In this document: piece by piece, positions 1-64,000 of the stretch
How positions within the stretch are numbered: position 1 is the stretch's first letter
Layout: each line of letters starts with the position of its first letter
From: Schizochytrium sp. TIO01
Taxonomy: Eukaryota; Protista; Bigyra: Labyrinthulomycetes
Length of the DNA: 64,000 nucleotides
NCBI GenBank assembly: GCA_004764695.1
Contig: SMSO01000006.1
Location: forward strand, 1,379,859 to 1,443,858
Direction of reading: 5' to 3'
Program-made: the position numbers and the translations under genes
Notes under the pieces: generated by a model
Database searches by the model: none
What the model was told of the DNA's origin: nothing
The model's input: the letters and a program-made list of their open reading frames with translations, nothing else

Positions 1-828
1 GAAATCTATTCGCATTGGTGAATGGGAGTTTTAATTCTATCAAAGCTGTTCTTGGATATAAAACAGTTGTGTATGGTAGGGCTTCTTAAGGAAAGGATGC
101 GTTTTTCTTTTCTTGGGGTATAAACCTGTCGTTCCAAATAAGGTTGAACCGACTAATTATACGGCTGGCTACATTATTGCCTAAAGATCCGAAATTTATA
201 CCAGCTTTTGTCATGTGAGTGGCGTTCAAGTAACCAGAAATGTTTCAAGGAAACTCGACTTTAGTTTCAATCCAAATAAATATTGGATGCGAGTTCATGA
301 AGGCCCTTCTAACATTTATGTGTTATCAAGCAAATGCTATTCCAGTGTAGTTACCAAAGAATAAGCGCGGCAGAGAGTGGCGTCTTAATGTTAAAAACTA
401 AATAAAATATTTGTCTATTCCCAGCTGTTCCGAAATCTTCGGCCCAACTACCAGGCTTGTAATATCGACCCAACTAGCGAGAGGCGCAGTTTTAGTACCT
501 CTCCTCCCCCCCCCAAAAAATTAAAAATAAAATAAATGAGGCATACAAGTCCAAGATAATAATCCTTTCTAATTAAATGCTCAGAACTAGAGAATACAAC
601 AATGACTTTCAAAGAAGATTGGCGTCAAATAAGATCAGAGTTATACTACTGGGCTACTACTCAAACTGGCCAAATCCAGAAAAGGTGATGTTGAAAAAGA
701 CGAGCTCACCCCAAGCTCATCACTATAAATCCTAGCACATATTTCATTTGAAATAAACTAGGTACAGCAATCAAAATTAGCAACGATGCTCCCTAAATGA
801 CACACCGAAGTTCTCGTGTAATCAAAAA

Positions 829-3800
829 TTAAAAGCCAAAGTCTTCAGATGAAGATCCTGTTCCCGCCCCACTTTGACTAGGGACAGAAATTTCATCATC
901 AATATCACTCTCAGAGAGGAGTGAAGAATGTGGTGTTACAGGTGACAGAACTCCTGTTCTTGCTGTCAGCCCTACAGAAGCAGAAGCACCTGTTGTAGAG
1001 TCCATTTTGTCACCGCTACCTTCGCTTCCTTGATCAGACTCCTCGTTTTCAGCAGCCGCCAAAGCGTTTTGTTCTTCTAGCTTGGCCTTTGCCTTCTGAC
1101 GATACTGTTCGATAATAGAATCATTCTCGCGTTGCTTAGCCCGCATTTCAGCTTCCTTTGCTTCTCTTTCTGCATCTTCACGAGCTTTTGCTTCAGCAGC
1201 TGCACGTTCTTTCGCTGCTTCTTTGGAATCTTCGCGGCGCTTTACCTCATCCGCAAGCCGCCGCTGGGTCTCTTCCATACGGCGCACACGTTCACGCTCA
1301 CGCTCTTCCTGTAGTTTACGCTGACGTTCTTGGGTTTCACGAATAGCTCGAATTGCATCTTCTTCACTCAAATCTACGACTTGGGCTTGATCTTCAGAAG
1401 CTTCCGAAGCGAAAGACTTGGCCGGGCTTGGCAGAACTACAAGGGGCGTTCTTGGCTGTTGCTGTGGGGTGTCATTTCGTAAATCAGAGATACGGAGTGG
1501 TGAACCTGGTTGTCGCTGTATTGATCTGGACGAGCGAGAAGAAGGAGGGGACTTCGCAGAATTCGAGTTTAGCGATGCCCTTGGCTGGACAATTTGAGGA
1601 GACGAAGATGCAGAGTTTTTTCTTCCCGTGTTCGACCGGGAGCTCTCCGCCAAAGAGCGGCCGGACACATTTGCAGAGTTACTACGGAAGGCAGTGTCAA
1701 CATGCAGTGGGCTTGAGGAAGACGATGAAGTTGATGAGGATTCTAACCTTGATTCAGTTGTTCCTGGTGAATTTTGTTCCCGCGTGCTCATGTCTCTTGG
1801 CACTCTTGCATTGGAGCTCGCGTGAGACATAGAGTCAGTTTTGGGGGATAAAGACGATGCAGTCAAGGTGGCTTCCCTTCTATTGCTATCGATTTGCAAC
1901 AAAACCAGAGGATCTGAAGCGGACGGCTTCGATGCCGGATCTACAACTGGCATTTTCGATAAAGCTAAATCTGAATTACCCGATGGTGGGGACATGGTTT
2001 CAGCTTCTTTCAGTGAAACAGGTTTCTTATGCACGCCATCTGCATTGACCTTGGCCAAGTCTGAGCGACTCGATCTCTCAACATCCATACTCACTTTCTC
2101 GACAGCTGTAGTGTCTTCCCCCGCAGAGGGTTCCCTAAAACCTGATGCGCCCCCCTTCTGTGGAGTTTGGTTTTTTATCTCAGCTAGATATTCCTGAAGC
2201 TTTGCAAGTTGTAGAGCCACATCAGAGGATGCGGACGAAGCTGCTGTATTGTAAGGTAAGAATGGCATATGAAAGGGGCTATAGGAAGGCATCGCCATAG
2301 GCATTGACATTGTCATTGATGGTGGCGGCACAGAAGAGGGCGGTGCAGGCATGGGTGCTAGCGGGGGGGTTTTGGGTGCTGGCTCGTTGTAAGGTTTAGG
2401 GTTTGCAATTTCCTCATCCAGAGCGTGACGAGCTTGCGACAGAAGACGGCGGAGGTCTGCGTTCTCCGTCTCAAGAGCACGCACACTTGATTGTGCTGTC
2501 TCCGCCCTAGTCCGATATCTCTCCAATTCCTCACGGGCTTCGAGCAACGCATCATTCAGGTCAGCAGTATGTTGAAGATGTCTCCCCTCAACCTGTGCCA
2601 ACGCCTCGTGAAGATTTGCTTCAAGTCGGTCTTTATCACGCACTAGAACGGCGTTTTCGTTTTCAAGTTTACGAATGCGAGCGGCACTTTCCTCCCTGCT
2701 CTCATGAATTTGGCCTCGAAGCTCGTCAATAAGCCTTTGTTTTTCTTTCAAGACATCTGCACCTTCTATCAATTCCATCCGGGAGCGGAGCGCCTCAAAG
2801 TCCCGGGCTTGCTCAATACTTGCTGTGTGAACGCGATCATGTCTTTCCCGCTCAGATTTTGCCGTTTCCTTCATGAATACGAGTTGGTCATCTAATGCAC
2901 GAGCGCGGACAAGAGCATCATCTCGGGCATGCGTCATTTCAAGAAGGTCTTTTTTAGCCTTCTCTAAATCTGCAAATACTGTGGATGCTGCTTGTACCTC
3001 ACTTGCATGCATAGATTTTGCTCGAGAGAGCGCCGCTTGCTCTTCCCGAATAGAGAGTTCTTCGCGTTGAACTCTTTGCTCACGTTCTTGATAATCTGAG
3101 AGTACTGACTGCCTATAGGTACGAATTTCGTCTTCATATTTTCGCTTCAAGTCAAGCTCAAGTGTGCGCAGTTCTAGAAGTCGCTGTTCTAATTCAGCTC
3201 TCATTTTTTCAAGGTTTTTTTCAGATTGTTTGAGTGCTTTCCTCTCAATCTCCAGTTCACGACGTTCCTGAGAGGATTTAGCATCAGATGTTGCGAATCG
3301 TTGCAAGAGCTTCTGTCGCTCCTCAAAAAGCGCAGCCTCCATATCGGCATGCTCACGGCGCATTGCTTCTTCAAGTGCGCGCTCTCGCTCGGAGATTTGT
3401 GCCAGACGTCCCTGAAGTTCTTTGCGCATACTATCACGTTCGCGCCCAATTTCCTTGCGCATCAAGGCCCTCTCCTGCATTCGCATGGCAGCGAGCTCCG
3501 ACTCTTGGAATCGTTTTAACTCGCGACGGATGTGCTCCTCAGCACGTTTATCACAATCTCTCTGGTACCTAATCATGCGTTCTTCTTCTGATCGTCTTGG
3601 AGCTAAGCTTTCGCGCTCTAGCTGCAATGCATAACGTTCGTTGATTCGGTTTAGCTTGCGGTCCAAGACGCTGATGGCAGTATCGCCGTCAAACCGCTCG
3701 CCATCTGCTGTTTGTGTTCCAGAGTCTTTACAACGAGTTGTTTGAGGTGCGGGTCTACGACTCAACATTGGCAAATAAATATCACCTTGACGACCGAGGA

Positions 3801-4467
3801 CTTCTTTAAGAAGTGGTATTCTTTCTACTTGCGTTTTGAGATGCGACTGTGCATTCTGTGATAGATTACCCTCGCCACGACTGTTTTCGTCTTGGCCTTC
3901 ATCGTCGCTGGAGCTACTCCGCCTGGATTCTTCATAGTGAAGAATTCGGCTAAGCTCTGCCCTCGACAACGGAATGCGATCCCCGAGACCATCTTCTGGT
4001 ACGAACACAGAGAGCGTGTACATGCAACCTCGCGATTCCAGGTAATCCGCCACGAGACTCTGCAAGATGTGTTCTTCCAGCTCGTCCTCGGGCCCGCTTC
4101 CATCCTGCAAACGGTTTTGATGCGATTGTCTCTTGAGCAAATCTCCATTTTCGCCTTGCAATTTATCAACGACTTGTGCTCTCAATTGTGCTTTTAGAGA
4201 TTCAACCGTGCCTGATTTCCTCAAGCTCTCAAAAAGGCTGTTCTTCAGCTCCTCAGCGCTCCAGTGTGCTGGTAATGGGTCCGCAGCTTGGCTGCTTCCA
4301 CGCCCTGAGGAGGCATCTCTGCGTGTCGCTGGACGGCCCTCCCACCCAGAGGGTGACTGCCCGAGCGACCCTCGCCCACCAGGCCTCTGTGCGCTCGCAG
4401 AAGGGCGCATGCCACGTTGCGACGGAGATGCGCAAAACCGTTTTGGTGCTCCTGCATTAGTTAGCAT
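829..4467 (-). CDS. OFD1: OFD1-like centriolar/basal-body protein (N-terminal LisH region, long coiled coil, Ser-rich disordered tail)
   Basis: 1212-aa ORF. ELKNSLFESLRKSGTVESLKAQLRAQVVDKL followed by LQSLVADYLESRGCMYTLSVFVPE matches the OFD1/FOP-type LisH N-terminus. The EERMIRYQRDC...RFQESELAAMRMQER coiled coil resembles OFD1. Confidence 0.8.
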   Translation of the reverse strand: MLTNAGAPKRFCASPSQRGMRPSASAQRPGGRGSLGQSPSGWEGRPATRRDASSGRGSSQAADPLPAHWSAEELKNSLFESLRKSGTVESLKAQLRAQVVDKLQGENGDLLKRQSHQNRLQDGSGPEDELEEHILQSLVADYLESRGCMYTLSVFVPEDGLGDRIPLSRAELSRILHYEESRRSSSSDDEGQDENSRGEGNLSQNAQSHLKTQVERIPLLKEVLGRQGDIYLPMLSRRPAPQTTRCKDSGTQTADGERFDGDTAISVLDRKLNRINERYALQLERESLAPRRSEEERMIRYQRDCDKRAEEHIRRELKRFQESELAAMRMQERALMRKEIGRERDSMRKELQGRLAQISERERALEEAMRREHADMEAALFEERQKLLQRFATSDAKSSQERRELEIERKALKQSEKNLEKMRAELEQRLLELRTLELDLKRKYEDEIRTYRQSVLSDYQEREQRVQREELSIREEQAALSRAKSMHASEVQAASTVFADLEKAKKDLLEMTHARDDALVRARALDDQLVFMKETAKSERERHDRVHTASIEQARDFEALRSRMELIEGADVLKEKQRLIDELRGQIHESREESAARIRKLENENAVLVRDKDRLEANLHEALAQVEGRHLQHTADLNDALLEAREELERYRTRAETAQSSVRALETENADLRRLLSQARHALDEEIANPKPYNEPAPKTPPLAPMPAPPSSVPPPSMTMSMPMAMPSYSPFHMPFLPYNTAASSASSDVALQLAKLQEYLAEIKNQTPQKGGASGFREPSAGEDTTAVEKVSMDVERSSRSDLAKVNADGVHKKPVSLKEAETMSPPSGNSDLALSKMPVVDPASKPSASDPLVLLQIDSNRREATLTASSLSPKTDSMSHASSNARVPRDMSTREQNSPGTTESRLESSSTSSSSSSPLHVDTAFRSNSANVSGRSLAESSRSNTGRKNSASSSPQIVQPRASLNSNSAKSPPSSRSSRSIQRQPGSPLRISDLRNDTPQQQPRTPLVVLPSPAKSFASEASEDQAQVVDLSEEDAIRAIRETQERQRKLQEERERERVRRMEETQRRLADEVKRREDSKEAAKERAAAEAKAREDAEREAKEAEMRAKQRENDSIIEQYRQKAKAKLEEQNALAAAENEESDQGSEGSGDKMDSTTGASASVGLTARTGVLSPVTPHSSLLSESDIDDEISVPSQSGAGTGSSSEDFGF

Positions 4468-5371
4468 TTTATTTTAAGGTCACGCAAGAACTGCATAATG
4501 AGGAAACTATTCCCTCTTACAATGAATTATTCTCGAGGTACACTGAGTTATACAGAGCTCCACTATGGGTAAAAAACAGAGACATGAACGAACTACTAAA
4601 GAGGCTGTTATTAGCGGCGGAAAGAATAGTCCTCGCGGTGATTTTGCAGTCGTCGATGGACTTGAAGGTCTTGGCGTTGTGGTTGTATAGAGAAGTGAGT
4701 CGCTAACTTGTGGTGATGGAAAAGGGGCCAATTGTTCAGACGTGAGGAGAACTGCATCCTGGACTTTTTTATTTTTTTTCTTCTGACAGCGCAACGAAAG
4801 CGTTCACTTGGGTCCAGAGCGTACCTTTTTTATTTTTATTTTCTTGGGAAGACATGTGGAGATATTTGATAAAACTGATGCGCTTTGTTTGAAGCTCGCT
4901 GCAGGCCATAACTTTGGAGGATAGTGTCGCGTTTACATATGAACAGGCAGCAGGGATGTCAACCGAACATTAAAATGAAAATCCTGAAAGCCTCTTCAGT
5001 CTGTCCCTTGGTACTTTATCAAGTCAAAAGCTGTGATCAACCTTATTGCTTCTGTGAATAGCTTATATAAGAGCAATCGCAAAGTCACAATTAGAACTGG
5101 ATTACATCAATTACTTTTGAAACATGAATTTCACAACCTATCTGTGCGCTCTCACTCGATCAGCATATATTTATTTGGAACCCTTGAGTATAAGCATCAA
5201 GGAAACTATTGAATCCGATCAAAATGCAGAACATGTGTCAACAGCTCGGGCTTGAACATATCTTTGTCTTGCAATTAATTAATTGATGGCACACACGCCA
5301 TGAATGTTAGCTTTCAAAATCTATTCTTCTGGTTGGGTAAAAGAAGGACCCGATGCCATTCTGAGAACTAG

Positions 5372-5400
5372 AACAAAACAAAACAAAACAAAACAAAACA
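5372..5400. repeat. (AAAAC)n microsatellite
   Basis: Directly visible pentamer run. Confidence 0.95.
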
Positions 5401-5536
5401 CAACAACGCGCAAAAACAGAATCATACTCCTACTACTACTACTAAGAACAATGAACTATGCAAATTGATTTTTTGAGTTTTTAATTAATATATAATAACA
5501 ACTTGAATAGTAATAACAATGAGTAATAGCAGCGAC

Positions 5537-5579
<43 letters not shown>
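5537..5579. repeat. (AAT)n microsatellite in the divergent OFD1/ORC5 intergenic region
   Basis: Directly visible trinucleotide run. Confidence 0.95.
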
Positions 5580-5580
<1 letters not shown>

Positions 5581-6004
5581 GGAATGAAAAGTGGCCCAAC
5601 AAGGGTAGTTGAGGCACTTAACCTAACGACGGCTCATCTCATCTCATCTCGTGTTTGAGATTGAGATAGAGACAACTAGGTAGTTAGAAGTGCCTGTATA
5701 GCGGTATCTCCTAGTAGTCTTTGTCAACAATCCAGATTGAAGAGCGCCCATTGGTAGACGTGCTCGTTGTGAGCGGCGTGTTGCTCCTGAGGAGCCTTCA
5801 CAGCAGCAGGCACGCTTTGAAATCGAGCTAGATTTGTTCGACGCTCCAGATTGATAAATTGCTGGACGTTGCTTTGTTCAAAGCTTGAATTTCAAACTTT
5901 CTGAAACTCACGAACTCAAAAATTCAAATCAGAATCTGAGTTCGTTCAAACCTCAAACCAAACGAGACAGGCTCGGAGGGGAAGGTCTTGCACCTACGCC
6001 TGCA

Positions 6005-9000
6005 ATGTCGCAGACCCCTACGCGCCCAGAGGCCTCACCTCCTTCTGTCCGCTCCGACGCGCCCACAGCCTCCTCTAACCTTGGCAACGCACAAGACAGC
6101 GTCCGTGACCATTCTCAACAGGATGACAAGGCCTCGCCTGCTGGCGCTCAAGCTGGCCAGGAGCCCTCCGAGGAGGGCGTTCACAGCTCCTCGAGGGTTC
6201 TGGAGACCCGCTCTTTACGTATGGAGGACTCCCCTTTCTCTGTGAACCAGGACCTGCGCCGCAAGGAGGTCCGAGCGGCGAATCGGAGCATGCGGCGGCA
6301 AAGTCTGCACTTCGCTCCCACGGTGGTGCCTGCTAAGCTGAGCGTGACCGACTTAAAACCAGCTTTCAACAAGATCTTAAAGATGCTTCGCGACCGAGGC
6401 TGGAAAACTCCACGCACCGCAAACGGCTGGGCATACCTCAAACCGCATGTGAAGAAGCCCACGGTCGGTGCCGAGGGCATCGACATGTGGGATACTGCGG
6501 AAGGTGTGTTGCAGCACCTCATCGAAGAGCGCCACGTCCAATACGACGGTTTCTTTGAAGAATTTTTTCAGCAACACCCTGACCAGCTTGCAATTATGAG
6601 CTCGCCACCAAGGTCTGAGGATGAACACTCTTCTGTTATTCACGAGCTGCTCCAAGATGATGAGGACCAAGAGAATAACAAGGAAGATGAGCCTGCCGAG
6701 AACGCATCAGGAGCGAAGGCAAATACGGATACGAAGAAACCCAACGAAATCGAATCTCATGATGCAGAAAGTATCGGGACTTCATTGAGGGAGAAGACCA
6801 CCAAACGAAGGAGAAGGTCAAGCGGGGGACACTGGGAACCTGGTCGTGATGGAGGCACCGGAAGCGAAGATGAGGGAAGAGCAGAAAGATCGAGGAGGCG
6901 AAGGTCAACGCACGGAATTCCCAGCCCAGGATCTGACGAGCAAGAACTTGGAACATGGGCATGGACGGCACTAATCAGTGAAGGATGGCACCATACAAGA
7001 GGTGACACCCTACACGCGTGGTGCTACCTGAAGCCAGAGGTCCGTCATAAAGGTGATGGTGTCCAGGATGAAAATATGTTTATGGGCGAGCGAATGCTTG
7101 GCCGCTATCTGCTAAACCACCGCCCAGACCTTGTCGACGCATGGCGCCTTGAAAAGGAAGCTGCAGAAGAGGCTCGCCAGGAAGAAAAAGAGATGAATCT
7201 TGCTGGCAAAACCCGTCGCAGACTGAAATCAAAGATGAAAAATTCGAAGGGTAGTATTGTAGGGATCCAGAAGAGCCGGGGAAAAAATAATTCATCATCA
7301 CGTGGTAAAGGCAAGAAAAAAAATATTTCTCGCCGCAAGGCCCAGAAAAGGCGCTCCCAACCTTGGTTTAAGAACTTCAAGTTTAATCGAGATGTCAAAT
7401 TTGGGACTCTATGGCCTCGCATTCTTAGAGATAAATTCAACTGGAAATATTTTCGCTTGCGTGGGGTTCGTGGACTCACGGGTTCGTGGGCATATGCTCT
7501 TCCCGAGGTAGCAAGTGTCACGGAAGGCAAAATCGGGGAGAACATGTGGGTTGTCGAAAGTGAAATTGTTGAATATGTTAAAAATAATCCTGAATTGGCT
7601 GCAAAGGCAGAAGCTATCATCTTGGAGCAGCTTCGTCGAGAGTTTGGAAGTGATGATGATGAGGATGAGGATGAGCACGAGAATGAAGACGAGGATGAAG
7701 ACGAGGATGAAGATGATGATGAAAAGAGTGTCAGTAAAACTTCCAAGCGAGCGGCATCTCAGAATAAAAGTACCACGAAAAAACGCCGACCCTACAACGA
7801 ATTGAACGATGGTGGCTTGGTTGATCAACAAGTAGCAAAAAAGTTCCCTCTTGTATTCGCCGCCACAACGGAGGCCATTTGGGGAGTCTTGCGAACAGAG
7901 CTGTCGTGGCGGCACTTTCCAACGAAAACTCTTCACAGCAGCTGGATGTACTGCCCACCAGATGTCACTCGTGCAACTGCTATCATAGACCAGAATATGT
8001 GGTACCACAGAGATCTTAAAGAGATGGTGTTGAAGAACTCACATCTTGCAAAACAAGTTGAGAGATTTTTCGAAGAGGAAGCTCAAGAGGAAGTCCGCCA
8101 ACGGCAAATGGCGAAAGAGTGGCGAAAGGAAGAAGCTCGAAGACGAGCTGCTATTCAACATGAAGCTAAAAGACGCCAACAGGAACGTGCTAAGGCACAA
8201 ATCCAGGCTGAAAAGGCCGCAAAGGCTTTAGCAGCAAAACGAGAAATAGAGCGCCGGCGTGCTCGAGAACTCCAATCTCAGCTGCTCAAAGAATTAAAGG
8301 ATGAACTCAAGGTTCGTCAGGTTGACACGGCTGGCTTTCAAACTTTGTGGAGCATTCTCCGTTTCGAATACGGTTGGACCCACTTCCCGTATACTGGCCT
8401 CATTAGTAGCTTTGTTTATGCACTACCCGAAGTAACAAAGGCATCTGAGGGTACTATGGACGAAACGATGTGGGCTGACGAAGATAAATTGGTCGCTTAC
8501 GTTCGAGAAAGCCCCATCTGGGCGGAGCGTTGCGAAGCGTCTCTTCGTGAATCTTTACGTGAGGCCTATGCTCAAAAGATGGAAATTACAATGGAAGAAC
8601 TTCTTGAATTGGAGCAAGGAAACACCGCGCCATCGCCAAAACAGAAGGTACAATCTGTGGTGAAGCAAAAACACAACTTGAAACAACAAAGACAAACTCA
8701 GCAACATTCAAAAGATAAAGAGTCAGTTGATCGTGTCTCTGAGACTTTGAAGATTGGTCATATAGACATCACAAATGATCCCAAGATCAGCGCAGGCGCC
8801 TCTGAAGGCAGTGTACAAGCCTTTACCGAGGCAAATGAGCAACACGGTACAGAAGATGAAGACGATCTTCATCCTGTGGAGGAAAGAGAGGTTGAAGAGG
8901 AACACGATATCAAGGACATCGCTGACACGAATATGTGTGATGGTGACCAAAATGATTCCCACATGGAAGACGCCGATGTAGATGATACTAACACCAACCT

Positions 9001-12000
9001 TGATAAATCTTCAAATCACGGTCATTCAATAAATAAAGAAGATGAAATACTGGATGATGCGGAAGTGGATTTTGATGATCAGGAGGACTCTGATGAAGTC
9101 ATGGATCCACGCGAGCGAGCAGATAAAATTATCGACAAAGCAACTAGTTTCAACGAAGTTTTTCCACACCTGCAAAAACTTGGTTGGTCGCAGAAGCCAA
9201 ATTTTGAAGGTGATGGAGGATCGAAACGTTATTTCTTGCCAGGTGCCCTCCCGAAAGAAGCTACACTGGGTAAAGACATGTGGACAGACCCTATGGAAGC
9301 CCTCGATTTCGTTAAGACGGACCCCACTTGGCGAAAGCATCTGCAAGACTTATTCGCAAGCTCCGATTTCCATGACGAAGTTGACTCCTCGTCTGACGAG
9401 ATCGAGCGAGATGACCCAAATCTTCGCATTCGCGCTCGCCGTGTCCTTGACAAGGCAGACTTTAATCAAGTGTGGGACATTCTTAAATCTAGGCATTGGA
9501 AGTGGTTCTACAATACAGGATTAGAGAGCGCCTGGGTATATGCTATGCCTCACGTGAAGACGAAGCGTATTGGAAAGATTGATGTTGATATGTTTGACTC
9601 AGAAGAGAGCCTTGTTAAGTTCGCCAAAAGTGATAGCCATACTCGGCAGCTTTGTGAAGACATGCTGTATGACCTGCTTTATGAAAAGCAACTGCTAGAT
9701 CGTGAGCGCGATGCAATTCATAATGATGATGAAGACCTCATTGATGATGACGAAAATGAAGATGAGGATCAATACAGCGAAGAAGAGGATGAACTATTAG
9801 ATGAAGATGAGGAGCGTGATGCTCATGACTCTGAAGAAGCTGATGATTCCGACGAAGATGATAACAGCCTGCATTCTGCTCTGTATGGCCAAGCAATTGA
9901 ACGAGCACACGACGGAGATCTCCAAAGTATTCTTCTCGATCAATTCAATTGGAAACATGTTAAGAGCACAGACCCGAATTCTGAACTTCAATACTGCTAT
10001 GTCAAACCTGCAGATAAGTATGGAGCACCTGAGACCTTGGACTTTCTAAGTGACATTAAGAACAGGGTCTTAAGCGACGCAAACTTAAGAGAGGACGTCG
10101 CTCGGAAACTCATCGATAAGTGGCGGCGCACACAGGACCCTAATCTTCAAGCTTTGCGGGGCTGGGAGGAGGTTTTTGACCAGTCTAGAAAGCATGCAAG
10201 GAGGAACATTTCCCAAAGCTCTGCTGCGAGATTACGCACGCGTAAGACAATCCAGCACAGCAGCTCAATTGTTTCTTCTTTGAAACGCAGAAGGAGTTAT
10301 TCAAGGAGGCGAAGTACGCAAGGTGCTAATAATTCAAGTCGAGGGCAGGATGACGACGATGATGATCTCGAAGACAACAGCGCAGGAAGCATTGGGGGGG
10401 ACGAGAACGATGTTCTTGGAGGAGCTACATTTAATATGGTATGGCCTATTTTAAAGGAACTTGGCTGGCACTACTATCCTTACAGCGGCCTTGAAGGTTC
10501 CTGGCGTTATGCCCTTCCTGAGGTTGAAAAGGCTAGAGATTGCAAAATCAATGAAAACACTTGGGTAAAAGAAAGTGATGTGGTTGATTACGTTCGGAGC
10601 GACCCTGAATGGGCCGAGAAAGTACGTTCCCATCTCAAAATCGTGGTAGAAAGTAGTGAATCTGGTGATTCGGATTCAGCCAATGAAGCAATCGAGGCTG
10701 GAAGCGATAACTATGTCAGCGATAGCGCCGAGGAAGAAGACCGCGACGATCTCAGCAAAAACAGCCTCGACGAAGATGAAAATAATGAAAGTGCAAATAA
10801 TTCTGAGGATGGCAATGGCGATGAAGGGAGCTCGGATGAAGAAGGCAGTGATGGCGCTTCCTTTCAAGGTGATCTCAGTGACCGCAAAAGCATTATGAGT
10901 TATCTATTGTCTAAGGGTTGGCATCACAAAAAGGGGCGGGGCCTCGTGTCTCATTACTATCTTGCACCGCACGTGAAAAGTAAAACGGATGGTGTTCTTG
11001 GTGAAAGCATATTTGAATCCGAGGAAGCAGTATGCGAGCATTTCATCAAAACCCATCAACCTAAAATCAAGTCCAAAAATCATGGAAAGAAGGCAAGGGG
11101 CACGCGCCAGATGTCAACTGCAAAGCTACCTGCACGATCAGCCAAACGCATCAGGCTTGAATCACCTATTTCTCAAGATACGCAGCGGATTTGGAGCTCA
11201 ATGAAACGAAAGGGTTGGGAGCAAGTGGGTGAATGGTACGTCAGCCCCGATGCTGCCCCAACCAGGAATAGCACAGGGGAGAAGGTTTTCAAAGAGGATC
11301 ACTGCACCGTCTTCCGCTCGCTTAAACGAGCTGCTGCTCACTTTATCATGAAAAACCAGCATACTAGCCCTATTCACGTCAGCCGAGGCATCAAGCGCCG
11401 TCGATCTGAGGTTCAACGTGCCGAAGAAGAGGAAGAAGAGATGTTGAGCGGTGATCATGATGACGAAAATGAAGTAGTCGTAGACTCAGATAACGAGTCC
11501 AACAATATGGACGAGAATGATGAACAAAATGACGACGAGGACGATGAGGATGACGAGGACGAAAATGAAGATGATGAAGACAATTTACCTGATTATATCT
11601 CCGAGGATAACTTTTGGGATGAGGTTTGGCCATACCTTGAAAAGAATGGCTGGAAAAGGATCAAAAACAAAAGGAAAGGGGCCAAACGTGGTTTTTTGGC
11701 TCCTAGCGGTGCTCTCGCAAACGGAGTCAGTATGCGTTTTTCCCGTGTTACGGAGGTTTGTGAGTTTCTTCGTACTCAACAAGAGTTAAGACAACATCAA
11801 AGCTCTCCTTCATCATCTTCTTCGTCAGAGGATGAGGATAGGGTAAGATTTGATGAGTACGTAAAAACACTGCGAACAGTGCAACCAACACAAGATACTT
11901 TTTGGACCACTTTTCACCCAATTATCAAAGCTGCAGGGTGGACGTACAAATACGGAACTGGAATTCACAAAGAGCTATTCTTTGCTCCTGGTGTCACCCG

Positions 12001-14293
12001 TCAGAGGGATGCAGTTGAAGGCGAAACACGAATAAGCTCCTGCGCAGCAATGTGCAAGTGGATTAAACTTCACAGAGCTACGATTGTTCAAAGCTTGAGA
12101 GAGGCACTTCTTACCGACAGTGAAGATGAGGATGAGGATGACGAGGATGGAGTGGATGAGGAAGAGGACGAGGAAGGCGTCGATGTTGACAAGACCAGCT
12201 TGCCAGGGAAATTTCACCCGTCTGAGGTAGATAACAACGGGGTTCGGGTCTCAAATATCATTTCTGACGATGAGTTTGAAGACGCACGGGGCCGCGCTGA
12301 ATACAGTTCTAGACGTCTTTTACGAGATGACGCGAAGGGAGGAACTCATGGGCTTACTCAAAGGGAAGGAGATGCCATGGATCAAGAATCAGATGCTGAG
12401 TTAAGTAATCATGACTACTTTGGCCGCGAAGATAACAATATTGTCAACGGTGAAAGTGATGATGACATATCTCATGCTGGATCTGAAAATGCGCATCGCA
12501 ACCCAAACAGGCTTCGCCGATTGCAGCGGACTGGCCTTGCGAAGCGCTACATTCACCCAAGTGGTAGAGAATTGCATGAGGAATACGAACGTACCCGAGA
12601 CGTAACGAGCAAACTGAAACTGCAGTGGCTAGGTCGCGAAGAGCAAATCGACTTCCTCGCGGGGCTTATGGGCCCACGCCACATGCAGACGTCCCACATG
12701 CTTTTACATGGTGATACAGCCACAGGGAAAACTGGTGTAATTCGCGCGCTGATAACTGCGCTTGAATATCCTTTTGCCGCCGTAGACTGTGCTGAATGCT
12801 ATGCACCAAGCATTTTGTTCCAGAGACTTCTCTCTCAGATGCCTCGAAGCAGAACAGAAGCAATCGACTCTATGCAAAACCAAATTTTAGATGCATCTGC
12901 TGCTACTAATACTACAAACGATAGGAGCAGGTCGAACGACCCTGCCTCAGGCTTTGGGCACGAGGAAACATATGAGGATCGCAAGAACCGCAATATCGCA
13001 GAGAATCGCGCAGTACTGGAAAGCCTAGGCATTGTGTTGTCTCCTAATCTTCAAGAGAGAAGTGGGGTACAGGGAATGGACTCTGAGCCGTATGTGGATG
13101 ACGAGGAAGCAAGAGACAGTGATGAGCCATCTGAGTTGGGTGAAGGTGTTTCACTCCTCTCTCGCAAGGTTCAAACGCTTGAGCGCTGTGTTACTATGCG
13201 CGACTTCGTGCTTGAGGTATCGCGACGTTTGCAGCCAGCTCGTGAAGCAAAAGAAACATTTTACTTGCTTCTTGAAAATGCTGCTCGAATAGAAGAACTC
13301 AGCTCGAATCTGCTCCCAGCCCTCTTAGAGTTAGAAAGGTCTTCTGGGTGCAATATTTGTATTATTATGACTTCTACAGAGCTTTCTGAGTCTATGAGTC
13401 TAGTTCTGCATAACGTCCCAGTTTGCTTTGTTTGTTTTCCTGCATACTCACAAATGGAGCAACGCAAAATCATAGCGCTTCAGCTGAGCAAGAAGGTTGG
13501 TAAACAGTATAGCGAGATGGTGGTGCGGCAGGTTGTCAATGCGGTGGTGCAGACCTTTACATCACAGGTGCGCGATCTTCGTGAAATGTCTCGCATTTGT
13601 TTTGACCTTTGGGAAAAGGTTGTATCTAAACCAGGTTTTGCAGAAAATCCGCAAGGAATTTTGCGTGTTGCGCTTGAAGGCCGTGTTGGCCTAACCTTTA
13701 AGATGCTGTATCATCATGACTTTGAGCTTGATCCACGTGCTGAAAACCCAACTGATGGTGCCCTAGAGCGTTGGGAACGTGATGAGGTAAAACGAGCTGC
13801 AGATCTACCTTACGATTCAAAGCTTGTTTTGTTGGCATCCTTTCTAGCGTCATACAATAGTCCGGATCACGACCGTGTTCTATTTGGAAATGCAAGAAAG
13901 CTATCGCAACGCCAAAAGCATGGCGAAGCTTTGACTGCGCGAAACATTAAGAATGCAAACGCAGGCCAACGGCTGTTGGGCCCCAAGGTCTTTCCTCTCG
14001 AGCGACTTGTCAATTTGTACCGCGCTCTTGTCAACATGATTGACTCTAGTGCACCTTTGTCAGATTCTACAAACTCAAGTAATAAGCAAAATATGTCATC
14101 AGCTTTGCAGCGCCAACCGACAAGGCAGCTTCATAAGCAAGTGGCATCTTTGATTAGTGCTGGTCTTTTGACTCGCGTCTCGCGCCAAGATGAATTGGAC
14201 ATGGTGAAGCTGAAATGTAATGTTCCAAATGAGTTTGCCGAAGCTCTTTCTGAAACGGTGAAGCTTGATCTGCTTAAACTTCTCGAAAGCTAA
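6005..14293 (+). CDS. ORC5: Origin recognition complex subunit 5 with a very large repeat-containing N-terminal extension (~2760 aa)
   Basis: First in-frame ATG is at 6005 (the track start at 5885 is TTG). The C-terminal ~560 aa contain GREEQI, Walker A HGDTATGKT (G at 12710), VDCAECY and RCVTMRDFV. ORC5-specific C-terminal motifs follow: LPYDSKLVLLASFLASYN, LLGPKVFPLERL, QVASLISAGLL, KLKCNV. Confidence 0.9.
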   Translation: MSQTPTRPEASPPSVRSDAPTASSNLGNAQDSVRDHSQQDDKASPAGAQAGQEPSEEGVHSSSRVLETRSLRMEDSPFSVNQDLRRKEVRAANRSMRRQSLHFAPTVVPAKLSVTDLKPAFNKILKMLRDRGWKTPRTANGWAYLKPHVKKPTVGAEGIDMWDTAEGVLQHLIEERHVQYDGFFEEFFQQHPDQLAIMSSPPRSEDEHSSVIHELLQDDEDQENNKEDEPAENASGAKANTDTKKPNEIESHDAESIGTSLREKTTKRRRRSSGGHWEPGRDGGTGSEDEGRAERSRRRRSTHGIPSPGSDEQELGTWAWTALISEGWHHTRGDTLHAWCYLKPEVRHKGDGVQDENMFMGERMLGRYLLNHRPDLVDAWRLEKEAAEEARQEEKEMNLAGKTRRRLKSKMKNSKGSIVGIQKSRGKNNSSSRGKGKKKNISRRKAQKRRSQPWFKNFKFNRDVKFGTLWPRILRDKFNWKYFRLRGVRGLTGSWAYALPEVASVTEGKIGENMWVVESEIVEYVKNNPELAAKAEAIILEQLRREFGSDDDEDEDEHENEDEDEDEDEDDDEKSVSKTSKRAASQNKSTTKKRRPYNELNDGGLVDQQVAKKFPLVFAATTEAIWGVLRTELSWRHFPTKTLHSSWMYCPPDVTRATAIIDQNMWYHRDLKEMVLKNSHLAKQVERFFEEEAQEEVRQRQMAKEWRKEEARRRAAIQHEAKRRQQERAKAQIQAEKAAKALAAKREIERRRARELQSQLLKELKDELKVRQVDTAGFQTLWSILRFEYGWTHFPYTGLISSFVYALPEVTKASEGTMDETMWADEDKLVAYVRESPIWAERCEASLRESLREAYAQKMEITMEELLELEQGNTAPSPKQKVQSVVKQKHNLKQQRQTQQHSKDKESVDRVSETLKIGHIDITNDPKISAGASEGSVQAFTEANEQHGTEDEDDLHPVEEREVEEEHDIKDIADTNMCDGDQNDSHMEDADVDDTNTNLDKSSNHGHSINKEDEILDDAEVDFDDQEDSDEVMDPRERADKIIDKATSFNEVFPHLQKLGWSQKPNFEGDGGSKRYFLPGALPKEATLGKDMWTDPMEALDFVKTDPTWRKHLQDLFASSDFHDEVDSSSDEIERDDPNLRIRARRVLDKADFNQVWDILKSRHWKWFYNTGLESAWVYAMPHVKTKRIGKIDVDMFDSEESLVKFAKSDSHTRQLCEDMLYDLLYEKQLLDRERDAIHNDDEDLIDDDENEDEDQYSEEEDELLDEDEERDAHDSEEADDSDEDDNSLHSALYGQAIERAHDGDLQSILLDQFNWKHVKSTDPNSELQYCYVKPADKYGAPETLDFLSDIKNRVLSDANLREDVARKLIDKWRRTQDPNLQALRGWEEVFDQSRKHARRNISQSSAARLRTRKTIQHSSSIVSSLKRRRSYSRRRSTQGANNSSRGQDDDDDDLEDNSAGSIGGDENDVLGGATFNMVWPILKELGWHYYPYSGLEGSWRYALPEVEKARDCKINENTWVKESDVVDYVRSDPEWAEKVRSHLKIVVESSESGDSDSANEAIEAGSDNYVSDSAEEEDRDDLSKNSLDEDENNESANNSEDGNGDEGSSDEEGSDGASFQGDLSDRKSIMSYLLSKGWHHKKGRGLVSHYYLAPHVKSKTDGVLGESIFESEEAVCEHFIKTHQPKIKSKNHGKKARGTRQMSTAKLPARSAKRIRLESPISQDTQRIWSSMKRKGWEQVGEWYVSPDAAPTRNSTGEKVFKEDHCTVFRSLKRAAAHFIMKNQHTSPIHVSRGIKRRRSEVQRAEEEEEEMLSGDHDDENEVVVDSDNESNNMDENDEQNDDEDDEDDEDENEDDEDNLPDYISEDNFWDEVWPYLEKNGWKRIKNKRKGAKRGFLAPSGALANGVSMRFSRVTEVCEFLRTQQELRQHQSSPSSSSSSEDEDRVRFDEYVKTLRTVQPTQDTFWTTFHPIIKAAGWTYKYGTGIHKELFFAPGVTRQRDAVEGETRISSCAAMCKWIKLHRATIVQSLREALLTDSEDEDEDDEDGVDEEEDEEGVDVDKTSLPGKFHPSEVDNNGVRVSNIISDDEFEDARGRAEYSSRRLLRDDAKGGTHGLTQREGDAMDQESDAELSNHDYFGREDNNIVNGESDDDISHAGSENAHRNPNRLRRLQRTGLAKRYIHPSGRELHEEYERTRDVTSKLKLQWLGREEQIDFLAGLMGPRHMQTSHMLLHGDTATGKTGVIRALITALEYPFAAVDCAECYAPSILFQRLLSQMPRSRTEAIDSMQNQILDASAATNTTNDRSRSNDPASGFGHEETYEDRKNRNIAENRAVLESLGIVLSPNLQERSGVQGMDSEPYVDDEEARDSDEPSELGEGVSLLSRKVQTLERCVTMRDFVLEVSRRLQPAREAKETFYLLLENAARIEELSSNLLPALLELERSSGCNICIIMTSTELSESMSLVLHNVPVCFVCFPAYSQMEQRKIIALQLSKKVGKQYSEMVVRQVVNAVVQTFTSQVRDLREMSRICFDLWEKVVSKPGFAENPQGILRVALEGRVGLTFKMLYHHDFELDPRAENPTDGALERWERDEVKRAADLPYDSKLVLLASFLASYNSPDHDRVLFGNARKLSQRQKHGEALTARNIKNANAGQRLLGPKVFPLERLVNLYRALVNMIDSSAPLSDSTNSSNKQNMSSALQRQPTRQLHKQVASLISAGLLTRVSRQDELDMVKLKCNVPNEFAEALSETVKLDLLKLLES
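6355..12065 (+). repeat. About 13 dispersed copies of a ~55-65-aa protein module (F-x2-[VI]-W-x2-L-x3-GW ... [WY]-x-Y-x2-P-x-V ... G-x2-[GD]-x-[ND]-M-[WF]-x2-E-x2-V-x2-[YF]-V) inside the ORC5 extension
   Basis: Approximate copy starts: 6355, 6950, 7393, 7865, 8330, 9143, 9455, 9917 (degenerate), 10424, 10889, 11183, 11609, 11897. Example pair: FQTLWSILRFEYGWTHFPYTGLISSFVYALPEV..GTMDETMWADEDKLVAYVRESP and FNMVWPILKELGWHYYPYSGLEGSWRYALPEV..CKINENTWVKESDVVDYVRSDP. Confidence 0.9.
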
Positions 14294-14839
14294 AACTCCG
14301 TGCCGTAAGGAAAGTGAAGTGACATAATTAATCAAACTCTCATTATAATTAATATTTTGATTGATTATAAACTCGTTCAGCCCCATATGTATATATATAT
14401 TGGTTCGTTTGTTTGTTAGCAAGGAGAGTAATGATAGATAGTGGAATCAAGCGCTATAATTTACGTTGTTTCTTTGTAGGGCAGTTCCGGAAATATACAA
14501 ATAAGAAATATTTTTTTTTTTTTTAAATTTCATAGAAGCCTCTTGTGTGAATGTTATACAATGGAACTTGACAAACACAAGCAACCCCTCCCTTCCGACG
14601 TTTCACGCGCGCGATAAGACAATTTTATAAAAATTATAACATGAAAATTTACATACGGGCCAAAGTTCAAATAATTGGTACTAGAGGTTATAAAGCAAGG
14701 ACAATACCAGGTCCTGCTTCTTACACAAATTCCGTCTATAAATATAAAAGAAGATTTTTTGGACACGATCTCACTTTCCACAGAACAATTATTGCATGCA
14801 TCACAAGAGGTTCTGTCGCGCAGTGAGTTTTGTTTTGTT

Positions 14840-17800
14840 TTACCCAAGGGATGTTGGTGGCTGAGCGCTCTTTGGCCGCGGAGGTATTTGTTCTGGAGAG
14901 AGGCCTAAATCAACTCCCATCAGGGCATTTGTAGAGTCTTTCCCCTGAAGAGTTCCTGATCTTCGTCGGATCGCAGTATTAGCGAAAAGAGGTGAATTGC
15001 GACGCATACGTGTCCTGGGCAAAGATGCAAATGCTGCCGTCGTAGAATCTTCTGGAGAGGCAGTGCCATCGCTAGTGGAGACCCGAGAAGGTAGAAGTGG
15101 CGAATCCGGCTGCCAAGCATCGCGGGGGGATGATGCTGTCGATGAATTGTCATCGCTTGTACGCACAGCAGCAAGACGGTTTTGAAGTTCTTTGACAAGT
15201 TGCTTACTCTCAGTAAGCTCGCGTTCCAAAGCATCAATACGCGTCCGTGACTGCTCCGTCTCGTGTCTACGTACAGATTCAGTCGCAGCAATGTGTGATA
15301 ACAAAGTGTCGGTGGCGTCCTCCGATGCAACTTGAGCTTGGGATTCTTGCCAACGCAATGCACGAATACGGGCAGATGAGTCTACGTGGTTGGCCTCATC
15401 GGCATCTCGGCTTGATAACGACGTTGCAGATTCTGTATAATGGATGCCATTTTGCAAGACAAAGGTATCATTTACTGAGGATAAAGTCGAGCCAGACACC
15501 ACCCTAACAATATCTCCAAATGATTTAGACGGTGGGACCTGATAATCAGCACCGGATTGGTTCAACCCTGGTGTCCGGCAGCTGCCATCTTCGCTAAACT
15601 CTGTTCCGGCGGATGACGCCTCTTCAATACCTGATCGATGACGAATATTTATTAGTGCAAGGGATGTAAGCTTTGCGCATCGAGTTTCCGCGCGATTATG
15701 GCGCATAGGTTGGTGTGGAAGTGTTGCCACTGTACTAGCGAGCACCAAATCCCGGCGTAACGGTGCTAAGCGTCCAGCGTGGTTCGGGTTATCAGCCCAG
15801 GTCCCCGGGACACCGCGATGAAATTTATCCAAAGAAATCTTACATACTAATGGTGGTTTTTCACAAAGCTGGGGCCGTTGTAAGAGTGATCGCAATTTTG
15901 CTGTGCGAGGATTGTCAGGACTCGCGGGCACGCTATCTTCTTCAACAATGAATCGAGGAATACCCATGTGATCCAGGGCCTCGCGAACTTTGGTAACTGA
16001 TGTAAACAACTCGTTCATTTCTTCTGGACTGAAGATAACCAGACGATCTATGGCAAGGCGTGTAGCTGACATAGAATATCCCAAACCAGTGAGCATGTCA
16101 TTGAGCATTCGAGCAAGGGGTGACATCTTGCGTTTGACAGGGTGCACGGATTGCTTACGCCAGATACTCACAAGGCGATCAAAAAGGGTCGGGTTGTAAG
16201 CAGAAACCTGGCGGGTGATGAGGTCACAGAACAATCGACGAGAAACAAAGGAATCCACAAAGGATTGGTAAGCCACAGGCAAGTCCGCCACAAAGGTAAC
16301 CGGGTCAAATCCTCGCTTAGTCGTCATAGTCCTAGCTGTCGAGCTAGCACTGCCAAGGCTACTGAGACTGCAAGTACTTGCTGATGAGCTAAGGTGCGAG
16401 CAAGACGTCACAGGACCCATCACATTTGGACTTGTTCCCCGTCCACGAATAGAATGTGAGGTAGTAGACCCCAAGGATGCAGTGTCAGACGCATCTGCAT
16501 ATGGAGAAGTTGATGAAGAGCTAGAAAGAGGGACTAGATGGAATTTCAGGTGCGAGAAGAGAGTCAAATACAATTCGAGCATTGCAATACGAACGTGGTC
16601 GATCCACACACGTTCATCCGCAGATTCATCGAGAATATTCGACTCCGTTGATGAATTAGACGTTGCAGAATTCTTGCTTCCACTTTGTGCAGAATTTACA
16701 GAATATGGGAAAGAGAATGCAGTGCTTCCTGAGTAAGTACTTTGTGTTGTAGTCGAGTTCTGCTTACCAAAGCCGTTGTGGTGAGGGACCTGGAGATTTT
16801 GCCGTGTTTGCGAGGGGACACTACTAGATGCTGAAAGATTTGGCGAGCCTGCACGAGGTGATGTGCATGGGGAAGTTAAAGTGTCAGGAATAATTGTTGA
16901 AAGCTGGGCCAAGAGATTTGTTCGAAGGGGCTCTGGGATGGTTGGAACAGGCTTAAGGGCACTTACGTCAGTCTCTTCATCTTCGGTATCATCATGGTTG
17001 AGGTGTTGCTGGTGAAAATTGTTTGATGATGATGAGGTAAGCCGGCGAAGCAAACCGGGTGTCCTGGATACAACTTCATATTGACCGGCATCAATGTTTG
17101 CTAAAACAAAGCGCTTCGCAGTTTGCCGCTGATACGCACAGTTTGCATGCAAACGCAACTTGAATTCGCCCGTGTCAGTACAGCACACACCAACAAGAAA
17201 AGGGGAGGAAGCCTGAAGCATGTGCCATTCAGAACGAGGCAAAAGAGGTACATATAAACTTTGCCAAACGAACGGAAACAGAATGGCCCTAAACGCTTCA
17301 GCTATGGGAACAAGACGTGAAGCGTCTGTACTGTGAAGAATAACGGAGTCCTCCGCGAGCAGGTGCTCTAAGATTTCTAGCACAAGTTTTGGCCGAAACG
17401 ATTGAAATAGAGTAAGAAAGCAGCGATCATCTACCATTGGAAGGTGGCGCATTCGAGGTGTACAGATACATAGGCGTCGTTTGAAAATAGGAGAACGTTC
17501 CCAAGTCATGCGCATGCAACGATCTGATGGGGGCACTGGAACTTCTGCGATGAGTGAGCGTACGAAAGGTTCTATGATAACATGGTTGCACAGGTCACGA
17601 TCGCAGAGACTGGCGAGTTCAAGAAGAGCAGTCTCCATAAAGGTCATCACTGGGTGCCGAGAAACCGCACATATATATTGGTTTGCATCTAGCACTTGCG
17701 TCACACTACAATATAATAAAACACCGGTAGCATCAGGAAGAACAAACGAACATGTAGAGACCGTATTACCCCCTACATATGATGGACGCTCTTTGCTATT

Positions 17801-18682
17801 GGCACAAGATGTTGCACCTGCTGACATCGTGGAGCCCGCGGATTTCTGTGTTGTTGAAGAGAGTGGCGGGCTGCTGGTTTCAGCCGACCCTTTAAATTGC
17901 GAATAGTATTTTGCAGTGGTCAATGGCTCAGTCAAAGTGCCAAAGATATCTCTCAGACACATGAGGAGGAGCGCTTCGGGAAATGTATAAGGTGCAACTG
18001 CAGGGAAGCGCTGCCTAACCCAAAAGTTCTCTGCATGGAGCTCCACTACGCAGAAGAAATCAATCACTCGTGACTGTGCCATTACTGTCTTCGTCGACGT
18101 CATCGTTGCTGATGTTTCTGACGTGCTCGCGCTTGCCGACGAGGCTGCGCTCGTCGTGGCCCTGCGTGTCAGTGCATGGGTCGCTCCCGCTGGCATTCCC
18201 TGCTGCCAGCGTTGTCGTTTGCCCCCTGCTGCGCCGGCCCAATCGCAGCCTCCGGTGCTGCTGCTTTTGATCAAGCTTTGTCCTACTGCTATGTTCTTCC
18301 CACTTGCTTCTGATTGCCGCACTTGCCCTACTACTTGCAACTTTGCCTGAGACTGAGATTCCTGCTGCTGCTGCTGCTGCTGCTGTCGACCTTGCTGTTG
18401 TTGCACTGCCCTCGGAGACCTGCTTTGCCCCGCACTCTCTCCTGCTAGGGCATCTCCAGTTTCCACAACCTCTAGTTTCGAGGCAATGCTGCTTTGCACG
18501 GCCTCTTCTGCATAACTATTATTTTCGCACACGCTGCTCCTTAATGAGGAAGTGGTACCGCATGGGACGGTTAGAGTCTCTTCATTTTCTTGATAAGTAT
18601 CTAGCCCCCCCAAGGCCTCTCGAAACACACCTGCTGGCGCAGACGCATGCTTTATTTTCCCAATCTCGTGTATTCCACCCAT
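14840..18682 (-). CDS. DENN-domain protein (putative Rab GEF)
   Basis: uDENN-like IDFFCVVE and SFVLPDATG; cDENN motifs AICAVSRHP-like, LVLEILEHLLAEDSVILHS..RLVPIAEAFRAILFPFVWQSLYVPLLP..LQASSPFLVGV; dDENN-like FDPVTFV..YQSFVDSFVSRRLF. Confidence 0.9.
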   Translation of the reverse strand: MGGIHEIGKIKHASAPAGVFREALGGLDTYQENEETLTVPCGTTSSLRSSVCENNSYAEEAVQSSIASKLEVVETGDALAGESAGQSRSPRAVQQQQGRQQQQQQQQESQSQAKLQVVGQVRQSEASGKNIAVGQSLIKSSSTGGCDWAGAAGGKRQRWQQGMPAGATHALTRRATTSAASSASASTSETSATMTSTKTVMAQSRVIDFFCVVELHAENFWVRQRFPAVAPYTFPEALLLMCLRDIFGTLTEPLTTAKYYSQFKGSAETSSPPLSSTTQKSAGSTMSAGATSCANSKERPSYVGGNTVSTCSFVLPDATGVLLYCSVTQVLDANQYICAVSRHPVMTFMETALLELASLCDRDLCNHVIIEPFVRSLIAEVPVPPSDRCMRMTWERSPIFKRRLCICTPRMRHLPMVDDRCFLTLFQSFRPKLVLEILEHLLAEDSVILHSTDASRLVPIAEAFRAILFPFVWQSLYVPLLPRSEWHMLQASSPFLVGVCCTDTGEFKLRLHANCAYQRQTAKRFVLANIDAGQYEVVSRTPGLLRRLTSSSSNNFHQQHLNHDDTEDEETDVSALKPVPTIPEPLRTNLLAQLSTIIPDTLTSPCTSPRAGSPNLSASSSVPSQTRQNLQVPHHNGFGKQNSTTTQSTYSGSTAFSFPYSVNSAQSGSKNSATSNSSTESNILDESADERVWIDHVRIAMLELYLTLFSHLKFHLVPLSSSSSTSPYADASDTASLGSTTSHSIRGRGTSPNVMGPVTSCSHLSSSASTCSLSSLGSASSTARTMTTKRGFDPVTFVADLPVAYQSFVDSFVSRRLFCDLITRQVSAYNPTLFDRLVSIWRKQSVHPVKRKMSPLARMLNDMLTGLGYSMSATRLAIDRLVIFSPEEMNELFTSVTKVREALDHMGIPRFIVEEDSVPASPDNPRTAKLRSLLQRPQLCEKPPLVCKISLDKFHRGVPGTWADNPNHAGRLAPLRRDLVLASTVATLPHQPMRHNRAETRCAKLTSLALINIRHRSGIEEASSAGTEFSEDGSCRTPGLNQSGADYQVPPSKSFGDIVRVVSGSTLSSVNDTFVLQNGIHYTESATSLSSRDADEANHVDSSARIRALRWQESQAQVASEDATDTLLSHIAATESVRRHETEQSRTRIDALERELTESKQLVKELQNRLAAVRTSDDNSSTASSPRDAWQPDSPLLPSRVSTSDGTASPEDSTTAAFASLPRTRMRRNSPLFANTAIRRRSGTLQGKDSTNALMGVDLGLSPEQIPPRPKSAQPPTSLG

Positions 18683-21600
18683 TCTGAATTGGACCGATTT
18701 CTCCAGCCAATTTCTTCACCAGCCTTGCAGGATGTATTTGATTTTAGTCCTCTACGTGTTCGCTGCAATCGATAATCACTCGATCAGCAAATCAATCTTG
18801 ATCAGGAAAAACTTTTACGCAAAACCAAAAAAGGTGAGAAAAAAAAGAAACACAGAGGGGTATAATAATAAATCGAGACCAAGACGAAAGGAAAACTAAA
18901 GAAAAGAGGCAGAAAAATCAAAGACGAAAACGAATCGCGAGAATCAGGAATGCTCGTTAAGATCAAGTCAGACGAGGCAGTGAAGAAGCGACAAAGTTCT
19001 TCGCTTGTGCTCTTTCACTCTCTTTCAATCCTTCTCAATTTCCTACTTTTCACCCCTTCAGCTCACTGGTCACTCAAGACTGAGCTATTATGGTGGCAGG
19101 TGTTTAATTCTCTTTTTCTTTTTCTTCCTTTTCCTAGCCTTTTCCCTAGTACTCGCTAATTAATCGAGCGAATCTAAGGATGTCCTTTTTTAATTTATTT
19201 GCCCGTTCGTTCTCGTTTGCTCCTTCCTTCCTTCCTTCCTTCCTCCCTTCGATGCAAACAACACAAAGAGCTCTGTCGACGGAGGGATGTGGCCTGCAGC
19301 TTCAACTGCCGCAGTCTCCCTGATCCACCGATGTTGGCCTGATTAGCAGTTTGTAGTACCTGTCCGTACTCGTGGCGAGCCTATCTATTCTAATAACCAG
19401 GTGAGGTGGGAGAAGGGGTGCACGAGGGGTGCGCGGTTCTTGGCGCAGTCTCAACTGCCTCTACTTTACGGCTGATAAGCTACTTAATATGTGCTGGGCT
19501 GGGTCTCTTGCAGGTTTGCTTTTACCTTTCCGAAAGACTCTCTTTGAGGTTTGCTGAGAGGATCGACCCCAGCCTTCTTGGGCAAAATCGCTGGTACGAT
19601 ATCAGTATGGGATTGAAGTTAGGCACTGATAGGTGCGCGAAGACCAGGAGTCCGAGGGACCACGTTGGAGTCCCGCACGTGCAACTCCAACTGAGCAGGG
19701 AGTCTGGAATAGGGAGATAGCGTGGACCTTCGAAGGTAGAATATAGGGCGCGTGTGCCGTGGACTGCCTCCTCAGTACAGCTTGTACCCCTCTAATTGCT
19801 AACTGCCGAGCGAAATTGTTCACAAAAACGTGTTCAGACGAAATGGAGCAAATATGTCGAAGCGCGAGGTCCTTGCAAGACAGTCCGAAGGGAAGGTAAC
19901 AAAATTATGTCCCTTGTATTTTGCAGCACAGACTGCTTTCAGAATGGAACTAGGTGACGGTTTCAACTGCGAAACCTGGGAGAAAAACAGGGAAAGTACG
20001 ATCGATACCCACGCAGGCGCGCCACTTATCTTTGAGGATGTAGAAAACCCTTTCCGCAAGTAATGCGCTGGTAACGCTTGAAATTGCCTGCTGCGATGCC
20101 AATGTTCTGGGATAGAAGTCGATGAACGATGTCTAAAAATCTGGACAAAAACGTCCTGATCTTCACTTTCTTGCTGCCCTGTGTTGTCCGTAGAACCTTA
20201 TCTTTCACAGCAAAACCCAAATCTAAATAAAATAAATCTTCTCAAAGCCTGATGATCTCTGATTTAATTACTGCACCCGGCAGCAGCGGCGGCGTCCTTG
20301 CAGGGGGGAAGCCTCCTCGTAGAGATGGCAAATGGTCAAATTAACAAAAAAAAATAAAGGAGACTTTAAGAAGGCACTTTCGTGTAGTCGGCCGTCTCGA
20401 TGCCTGATGCCTGTGTTGGCCTCTGCCAGCGTTTTTCTGCCTTCAGTGGTCGGCGATCCTTCTCCACGCCTCCCTGTGCGTCCCACGCGGTTGCTTCAGG
20501 GTCTGTCCAAGCAAGGCGGGCTTCGCGAGCCCAGTTTTTCGAGGGATCGCTTGCTGGCGATCTAAAGAGCGCCTCTCTTTAAGGCGCGACTTTAGTCTAT
20601 TTAAACTAATCTGCGGTCGCGTGTCGCGAGTTTTTCGCAAGCTCTGGCGAGCCCGGGTGCCGCCGGCGCCTTGCGGGTGGGCCTGGCAGGTTCCCAGCCT
20701 CACCTCCGACCGCTTCTGTCGCGCTCCAGGGCCTTCCTGGCGCGCCTCGCGCGGCCCGTGATGCTGCTGCTGCTGATGGTTCTTTAGAGATTGATTCTGC
20801 TGCTTGACTGACTGACGCTCCATACTCCTCTTCTGCCATTCTCTACAGTATACGCAAGTCAACTATACATTCCCTGCAAGTGCTTTATACGCCCGCTTAC
20901 TATACAACAAACCCTCCCAAGTGGGCTATCCGCGCCCGCTCCCACTGCTACCTTTTACGCTAGGCCCGAAGTAGGACTCCGCCCGGCGCAAAGCGCGAGA
21001 GGAAGCGCCCAGGAACCTGTCGCCTCCTCTCGCAGGCCGCCGAGAGGCCGCAAATACCTGCGGGAAGACGCCCCTCTCAGCCGCTCCCTCGCCTCCAGCA
21101 GCCTCCGCCGCCTCCTTCCGCGCGCCTCCCTCGCCGGCGGCGGCCTTTCGTGCCTCGTTCTCGCAGGAGGGAGGGAGTCCCATCATGGCGCCTCTTCGCC
21201 CTATTTACCCTCTTCCTTAGGAGTCCCTACGCCCTCTCTAGGAGCCTCCGGGCCGCGCTAGCGACGCACCTACCGTAAACTATAGGCCCCCGCGGGAAGA
21301 GAGGAACCAAGATGGAGAGTCGATCGTCGCGGAGAAACTAAAACACCCGAAGAAACCTTGCGCGCCAGGGTTGATACGGGTATAAGCAGGGGGACAGCCG
21401 GGCGGGGCAACACAGCGCGGGGGGAAGTTTTGCCGTGAAGGGACACATGGGGTCGATACGCGCAGGTCCCGTTACGGCCGGATACATGGAGGCGGCCTGG
21501 TAGACTGCGCAACCCGCGCGGTGCGGACATTAACAGAATCAGGACGTAAGAGTGGTAGCAGGTATGGATCCTGGCGCGGGGTCTTGTGAGAGGGGAGGGA

Positions 21601-21837
21601 GGCAGAGGGGAATAAGCAGAGAGGGAGGAAAACAGCGTTTGTGGAGCTGTCTCTTCTGTAATGTGTGTGTATATGTATGTGTGTGTGAAGGGAGGAAAAA
21701 GGAGTTCTGGCGCCATTACATAATCCTCTCTTTCGCTGCTGCTTGGGATCCCGAGCTCCTTTGGACGCAGGCCGTAGAGATCCGTGTGGACTGCGCTGTC
21801 GGCGGAGGGAACGAGGTCCTTCGAAATGGATGGCCTC

Positions 21838-21901
21838 AACGAAACGAAATGAAACGAAATGAAACGAAATGAAATGAAATGAAATGAAATGAAATGAAAC
21901 A
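21838..21901. repeat. (GAAAC/GAAAT)n pentamer microsatellite
   Basis: Directly visible. Confidence 0.95.
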
Positions 21902-23256
21902 AAGCACAGCAAAACACAGGAGGGCGTCAGTCGCCTTTGATCCCACAGAACTGTAAGCTACAATCAACTTTGCGTATCTGAGCAGTGAGTGGCATTGCTA
22001 TGAGGGAGTGAATGGCATCGTGGCAGTGTCAGCAGTCTCTACGCATTGCCGAAGGTGAACGAGTGAGTGAGTGAGTGAGTGAATGAAGTGGATGGATGGA
22101 TGAATGTAACAGTGGATGCCAAAGAGGGCATCGAAGAGTGAACGGTCAAATTGCAAATTGATTCTTGATTCTTTGAATCCAGTATGCACATGCACACTCC
22201 GAGGTCTACACTCGAAGGCGCAACCGTTGAGGGAGTCGAATGAATGGCGGGAAGGGGGGGAACTTGGCTTCACCCGAATCACCTGTGCACTAGTCGGGCT
22301 TAGAGAAATACTTGGAGTCCAAGTTGGCGGGCCTTGGTTAGGGAGGAGGGGAAACAGAGCAGATGCTGCACTACGACACTCTATCCACATTGAAACACAA
22401 AACTAGGGAATCCAGAGCTAGGGAATCCAGAACTAGGTCCTGCGCTGTGCCTACTGAGATGAGAGATCGGATGCTATTGAGAACGCCATGGGCCACTGAT
22501 ATATAATTACTGGAGTTTTTACCCAAGAGAGGCATTGATAGGAGCACCTCTGACGAGTGCGAGAGCCCACGGACTGTTCCAACCAACATCAATGAAATAT
22601 ATCAGTGAAGCAGGATAAGTACTGCGGTTGTGCACATAAATGAAGCATAAGCTAGTAGTAGTGATTTTTGTTTATACTGTATAGGACAACATGCACTATG
22701 ATCCGTCCTCCTAGGTGGACAGTCAGTCTATTGGTCGTTGGTAGTTATTATTCGAATATCAGGTTTATATGCGTGATAAATCCTGCTGCGCAAATCCTAG
22801 CCAGCTCTAAAGATGAGCTTCCCGCTTAGTTTTATCGCCTACAGGAATGTAAAGTTCTCTAGCCTATCTTCCGATGTAAGAGGTTAGTTTAACAACGAGG
22901 AAAGTCAAGGATTCAACCGTCTGGATTATGGATTGTCATGATGCTTATTGCTTTTACACCAACCAACAAAAACAAAGACAAGAGAAATCAAAAAGATCTT
23001 CATAGGTGGGAATAGAAAAAATAAACGAAGTTCAACGCGGGGGTTCTAATCATTTTGACATAAGTTGTAGAGTTTCAAAATCGGGTTTATTGTTTCATCT
23101 TGCAAAGAGTGTAATGCATATACTAGTATTCTATTGCTAAAAAGATTCAGCCCGTATCATTTTGTTTTGTGTGATCAAGATGGGAAATAAAACGCGTAGT
23201 GGTTTATTATTGCTAATAGAATTTAGCGAAGAATAAGAGAAGAATGACTTGAAAAT

Positions 23257-23560
23257 AGAGCTGGCAGTAGTTTCTTCTATTTAAAAAAAAAAAAATAATT
23301 GAAATTAAAGAGGGTTCTAAACTCTGCATGCATGCTTTTGTTATTTATATCTTATTGTCAGTTTCGGGGAGAAGGACAATCAGAGGAAGTGTTCGATTAA
23401 ATCCTTCTACTTCTTGTAACATAAAGAGCTTGCAGCAGTTTCTTCTATTAAAAAATAATAATAAATAAAAATTAAAGAGGGTTCTAAACTCTGTATGCAT
23501 GCTTTTGCTATTTGAATTTTATTGTCAGTTCGGGGGAGAAGGAAACTCACAGGGAGTGTT
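23257..23560. repeat. Imperfect tandem duplication, two copies, period ~168 bp
   Basis: Copies start at 23257 and 23425. They share GCAG-AGTTTCTTCTATT, AAATTAAAGAGGGTTCTAAACTCTG-ATGCATGCTTTTG-TATT and TTATTGTCAGTT-GGGGAGAAGGA in the same order. Confidence 0.9.
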
Positions 23561-26500
23561 AGAGTTATCTACTTTATTGTATTAAGCGAAAAGGTTCAGT
23601 ATTTCGAAACATGTCACAAAATGGGGAGAGTGATCTCTCATTTGCATGAAAGCGAGCGTAAAGAGTTTGCGACGAACAAAAATCTTCGAATAGCCACAAT
23701 TCGTGCGTCACTACACAATGCACGTATAAGGTTGTCTTTGAGCAACTAGTAAGAAGAATCAATATGAATAGTTTGTTCAACCCTATTTTGGACCTACAAG
23801 ATAATCAGATACCTAAAATACTGTTGCCGTTTGGGACGCTGTTGTCATTCCAACCATACCGGTAGAAAATATTTAATTTATTTATAATCTGGTTGCAAGT
23901 TGGAACATCTACGTGTAACCTGCAGTTCGGTTCTATAAAGTTTGTTGCGAGGAGGGCACAAAATGCTATTGAATGAAATATCAGAACGAACTTGAACTAG
24001 TTTGTTACAAAATCTTAAGTTTTGTAAAATTGACCAAATGTCCTTGTCTCGGTTGTCGTGAGATCATCTGATTTGGCTATTGTGCACAACACAAGTTCAT
24101 CACGGAAAACATCTTTAGCGAGAAAGCCATCAAGGTGAAGGTCCGCCCTGGCGTTTGGTTTTGCCTCGTTGGTATCCATCGAGCTTGAATCGTCCAGCCC
24201 AAAAGAGAGTGGCGCTGAGCGCTAAGTTGTCCTCGAAGAGGAAATGGTGGTTAGTTCTGTCAGTTCTGTCATATTCTACCCGTCTTCGTACACTGACCCC
24301 ATAAAGATATGTAACTCTGATACTAGTATACCATCTCTGTTTCCGGTACATCAGTGCGTTACGTTTCAGACCGCTTCACACTACTATAGGGTATATATAT
24401 CCAAAACTGTAGTAGTATATCGTTTTAAAAAGAGAAACAAACTCACACCAGAAAGAGCCACCGCGGACCCGATTCGACGCAAATCATTCCTGTAGGGGCA
24501 CTGAAAAGAGCAAAGTTACGAGATCATTTCTCGACTTTCGACATTGCGTGCTGTTGGGTTAAAGGTGATGGGATCTTTTCTGTTTTCGACATTGCTCCCA
24601 TCCCCGGCACTTGTAGATGGTGCGAGCTACAACAACTAGTTCGGCGTGAGCAACGTCATCTATTTGCCTATGTACCCTAAGTAGAATCCTAAGTAGAATC
24701 CGTGCAAAAGATAAATACTGGTACTTGAGTTTTTCACACTATTAATTCAGGCTAGCATATGTAGTTTGGATTCGAGCTGACTTCGTGTAAATAATACTGT
24801 CTTTGAGAAAGACCTCAGGTTTCGAGCTGAGCATTTAGAATTTTATTGTTACTTTTAAAATATAATCAATAAATGATATGGATAAGTTCATTCCAAACCA
24901 GAACAAAGCATGCGAGAGCTTGCATAGGCCTCCTCCATAGTATATAATCACTCACCGCAAGACTTCTGTTAGTATCAGAAAGTAGAGGTATTAAACATTT
25001 GCAGTTGGCAAGCGTTGGGGAGCCCCTCTATTTTGATAGGTTCTTCCGACGTCGGCAGCCCTAGTGAGTAGCCTATCAAAGATTATCTTGCTGGAATTGA
25101 TACAGAACCATGAACTGACGTTGATCATCCTGTGCGTCAGTCATTAGAGTGAGCTCTATCATTATAGAACTGACCCACGGCTCTCGATAGCAATTCTGCA
25201 GGATTAACTGGGGATGGACATCGACGTTCTAAGACTGCACCGTGTACAAGAACAACGTTTGCTTTAGGAATGTTATGATAGATGAAGATCATATATATAT
25301 ATATATATGTATAAACTTATGAACTTGAGATCTTGGCAATGTCTCAACCTATTTGTGGCACTTCCTTTCGAATGCTAAATTACAACATGTGAGTAAGAGT
25401 CTCTACTCTCTGGACACTATGCCAGATCATTGAAGGTTATCGTGACATTTCCTGAAACTCTGACTCTGGATTCATTGTATCCAACGATCAGCTAATAATG
25501 TTGAAATAACAATCTATATCTTTTCGCGTGATTTATCGTTATATGTAGTCTAATATAGTCCAACATGTACTAGATCACCAACCCCAAGCCCGATTAAGGC
25601 TAGTTCGGACACTCAGGAAAGACAAAAAGAAGACAATCGAATAGCTCCTGAATTTGGACACCGGCTTGTCTACATACATTGGTCAGTTCGCCTGAAATCC
25701 ACTTTCTGAGTTCAACAACAACAACAACACTTTTGCCTTTCTCTTTTCTCTTTCAGCTGTAGTAAATGACTCTCTTAATTATTTACTTTTAATTATTTTT
25801 AATTATAATCATTTTTTTCTTTTTTAATTAAAGAATCGAAAAAGAAAAAGAAAATAGATCAACTGGTAAAAAGGAAAAAAAAAGAAAAAAGAGAAAAAAA
25901 AAAAATCTTACTGATACAAGCGTGTCGGTCATCAAGTCAGCGCAATTCAGTAAATCGACCGCAGTGTGACATGGTGCTTGCAATTGAGCGCACACCTTTT
26001 TGGATATCCTCCATGAGTTCAAGTTCAAGTTCAATAAAGTTTGAGTCAAAGTCTAAGCGAATTGATTGTTACAAGAGCACGAACCTTGGAGCTATATCAC
26101 CCATTGTTTACGAGTTGTTTTCTGCAAAACGTCATGATATTGTAGAGCGATACTTTATGAAAAGGTGCGAGGTCCTTTGTCAATCGTTCAATACTCAGAC
26201 GCGGATCTCGTCAATCACTCTCACTGTTACTGTTAGACTTGTATTCTCAACCCGCGTTGTTGACGAGATGAGTGAGTTTGTGAAGATCCACGTTTCGTCT
26301 GTTCTGAATCCCGGTAGTCCTTCGCCATGATCCTGGATAGCCGTTTCCGCCGCAGCCGCAAAGGTGCCGCATGAGTTGAGCTTGGGAGCCTTTCCACCCC
26401 CTCGCCCTTTGCTCCGCAACAAAGTAGGAACTCGACGCTTAAAAGAAACTAAAATCAAAAATTAAAGTACTAGTAGTGAAGATATAAGTTGGTGCTGCGC

Positions 26501-29003
26501 ACACCCCATCAAACATCATGCCTGCACTTCGCAGGTGATGTCTTAACTTGAAGTAATGCTGGTAGAGCTCTTCGTGGTACGGCTCTGCGGCCTCCATTGC
26601 AATCTCGGCGCTGTTCAAGGAGCCGAGTCACCTCATTCAATCGTCGCAGATATTGCCTAGGTCGCACCTTTCTGAGATTGTGCGCTGAACGTTTAGCCGC
26701 ACGTTTACGTGCGCACTTGCCTTACTCCTATAGCACTACTCCAGAAAACCCGTAGCCTTGCCGTTGCATTGCTAACCAAGTTGAATACCTTCTGTCTGTC
26801 AAGTTTTGCTTGTCGTTGGAGTTTCTAACGTCTTCTGGGTGTTTCCCGATTGGTTTACGTCGATCACCGTCTTTGCGCAGGCAGAGTTGCGCATCCACCA
26901 GCCAGCCTACAATTAGCCTTGTCCCGGACTCGGATCGAGCATTCTCCGTGGATCTTTCCAAAGATTGATCACAAAGCCGGAAGCGACGGCTGCTCACAAT
27001 GAAGCGCTGCTAGCTTGTAGTTTCAAGTACCTACCTACTTCACAGTACCACCAAGGTGTCGGAGTTCTGCGGAGTCTCCTTTCGATCACTCTTTTCGTTC
27101 CAGTCGATCCGGCACCATTAACAGAAGGAGCTGAAGATCGAGTTAGCGGACTCCACCTCGAGTCAGGAAGGGCTGCGAGCTTGGTACGACGGCTAGCTTT
27201 TGCCTTCTCCTCCTCCTCTTCGTCCTCTTCGGGCTTTCAGGCGGTTCCAACAGGTCAGGTGGGCCCGTGCCCTCGCGCTGAACGTTTTGCCGCGCCTCTT
27301 TGGCCACCATAAAGGTGCCTCTTCGATCCCTCAAGTCACTCAGGTGAGACGTGCCGGCGATCTTGCCGGCAATCTAGCAGCAGCACCTGCCTCCTACTGC
27401 CCAGGCCCAGCACAGAGAGCAGCCAGGAAGATAGACGGCCCTTGGAGGTGGGTATCGTGTCAACAGGCTTCGTGCTTGCGAGGTATCTTAAGGCCAGCGA
27501 CCCCCGTCGACTTTGAACAGGCGATGGAAGACCATCGAGCTCAATCAAGATAGTGGGAAGCTGCGCCATGGTCCGGATTCGGAAAGCGCGGAGATCGCGA
27601 TTGGGTGCGACTTTCCATCTTGAGTTGATCAACTCTCGTTCCCAAATTGAGAATGCTGGGAACAAATACATGCTGAATCTGCCTCGTCTTGCTCTGGCTG
27701 GCAAAGACGGTCCAAGGCTTCGCTTGTCCTTTGGTTACCTTCATAGCTCGGGTCCTTGCTTTTATGTATCTCTGGTTTGTCTCTATCTGGCTGAAGATCT
27801 TCAGTGAATCAACCAAGTTCCACCGGGAGACGGGGCAATTTGAGTGTTGTTTCTAGAGCTCTGCGCTGCACCTCCCGGCGACTGCAAAGAAGCCTGTGTT
27901 TGCAAACTCGAAGTCAGCATCCCGAAGATTGCACGATCTTTTCATCGCAGAAGGTTGAATCGACTCTTCGAGCGCCCTTTATTGTTACCAACACGGGAGG
28001 AAAAGCAGAGACAAAACCTTTTATCTTATCTTCCTTCTCGTCTTATTATTTGGGTGGTTATATGATTGAGGATGATATTATACGTTTTCGCTAAAATAGT
28101 TCGAACAGAAAAACTTTTGAGTGCTAAGAATTTTTTTCTTTCTTTTAATGCTGCTTCTATATGTAACCTGTTTTCGCTACTTCCACTACCCTTGATGACT
28201 TTCAAGTTGTGTAATTCTGTCGATTACCTCTGCAGTATCCGCTAGTCAGCACGCACTAATCGTCCTCAGCACTTCAATTAAAGCATTCCTCGTTTCTTGT
28301 GAGAACTTTGACTTTGATCGATCGAGTTTGGGTTGTGCTTTCTTCTTGTAAAATAACAAGACGAGGGTGAAAAAGAAGTGTTTTTACTAAAAAGCTGTTC
28401 CCAGACTTGAGATCGTGCTGATATGTGAAATAACGGCAGATGGCACAGGGCAGAGCAAGATGGGAAAGGCTGCGAGTTGCAACGAACCCCTTTCTCAAGG
28501 TGGTTCTTTGATTAGACACAGTTTAGTGAGCGTCAAGCACGGAGATGCTGCGATTCAGAACGGCTGCTGGTCCTCCAGGATGTTCATTGTCCACTGCTCG
28601 CATACTGGTGTTAAGTGCTGCCGAAAGATCTCCCGTTCACTGCTCAAGGTCGAACCTTGATCGAGGCAGACATTTTTTAAAATTAAAAATAACTTTAACC
28701 ATTGACCATTTTAAAACTTTTTCTTTTTTTTAATAAATAAAAAGAACAGCACATCCAGAAGGTAGCGATATGAATGAACATCTTCCTTCCTAGCAGGTAA
28801 GGTATCTATTTACCTTGCTAGCGGTATTGTTCCAAGTGTTCCAGCAAACTTTTTAGGTTTCTTTTAAAGTGGTTCTCGCTGGTTCTTTGTATGCAGAAGC
28901 TAGTGCCGACTCTTTTCAGGTTCAGCAGACAAGGACGACGCGAACTTCGTTTTGGGCATGTTTCATAAATTCTTGAACCACTTACTGAGATATAGTTTGT
29001 ATC

Positions 29004-29004
29004 G

Positions 29005-29054
<50 letters not shown>

Positions 29055-29055
29055 C
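29004..29055. repeat. (GATT)n microsatellite
   Basis: Directly visible. Confidence 0.95.
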
Positions 29056-30294
29056 ACGAATGCATTCGTTGATTCATTTGCGAGAGCTCTCTAGGCTCTT
29101 CGGACGGACAGTCTGCTGGCAAAGTCTGCGACCGACGTGGAAAGACGACCTCTCTTCGTTCTGCTCAGCAGCAGGCAAGGGCCTCAGCGCCGAGAGGGTC
29201 CCATCCTTCTGAACCGAAGTAAGCAATCTTAACTCAGTCCAAGTTGGGAATCAGCACAAAACACATGAAAACGTACACGAACTCGTGTGCATATACATAT
29301 TTACATTCATACATACATACATACGTACGTACACATACACAGACGTTTGATGAGATATGTGCGACGAGTGAAACCTCTGCGGCGCATTGCATTTGTAACT
29401 TAGACCTGAGATTGATCTATGTATCTTCCAGTCAGTCAGTCACTCAGACTGAATGAATGAATGAGTGAAGGAATGAATGAGTGAAGGAATGAAAGAATGA
29501 ATGCTGGAAGTTCATGTATATCTATTGCAGAGATTTGTCGATGAAGATTTCAGATCGGAGCTCCGAGACCAGCTCGAAGAAAGAGACCGCACAGAGACAC
29601 AGACTGCAATCGTACGTACCAGCTGCAGAGGTTCTTCCTTCGCGAGATCCTGCAGGGCGTCGCTCGAATTTGTGGAGACGAGGGTTGCTGGCGCTCTGTT
29701 GGCGCACATGGCCGTGGCAATGGCCCATCAACAAAGAGTAATTACAGAGCGCATTTCATCAGCTTTGCATGACATATGCACTCCAACTTAATTACTCTTC
29801 CTTGAAAGACCCCGCTTCTTATTATTCGTAGTCTTCTCTTCATTCTGGTTCTTTCCTTCTCTGCTCTGGTAGGTAAAATTTAAAAAATAAAATAATAAAA
29901 TATAATATAATCAAAAAACTGAATTGAAAGCTTCTTTCGTTATGAGAGTAGATACAGCGATAGCAGCAACCTCATTCAACAATACTTTTTTTAAAAACCT
30001 TTTTTAAAACTTTTCTTCCTTTCCTTTCCTCTCTGAGCAGTGAGAACGAAAGAGAGCGCCTCCATCATGAGAGACCAATCGGTCAACTGCGCGCTCTTTG
30101 CTTCAACTGCCGTCTTGTTGCAAGGCCGATTCGGCTGCGCGCTTGGAGATGGCTTATTTGCATTTGCATTTGCACTTGCACTTGCATTTGCCACTAACAT
30201 TGCATGCATTACGCATTCATCCATCCAGATCTTGAAGAGGCTTCTTTCTCCTCCACGGCCGAATAAGGAGCCGGACTGCGAAGAAAGCACAAAG

Positions 30295-30297
<3 letters not shown>

Positions 30298-30325
<28 letters not shown>
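30298..30325. repeat. (AG)n microsatellite
   Basis: Directly visible. Confidence 0.95.
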
Positions 30326-32317
30326 TTCCAAATCACGGTGGTGGTCGATGCGAATTCCGCACATAAGGTAGATAGATAGATACCTTCTTTGTGAAGGTTG
30401 GTTCTTGCGATTTTTATGGTATATCACAGGCAAATGAACAGAATAGAGCATAACAACAACAAGTTAAAGGTTGAAGTACCTGTTAGCAGTTAGGTGGGTA
30501 ACGTGAGAAGAAAGCTTTCATGTCAGGCGCCAATGAGAAGTTAGTTGGTTGAAACGAGTCGGGCGGAGTTAATAAAGAAATGAGAAACGAAGAAATGAAT
30601 CTAAGAGGCTGAAAACAAGGAGGCTCCAGCTGGTTTGGGGAGTTTCATGCGAAGACTTCCTGACCGGTGGACGTTCAGCGCCGAGTGACTGCAGAAATCG
30701 AAGTCGAACACGCTCAGAAAAGGTCTCTCACCATCTCTCACACTCTCCTCCTGCATTCTCCTGCACTTCACTTCTTTCCGAATTCAAGTGCCCTCCAAAT
30801 TCAAGTGTCCAGAGGGCTGAGATTGATTAGCGATCAATCAATCGATCAGTCGATCAATTATTGAGTCAATCAATGAATCAATCCTCTGTAGCTAGTTCAT
30901 TTGAGTTAGTGAGTCTTGCTTCCTTGCTGATAGATAGATAGCAGCTCGCTCTAGGTGCCGCAAACAGTTGCTCTGCTCGAAAGGAGCGAGCGATGGCAGC
31001 AATACGTGCCAGAAGTAGTTTGCCAGCGATCTCTCGTGAAACGTGAAGCATCTGCATTACATAACTTGTCCTTTGTTCGTTTTCAACATGGGCCTCATAT
31101 TTATTGATATCAATCTATCTCTATATATTTATTCTTATTTCTATTTTTAAACATTTCTTCAAAAAAAATGTTATTCTTTAAAGATTGATTTTAAAATATT
31201 ATTTCCATTCGTGTTTTATTTTATTTTCTCAACATTTAATTTTTGAAAATCTGATAAATGAACGAAAGGCTAGAAAGCACCTACTTCTAACACTACGGGT
31301 CTATCCGACTACTTTGGGTGAAAGTGCGAAGGAATTACGGGAAGACGGACTTGGAAGAAGTTGGGCAATTTGCTGCAACGAGAGATGGAACGTCTGCGAG
31401 AACTGAAGTTCTTCGTTGAGACAGCCGGGCCACTTCAACTTGAGCTCGATCTGCGCTCCCGCAACCTCCACGGCTCACTCGCTCGCGAGGCGTCGTGGCT
31501 GCTCGTTTTCGAGAGTCGCCTTCCTGCCGAGATCTCCCCCTCCAGGTCGGCCGTCTGCCCAAGCCTTCGCCCTCCAAAGGGACAGATCCTCTGCTCGTAC
31601 ATTGTTTCTTCGATTCTCTCATCGCTCTTTTCGTCGGCCGCACTCGCCCTACGGGTACAGTTTACGGTAAGTAAATCCTTACTATGCATGCGCTCCCGCT
31701 TTCTTTTATCAGTTAGTTAACCTCTTACTTACTTGCGGTAGCAATAGTAGATAGGGAATACGGTGAGTAGGCGCTGCTAGGGGGTGTTCTGTTCTCTGGA
31801 CCCTCTACTTGCCAAGAGGAGGGGCAAAGAGGGGGGAAGGCGCGCTGAAAGCGCTGAGTGGAACAGCAGAACGATCTGTCCGCAAAGAGAGAGAAAGAGA
31901 GAGAAAAAGAAGCGAAGAGAAAGCAGAGACGGCTCCTGACTGATTGAGGCGCCTAGGAGTGTCTATGTTGCTGGTAGTAGTACGGCATGGAGCTTTTACG
32001 AAGAAGAAAAGTACTATTTAGAGAAATAATAAAAAGTTTTCTGTTTGGGAGATGTAATTGTGGAGTTCTCTTCTTGTTTGGAAAAAGGCACTGAAAGAGA
32101 TGGAGGAAGAGGAAGTATGGCGATGCTATGGTAAAGAGTAGCGGAGTCGTAGGGACCGTAGGAAGCTGTAATGGAAGGGCGGAAACTCGGAGCGCAACGA
32201 TGAGCAGAATCCAAACTCGAGATCCCAGCGAGCCAAGATATCAAGACAATAAAGTGAATCAAGGGCGAAGCAAAAGTGAAGCAAGGAAGCAAGATAAGCA
32301 AATCGGCATCAAAGAGA

Positions 32318-33217
32318 ATGGGTGCAGTTGAAGAAATCTCACTCTATGATCACGAGGTCAAGATGGGCAGCAGACAGAAGCGCCCAATGCCTGAAGAATG
32401 GTACGACCCTTTTACCCACCATGAACTCTACTCTACGCCTGCATTTGATGCATTTGAAGAAGAAACCTACAAAGAGAACAACAACAACAAAAACAAAAAC
32501 AAAAAGCAAAGGTGCTTGACATCAAGCTACGAGAGTTTCACAGAAGAGGACATCATCATCGGCAGGCAAGTTATGGATGTCTTGGGTGTCTCACCGGATG
32601 ATCTGCTCAAAGACGACGCTTGTATTGCCGAGATCGTTTTCCCCGATATGAGCTCCATGAGCGAAGACGAATGCCTTGACCTACTCTCAGAAGTCCACCC
32701 GATGAACAGCGCTGCAGATATCATGCCTGCACAGTCTGACTTTAAACCCACCATTTACGAGACCCCCTCCTCCCCCCTCGCATATGAGATGTCTTCCCCC
32801 TCTTCAGCACTGCCACGCATTATCCAGGGTGGCTATGAAGTACTTTTGCAAGACACCTCTCTCTTTGTAGGGCCAATCACCACTGGACCCTGGCGCAACG
32901 AGGAGGAGAAGCTCTTGCTCCACATTATGTACAGTTTCATCGATGCGGAGCTTCGCACCATGGCTGTTGTAGCCTGGAAGTCTGGCATCCACCGCCCTAA
33001 GCGCGCGATAGATAAGAAAATCAAGCGCATCCTGCGCTTCAACAAGTGGCGCGAACGCGATGTCCCCAGTGCACAGCAGGAGATCCTTCGACTCCTCAAA
33101 GAGAAGAACTTTGGCCCTATCACCCAGGAACAGTACGTAGAGCTCAACAGGGTTCGCGACGAGCTCCATCTTCTTGGGCTCCCCTCGTTTCCCCTTTTGA
33201 CCCCCGATGCCTTTTAA
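32318..33217 (+). CDS. Putative Myb/SANT-like helix-turn-helix protein (candidate transcription factor) with acidic/Ser-Pro N-terminal region
   Basis: First ATG at 32318; strong coding-like codon bias. TTGPWRNEEEKLLL resembles Myb helix 1 (GxWTxEEDxLL) and HRPKRAIDKKIKR resembles the third helix. The family call is tentative. Confidence 0.55.
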   Translation: MGAVEEISLYDHEVKMGSRQKRPMPEEWYDPFTHHELYSTPAFDAFEEETYKENNNNKNKNKKQRCLTSSYESFTEEDIIIGRQVMDVLGVSPDDLLKDDACIAEIVFPDMSSMSEDECLDLLSEVHPMNSAADIMPAQSDFKPTIYETPSSPLAYEMSSPSSALPRIIQGGYEVLLQDTSLFVGPITTGPWRNEEEKLLLHIMYSFIDAELRTMAVVAWKSGIHRPKRAIDKKIKRILRFNKWRERDVPSAQQEILRLLKEKNFGPITQEQYVELNRVRDELHLLGLPSFPLLTPDAF

Positions 33218-33994
33218 ATCCTTCCTACTGTATCCTATTGTTCCACTCTTCGATCTTTTCCAAAAGACTCGCGACGAATGACCGGGCGCTCCTCCGCAAG
33301 TAAACAAAAATTGGAGCACCATGTTATACTATATATTTTTCCACTTTGTAATTACTTTCATAAATATTCTTTCCTATCGTATCTGTCCATTTCAAAGCTG
33401 ACTTATTTGCATCTCGCATTGGAGCCGCAAGTTAGTAGAGATCCAAACCATAGAAGGGTTCGAAAGGGGAATAATCAAATTAGGAGAAATAACAGGTTAA
33501 AAACAGTTAGGTGTTTTAAATGTTTACGTGAGTGCTCGAAATTTGGGGGATTGCTTTTAGGATCCTACATACCTCAACTGAGTTTAATACGAATTGAAGG
33601 GAAAAAACAGTCACAGGGAGAAGGGATCCTGAGTTTCGTAAATGTGTATGCTGTAAAAGCTGTAAGTAATATTTGAACATGATAAGCGCATTGAGCGCAA
33701 GGAAAAGCAAACGAAAGCAGCCCACATGCGTGGTAGGTATACATACATACGTCCACCACACGCTTGAAAGCTTCTACTCTACTAGGATTGGGATATCTGA
33801 ATCAAATTTAGGCTCTGCGAATTAACGAGCCAACTGAGCCAAAGTGAAATATATATATCCAAAAGAAGAATCTGGTCGATTACAGGCAGGCCTGAACTCC
33901 TGCATGTTTGTTTGATTGTCTTCTTGCTTCCCAGGTACCTTAGTCTTTTTGAAGGGGTACTTTAGTATGCCGTCCCGATTCCTCTTTAAACTGT

Positions 33995-34894
33995 TTAAAG
34001 AGCAAACTTGCGCTTTGATGTCTCGTCCTGCTTGCGCTTGTGGACCCACTCGTACTCACCGTGCTCTGTGTCAAATGCATCAGACATAAGCCAGCGCATC
34101 TTGAGAGTGAAGCGAGGACCAATCTCGTGCAAGCGGGCCTTCTTACCATCCTCCGTAAATTGGTAACGATGGTGACGTACAAAGATAAAATCACGTTGGT
34201 TGTGGAAAGTTACCACGTTTCGGCCGCGGAACTCGGGCTCGTGGTTAAAGAGTGAGCCGAGGAAGCGACCCACACGATGACCAATACGTGTTTGGAAGCG
34301 GTTCAAGATGATCTCCGGCAAGTGATCAGATTTGGTTGCATGACCCCGAATATCCTTAGCATGCTTGATACTGCTGACCTTGAAAAGCATGGTAGGTCCC
34401 ACCGGCAGATGAATTACGAGCATTTGGTTGCACTCCTTGGCCTTCTCACCGAGGACAACAAGATGAGTGAACTTTTTGTTGTGGGCCCACTTCTTAATAT
34501 CATTGAGTGCGTACTCACGACGCGGGTAAAAGAACGCGTTAGGGAACATGATCATAAGGTCAGAGATGAATTTGAAGAGAGCGCCCGACGGCCGAGGGCG
34601 GGTGGTGATCATGAGCTTGGGCTTTTTCATGTTGCTAAAGTATTCGGCAAATTCATCCTGTTCCTCGTCCGCAATGACTTCATTGTCATCGGGAGCCACG
34701 ACAGTATCATCTGGTTCACGCTCCGTGTCCAATGTCTTCGGGGCTTGCTTAGGGGGTGCCTCTTCGCCAAGCTCCTCAGCCTCGCGCTTCCGCTTCAGCT
34801 TGCGCTCCTTCTTAGCCTTTTCCTTATCAACCTTAAGACGCTGGCGCACCTGGGCACGCTTGGCCTTGTTACGAATCAGGTTCACGTCCACCAT
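33995..34894 (-). CDS. RPF1: Ribosome production factor 1 (Brix domain)
   Basis: PPKQAPKTLD, DEFAEYF, PKLMITT, HLPVGPT, PEIILNRFQTRIGHRVGR, VVTFHNQRDFIFVRHHRY, LHEIGPRFTLK and the C-terminal RKFAL are typical of RPF1. Confidence 0.95.
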   Translation of the reverse strand: MVDVNLIRNKAKRAQVRQRLKVDKEKAKKERKLKRKREAEELGEEAPPKQAPKTLDTEREPDDTVVAPDDNEVIADEEQDEFAEYFSNMKKPKLMITTRPRPSGALFKFISDLMIMFPNAFFYPRREYALNDIKKWAHNKKFTHLVVLGEKAKECNQMLVIHLPVGPTMLFKVSSIKHAKDIRGHATKSDHLPEIILNRFQTRIGHRVGRFLGSLFNHEPEFRGRNVVTFHNQRDFIFVRHHRYQFTEDGKKARLHEIGPRFTLKMRWLMSDAFDTEHGEYEWVHKRKQDETSKRKFAL

Positions 34895-37232
34895 GGTTTC
34901 TAGTCGCGATCAAAGAAGATATCGAGAAGCTACCTTCGGTTTCCAGAGATCCTCAGTATGTGTTTGCCGATTGATCAAGCGCTATCAATCAACCAATCCT
35001 AAGCAAAGTTACACCCGGCCCAGAAGTCTCTGCCGATAGCTCTGTCGCAGAGTCTGATCTTTACCCACAAAGTTTTTGCGAGTTTACTCACAACCACGTG
35101 CAACTGTTAAGCTAGCCTCGAAGCCGCTTTGACTGGTCCCGAGCGTCTGGTTCTTCCCTCCTTCCTATAATAGAACTAGCTAGGGGCAGCCCACCCGATG
35201 ATGTCGCACTCTCGCGTGCCGCTTCGAGGACCGATCGAGTCGACGCACGCCTCTCGAGGTCTTTCCAGCGATTGTTCTTGCTGCCTCTCCGCAGCCCCCT
35301 CGCGCTACCTCGCAGACCCGCAATTCTGCGCTTTCCCGACTCAGCGTCGCCAATTCCTGCCTTTGCTTGCCTGCTCCACCACCGCTTTCCTTGCCTGCGC
35401 AACCCTTTTTCCATTTTGCACAACCCTTTTTCTCCATCTCCCTATTACATTCCCCTGGTACCCACAATTCTACAATGCCCCCCATATCATATGCGCTATT
35501 TATGATGCCCATCTGCCTTCCCAAACTACCCCCAGGCCTGCCTTCGCGGAATGATTTTCATTCATTGGGAAGAGCTATGTAGGGAATAGGAACTCTTAGG
35601 CGCCGTATGAGCGATACGTTTGCTGGTAGTAGTAGTTAGCGCTCTTTAGGAATCAGTGGCGGAGGTAAAAAAACAATCAATCAAAAAAACATCAAAAAAT
35701 CAATCAAAAAATCAATCATTCACGATGAACTAAAATAAAAAATCATGACTGAAATGCGCTGTTTTTAGCACATTGGGTGCAAAGTCGATGTCGATGGCAG
35801 TGTCTCTGAGCACCGAAGGCACCGAAGGGAGCACGGGACTGCAGGAGAGAGCTGGAGCGTGGTGGTTTGGTCTGGAGAAGAACGAGTTCTGCGGCCACGG
35901 GTTCGAGCTTTTGCAAATCTGGCTTGGAATCGATTCCCCTCTCAACGTCTAGTTTAGTTTAGTTTAGTTTAGTTTTATTTATTTATTTATTTATGGTGCG
36001 GGATCTCTAAGTCTGCAGGAAAGGGCCAAAGCTGCCTCGCTTTGAGGCAGGCTCGGGAGGATCTTGAGCTAATGAGGCACATTTACACTCGCGAATTCGC
36101 AGCGCCTGCGAACTCATTCATTGGTTCATGACACGCAATCTTCATCGAGAGTTGAACCTGAGATCGATTGATGGAGTTTTCACTGTTCAATGTGCATTTG
36201 ATTAGTTTGATAAGTAATATTGCTTTTTCCAACTAGGTGTCCTATGGTTACCTCTATCTGCCACGACTAGCCGGCGAGGAAGTAGATCAAAGTACACAAA
36301 GCCTGAAACAATGAAACAAGCCAACTCAACAACTGCAAGCGAACTAAATCGTTCCTGATACACTCAAAATCGAGCTTTCCCACCGCGACCTTGGACGCTG
36401 CGGGGGCCATTCGAGGCTTCACTGAGCAACGTATCTGCGAATCTCGAATTCTTTCGTCAATCTGAAGATTGTAACAGTCTCAATTTAATTCTGCTTTTCG
36501 ACACTACTACCGGTTACTAATAGAACACGCTATGCACCCTTTCTCTTTTTTTCTTTGCTTTTGTGCTTCAAAGAAGGAAGAAATAAACGTAGTATACTTC
36601 ATATGCCATATATAGATAGGCATATATAGGAATGAAAGTTCTAGTTCTAATTAAAAATTTAAGTGAATTTTAAAGTTCTTTCTTCGTTTAGTAATATTTG
36701 TTGGTTATTTTCGATTTAGTTAGATTTTATTCATTATAATTTTCTCTTATACTATTTTTCTCTGATATGGTGTTTGTTTGTTTCTGTTTTCGATGGCGTC
36801 GTTGCTGTCGCAGCTGAGCAAGCAAACCCCGAGACAGACTACAAGGAGGCGACGGACGAGGGCAAGCTGCTGGACCAACCAGGCCTGGCGCATAGGGCTC
36901 CAGGTTTGCTGCCAGTCACCCACCTGCACGCTCAACGACGTACATCATAGCAGCACAGAAATAAATCGCTCTTGAGGACAACCTCGACGACGTGGAAAAG
37001 GACGTGGAAAAGAGCGTGGCAAGAACAAAAGAGGGGCGTCTGAGGGCGCTCTGAGAATCGTGCTGTGTCCTGAAGAGAGAAGACAGAGGAAGCGGCGCAC
37101 AGAACTGCAAGAGGAGGCGTGACAAGAGACATTGCAGACCATTGCGTTCTGCGTCACTTCTCAGCACAAAGCAAATAATCATTGGCGCCAAGATCGCTGA
37201 GTTGGAGGTCGAACTCAAGCATTTTGGGCAAG

Positions 37233-37964
37233 ATGAGTGAAGCCGACAGACAGAAGAACAAGGGCGATGCGCTCAAATCCAAGGCATCCAAGAGCACGAG
37301 CGCTCTTGCAGCACTCGTGAACGAGGACCTTGATGATGACGATGATGATGATGACGTGGACGACTTGAGCCATGGGGGGCGCTTGGCCAAGTCCACACCA
37401 ATGGAGCCCGTGCTGCGCGGAATCATTAAGGTGAAGGATGGTAAATTGACGTGGAATGGAAATTGGGCCATGTCCAAGGAACTTTTTGCGGCCAAGGACA
37501 GGTCCAAGTTCAAGTACACATATGTCGGCGACGAGAAACGATTGAGTGCAACAAAGCCACCAAGTGGCAGGTATTCCGGCTACTTCCTGGTTAAAGAAGG
37601 GTCTTCTGCCACCAAGGTCGTGGAGAAGAAGGTTAAGCTCAAGTTTGAGCCCCAGGATGGCGGCGATGGTCTCATGAAAGTCTCGGGCTCTGGCAAGAAC
37701 CAATTCGGAGAGTTCTCGCTGGAGGGAAGGTATTGGCCTGAGCATGGCAAACTCAGTGTTAACAAGCTGTACAGGTCCCCTGATGAAGACTATGCTGAGG
37801 AAGAAGATGACGATGACGATGGCGCAATTGAAGAGGAGGATCCCGATGAAGTTGCAAAGGAACTTGCTGACCTTCAGGCCGACGCTGATGAAGATATTGA
37901 GCTTATCCGAAAGCGCATACGTGAGCAAGAGGACAAAGTATCTCGCAAAAAGTCAAAACAATGA
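37233..37964 (+). CDS. Uncharacterised small protein: Gly/aromatic beta-rich domain flanked by acidic tracts, with a basic C-terminal NLS-like end
   Basis: ATG at 37233 (the track start at 37182 is TTG). Strong GC3 bias with antisense shadow ORFs. Core segment LRG..LTWNGNWAM..SKFKY..PPSGRYSGYF..VEKKVKLKF..VSGSGKNQFGEFSLEGRY; ends RKKSKQ. Confidence 0.85.
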   Translation: MSEADRQKNKGDALKSKASKSTSALAALVNEDLDDDDDDDDVDDLSHGGRLAKSTPMEPVLRGIIKVKDGKLTWNGNWAMSKELFAAKDRSKFKYTYVGDEKRLSATKPPSGRYSGYFLVKEGSSATKVVEKKVKLKFEPQDGGDGLMKVSGSGKNQFGEFSLEGRYWPEHGKLSVNKLYRSPDEDYAEEEDDDDDGAIEEEDPDEVAKELADLQADADEDIELIRKRIREQEDKVSRKKSKQ

Positions 37965-38760
37965 GAACTCGGCTCTCTGTGTTGAACAAATGACTTTTCC
38001 CGGCAATTGATACCCTGGCTTTGACCTCCGTTGTTATGCCCACAATCCTTTCATCTGCACTTCATCACTCAGTGGCAACCCACAGCCTATACTATTCCCC
38101 TGGTGGATTCGGGGGGGGGATCAAACAAAGTATCCAGTCATCTACTATGACTACCCTGCGTGTATTACCTCTTCGTACAGCTCGTGCCGCTGCGCCCAGC
38201 GCCCAGCGGTTGTATTTGCAAGTTCGCTGCTGGTTTCAAAGATATGCCCATCTTTGGCAAGCATACGCGAGCCTCTCCACGCCCCCTGTATGCTGTAGGC
38301 TTTACATCTGTAAAAGGTGGTCTTAGTTCACCCTTCTAAATCTTTCTGCTCCTCGCCCACTTCATGTGCGCTTCGTTGATTATACACTTTGCAACCAACA
38401 TATGAAGATGGTTGACAGAAGTTCTTGTTTTCGTTTTCTTTTTACATTTTCTTCTCAGCATAAACACCTTCCGGCCCAATGATTTTCTGTTTCTTCAATT
38501 TTTCAAGTAGAGTATGCTCTCAAGATTTTATTTTTTTGCAAGATCCGGTCTTCAGGAGAAGAGGGAGGGGATCCCTTATATTCCCCGGCGCGCTCATAAA
38601 TCTACAACTAGTTGCTCATCGACGCTTTAAAATGTTCACCAAGAATCAAGTAGTAGGAAAACCATTTTCTTTTATCTTCTTTCGTTGTTTTAGCATTTAA
38701 ATTTACCTTCTCTTACGACTACATTACTGGACTCAACTTGCAGGACAAACATGAAAAAGT

Positions 38761-39718
38761 TCACGGAGGTGTCGGCCAGACAAAATTTTTACCCTCCTGA
38801 AAGCGTTTTGAGCGTCGTTTCTTAATATCCATCAGAGAAATGTTTCGCATAAATGCCTGCGAGAAAAACTGAACTGGTACAAGCACGGAGCGATCAAAGT
38901 GCTCCCGCAAACGCTTCAATGTGACACAATATACACAAGTCTTTCGATCGTGGCCCCGGCTGGCCGTAAACGGGCAAAGCTCCATCAAAACAATTTGCAT
39001 TCGATCGCTACCAAAGTCATCGATCAAGTCATGCATGTGATCAGGTCCCACAAGGCTGTGCAAACTGTCAACTTCTTTATCTTGCTGCGATGTCATTGCC
39101 TGAAACAGGTAGTTCATGTCACGAACCTTCACCGATGGATACCGCTGCAACCAAGCTTTGACAATCGGACTCCACATTTCGTTTGTTACAAGAATGTAGT
39201 CAAATAACCCAGACATTGAACGATCCACCTCTTTGCCAGATCGCACGCGATTGACAGTATTCAAATCAGCATGCTTTAGCAGATAAGGTGCTTCATCAAC
39301 CCAATGCCCCGCTTCATTTGACGCTTCAATCCACCGCGGTTCCACAAGGGCGCTGCCTTTAACTAAACCAAATAAGTATTTTGGCGACACTTTGATGTGA
39401 GACATGCCATTATCATCAGTGCTTGTTGGTTTTACAATCACATGTGTTGCCCGGGTATCTGCTTGATACAAATGCAAATACTTCCCACCCAAACGCTCGA
39501 TCCACTCTTTGCAACGATGTATATCTTCGTCAGAGCTTATACCTGTGATTAAAATCTGAGGCTGGGTAGAGTCTTGTGTTTCTGGTGCTGACGCAGAAAG
39601 AGTGTCATTGCTTGGCACACCATTGAGTTGAGCAGTTGGGTTTGATTCAGCTTCACCCTGAACACCATGCGCACTAGCTACCATGTCTGTAACTTTCGAG
39701 GTTGCAGTTGATTGGGCT

Positions 39719-39755
<37 letters not shown>

Positions 39756-41709
39756 CTTCGCCCTTATCCACTGTTTTCTCACATTGTAAACTTGCGGGGC
39801 TATCATCATGGTTGACAGTCACTGTAACTCGCTCTGAGTTAAAATGAACTTGGCGCGGAGAGACAATCTTAGTTTTGTCTTTGGTCTCCCCTCTGAGCTT
39901 AGATGCTGCTGCTAGGGGTGCCGTAGAGGCAGTGAAAGAAGCCCTTTTCACCAACCCGTCAAATCTTGCCTGTCTCTCCTTTAGACGTTGCTCGACTTCG
40001 TCTAATTCTTCGAATGCTGTATTGCGAGAGTTTGGCTGCTTTCCTGAATCCGATTCTTGCGACTTCTTGGCTTCTGGTGACATGGCTGAAGCTGTCATTT
40101 CGTTTTCGCTTAATTGACTCTTGAGTTCAGGCAGCTTAAATCGAGCCTGTCGATCTTGTAGACGTTCATGTGCCGCAGTAAGTTCTTGAGTAGCAGATGG
40201 AGGAGAGGAATGAGAGGAAGATAGCGAGGTAACTGGCGGTCGTACCTCCTGGTCTTTTTGAGCTACAGCACCCTTTATTGTCTCCAATAGTAGCTCCTGG
40301 TTTACTCTTTCACACCCATTTTCTTTTGAGCTAGTCTTTTGCTTTTCCAATTCATTTGAGCCATCTTGGTCATTTTGCAAAGTCTCAACACTGGCTTGTG
40401 GGGCATTCTGTTCTGCCTCTTCCTGGCTCCCAGCAGGCAAATGCGTATCCACCTCGATAGGGAATTGTGTCGCTTCTACCGATTGCACGGATTCAAGAGA
40501 TTGCAGTGAGTGCTGATTTTCTTGTTCATCACGCCTTTCCAATGGTTGCTCCTCAGATACAACAGGATTCTGCACCAACACTTTTTCAGAATCGTTGTTT
40601 GGAAGTTTCTTAATATCCCCTGGCTCGCTTCCTGCAGGCTCTTTGTTATTATCCAGTGTATTTTCTTGATTTGAGCTGGCGAAATCTTCCTTGCTTCGGT
40701 TTTGAGAACTGCCCTCTAAACTACCTTCGTACTCTGGAGCATCTTTTTGCTTATAGTTTGACTTCTCTTTTTCCCCAGTTATAAATTCCTCAGAAGAGTC
40801 TTGCAATGGCGACGTTGCTACCCGTTGTTGTGACGAAGACTGTTCTTTGTCTTCCACTTGTGACAGTTGATTCAATTGCTTATCGCCAGCCTCGAGTTCT
40901 GTACCAACAGTGTCTACGGACTTTTCATCTACATTAGATTTCGGTCCTTTGTTAGATCGAGGATCTGACGATATCCCTTCCACTTCACCATCTGTTTCGA
41001 ACAGCATCGATGTTTGCTGTTTCTCTTCCGAATTAGAATTCGATGGATTGTTTTCATCCTCAAATTTGTCTTTCTTTTCACAAATCTTTGCTGTTAGTGG
41101 TGTCTCTGGATTGGTGTTGCCAACTTTTGCAGAAGGTGTTGTGGCAACATGGCAGCCCTCAACGTGCATTCTGGTAGCTCGGTCGTCTAAATCGTCCTTG
41201 ATCTCATCCATTGTCTCTGCTGATGCGTTTGATGGCGAAATAATCTCTCCTCGAAGTCGTTTTGCATCATCCTGCTTTGCATCATCTTTCTTTGCAGGGA
41301 GAGTTGACATGCCTTCTCCACGAGAAGTGCTCAATGTGGTTTCCTGCTTCTCCGAATTTGTTGCTTCGGTGGAAATCGCATCCTGTTTGCGCTTTTTATT
41401 TAAAAGTCGTTTCTTGCGTCGTCTAGTTTCCAGCCGGTTCAAAGCTGCGCGAAGTTTACTAACTCCTGAGACAATACTCGCAAATGTCGGATTTCGGGCC
41501 AAGTCGCGTGGATGTTGCGGTAACTTGCACATTGGGCATTTGCTTTCATTAAAGAGGGCCTCTTCAATACAGTTTTTACAAAAGTGGTGCTCACAGTCCG
41601 TAGAGTAAGGATTATCCAAAAGCTTGTGACACAAACCGCACTCAAGAAGGTTCTCCATTGCTTGAAGGTTCTCAAGCTGCATGGACGCAAGACGAAAGTT
41701 GGCCGTCAT
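38761..41709 (-). CDS. RING finger plus BRCT protein, BRCA1/BARD1-like
   Basis: N-terminal C3HC4 RING (CGLC..CEHHFCKNC..CPMC) with flanking helices, then a long disordered linker. C-terminal BRCT signature: ILITG..LGG..ATHVIV..KYLFGLVKGSALVEPRWIEAS..HWVDEAPY. Confidence 0.8.
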
Positions 41710-43377
41710 GGTGCGATCGTTAGGCTGGAAAAACTACCACCACAGAATGCCCAAGATTGTCCAGGCCTCAACAGTGATTGTTTTGAGACAACAATGGCCT
41801 TGTGACGGCCAAGAATAGCTTCTAGTCTTCTCACTGGCTCTGTATGTTCTGCAAAGCTTGCGTGGGCTTCTTCTCTCTCCACTTCGTTTCGTAGAGATTG
41901 TCGCAGTTAGGCTCGTCAATCACTAATTGAAACCTTTAGTCAGGAGTGAAAGAGAAGTCGAAAGGTTCTCGCTAGCGAAAGATTTGCCTTCAAGCTGGTG
42001 CTAGGCGTGAAGACGCCCTGGATAGCAACTTGCCAACGCTGCCGCCTCCGCTCAAAGCAGAAACTGCCTGCGCAAGTCACACGATGAATGTGACTGCTTG
42101 AAGAGTTGCGCAACCCTTTTTTTAGTTGAAAAAACAAACCAAAAAAACATTAAAAATTTAAACCATGAAACAGAACAGAACAGGCATAAATAGAACATGG
42201 GAATTAGCCATGTCGCCGATTCATGAGCTGATTGATTTCTGGAGTGTTATTTAGCGTTTTAGTTTGAGAGAGTTACAAGTAAGCCTTTGCCTTAAAACAT
42301 TTTGGTAGATGCATTGTATTGTGAGATCTGCAAGTGGCTTTTGGACTCTTGGCCTCGTGAGCGGAGCTGCTTTTGCGACCGAGACATTCTTTCCAAAAGC
42401 AAGACTGTGCCTCAGTGCGCCGTATCTAGCTGAGCCAAGAGATACTAATCACGTACTAGAATACATTTTTTATGGCGTGCAAATAGACACTCGTATCTAC
42501 TGATCTAGTTAATTATAGTGAAGAGGATATGTGCTTTGTAGTTCTCAGTGCCAAAACATCAGTCTCAGGCATGCAAAACCTGCAGGCAAAAACTCGGACT
42601 CCCTACTTCTCATAAAGGACAGTAGTATCACCCCTCTTACTTCATCACTTGTCGTTGGTTGAAAGGGTCTGGTACCGTGTGAAACTTGAATTGCCTCTCC
42701 ACCAAATGTGCCTTCTTACATTTTCGTTTCCAATGGATTGTCGTGGTCCTGGAACTGGAACAAAAACACGCATCATCAAAACGAGCAGGTCTAAATTTAG
42801 GATCGACTCTGAAGAGATCGACCATGCATTTGGTTATGAAAGAACCGTACCTAGCTAGTATGCATATGATTATGTGTTATCGTCCTGCGGAGTCGGCAAA
42901 GACCCTTCGGGTTATTATTTATAGAAAACCGATAAATATGTGTAACCTCGAATCTTCAAACCATGTTAAACGCTACTACGTTTTGAAGATTGATTACGTT
43001 TATTTCATCTTACCACCATCGTGCAGGGCACCCGAGGATAAGAGCTCCTTGCCGGCTTGCCTTGTGGCCTCGTGCAAGTAGCCGAGGCTCCCAAGACGCT
43101 CCGAGCTAGCTTTGCTGGGCTAGCTAGGCAACCTCCCTGTGCGTTCGACGGACTCACCATCGGTGCAAGTACCTTGTCGTTGATGCCCAAGCATTTCGTC
43201 GACTCCAAGCCCGTGCTCCACCCGTCTCCGCCTCGAGGGCTCCGCTGCTGCTTCCCACTCATGCACAGAACATTCAATTCATGCACAGAACATTCAAGTC
43301 GCCTTTGGTCACTTAGATACGCGTATGCTACACCACAGAATATATATATATATGTACACCACAATGCACGATCGATA

Positions 43378-43475
43378 TGAAAAGAAAGAAAGAAAGAAAG
43401 AAAGTAAGAAAGAAAGTAAGAAAGAAAGAAATAGATACATTGATAGATACATTGATAGATAGATACATAGAGAAA
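43378..43475. repeat. (GAAA)n / (GATA)n compound microsatellite
   Basis: Directly visible. Confidence 0.9.
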
Positions 43476-45027
43476 TAGCGAATCACACACATCACGTATG
43501 ATACCATCATCCAAGTCTGGTCAGATATTGAGGTCTGGCCGCTGTTCGAAGCGGAGGCCCAAGGCGACTTGCTCTGGGCCACCACTGCGCAGCCAGAGGC
43601 TGCGGTCCGCAGAGCTAACGGCGGAAAGAAGAACTTTGGTCGAAGAGGTGAAGAGGTAGGTAGGTAGGTACCTGAAGGAAGAGGAGGTCTGAGTGATTTG
43701 TACCCAAATCTGGCTCAGCGAATTCCTGACTCAAGGACTGTCTTCGCTAGCGATGCTCGAGACAACCTCGACGCCTGCCTTTGCCTCGCGTGCCTCGTGT
43801 GCCTCCATGCCGTCCACGCGGTGCCTCCAGTCGCCTCGAATCCCGCTCCGCTGCGGTCCTCCTTGAGCATGTCCACAGGTTCGCTCGTACACATACTTGC
43901 ACAAAGTTTGCACGTACGTTTGCATGCTCACATTGCGCTCGCGAGCTTTTGACGCGGCGCGATCTTCAGGTCCGCGAGGTGCAAGCTGGACCTGCGCAGT
44001 CTGCGTAAACGAACCTTCAAAGACCCGCTCCGGCACCAGGTCCGGCGTGCTTCCGAGCGACAGCAGCGAACGACAGGAAGCTTGGGAATCCATGCGGCAG
44101 GCCGAACCCATCCATGCACATGCGGCACGAGCGCCAAGAACATCGAGCGACGGCCCTGCCAGCGCAGGGGGGCGAGGGCCGACTGCTGCAGGCAGGCCAG
44201 GGGCCCGCTGCACGGCCGCGAGCTCCCGGCCTGGCTTGGGAACTGGTTGATACGAAGAGCCCTTCGCAATCCTGTCAGTAATGGCGGAAGGATTGGATCG
44301 AACGAAGGGTTCGCAGGATCCGCAGAATTGCGCCGAGAAAGGAAACGAATGACCGACTGACTTCGTTTCGACGTGGCACGAACTGAGCAAAGGATGGGCG
44401 AAGCATGCGTCGGGGTAGGTATTCTCCAGGTGCTCTCGAGACTCGTCTGTCTCCGAGTTTGCGATGCGTGAGTGAATTCATGGACGAACGAACCAACGAA
44501 TGAACGTACATTGCTCAAGGTTTACTGAGGCAGAGACCATCGATGGATCTTGAAGGTCCAAGAACCCAAGTTGGTGGTGCTAGGAGTACTTAAGCACCTT
44601 CTAGCAGTTGCCAAATTTGTGTCGCTTTTTTGTTAATTTTCATTGAAAATATCTTTTTTATTTAATGAATTAATTTATAGTTACTTTACTTTCAATTTAA
44701 AACTTTCAGAAGTATGGAAATAGAGGGATAACTTACGACTTTAGCTCTCTTTAGAGAAAAGATAGAGAGGGTTTTGTAGAGTAATGGATAGGAGGGCAGT
44801 AGGAGTGCCTAAGTGTAAACACGGTGGTGATCTTTGCTCTCTTCTTCTTCTTGTTGTGAGAGAGTGCGCTTGAGACAAGATCTAGCAGAACCTAAATTCC
44901 CAAGGTCGAGTCCAATTGGCTGCTTCGCTGGGCAAAGGCAAAGCCGCAAAAGCTCGATTGATTGACAGCAGACCAGGAACAGAAGAGCAGGCGAATTGTG
45001 AAGTTTCTACCACGAGAGGACAAGAAG

Positions 45028-46119
45028 ATGGCGAGCGAAGCTCCGAAGATGTACTACCGTATCTTGGGCAACACCGGTCTTGCGGTGTCTGTGTTGAGCT
45101 ATGGATTCTGGGCGACGTTTGGCGTCAAAGACACCCTTCGCGAGCAGCAGGGTATTGACATGGCCAAGGATTGCCTCCGATTGGCGCGGAATGCCGGCGT
45201 CAACTGCTTTGACAATGCCGAGGTTTACGGAAGCCCTTCTGGCGAAGCCGAGCGCATTATGGGCGAGGCTATGGCCCAGCTTCGCAAGGAGGACGAGCAC
45301 TTGTGGCGTCGCTCGGCTCTCGTAATCACCACCAAAATCTTCTGGTGTGCACAGGGCGAAGAGGGCACTTGGAATGAGAAGGGTCTTTCCCGCAAGCACA
45401 TCATGGAGGGCATGGACGCCTCTCTTAAGCGTCTCCAGCTTGACTATGTCGACCTCGTCTTCTGCCACCGCCCTGACCCGTACACCTCCACCGAGACTGT
45501 TGTACAGGCCATGACTGACCTTGTTCGCTCCGGAAAGGCCACTGCCTGGGGAACCAGCGAATGGAGTGCTCAGCAGATTACCGAGGCCTACTACATCGCC
45601 GAGCGTGGTGGCATGATTGCACCTGCCTTCGAGCAGCCCCAGTACAACATGATGCACCGCGAGCGTTTCGAGAAGGAGTACTTCCCGCTGTACCGTCGCC
45701 CTTACAACATTGGAACCACCATCTGGAGTCCTCTCGCCTCCGGTCTTCTCACTAACAAGTACAAGGATGGCATTCCTGAAGACTCTCGTCTTGCCCAGAA
45801 GGGATACGAATGGCTCGTCAAGAAGCTCGACACCTGGAAGGCCGATGGAAGCTTGGATAAGGTCCAGAAGCTCGCAGACTTTGCTGAGAAGGAGCTTCAG
45901 TGCTCAGTGTCCCAGCTTGCTCTTGCATGGTGCCTTAAGAACAAGAACGTCAGCACTGTGCTCCTCGGTGCCACCAAGACAGAACAACTCGAGGAGAACC
46001 TTGCTGCCATCCCTGTTCTGCTCAAGCTCACGGATGAACACATGACTAAGATTGACGAGATCCTTGGCAACAAGCCCGAGTCTTGGGAATGTCAGATGCG
46101 CCCTTTGCCGCTGATTTAA
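45028..46119 (+). CDS. Aldo-keto reductase of the voltage-gated K+ channel beta-subunit (AKR6/Kv-beta) type
   Basis: MYYRILGNTGLAVSVLSYGFWATFG, FDNAEVY, ITTKIFW, GLSRKHIMEG, VDLVFCHRPD, WGTSEWSAQQI, IWSPLASGLLT, QLALAWCLKN. ATG at 45028. Confidence 0.95.
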   Translation: MASEAPKMYYRILGNTGLAVSVLSYGFWATFGVKDTLREQQGIDMAKDCLRLARNAGVNCFDNAEVYGSPSGEAERIMGEAMAQLRKEDEHLWRRSALVITTKIFWCAQGEEGTWNEKGLSRKHIMEGMDASLKRLQLDYVDLVFCHRPDPYTSTETVVQAMTDLVRSGKATAWGTSEWSAQQITEAYYIAERGGMIAPAFEQPQYNMMHRERFEKEYFPLYRRPYNIGTTIWSPLASGLLTNKYKDGIPEDSRLAQKGYEWLVKKLDTWKADGSLDKVQKLADFAEKELQCSVSQLALAWCLKNKNVSTVLLGATKTEQLEENLAAIPVLLKLTDEHMTKIDEILGNKPESWECQMRPLPLI

Positions 46120-46519
46120 TCGAAATGGTTTTATCCTTTCGTAATGCCGAATTATGATTGTAAATGTCCACGAACTCAATTCTTTTTCTTTTTCTTTTTG
46201 AAATCCTTTTCACTTTTTCTTTATTTAATTTAAAAATTTGCAACGTAGGTAGAGCTCTTCTTGGGTGGTTTTTGATCATTTTCGCAAGCGACAATTCATG
46301 ATATGTGGTGAGAAGTAAGTTGATGATTACACATACTACGCATACTACATGCAATGGTCCTGAGCCGAACAAAGAATACAACAAGATCTGTACTCTCACA
46401 GCTTTGTGCTAAGTTTTTCCGTCCCTAACCAAAAAAAATGACTGAAAATGAGGTATTTGATTGCTGATACTCGTTAGATTGATTTTCGGTTTCGCATGAG
46501 AAAGAGAGAGGAAAACAGT

Positions 46520-48301
46520 TTACTGTTTATCCTGAGGACGAAGAAGAGTAATGTCTCCGTTGTGAGCCCTCGAGATGGGCGCCTCGCCCATCGCCGCAAG
46601 ATCGCTCGCAGAGGTGATGCGCATGATGACTTGTGGGTCAACGCCACCACGTCTAGATCCGCTACCACGGCGCAGACCAGAACGCTGAAAATTCTCCAAG
46701 GACATAGCTCGACGAGTGAGCTCCACTAGAAAGTGCGTCTGAGAATGGATTTCGATGACTGCGGAGATAAAGTTCGATGTGACACGATCACCCCATGTGT
46801 CACCAAAAGGCATGAGACCCTCGTGCCAAGCACAATGCCCACCACGGTGAGTATGAGCAACGATGATGTGTCGGTTGCTTTCCAGCTTACCCCAGTCCAC
46901 ATGTGAGGAGGAAACCACAGGATCATCATCGGCATGCAAGAGAAGCGTGGGAACCTTAATTTCCTGCATATGGTCAATACTACGGTTTGTGTAGTGCGCT
47001 GCGTTCTGAACACGCTGAGAAATGGGACCGGAGTCCCCGATGAAACCAGCCGGACCAAACCCAGTGTTGTCAGGGACTGCTTCAGGAAGCATTGTAGCAA
47101 ACTTGTTGAAAAGGGTCATGGGATTTAGCTCAAGCAAAAGTTCGTTGAAGGCGCTCTTATCTTTGATATGCTTATCATTGTGCACATGCCGGCGCACACA
47201 GGCATGTGCCTGGCCCAAAAGGAACAGAGGGTATGTTGTGTTCTCATTCTCTGTGACATCTTCAACGGCTTGCACAAAGTCGAGGCAAGGGCTCTGGCAG
47301 ATAGCGCATACGAGCGGTGTCTTTTCCGCGCCGGCCTTTTGCAAGTATCGAGTGAGATAGTATGATCCCGCGGACCAGGCAACGGCGACAATTGGCGCAC
47401 GTGGAAATTGAGATTGTAGGTGGTCCACCACGATTTTGAGATCACGAGATTCCTCAAAATTAAAACGCCAGTAACTCCACACAACAACGCGCCAGCCCTT
47501 GCGCAAGCATATTCTTGCAAATCGTTTGACATACGGGATGTCCTTGTTATCACCTAGCCCATGAATGCAGAGCACAATTGGTGTTTGCCACGTGGACCTG
47601 TCCGCAGAGTCGTCCATGCTCTCTTCATCGTCCGTGTCACCATCTTCATTGGAGGCTGCAGATCGTGGGGTTGATGGACTCTCGCCTCTGGAAGCCTCCT
47701 TAGCGCCTGGCAGTCGTGAGGGAGCGTCTCCGAAGTAGGCCCAATCGAGATACTGCTCATTGGGAGGATCGTGGCACGGGATTGTCTCTCTGCGGTACTC
47801 AATACGTTGAGCCCAAAGCCACTCAAGAGCCGAGAGCGCATAGCACGTGACAGTTTGAGCATGGCGGTTGAAGAGCCAAAACACAGGCCAAAACTCCGTA
47901 GTGGTCATCTTGCTCCTCTCTACAAGCGTAGTGTTGTAGTACGTGCGTCGAAACCAAACCTGCGGGGTTTCGATAACCCTGAAGAAGTAAATCAGCGCCC
48001 AGATTGTAGCAAAAAAGCTCGGGAAGGCCCTTTTGGCGCGAACTCCGAAGAATTTGTTCGAAAGGTACGTCACACCAAGCGCGCTCAGTAGCATGTTGCG
48101 TAGCGTGGAACTTTTGAGCGCAAACAAGAAGCTTGCAAAGTACTTCCTGCGGCTGCGGACCTCCTCATTCTTCTCCTCAACACTCACATCCCGCGGAGCA
48201 AAATGGCGCACGATTGAGAGCAGCAAGAGGCCTGGAAGACCATACTGAAGCACAAGCTTGCGGACTTTGTTCTCTTGCACAGGCGGTCGAGGTTGATACA
48301 T
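46520..48301 (-). CDS. Alpha/beta-hydrolase, ABHD1-3/YheT-like, with N-terminal membrane segments
   Basis: NRHAQT, YRRE...LDW, PIVLCIHGL (oxyanion), nucleophile elbow AWSAG, catalytic Asp in HADDDPVV and His in RGGHCAW. Confidence 0.9.
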   Translation of the reverse strand: MYQPRPPVQENKVRKLVLQYGLPGLLLLSIVRHFAPRDVSVEEKNEEVRSRRKYFASFLFALKSSTLRNMLLSALGVTYLSNKFFGVRAKRAFPSFFATIWALIYFFRVIETPQVWFRRTYYNTTLVERSKMTTTEFWPVFWLFNRHAQTVTCYALSALEWLWAQRIEYRRETIPCHDPPNEQYLDWAYFGDAPSRLPGAKEASRGESPSTPRSAASNEDGDTDDEESMDDSADRSTWQTPIVLCIHGLGDNKDIPYVKRFARICLRKGWRVVVWSYWRFNFEESRDLKIVVDHLQSQFPRAPIVAVAWSAGSYYLTRYLQKAGAEKTPLVCAICQSPCLDFVQAVEDVTENENTTYPLFLLGQAHACVRRHVHNDKHIKDKSAFNELLLELNPMTLFNKFATMLPEAVPDNTGFGPAGFIGDSGPISQRVQNAAHYTNRSIDHMQEIKVPTLLLHADDDPVVSSSHVDWGKLESNRHIIVAHTHRGGHCAWHEGLMPFGDTWGDRVTSNFISAVIEIHSQTHFLVELTRRAMSLENFQRSGLRRGSGSRRGGVDPQVIMRITSASDLAAMGEAPISRAHNGDITLLRPQDKQ

Positions 48302-49189
48302 AATACCTGTCTAGTACGCTGCCGGTGCTGCTGGTGCTGGTGCTGTTGCTCCTGCAGTTCCAATCAACGCTTTCCGCACTCTGTCCGCTCAGGAACCCGA
48401 GCAAGGTCTGGCCCAGCGTGCGACGACCTCGCACGAGCGAACCAGGATTCGGAATTCGGGGTTGGGTGACTGTTGGAGCGGCGGGTCGACTGGTTGATCG
48501 CCTGCAATGTGTATCATGGATGACAATGAACAGAACGAACTGACATGTAGAAGGAAACTATTGCTCGAGGTTTTCACTGCTTTTTTCGGGGGGTTAAATA
48601 GGCTTTAAAACTTCATTAAAAAAGTAAACTTTACTAAGAGCATAAGGATAAGGAAAAAACAACACTTTGTCCACTACAAATCCTTTCATTCTTTCTTTCT
48701 CTCTCCAATTCTTTCTTTCTTTCTTTCTTGAGCAGACCAGAATCGGCGTCACTCCAAACACCATTTGCGAGTAAGTGCGACGGCAATCGCAAGTGCGTTC
48801 TCGAGTGCAGATCATTCTCGAGTCGTGCAGACCATGACCCGGCGCCTCCTCCTCGAGTGATTCATTGTTTCCCTGGAAGGCTCGCGCATGCTTGCAGGCA
48901 TGGATGCAATGTCTCCTTTTCAACTTCAGGGCCTGTGTAGTTCCTGAGTACTACGTGCGTTGCCTCATCAAGACTGACGACTTGGGACTCTGTTAAAGCC
49001 TGAAAAGGAAACACCAAAAGTCAAGAGAAAAGACGCCAATGTGCGTAGGACGAGGACTCAGAGACTAAAGCATTGATTGATTGCCTGATTGTGCAGCGTT
49101 TCGTTGATCCACTTCATCTCTTGCTTGTTTATTATCTGTTTGTTTACTTCAGTTTATTGACTGATCTTTTGATCTATTTACTTTAAACA

Positions 49190-49247
49190 TTATTTATTTG
49201 TTTGTTTGTTTGTTTGTTTGTTTGTTTGTTTGTTTGTTTGTTTGTTT
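49190..49247. repeat. (TTTA)/(TTTG)n microsatellite
   Basis: Directly visible. Confidence 0.95.
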
Positions 49248-49769
49248 ATCCTGATCATGATATGCACAAGCCATCGTCAAAAACAACAGGAAACGAATGA
49301 CCGTGAGCGCAGATCGCTGCAAACAAACCCCGGCACGAGCGAGCGCAGGAGAACACCCTCAAGTCAAGGCGAGGCATATCAAGCAAAGAAGAAGAGCTGT
49401 CGCTGTAACTTGCGCTTAGATTTCCATGTCCTCATTTCCTTTCTTTTCCTTTCTTTTCATCCCATTTCTTTTCATTTCATTTTCATTTGTCTCTCATTGA
49501 TTAGCAACGATGATGAGAAAAGAGGTTCAGAAATGACGAGATCAAAATGAATGAAAGAATGAATGAATGAAAGAATGAAAGAAACCTCATACTGCGCTGC
49601 ACTGCACTTCGCCAACTGCCTCAGCTTTCTTTCAGACCGCGACCAAAGCTATCACAAGGACGTGAGCTGTCGCTGGAGATCGGAACGCGGACCCTATCGA
49701 GGCCCACCGAACGCAGCTTGAAGACTCGCCGCTTCTTGCTTGGACCATTCATGCCATTTATTCACCCAT

Positions 49770-49840
49770 TCATTCATTCACTCATTCATTCACTCATTCA
49801 TTCACTCATTCATTCACTCATTCACTCATTCATTCATTCA
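49770..49840. repeat. (CATT/CACT)n microsatellite
   Basis: Directly visible. Confidence 0.95.
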
Positions 49841-50663
49841 TGTGCTCTTCGACGCCTATAAAACCAAGAAAGGCGCCTCGCTAAGCGAGCAGTAGGACGT
49901 GTTACCCTTCGATGGCGCAGTGTCGTTATAGGCAGAGTGAGATTGCTTATTCCCAAACGTTTGCAAAGGAGGGAGGAAAGGGAGACCTGGAGATTACAGC
50001 CCTCCCTCCCTTTCTCTTTAAGGGAAGGGCTGCCTGCTCAGCTCAGAGCTCCAAGAAGCAGACTGAACTGACTGGGTTTCACGGCGAATGATGGAGGAAA
50101 GCGAAGCACCGGAGCAGGCGTTGATTGCGTCCAGAGCCAAGTTGAAGGCAAATTCAACAATCAATCAATCAAACAATCAATCAAACAAACCAAAATAAAA
50201 ATGAACCTGAAAGAGCCGCCGCAAAGAAAGCAAAAACTGCAGTTGAGGTGCTAGGCTGTGCTTAGGTAGGGGTAGAGGGGGACTACAGAGCAGCACTTTG
50301 CATACATGGACTATGTCCGCAAGGGCAATAAGCTCACCACGAGGTAGTGCACCGCGGTCTGAGGGGTACCCTGATCATACGACATGCTATGAAAACCTTG
50401 CGAAAGGAAGTGGCTTGGAATACCGATTTATTCTCTTTTCGATTAGACGCAAGGCTGACGATTGTACAGAAAACAGTGCAGTCTGCATTAGCTTGGGTTT
50501 GGGCGTGTGGCGTAGAGAAGATCAGAGCAAAGCAGTGCCATTGACTATGATGTGCGTGGTGACAATGACTTGGTGGAGCTGTGGTGAATTTGGAGAGGCC
50601 AAGGGATTCATGTAAATAATTAGTTGGAAGGAGAGAGATGTCATCAGAGTTGCAGAGCCCTCT

Positions 50664-52865
50664 TTAAATGCGAGGGTGGAAGGGCGTGGGTAATGGAGGC
50701 GTGTAAGGAGCAACAGAGACTGAAGACTCCAAATCTTGCTGCTTGCCGTTTACAAAAGTGTTGCTACTGGCTAGTTGTCCCTGGCCCTCGAGAGACTCAC
50801 GTCGAGAGACAGAGTTATCTCCGCAGGACAAAACTGGCCCCTCAAAGCATTGGCCGCCCATCGCGGTCCACAACAATATGTGCCGATTGTAAAACATCTG
50901 GCCTGCAGCACCCATGGCGAGCTTATTCGAACAGGGGTTTACAATAACAATATCCTTGCAACGAAAATACGCAGCATCCGGCAAGTAGTCTGCAAACTTC
51001 CATGAGTGATTAGACGTGCGACCAGTGCGCACTGACCGAATCATTGGAAATCTGTATAGACGTGCACAAGGCCGTGCTCGACATTCCATGGTCACAAGCT
51101 TCAAGTACTTAGCGGAGAGACTCAAAAGAGACTCCAAGATTTGCAAAACGAAATCCGCAGGATAATAAATCTTGAGAGCGAGCTCATTCAATTTACAGAT
51201 TGTGCCGCGGGACGCAAACCCACTATGTTTGATAAACAGCGTGAATAGCAGCATGACTGCCACCGGTGTATCGAGAATAATTATTATCAACCCACCAAAC
51301 ATGGCGAACAGCTGCTCTGCAATCACTAAAGGCAGAAGCCACAAGCGAAGGAATGTGTCTCCATACACTGTGTAACCAACAACAAATCTGCTAGTTGCAG
51401 GTTTTGTAAGACACAAGGATAGAACGCTAGACGGCGATCCTGGTGCCATAAGATCAATTTGGTCTCCCAAGAAGCGATTGTGAATACCGCGCTGCCAATG
51501 CAGTAAGGGACGAAATACAGAGCAAAACTCTTCAACGGGACTGCAATCTGAGAGAAGTTGCCGAAAATGCTGCGCTTCTTCTGCAATATAGATTTTAGGG
51601 AATGATGTTGGAGCCGAAGGAAAGTCTGAATGGTCAAATGCACCGTAGATCCCTGTATACGCTGGTTGTAGAAGGCCTACGATGAGAATAACTGAAGTAG
51701 CTACTGTAATTGCATCTGGGCCACAAACGTAGGCATAATCAGGAATGTCAAATAAATCACTCAAATAAGGCCCAAGCTCGGACAATGAAGCCAAAAGAGT
51801 TATTAAAACGCGTTTCACAGAGACACTGTTGTTGAATCGATAGTGCACTCGCAGACTGAGAGACTCGTTATTGTGAAACCGAGCAATTGCACCCATTAGA
51901 AGAGTCCACGGTGGAAGCCACTCCTCCCCAGCAATACCAGCGACTACAATACCAGCAAGAATCATGACTCCTAGGCGATCATTAAGAAACTGCTGACCAT
52001 CTGAATCATAGATTGTGCTGCAGTCTCGAGATTGAAGTGGAGACTGAAATTCCCATATCGCATAGTAGGAAGCTACTGCTAAAATAATGATGCCCACGAC
52101 TGCATCAAGGTACGAGCTTTTGTGCATACGTACAAGCCAGTCTTCCCAGCTGACATAATCTTGCTTCGGGAGGTCTGCTACAACAGCTCGAACAATACGA
52201 CGGGGCTTTTTCTTATCCCAGTTCAGGAAGAAGTAGGTTTTTTGATATCCAGAAGCGTATTCAGAGGCTTTTGATGCCTCATGTGGGCGGGGTTGCGTAC
52301 GAGGATGCACCATCACTTGATCTAGCTCCCATACAAGTACATGCCGATCTGTTGCTCCGTTAATCTCGAGTTCCATGTAGAATATTGGGTTGTCGTCTCC
52401 AACGGGATCCTTTGCAAACACATATAATGCAAAAGGTCTATCTGGCAACATATTGATTAGAGATGTACCAATCAGCTCTCTGTGGAACTGGAAGCCTTCC
52501 CAGTACTGTTCTATGGTGCTCCACGGTGAAAGCAACTCAGCAAGCTGATCGCTGGACTTTCCTTTGCCAAGGGCTTCCTCGATACCAGCATTAAGGACAC
52601 GGAGTGTATACGTGCGGTGCGAGACATAACCAAATGTTGCCTGAGGAATAAGATCTTCAAGAAAACGTTGTAGGCGCCAAGGGCGTCGTCGCTCAAGTAT
52701 ACGCCCAGGATCATCATCTGCACGTAAATTTTGTCTTACAAGTTCATCCATGTACCAGCGATTCAAGCGGCCATAGTTTCGCACGTATTTCCCTTCATGA
52801 AGAAGCTTTTCCTCCACATCTCGGGAAAGGTTTTCTACCTTGTGATACCTTGTGACTCCAGCCAT
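50664..52865 (-). CDS. Hypothetical multi-pass membrane protein (733 aa)
   Basis: A 2.2-kb ATG-initiated ORF with several hydrophobic stretches (AVVGIIILAVASYYAIW, LGVMILAGIVVAGIA, ITVATSVILIVGLL, LFAMFGGLIIIILDTPVAVMLLFTLFI). No family recognised. Confidence 0.75.
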   Translation of the reverse strand: MAGVTRYHKVENLSRDVEEKLLHEGKYVRNYGRLNRWYMDELVRQNLRADDDPGRILERRRPWRLQRFLEDLIPQATFGYVSHRTYTLRVLNAGIEEALGKGKSSDQLAELLSPWSTIEQYWEGFQFHRELIGTSLINMLPDRPFALYVFAKDPVGDDNPIFYMELEINGATDRHVLVWELDQVMVHPRTQPRPHEASKASEYASGYQKTYFFLNWDKKKPRRIVRAVVADLPKQDYVSWEDWLVRMHKSSYLDAVVGIIILAVASYYAIWEFQSPLQSRDCSTIYDSDGQQFLNDRLGVMILAGIVVAGIAGEEWLPPWTLLMGAIARFHNNESLSLRVHYRFNNSVSVKRVLITLLASLSELGPYLSDLFDIPDYAYVCGPDAITVATSVILIVGLLQPAYTGIYGAFDHSDFPSAPTSFPKIYIAEEAQHFRQLLSDCSPVEEFCSVFRPLLHWQRGIHNRFLGDQIDLMAPGSPSSVLSLCLTKPATSRFVVGYTVYGDTFLRLWLLPLVIAEQLFAMFGGLIIIILDTPVAVMLLFTLFIKHSGFASRGTICKLNELALKIYYPADFVLQILESLLSLSAKYLKLVTMECRARPCARLYRFPMIRSVRTGRTSNHSWKFADYLPDAAYFRCKDIVIVNPCSNKLAMGAAGQMFYNRHILLWTAMGGQCFEGPVLSCGDNSVSRRESLEGQGQLASSNTFVNGKQQDLESSVSVAPYTPPLPTPFHPRI

Positions 52866-54054
52866 ACTTGTGGAGTGATGTTAAAGTTTGGGGTTTGTTG
52901 TTGTGCTGTATCACAATAACTGATCAGCTACGAAAGGAATCTACTGACTAAGTAATGTACACAATATCCTTCCAGGTTAGCACCACCAGACACTCTTTGC
53001 ATCAAAAATAAAGTATACCAGCTACTAGTAGGACTCGTTGTCTTTCTAACACATGTCCGTGATTATGATATATGGTTCTAGCTACTTTTTTTTAATGCAA
53101 CGCAGAATCACCGCAGGTACCCGGTTAGCTCTAGAAGTCCTAGGCATCTTTAATTTTCATGTCAGAGTCGTCCTCTAAAGATTTGAGAGTTCTATAAACC
53201 TGATTCCCTTTTTACGCTGGATATCCCAAGATTCGATAATATGAAAGATAGGTAGGGTGTGTACTTAGGTGCGCTACGGAGTAAGGATAGGTTGCATTCA
53301 AAGCTATCCCTGAGTCGGAAGTTGATAGGTCGAGCTGATGCGAGTTACCAATCAGTTCGCCAAAAAACAGATAATAGTAAGTATTCCTTTGCTTATGCCA
53401 GCAACTTCGGTTTTGGTCTTGTATGAGGTACTTCCATTGTGGGGTTGTAGGCTTTAGGAGCTTCGTTTTCTTGAGATTGTTGTGGAAGAAGAAAGCCACA
53501 AGTGTGCCAAACTCTAAGCATAGAGATACTGTAATGAGTACATTTGCAATCACACTTGAGCATATCTGCTAAATATGCGCCGGACACTTTTGGAAAAATT
53601 ACTTTGTAGTGAGTAGTTGTAATGCCTAGGGATATAATATAATTTCAGTACATGTAATCTTGCTGAGGTTCAAACAACCAGTGGATAAACCATGCTGGTT
53701 AGTTTGCTATCAGATTGAAATTAATCAAAAGCATCATGAAGCCATTGGATAATAGCAAACATGGGAGATATAAAATATTCCCATTTACGTCATGTGTTTT
53801 GAGGAGAGAGGGGGTAAAAGGAGGAAAGAATGCCAGAGAGCCAGAAATCACAAAGAAAAGAAAACATTACGTTGACGCAATTTATGTGTAGCATGAAATG
53901 TAGGGGGGGGGGTTGGAATATTGTCGATGTGTGGCGCGAGAAATGGCTCCCAACAAGAGCACCGGGCCCGTTAAAGTAGGAAGACAGTGCCACAAAATCT
54001 CGCATTAATTTTGACGAAGACACAGAAGGTTGGAAAAGTGTACTGATGTGGAAC

Positions 54055-55983
54055 TCAGAACAGCAGATCGCTAATGGCAAGCTTGATAACCCAGAGGATG
54101 AACTGCATGGTGCTACCAAGTCCACCAATGCGGAAGGCCGTGAGAAGACCGGCGAGCTGGGCGCAGGGCTGGCCACAAAGCAAGGTATCCTCACCGGTGA
54201 GCCAGAGACCCGGGATAGGACTCTGCATGTCGAGCAAGTCTTCGGTCTTGTCGTCAGAGAAGCGAGCCGGGGTAACATCGAGACCGATGGCACCGCCACC
54301 GGGCTTGTTGAGGAAGAATTTGACGGAGAGCGGAGTGGAAAGATCGTTGAGCTCGATCTTATCCTTAAGCTCAGGGTAGCGCTCGAGGAAGAAGCCAACA
54401 AGGCGGTCTTGCCACTCCTTCTTAAGAGTCTCGTACTCACCACCAGCAGGGTGCTTTCCGTTCTCACACTCCCACTTGTCGAACCAGCTGCTCTCGGCAA
54501 GAGCAAGGAGCTGGCAAGTAAGACGCTCCTTTTCGCCAGCCTTGCAAGCACGGTCCTTGATGGACGGAAAGGTGATCATCATAGGGATGGCCTTGGACTC
54601 CATAGGGTTCTTGAAGTATTCACGAACACCATCAAAGAGGTCATAGCCGTTGCTTTCGTAGCACGGGTGCACCCAGACGTTGCTGCATCCGATGCCGTAA
54701 TCCTTCGGGTTAACCTTAATACCAAGGTTGGCCATGACCCAGGATGAAGAGTTGGTAAGAGTCTCGGGGAGCTCGTAGGTCTCCTTGTTATCCGGGCCAA
54801 CGACCTTGCGAGCATATCCTTCGGGAATGGCATCCTTGGGCAGAAGACGAAGGTAGGTGTTGCCGTATCCACATCCAGAAATAACCATAGGTGCGCGGAT
54901 CTCGTCACCGTTCGTGAGCCTGACTCCGACAGCCTTGCCATTCTCAAGCATGATCTGCTCAACGCGAGCACGCATGAGCACGCGGCCTCCTGCACCCTCG
55001 ATACTCTGGATGAGCGTGGTGGCCATGAGCTCTGCACCTCCAGTCGGGTATGCACCTCCGCGCTGGGGGAATCCAACAGAGAGAGCTGCTGTCATCATAA
55101 AGGTTGCCTGGTCGGGAGGGCATCCAGAGTCCATCCAGAGTCCGTTAAGGAGAGCTCCGAGTTTCGGGTTGGAGACCATCTCCTTGGTGACGTCCTCTCC
55201 AGTGCGAGCAGAGTAAGCCGTGAATGTCTTGAGGAAGAGGTTCTTGAACTTCTTGCGAGCCCAGCGCGGCATGGCCTTGGAGATCGCCCACAGAGGCACA
55301 GTGTTGTTGATCGAGTTACAGAGCTTGAGGAAAGCATCCATTTCCTTCTGGTCCTTGGCATCAGGGAACATCTTGCGCAGGGTGTCGAGGTGCTTCTCGC
55401 CATACCTAACGCGAAATCCGTCCTCCTTGACATCGCCAAGCACGACCTTGTCGAAGCAGTCGTCCTCCTCACCAAGCTTGTCGAACTCCACGGGCTTCTG
55501 GCGCGTACCACATGCAAGCTGGATCATTTCTCCACTCTCAGGAATGGTGTAGTGCAGACCAGAGTCAAAGTTGTAATCAGTCTTGCCGTCCAGAACGAAG
55601 GTGTGGGTACCACCACCGGCCATGTCGTGCTGCTCCAGAACGAGCACGCGCTTTCCGAAACGGGCCAAGGTAGACGCGCAGGTGAGGCCACCCATGCCAG
55701 AGCCAATCATGATGGCATCCCAAGGGCCATCATCACCAGCTTTGGCTTTGGTGTAACGCTCGTGGAGAATACCACGACGGGGCTTTCCGGAGGGAAGCTC
55801 ACGGAATTTGAGAGCAAGAGGAGAGAACGCAAGCGCTCCAATGACAATCAGTGTGCCGGCAATGCCAAGGGACACAAGACCGATACTGTCGCGAACGACA
55901 TCAAGGGCACCGCCCTTCGGCATTGCATAGTGGGCCAGGAGGACGGCCATTGTCACAATCACGAGAGGAACTGTGGCACCCAT
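54055..55983 (-). CDS. All-trans-retinol 13,14-reductase-like (RETSAT / CrtI-CRTISO superfamily) FAD oxidoreductase with N-terminal membrane anchor
   Basis: WDAIMIGSGMGGL..LVLEQHDMAGGGTHTF..FDSGLHY Rossmann start, GAYPTGG, STPLS and the C-terminal SPIPGLWLTGED. ATG at 55983. Confidence 0.9.
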   Translation of the reverse strand: MGATVPLVIVTMAVLLAHYAMPKGGALDVVRDSIGLVSLGIAGTLIVIGALAFSPLALKFRELPSGKPRRGILHERYTKAKAGDDGPWDAIMIGSGMGGLTCASTLARFGKRVLVLEQHDMAGGGTHTFVLDGKTDYNFDSGLHYTIPESGEMIQLACGTRQKPVEFDKLGEEDDCFDKVVLGDVKEDGFRVRYGEKHLDTLRKMFPDAKDQKEMDAFLKLCNSINNTVPLWAISKAMPRWARKKFKNLFLKTFTAYSARTGEDVTKEMVSNPKLGALLNGLWMDSGCPPDQATFMMTAALSVGFPQRGGAYPTGGAELMATTLIQSIEGAGGRVLMRARVEQIMLENGKAVGVRLTNGDEIRAPMVISGCGYGNTYLRLLPKDAIPEGYARKVVGPDNKETYELPETLTNSSSWVMANLGIKVNPKDYGIGCSNVWVHPCYESNGYDLFDGVREYFKNPMESKAIPMMITFPSIKDRACKAGEKERLTCQLLALAESSWFDKWECENGKHPAGGEYETLKKEWQDRLVGFFLERYPELKDKIELNDLSTPLSVKFFLNKPGGGAIGLDVTPARFSDDKTEDLLDMQSPIPGLWLTGEDTLLCGQPCAQLAGLLTAFRIGGLGSTMQFILWVIKLAISDLLF

Positions 55984-56221
55984 GGTTGCTGACAAGAAGT
56001 CTTTCGTTTAGTGGCAGCCCAACGAAGCGTCGTGGAATGCGAGGCACCAAAGTTAAAGATGTCTCGCTAGTGCAGCAAGCAGCCACACGCAAGCTCGAGC
56101 GAGGTGAGCAACCTAGCTGGGCACAGCCGAGAGCACGAGCCTCGCTGCAGACGAGGACCGGCTGTCGCGGACAGAAGATGACTCCCGTTCCTATTTCGTG
56201 TTTGTTTGCAAGCTTGCTTGT

Positions 56222-56253
<32 letters not shown>

Positions 56254-56556
56254 CTGGCAGTGGTAGTAAGTAGTGCACAGATCGGATGATGATGCTGAGT
56301 CAGCGAATGCGCAATAGCAAGCGAATCACTTTAAACTTACAAAAAGATTTTAAGAGCATAATGAATCATTTACAGTAAAAGAGTGAACTTTCGTCAGCCA
56401 TTTTCTCATCCATCCTCTTCAGTTTACCTTGAAACAAACTATCTCCACTACCTATCCTGCAGTCCACAACTGACAGCACCTAGCTATACCTACCTGCTAC
56501 CACCGGGAGAACAAAAGAACGAGCAGCTGCTCCAGCCTTAGCTCAGCTTGGGCGCA

Positions 56557-56588
56557 GAGTGAGTGAGTGAGTGAGTGAGTGAGTGAGT
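56557..56588. repeat. (GAGT)n microsatellite
   Basis: Directly visible. Confidence 0.95.
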
Positions 56589-57454
56589 GCGTTAGTTATT
56601 TAGTTATCGACGGGTTCTCTTCCCCGAAAGAAGTCTTCTAAGTAAATAAATAAAAAATAAATAAATAAATAAATACTTGCCAGCTCATGAAATCGCCAAT
56701 CTCATTCATTGCAAACAAACAAAGTGAGCCTCTCGACCCATCAATCAGTCGATGCCAATCAACCAATAAACATCAGCAGATGGGATGTCTTGTCTTGATT
56801 GATGTTGCTTGGAGCCCTATAGTTCCCATCCTCATCTATCTCTCTTATCGTATCATCCTCACTAATGCTCTCACAACTGTGCGCTAGCAGTGTCCTACCG
56901 CCGCTAGCGCTCCCCTGAAAGATGGCGTGGCGCAAACATGCGAGGAAAGCACTCAGCGCACGTGGGAATGCGCGCTTCCTCGGGCCTGCGCAGGCCCCGC
57001 CGCCGCCGAGAGGCTCGCTCGCTCGCTCGGAGGCCGCTGCAGAGGCCTCCCCAGCCCCTGCCACGCGTACGCAGCTAGCTGCCTTCGCCACAGCCTTGCT
57101 TGCTTGCGTGCGGGCTTGCCTCGGGTTTGGTCTCCGATCGACGCGCAATCATTGGAGGGGCACCTTGCGAGTTTATAGGGGTGAGCACACCCCAAAGCCG
57201 TTAAGTTTGTGTGCTGCTTGGAGAGCTCATATCTCGATACTTCCGCAGTGCCCCCCAGCTGCGCTGCCTGTTGAAGCTTGCTTTATCAGATAGAAAGAAG
57301 CCCAAGAACAAGATCAGCAGGTGCCTTGGAGAGATAGCTAGCTGGGCTGCAGCGAAGGAATACACTCGCGAAGAGGGCAGAGGATGCTCGGCGGGTGGCT
57401 TCGCTCCCTTTCCCGGGCTGCAGCGGGACCTCAAGGCCTGGCGGCTGCTTCTTC

Positions 57455-57690
57455 GTTCATTCATTCATTCATTCATTCATTCATTCATTCATTCATTCTA
57501 ATTCATTATTCATTTATTCATACATACATTCATTAATTTTAACTAATTAATTAATTCATTCATTCATTCTAATTCGTTTCTTCAAACATTCATTAATTAT
57601 AACTAATTAATTATAACTAATTAATTATAACTAATTAATTATAATTAATTAATTATAATTAATTCATTAATTCATTAATTCATTCATTCA
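57455..57690. repeat. (TTCA)n microsatellite merging into an AT-rich 14-bp tandem array (AACTAATTAATTAT)n
   Basis: Directly visible; contains multiple TTAATTAA palindromes. Confidence 0.9.
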
Positions 57691-60228
57691 AAGAAACGAC
57701 AATTAGTACTACTCCTATCAGCGCTAGCCTTGCTGTTAGGCAGGTCCTACGCATGCCCACAGACGGAACAGCATATCAACAACCGGGTCCCTGACAGATC
57801 GCGGCCTCCTATCGTATTCCATAGGACGCTGCTATCCATGCCCCCAGAGCAGTCCTAGCCGAATGGATAGCGAGGCCTACTCTTGGTATTTTGCAGTATG
57901 ATGATTGTTTTCGGACGGAGGTCTTAAAATGGAAGAGAGAGGGTGTCCTAAAAGGGTCGGCAGCCCAATCTCGATACTGACAACCTCATATGGAAACCTA
58001 CCTCCTCGCTTCCGGCCCTGGAGGAGTGGGCGGGTGGAGGATGGCCCATACTGCTAGTCGTCGAACGGAGCTCGCTCGTCGCAGCGGGATAGATCTATTT
58101 TGCAGAGGGTGCTGACGATAAACATCGCAGTCCAATGCGGTACAAATTGAAGTCGTAATGCACAAGAACACCATTTTCATTGGAAATAGCAGTAGAAGGG
58201 AGGTGATTAATACAGATAGTAGACTTCTACTCCAAGCTACGTAATGGAGCACGAGGAGGAGGACAGTTCAAGCTTCATCCTGACTTAGGATGTATCTATC
58301 AACGAAGCTAGAAGTTGCGGTTTCCGAGGCCCTTTTTCGCTCAGGTCTCTGATTCTTGTTCATCGCCTGTCTTCTAAACTACTTAATAATAGTACGATTG
58401 AAGTTCTGCGGTAAGTTGTTCTGTTATTTCGTCAAATACGCCTACTGTACTTCTGAATGGTGGTGATTCGTGAATGATTATGGAAATGCTCCTTTCTTTG
58501 TCTTAGGTGTTTAGGAGTGTGTCCTTCAGGTTCGACGATGACCTGCTTTGGCTTACTACTGAAGTGAGTGGATTAGGGGAATGCGGAGAAAGCGCCATCA
58601 TGAATCAGCACGACTTCGTATGGTTCATCGCAGAGGACTCGTGAAGAAAAAAAAAGAAGAAGGAAAACTTGCTAGCGAACTCGCTCGCTCGCTCACTCCT
58701 ACTGCTATCCTTCTAACTTGCTTGAGCTTGGCTGTTGCTGGAGGCTCAATGATAAAATTGTCGAACAGTTCCAGGAATAAGTCGCTTTTACAGGTATAGT
58801 ACCTATTCTCAATTGGCAGGGCTCTATGCAACGTGGTTCGGGGGCATTAAAAAAATGAAGTAAAATCAACTTTGATGAGGAGATATAATTCGACGATTAT
58901 GATTGGGATGATTGGAAGTTGAACCGACAATTAGAATGATGAAGTTCAAGTAAAAGTTTTGGTAGCTAAGATGTCACCACTCTCCGGTATTAGGAATAGA
59001 TGAGCCCTTTGAAAGCTGACCTCTTCTGAGGTTCAGACAGGGGCAGTGTGCACCTCCTCAGCTGTGGCTATCAGGACTTCAAGCGATAATACTTTGACGA
59101 CCCCAACCAACTTGAGATCGTCAGCAACGACACACTGATCGATGATCCTTCCGGTCCAGGACAGATCCACAGCCCGGTTACCTCAACATGAAATAATATC
59201 TAAGTGTGAGTTGCCTTTCTGTGTCGTGTCATTCGACTCCTTTGATAACTCACGTGGCCCTGAATGGCGCTGATTATTGCTTGCAATAATCCTAACTTGA
59301 TGATCGCGAGAGTTCGTTTTCATCTTTGCAGAAACCAATCAAAGCATAGTGAACTTTAAGTTCTACCGACACAAAGGAATCTCAACTCCTGCGCCTACAA
59401 AACCGGTGCTGGGTATATGCAATAAGACGATGGTAACTACTGAGGGATAAGTTTGAACCTGCCACTTTCACTAGTCAGAAGTAATAAATTAATGTCATTT
59501 AGCTTGTGTAAAACTCAAGCCAAAACGATCACGAATTACGTCCTGCTGTTGGAAGAGATTACACATAATTCCTGCCAAGGAATATGAAGGCCTCTCTCTT
59601 TAGTCAGTACAGGGTAGTGTATATGTACCATCATCACAGTGCATTTCTTCGAAAGTAGAGAGGAGGCCGCTGGACATCACAAAAACCTACCCAGTCAATT
59701 AGCTTACAGAACATTGTGCATTTTCTGTGGTCGGCAATCAGCACAGGAAAGTATCTAAAACTTTACTTCAACAACCGAATGCTTTTGAGGGCAACATATA
59801 TCTTCAGTTGGAGGTGCCCTACCTGTCGTGGCATAAAGGGGCAGCACCATGGGGATTTCCAATAGCTTTTCAGGCTTCTCTGGTAAAGGAAAACAGGTTC
59901 ATAACTTTAGCCTACCTACAAACCAGTAGGATTACTCTTAACCTTAACGATTTAGATCAGTGGTTATACGCATTGCTTGCCAGCCTCGAGAATGTTTTTG
60001 AAGGTTATCCCACACCACTTGGTTTCTCTTCGGTTTTTTGATAATCAACATTCATGAATTTAAAAAACAGAAACGACATATATATACATACTATATATTG
60101 TGTCGCATGAGAGAGAAAGGTGCCCTGGTCTACATAGGTTGATCTGCTTGTCTTTTTATTCGCCCACTGTATTGGAGAACCTTATCGTCCTTCTCGACCA
60201 CACTGGTTTGGGAATAATTTGGATGGCG

Positions 60229-61140
60229 CTAGATCTGAAATCCAATCAGGCTCGAGCTGTAGTATTTGCGATGAATGACTTCGTTCAAAAATGCTCGAGC
60301 AAAGCTCATAGTATCACTGTACTGGGCCTTGAAATTTTGTACATTAATGATCTCATGCGCGAGGTGCTTATTGCAATCTAGTCGCGGCAAAATGACAGGT
60401 GGGGAACAACAGCTTACATATTCAACAACTTCTTGATTGAAGGAATTGTAGGCATCGATGAGAGCCACTACGCCTTGGCATGCATTCATGTCAACTCTTG
60501 GTGCTTTTTCAAGGATTATTTGGATTAAATGATTGTTCATGGTGCGTACGGCAATGTCAAGAGGGTAAATGTCTGAAACAAAGTTGCTTTGTTTATTGAT
60601 TGCAGACCCACGTCGAGGATTTCCACTCAGGGCATTGACATCTGCGCCATATTTAAATAGAAGCTTTACAAGGCTGATGCGCTGCATATAGATTGCACGT
60701 ACAAGAGGTGTAACTGTGCGTGCCCCGTAGCAGTTCACATGGCAATAGTCTACGTTTGCTCCGTGATCTAAGGCTATTTTCGCCATGCAAAGGCCTGTAT
60801 ACGAACACATGAGAGGCGCAGTATATAAGAAACCTGACATTATATCTTGCAGCCTCAGTTTATCATTTTTGTAGTATTCCAAAATTCTCTTCATTTCTGC
60901 CATCAGGCGATTATGTCCAATTCTACCATCTGTATCGTCCATTTCCTCGAGAGAGCAAAACCCTTGTATCGTGATTGCAGAGACGCTAGCTTCCACAGCT
61001 TCGTGGACCTCTCCATTGACTTCATTAAGTATTCCACAGTCCTCAAGAGTAGGCCTGGAGTCCTCACAAGTACTCACGTCGCGCTCGTACTTTCTGAAGG
61101 CCTTTAAGACCCCTGCACGAGAACATGTTAAAGACGCCAT
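60229..61140 (-). CDS. Ankyrin-repeat protein, possibly the surviving 3' part of a longer disrupted gene
   Basis: ALDHGANVD, TPLVRAI...LVKLLFKYGADVN and YPLDIAV..LIQIILEK are ankyrin-type repeats. First ATG at 61140. Confidence 0.7.
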   Translation of the reverse strand: MASLTCSRAGVLKAFRKYERDVSTCEDSRPTLEDCGILNEVNGEVHEAVEASVSAITIQGFCSLEEMDDTDGRIGHNRLMAEMKRILEYYKNDKLRLQDIMSGFLYTAPLMCSYTGLCMAKIALDHGANVDYCHVNCYGARTVTPLVRAIYMQRISLVKLLFKYGADVNALSGNPRRGSAINKQSNFVSDIYPLDIAVRTMNNHLIQIILEKAPRVDMNACQGVVALIDAYNSFNQEVVEYVSCCSPPVILPRLDCNKHLAHEIINVQNFKAQYSDTMSFARAFLNEVIHRKYYSSSLIGFQI

Positions 61141-61920
61141 TGACGAGAACACTGGTTGCCCCTCTTTAGCCTTTCAGCCCAGTTCGCCTCGCTTGCTCGC
61201 CACGGAGATCTCCGATGCTCGAAGTTGCGGTTTTATACACCCTCCTGGTCGTGCCGATCTTATCAATACACACTGCCCATCTAAATTTTGTAAGTGAGCA
61301 AGAGCGCCTCTTGAGAGCGCCTCGTTTTTATTTCTTTTATCTACCGAAAGGGGTCTGTCTATTTTCTCCGTGACTTGAGCGCTCGATTGTCTGATCACTC
61401 TATGATGTTTGCCAATGTTTATTATCAATGAACAACCTCTTCAACGCGTGTTACTGCTGGTCTGCCACACCCGCTTGATATCAACCCGCTTGATATCAAC
61501 TACGAAGTCGTCCTCGTCAATCATCTTTCTGGATATCCATTGTTTTTGGAAGAGTGAGGGAAGGATTCTATTCGGCATCAAATGACCAAGTAGCGCTCTC
61601 AGCTAGCGCACAATCACCTCAGGTCCTGCAGGCATGGTTGGCACCCATGGGAGCGACCATGTTTGCGTAGCGAGCCTCCAGAAGAAGCTGAATCTGCACA
61701 AGCTCTGCCGTTGCAAACGCCGATCCTCCATTTCAGTTTCCGGGAAGTTGCGCTCTCAAAAGAGAGCAAGGCATCAGGCGGGCAGTCCTAGCGTTGAATA
61801 GTCTACTTCTACTCACCCTCTCAACAGCTTTCGATCTTCAAGTTCTTCCCTGAGGGCTCGACATAAATCAGCCTTGCGGACTTGGCCGTGGAGACGCCTT
61901 TCTCGCTGCCAGGGCCCTCT
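61141..61920 (-). pseudogene. Decayed in-frame upstream extension of the ankyrin ORF
   Basis: ORF 61174-61428 lies in the same frame as the ankyrin ORF, separated by one TGA. The frame continues upstream as coding-like text with isolated stops (RALREELEDRKLLRG*VEVD...MIDEDDFVVDIKRVDIKRVW) and includes an in-frame 15-bp duplication at ~61470-61499. Confidence 0.4.
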
Positions 61921-62820
61921 CGCCTCTTGCTCCACGAAGTGCTGTCCTGCGACCAGCGTCGAGGCCGTGCCTGCCGCAGCCTTGTAGATCTAGCTCTAGC
62001 CAGGTGCCTTTCGAGGCTGCGCAGAAAGCCCCTTCAATATTACCTGTGCCACTCTCTCTTGGACTGTTGCCGTCGCCGCCGCCGTTCGAGCTGCGGCGAC
62101 TTTGCGGGTGGATATCCGTGAGAGCGGATGCCTCTGCGGCCCTGGCCCGCCTCCGCCAGCCGATCGCAGACGGTTTGCATGGACGCGCTCCCGATTGCGT
62201 CCTTGATCCACGGAGCGAATCTGTTTCTACGCAGCGATGTCCAAATGAACCATTTTCAAATCATCACCTCCATTTGGAACGTTCCGTTCCTTTTTCCTGG
62301 CGACGGCTGTTCTTTCCGAGTAGTAAAAGTAGAAAGGAAAGCACATATGCCGGATTGAGGCGTGTCATTGGAGGTCTCAGAGCCTGCGTGGAGCAGTGAG
62401 GCTTGGCTGTGGCAAGCAAAGGGGGTCTGCGGATGTCCATTGCGTGGGCTTAACGCAGCTTTTCAAGGCCTGTCTTGAGCAGAGGCGGAAATCGTGGGGC
62501 AGCTTTTTATGGAAAATCGTGCCATTCCGCTTCGAAAGAAGGAATCGTTATTTCTATTACTTTTTCTTTCTTTCTTTCTTTTCTTTTTCCAACGTTTTAA
62601 TTTCTCATTTTCATTGTTTAAATTAAATTTTACAACAAATTTAAACGTTTTTTTTTTTTTAAAATAAAAAGTAAATTTAGTTTACAAATGTTTTGAAGAT
62701 AAAAGACAGAAATGTACTCCATCCCTACTACCGCAGGTACAATCATAAATAAATTATTGAATGAATAAATAAATAAATGCTTATATATAGAGAAACATTC
62801 AATCAATCAACCAACCAAAC

Positions 62821-63017
62821 TATTGAAGTAATATACAGCTACTGTCTAACCTAACCTAACCTAACCTAACCAAGCTCTCCTATCCACACATTAACCTGCC
62901 TGTATGCAGACCTGAAACCCCGATAACTCATATATCATCCTCTTTCTCTTTCTCCTGAGTTCGTCATCCTTGTCAGACTACCTCTCCACGCTTCACAGCA
63001 CAGGCTACTCTGCAATA
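62821..63017 (+). repeat. Putative ~197-bp 5' LTR with TATTG...CAATA inverted termini
   Basis: The sequence directly before the PBS ends in CAATA, and the nearest complementary TATTG is at 62821. The partner LTR is outside the window, so the left boundary is unconfirmed. Confidence 0.5.
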
Positions 63018-63030
63018 GGTTATGGGCCCA
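63018..63030 (+). promoter_or_regulatory. Primer-binding site complementary to the anticodon arm of initiator tRNA-Met (half-tRNA, Hemivirus/copia-type priming)
   Basis: GGTTATGGGCCCA matches the PBS motif known from Drosophila copia-type elements, and it sits between the putative LTR and gag. Confidence 0.75.
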
Positions 63031-64000
63031 AGATACGCCAGGAAGACTCGAGCGTAACAACTCGTTTCCTAGACATCTTGAAGATCAGACGAGCTCAACA
63101 TCAGAGATAGAGTAAACTTTTTCGAAATAAGACTTCCTACGGAAAACTATACTCAGCCCTCAAGCAAGTCAACATGATGACTCCTGGAGGCAGCAAGAAG
63201 AGCAATAAGCTCAAGAAGAAACAAGAAGCTGCGGACCAAGCGGCGAACATCAAGAAACAGAGTCCCGACTCTGATGAAGACATACGTGAAGAACTACGAA
63301 AGCTTAAAGAAAAGCTAGCAGTAGATTGAAGCTTGCACTGACCCTAAGAGACAACGTCTACTTGACAGTGCACTTTACGCCTTACTCAGAAATCAAGCTG
63401 GCACAGATTTTCACGAACGACTACAACAATATGGTAAATCTCACCGTGGCGGTGAAGGACGTGCTGCCTGGGCACAACTTCAAATCGCATTTAAGAAACA
63501 GCCTGGTGAAATCAACATCAACAAGGTTTCAGCACTCGTACAATGTTTTCAGCAATACCTTAACAATTCTTTTGAGAACATGTCAGAAGACGAAGTCATG
63601 ACATGGTTTCTGAAACTGCACAACACTCAGTTAGACGTGTTAGCTACTGGCATGACGTTACATGATTACATGTTTATCCTTAACCTTTTACCACGTATTC
63701 GTTACATGGGTCCACAAACAACTGCGATCTATGGCAAAGCAATTAAACTCAAAGAGTATAGTAAAGAATTGTTTCAAGAGTTACGAAACACGGAACGGGA
63801 AGTTGCACAACAATGCACACTTAAAGGCAAAAGTGGCTATTCTGCTGGGAACCCTGAACCCACACATCTACAAGCAAACTCCTTTCACCCTTCCGGAATA
63901 AGTTCAAGCGTCAAAAACGACCTACATCTCAAAACAACAATTCCGGGGGAGCACAACAACCCTTTCCTCAAAGGAATAAATGCTCACACTGTGGTTATTC

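What the first reader, a model, noticed from the sequence alone, without database searches (positions are those of the whole stretch)
6005..14293. Giant ORC5 carrying a ~2200-aa arm with ~13 copies of an MBD-like module: candidate new origin/chromatin-targeting system
Seen: one uninterrupted 8.3-kb frame joins a complete ORC5 (from ~12610) to ~13 diverged copies of a ~60-aa W..L...GW...Y..P...G...F/W..E..V..Y module, spaced by long acidic and basic linkers. Established: ORC5 is normally ~430-550 aa with no accessory domains. ORC targeting is instead provided by add-ons on other subunits, such as the nine AT-hooks of S. pombe Orc4 and the BAH domain of Orc1. Inference: the module spacing resembles the methyl-CpG-binding (MBD) fold (GW...Y-x-x-P-x-G...F-R-S..E...YL). 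The best matches are the copies at ~11183 (GWEQ..WYVSP..VFRSLKRAAAHF) and ~11609 (GWKRIKNKRKG..FLAPSG..RFSRVTEVCEFL). From memory, similar modules occur in uncharacterised stramenopile proteins, but I know of no described fusion to ORC. The arm could be a multivalent DNA or nucleosome reader that selects replication origins in this lineage.
Basis: partly seen in the sequence, partly recalled or inferred. Interest (0 to 1): 0.92.

Follow-up and report, generated by a model that had tools for sequence, protein, structure and literature searches.

The report
Giant ORC5 with 13-module arm
A marine protist (thraustochytrid-like stramenopile) makes its only ORC5 replication-origin subunit as a 315-kDa protein with 13 copies of an uncharacterised ~70-residue domain, and related stramenopiles carry arrays of the same domain on ORC1/Cdc6 or ORC2, so it is probably a lineage-specific way of anchoring the origin recognition complex to chromatin.

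Summary
Window 6005-14293 (+) is one stop-free 2762-codon frame. It has 13 copies of a ~65-75-aa module followed by a complete ORC5 (AAA+ from nt 12623, ORC5_C 98.9 bits). It is the only ORC5 found in the 64-Mb genome. Gene-sized contigs (8.4-8.8 kb) in four probable RNA assemblies cover the laid stretch, arm to ORC5, without joints. Orthologues (Hondaea fermentalgiana and three metagenome or database proteins) keep 12-14 modules in the same order.

New here: the module belongs to Pfam DUF7650. Of the 150 best family representatives, 30 are pre-replication AAA+ proteins: 8 ORC5-type, 4 ORC2-type (two giants with 14-18 modules), and 18 ORC1/Cdc6-type (oomycetes, one diatom). BRCT, SAP and PWWP also occur as partners.

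The MBD reading is only weakly supported. There was no Pfam, PDB-sequence or Foldseek hit. MBD structures reach Z 2.3-4.1, and protein-language-model neighbours are MBD clusters at 0.77-0.79. No conserved Arg or Asp columns exist, so canonical methyl-CpG reading is unlikely.

Best reading (inferred): a multivalent chromatin or DNA tether for ORC. I found no paper on it. I class it as a new variant of a known kind.

The parts
6005..14293 (+). Complete intron-free CDS of the giant ORC5. 2762 aa, 315.4 kDa, pI 5.1.
   Evidence: Contigs in four runs cover 8600 to 14287-14489. By arithmetic they begin at ~5732-5980.
6359..6562 (+). Module 1 (aa 119-186), pI 7.4
   Evidence: Positional orthologue in Hondaea P0004 m1, P0001 m1 and P0002 m1.
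6944..7171 (+). Module 2 (aa 314-389), pI 5.5
7394..7630 (+). Module 3 (aa 464-542)
7862..8080 (+). Module 4 (aa 620-692)
8075..8320 (+). E/K/R/Q-rich charged stretch (aa ~691-772) between modules 4 and 5. Possibly a single alpha-helix or coiled coil; that is inferred from composition only.
   Evidence: Similar charged stretches are visible in P0001 and P0002.
8327..8554 (+). Module 5 (aa 775-850), the copy that was folded. Order of elements: helix, beta-hairpin, loop with a short strand, two helices.
   Evidence: AF2 pLDDT 93.5
9140..9364 (+). Module 6 (aa 1046-1120)
9452..9676 (+). Module 7 (aa 1150-1224)
9911..10114 (+). Module 8 (aa 1303-1370), degenerate copy
   Evidence: Weak in local HMM searches (i-E 0.06). 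E 1.1e-12 in the genome search with A1. Its positional orthologue is Hondaea P0004 m7.
10421..10648 (+). Module 9 (aa 1473-1548), the best-scoring copy
10877..11080 (+). Module 10 (aa 1625-1692), basic (pI 9.5)
   Evidence: Orthologue in Hondaea P0026 m1 at 54% identity.
11174..11380 (+). Module 11 (aa 1724-1792), divergent, carries an insertion, basic (pI 9.7)
   Evidence: Weak in local HMM searches. E 3.1e-12. Orthologue in P0026 m2 at 56% identity.
11606..11812 (+). Module 12 (aa 1868-1936), basic (pI 10.1). It is the only window copy that touches Pfam DUF7650, and it is the most MBD-like copy.
   Evidence: E 8.4e-4; AF2 pLDDT 83.4; VIA AtMBD6 Z 4.1
11894..12106 (+). Module 13 (aa 1964-2034), basic (pI 9.4)
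   Evidence: Orthologue in P0026 m3 at 57% identity.
12107..12622 (+). Acidic linker (28% D/E) joining the arm to ORC5. It holds a single internal Met, aa 2125 at nt 12377.
   Evidence: Contigs cross it without a joint.
12623..13366 (+). ORC5 AAA+ domain. Walker A GxxxxGKT lies at 12710-12736. It carries a lineage-conserved insertion with the motif at 12971-13033.
   Evidence: Pfam AAA_16 6.8e-16
13526..13618 (+). ORC5 lid, a weak match
   Evidence: PF21639, 16.8 bits, below the 27.1 cut-off
13805..14278 (+). ORC5 C-terminal domain
   Evidence: PF14630 E 4.4e-28, 98.9 bits

Best explanation
Shown: this is the organism's single ORC5 gene. It is transcribed and translated as one 2762-aa protein. 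The C-terminal 560 aa form an ordinary ORC5 (AAA+, lid, ORC5_C) that would sit in the ORC ring. The N-terminal 2200 aa form an ancient, position-conserved array of 13 small alpha/beta modules of the DUF7650 family, separated by disordered acidic and basic linkers.

Inferred: the array is a multivalent tether that holds ORC on chromatin. The four basic modules next to ORC5 (modules 10-13, pI 9.4-10.1) are the likeliest DNA contacts. The nine neutral-to-acidic modules with poly-D/E linkers more likely contact histones or other basic chromatin proteins. Many weak contacts would add up to avidity and so help decide where ORC resides. In other stramenopile lineages the same array sits on ORC1/Cdc6-type or ORC2 subunits, which suggests it serves the complex as a whole rather than ORC5 specifically. 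The module may derive from the MBD fold, but it lacks conserved Arg or Asp columns, so canonical methyl-CpG reading is not expected.
For: The frame is intact and ORC5 is complete. It is the only ORC5 match in the 64-Mb genome.

Twenty runs from 9 studies hold 96-98% of the gene's sampled words. In four runs guessed to be RNA (assemblies of 31-39 Mb against a 64-Mb genome), single contigs of 8410-8764 nt run from 8600 to 14287-14489. By arithmetic they start at ~5732-5980. They have no joints, and gaps in the convergent intergenic region separate them from the neighbouring gene's contig. One strain variant is an in-frame 18-nt insertion in an acidic linker.

Orthologues P0001, P0002, P0003 and Hondaea (P0004 plus P0026) carry 12-14 modules. 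Nearly every window module matches best the module at the same position in another species, not a paralogue within the same protein.

The module folds confidently (pLDDT 93.5 and 83.4). The family has 420 representatives at E<=1e-3. Of the top 150, 30 are ORC5-, ORC2- or ORC1/Cdc6-type. Other partners are BRCT, SAP, PWWP and HA.

In this genome ORC1 (with BAH), Cdc6 and ORC2 are of normal size and show no module. Charges are partitioned along the arm.
Against: There is no experimental or direct computational evidence of DNA or chromatin binding. The arm as a whole is strongly acidic (net charge -130, pI 5.06), unlike known DNA-binding ORC add-ons. Only one W and one P are near-invariant, and both are probably core residues. 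Fold searches found no significant relative whose function could be transferred. The RNA nature of the runs is a guess, and contigs cannot exclude an extra internal start. The census of the top 150 is biased towards multi-copy proteins.
Confidence: 0.5

Rival explanations
1. The arm is a protein-protein scaffold, histone-chaperone-like element or condensate-forming region. It would recruit replication, repair or cohesion factors, or regulate ORC (for example through the cell cycle or nuclear retention), and would not choose origins or bind DNA.
For: The arm has net charge -130 and long poly-D/E linkers, and nine of the 13 modules are neutral or acidic. The module co-occurs with BRCT phospho-protein-binding domains. 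No DNA-binding fold matched significantly.
Against: The four ORC5-proximal modules are basic. SAP and PWWP are also partners. The weak MBD and dsRBD-like structural hints point to nucleic-acid binders. Placement on three different ORC/Cdc6 subunits fits a whole-complex tether as well as it fits a scaffold.
Confidence: 0.3
2. The modules are true MBD-superfamily domains that read a DNA modification (5mC or 6mA) or a specific sequence, so that origins are set by an epigenetic mark.
For: For module 12, VIA gave AtMBD6 Z 4.1, rmsd 2.1 A, 42 of 48 residues aligned, 24% identity. SETDB2, MBD4 and MBD2 MBDs gave Z 3.2-3.6. Module 5 also gave MBD hits at Z 2.3-2.6 and TAM domains in Foldseek's weak tail. 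Atlas named neighbours of two modules are MBD clusters at 0.77-0.79. hhalign of the family against this genome's one MBD aligned the GW...Y..P segment in the expected register, P 0.009.
Against: All scores lie below the tools' own noise bars. dsRBDs score as well or better (Z 4.0-4.5), and the RecA C-terminal domain is best for module 5 (Z 5.3). No module hit Pfam MBD at E<=10, and no MBD appeared in PDB profile searches. No Arg or Asp column is conserved in A1 or A4. From established knowledge of MeCP2 and MBD2, methyl-CpG contact depends on two Arg fingers and an Asp.
Confidence: 0.15
3. There are two products or an artefact. Either the arm and ORC5 are separate proteins (internal promoter, processing), or the junction is an assembly or annotation chimera.
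For: GenBank's Hondaea annotation has ORC5 as a 992-aa model and the arm as a separate 'partial' 1481-aa model. Contigs cannot exclude an additional internal transcription start.
Against: The frame is continuous. Contigs in independent assemblies from four studies span the junction without joints, and 20 runs from 9 studies hold the stretch. The same fusion stands in P0001, P0002, P0003, L022 and L023. The two Hondaea models are colinear, overlapping pieces of one orthologue. Only one Met lies between the last module and the AAA+ domain.
Confidence: 0.05

Closest known systems
S. pombe Orc4 with nine AT-hooks (from established knowledge)
   Same: A repeated small module on the N-terminus of a non-Orc1 ORC subunit, supplying multivalent chromosome attachment.
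   Different: AT-hooks are ~10-residue basic peptides that bind the AT-rich minor groove. Here the units are folded ~70-aa alpha/beta domains in a net-acidic 2200-aa arm on Orc5, and binding is untested.
ORC1 BAH domain and plant ORC1 PHD insertion (PMC7058166 for the distribution of architectures)
   Same: Chromatin-reader add-ons on an ORC subunit, patchily distributed among lineages.
   Different: Those are single domains of known fold on ORC1. This organism keeps a BAH-ORC1 as well and adds the 13-module arm on ORC5.
Pfam DUF7650 (PF24662)
   Same: Module 12 matches it (E 8.4e-4). So do 35 of 120 other family proteins, best E 2.7e-12. In P0005 the DUF7650 match (aa 2387-2448, 43.4 bits) covers the stretch that BLAST aligns to window modules 6 and 9.
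   Different: It is a domain of unknown function. Most window copies fall below the Pfam threshold. No paper mentions it.
Methyl-CpG-binding domain (MBD/TAM)
   Same: The order of motifs GW ... Y-x-x-P ... F/W-x-S/D-x-x-E/D-hydrophobic-x-x-Y/F is shared, as is a beta-sheet-plus-helix core. There are weak structural and language-model hints.
   Different: The module has an extra N-terminal helix and a ~8-10-residue insertion after the Pro. It has no conserved Arg fingers or Asp, and no significant sequence, profile or Foldseek match.
dsRBD and RecA C-terminal domain folds
   Same: Alpha-beta-beta-beta-alpha topology. Best VIA scores were RecA CTD Z 5.3 for module 5 and dsRBDs Z 4.0-4.5 for module 12.
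   Different: Scores are below the level the tool regards as meaningful, sequence identity is 2-15%, and no family motifs are shared.

Membership tests
ORC5 (origin recognition complex subunit 5) | ORC5 C-terminal domain (Pfam PF14630) above the curated cut-off | tested here: met
   98.9 bits against a 28.2 cut-off, aa 2601-2758
ORC5 (origin recognition complex subunit 5) | AAA+ domain with Walker A GxxxxGK[ST] | tested here: met
   AAA_16 E 6.8e-16, aa 2207-2454. The GKT motif is at aa 2236-2244. The Walker B region reads LLLENA where orthologues have LDNA.
ORC5 (origin recognition complex subunit 5) | ORC5 lid domain (PF21639) | tested here: inconclusive
   16.8 bits, below the 27.1 cut-off
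ORC5 (origin recognition complex subunit 5) | Sole orthologue in a genome that encodes the other ORC/Cdc6 subunits | tested here: met
   One ORC5 match in G000. ORC2, ORC1 with BAH, and Cdc6 are present. ORC3, ORC4 and ORC6 were not searched.
ORC5 (origin recognition complex subunit 5) | Assembles into the ORC ring and binds origin DNA | not testable with these tools
   Needs biochemistry.
Pfam DUF7650 (PF24662) | Match to the family HMM above the 27-bit cut-off | tested here: inconclusive
   The whole protein scores 13.9 bits, and only module 12 matches, at E 8.4e-4. The Pfam HMM finds nothing in a six-frame scan of the genome. By transitivity, 35 of 120 homologous proteins match, best E 2.7e-12, and P0005 scores 43.4 bits on a stretch that aligns to window modules.
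Methyl-CpG-binding domain (MBD, PF01429) | Match to the MBD profile | tested here: not met
   No PF01429 hit on any of the 13 modules at E<=10. The genome's own canonical MBD is found by the same HMM at 32 bits. hhalign of modules against that MBD gave Prob 0.25% and 4.4%. No MBD appeared in PDB profile searches at E<=10.
Methyl-CpG-binding domain (MBD, PF01429) | MBD fold (three- or four-stranded sheet packed on one helix) | tested here: inconclusive
   Foldseek found nothing at E<1. VIA gave MBD entries at Z 2.3-2.6 for module 5 and Z 3.1-4.1 for module 12, the best being AtMBD6 at 2.1 A over 42 residues. These are tied with dsRBDs.
Methyl-CpG-binding domain (MBD, PF01429) | Conserved Arg fingers, Asp and Tyr that contact methyl-CpG (from knowledge of MeCP2 and MBD2 complexes) | tested here: not met
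   In A1 and A4 only one W and one P are conserved at 90% or more, and no Arg or Asp column reaches majority. The register to MBD is not established, so this rests on there being no conserved basic column at all.

The most novel reading that the evidence does not exclude
DUF7650 is a stramenopile-specific, MBD-derived chromatin or DNA reader that was captured independently by ORC5 (labyrinthulomycetes), ORC2 and ORC1/Cdc6 (oomycetes, diatoms). Arrays of up to 18 copies would specify replication origins by multivalent reading of a DNA modification, histone mark or sequence feature. That would be a new origin-selection principle with one array-bearing subunit per lineage.
Probability: 0.2. Interest if true: 0.85.

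Novelty: new variant of a known kind. Interest (0 to 1): 0.66.

Why it matters
How ORC finds origins outside yeasts and animals is largely unknown. Known solutions are lineage-specific add-ons: Orc4 AT-hooks in S. pombe, the ORC1 BAH domain, and a PHD insertion in plant ORC1. Here an uncharacterised folded domain is tied repeatedly to three different pre-replication subunits across stramenopiles, a group that includes oomycete crop pathogens, diatoms and industrial thraustochytrids.

This gives a concrete, testable handle on origin specification in that group. The tests are to tag or delete the arm in a transformable thraustochytrid and to assay module binding. It also gives DUF7650 a functional context. 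Deposited gene models truncate or split the gene (Hondaea: 992 aa plus a 'partial' 1481 aa), so annotation pipelines mishandle it.

Tried and rejected
- PDB sequence-profile searches with 13 and with 31 modules gave only chance hits: repeated RecA fusion constructs at 0.7 bits per domain, and picornavirus VP2 at E 0.03 over a motif.
- Foldseek against PDB found nothing for either model.
- The search for homologous proteins with the genome's own MBD fragment, meant to build an MBD alignment for a profile-profile test, found no candidates. The profile comparison was therefore limited to a single MBD sequence.
I used the full-length ORC5 alignment instead.
- BLAST against this genome's ORC1 and Cdc6 did not settle whether the oomycete and diatom module-plus-AAA+ proteins are ORC1 or Cdc6 orthologues; the scores are nearly equal.
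- The Pfam DUF7650 HMM finds nothing in a six-frame scan of this genome.
- The C33 module-bearing exon sits in a small multi-exon gene with no recognisable partner domain.
- Earlier scan notes near the window concern an unrelated Fanzor locus, and a word search found nothing.
Full report
**Observation**

The window holds one open frame from 5885 to 14293 on the + strand. The first ATG is at 6005, giving 2762 codons with no stop. Such a frame cannot arise by chance in ~47% GC DNA.

Pfam places a complete ORC5 at the C-terminus:
- AAA_16 at aa 2207-2454, E 6.8e-16.
- ORC5_C at aa 2601-2758, 98.9 bits against a cut-off of 28.2.
- A weak ORC5 lid match.

An HMM built from only three modules found seven more copies at i-E 2.7e-5 to 2.6e-20, and iteration gave 13. 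A six-frame search of the genome scored all 13 at E 1.3e-28 to 3.1e-12. Linkers alternate between acidic (up to 49% D/E) and basic (up to 36% K/R).

**Is it one gene and one product?**

The window lies in a 64.07-Mb, 37-contig assembly (C5:1379859-1443858). The ORC5 domain matches that genome once only, so no second short ORC5 was found.

Twenty public runs from nine studies hold 96-98% of the gene's sampled words. I laid four runs from four studies on 8600-14599. Their assemblies are 31-39 Mb, about half the genome, and the tool guesses they are RNA.

In each run a single contig of 8410-8764 nt covers 8600 to 14287-14489 with no joint. By arithmetic from the record positions, the contigs begin at ~5732-5980, just upstream of the ATG. 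Two runs have no depth at 14400-14599. In another run the neighbouring convergent gene is a separate contig starting at 14539. This gene-by-gene pattern is what transcript assemblies give.

It rules out an assembly chimera. It shows the arm and ORC5 on one gene-sized contig. It cannot exclude an additional internal start. Only one Met (aa 2125) lies between the last module and the AAA+ domain.

Strain differences include an in-frame 18-nt insertion in an acidic linker, plus 10 non-synonymous and 5 synonymous substitutions. Ten of the fifteen lie in linkers.

**Conservation**

Searching with the ORC5 part at full-length size limits found three other giant ORC5 proteins:
- P0001, 2443 aa, deposited under 'Durusdinium trenchii'.
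- P0002, 2206 aa.
- P0003, 1968 aa.

All three carry the same modules. The closest named relative is Hondaea fermentalgiana, a thraustochytrid. Its ORC5 model (GBG29580.1, 992 aa) is 59-61% identical over the ORC5 part. A separate 'partial' model (GBG33824.1, 1481 aa) is colinear with arm residues 76-1683. The gene is therefore split or truncated in that annotation.

P0001, P0002 and P0003 have 13-14 modules, and the two Hondaea pieces together have 12. For nearly every window module, the best match is the module at the same position in another species, not a paralogue in the same protein. The array is therefore old and each position is individually maintained.

Among 76 ORC5 loci from metagenomes, only L006 (13 modules) and L022/L023 (6 modules) have modules upstream. 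Several loci with 10 kb of upstream sequence have none.

**What the module is**

AlphaFold gave confident models: module 5 at pLDDT 93.5 and module 12 at pLDDT 83.4. The order of elements is helix, beta-hairpin, loop with a short third strand, then one or two helices.

A profile of the 13 copies found 420 representative proteins at E<=1e-3, most with several copies. Pfam recognises 35 of 120 of these as DUF7650 (PF24662), best E 2.7e-12. Module 12 touches the same model at E 8.4e-4. In P0005 the DUF7650 match lies on a stretch that aligns to window modules.

Named members come from three stramenopile groups:
- Oomycetes: Aphanomyces, Albugo, Globisporangium, Pythium, Lagenidium, Thraustotheca.
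- Diatoms: Thalassiosira exigua, Cyclotella cryptica.
- Thraustochytrids: Hondaea.

**The main new result: partners**

Among the 150 best representatives, 30 are pre-replication AAA+ proteins:
- 8 are ORC5-type.
- 4 are ORC2-type. Two are giants: P0005 (2883 aa, 16-18 modules) and P0006 (2219 aa, 14 modules), with RecA-like_ORC2 at E ~1e-41.
- 18 are ORC1/Cdc6-type, with 3-12 modules in front of the AAA+, lid and winged-helix domains.

Whether the last group is ORC1 or Cdc6 could not be settled. Other partners are BRCT (about 9 of 120), SAP, PWWP, HA and DUF7028.

In the window's own genome, ORC1 (679 aa, with BAH), Cdc6 (534 aa) and ORC2 are of ordinary size and show no module. Outside ORC5, the module was found only in a BRCT-like 1402-aa ORF on C13 and in a small exon on C33. 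Because the array sits on different subunits of the same complex in different lineages, it probably serves the complex as a whole.

**MBD or not**

Evidence against:
- No module hits Pfam MBD at E<=10. The same HMM does find this genome's one canonical MBD.
- PDB profile searches list no MBD.
- Foldseek finds nothing.
- hhalign against the genome's MBD gives Prob 0.25% with 13 modules and 4.4% (P 0.009) with 597 family modules, although it aligns GW...Y..P in the expected register.
- No Arg or Asp column is conserved.

Evidence for, all below the tools' own noise bars:
- VIA-align lists MBD structures for both models. For module 12 these are AtMBD6 (Z 4.1, 2.1 A, 42 of 48 residues, 24% identity), SETDB2 (Z 3.6), MBD4 (Z 3.4) and MBD2 (Z 3.2).
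- The only named language-model neighbours of modules 5 and 12 are MBD clusters at 0.77-0.79. One of those clusters is shared with DUF7028, which is also a partner of the module.
- Against this, dsRBDs score the same or better (Z 4.0-4.5), and the RecA C-terminal domain is best for module 5 (Z 5.3).

I put a distant MBD relationship at roughly even odds. Canonical methyl-CpG reading is unlikely.

**Mechanism**

Shown: one gene-sized contig and one frame; a conserved, position-specific array; and family-wide association with ORC/Cdc6.

Inferred: the arm tethers ORC to chromatin by many weak contacts. Charge is partitioned. Modules 10-13, next to ORC5, are basic (pI 9.4-10.1). Modules 1-9 are neutral to acidic, and the arm as a whole has net charge -130. 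I therefore expect the proximal four modules to touch DNA and the distal nine, with their poly-D/E linkers, to engage histones or other basic proteins. The rival reading, a protein scaffold or regulator without any role in origin choice, fits the acidity and the BRCT partners nearly as well.

**Novelty**

Full-text searches found no paper mentioning DUF7650 or PF24662, or an extended ORC5. The one survey of ORC architecture across eukaryotes discusses BAH, PHD and Cdc6_C on ORC1 only. The proteins exist in databases, partly truncated, and the domain exists as a DUF. I class this as a new variant of a known kind: an ORC subunit with a lineage-specific targeting appendage.

**Limits**
'Thraustochytrid-like' rests on Hondaea being the nearest named relative.

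Noticed in passing
window 11533: Two of four runs (X9, X16) carry an in-frame 18-nt insertion coding six D/E residues in the acidic linker between modules 11 and 12. Linker length varies among strains while the frame is kept.
   Followed up: partly
window 12971-13033 (aa 2323-2343): The ORC5 AAA+ domain carries a long insertion. Its core motif (YE..KNRNI.ENRAVLESLGI) is conserved in all the giant orthologues. Its function is unknown.
   Followed up: no
L002:4933-9141 (G000 C13:4326932-4331140, +): A 1402-aa ORF with one strong and one weak module and a weak BRCT_2 match (E 6.8e-4). It is the only other multi-domain module protein found in this genome.
   Followed up: partly
L082:4910-5062 (G000 C33:1190909-1191061, -): A single module (E 3.4e-12) in a 98-aa open stretch that looks like one exon of a small multi-exon gene. 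The flanking ORF pieces have no Pfam match. A TPR-kinase gene lies upstream.
   Followed up: partly
L005:1501-1665 (G000 C32:2282840-2283004, -): The genome's single canonical MBD (PF01429, 32 bits) sits inside a 2899-aa open frame, another giant chromatin protein.
   Followed up: no
P0001 (database protein): The 2443-aa orthologue is deposited as Durusdinium trenchii (a dinoflagellate) ORC5. Its 13 modules are colinear with the thraustochytrid proteins. It may come from a labyrinthulomycete contaminant in that assembly; this was not tested.
   Followed up: no
L003/L004 (G000 C33:693774-694816, -): ORC2 of this genome matches in two separate open frames (207 and 382 aa), which implies an intron. 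The genome therefore has introns, yet the 8.3-kb ORC5 has none.
   Followed up: no
window 14840-18682 (-): The convergent neighbour is a 1280-aa ORF. In run X5 it is a separate 3847-nt contig ending ~300 nt past its stop, which leaves an uncovered ~200-nt gap to the ORC5 contig. The protein was not analysed.
   Followed up: no
upstream of the window (same genome, ~4.9-7 kb before window start): Earlier scan notes describe a Fanzor2/IS607-type locus there. It is unrelated to this finding.
   Followed up: no
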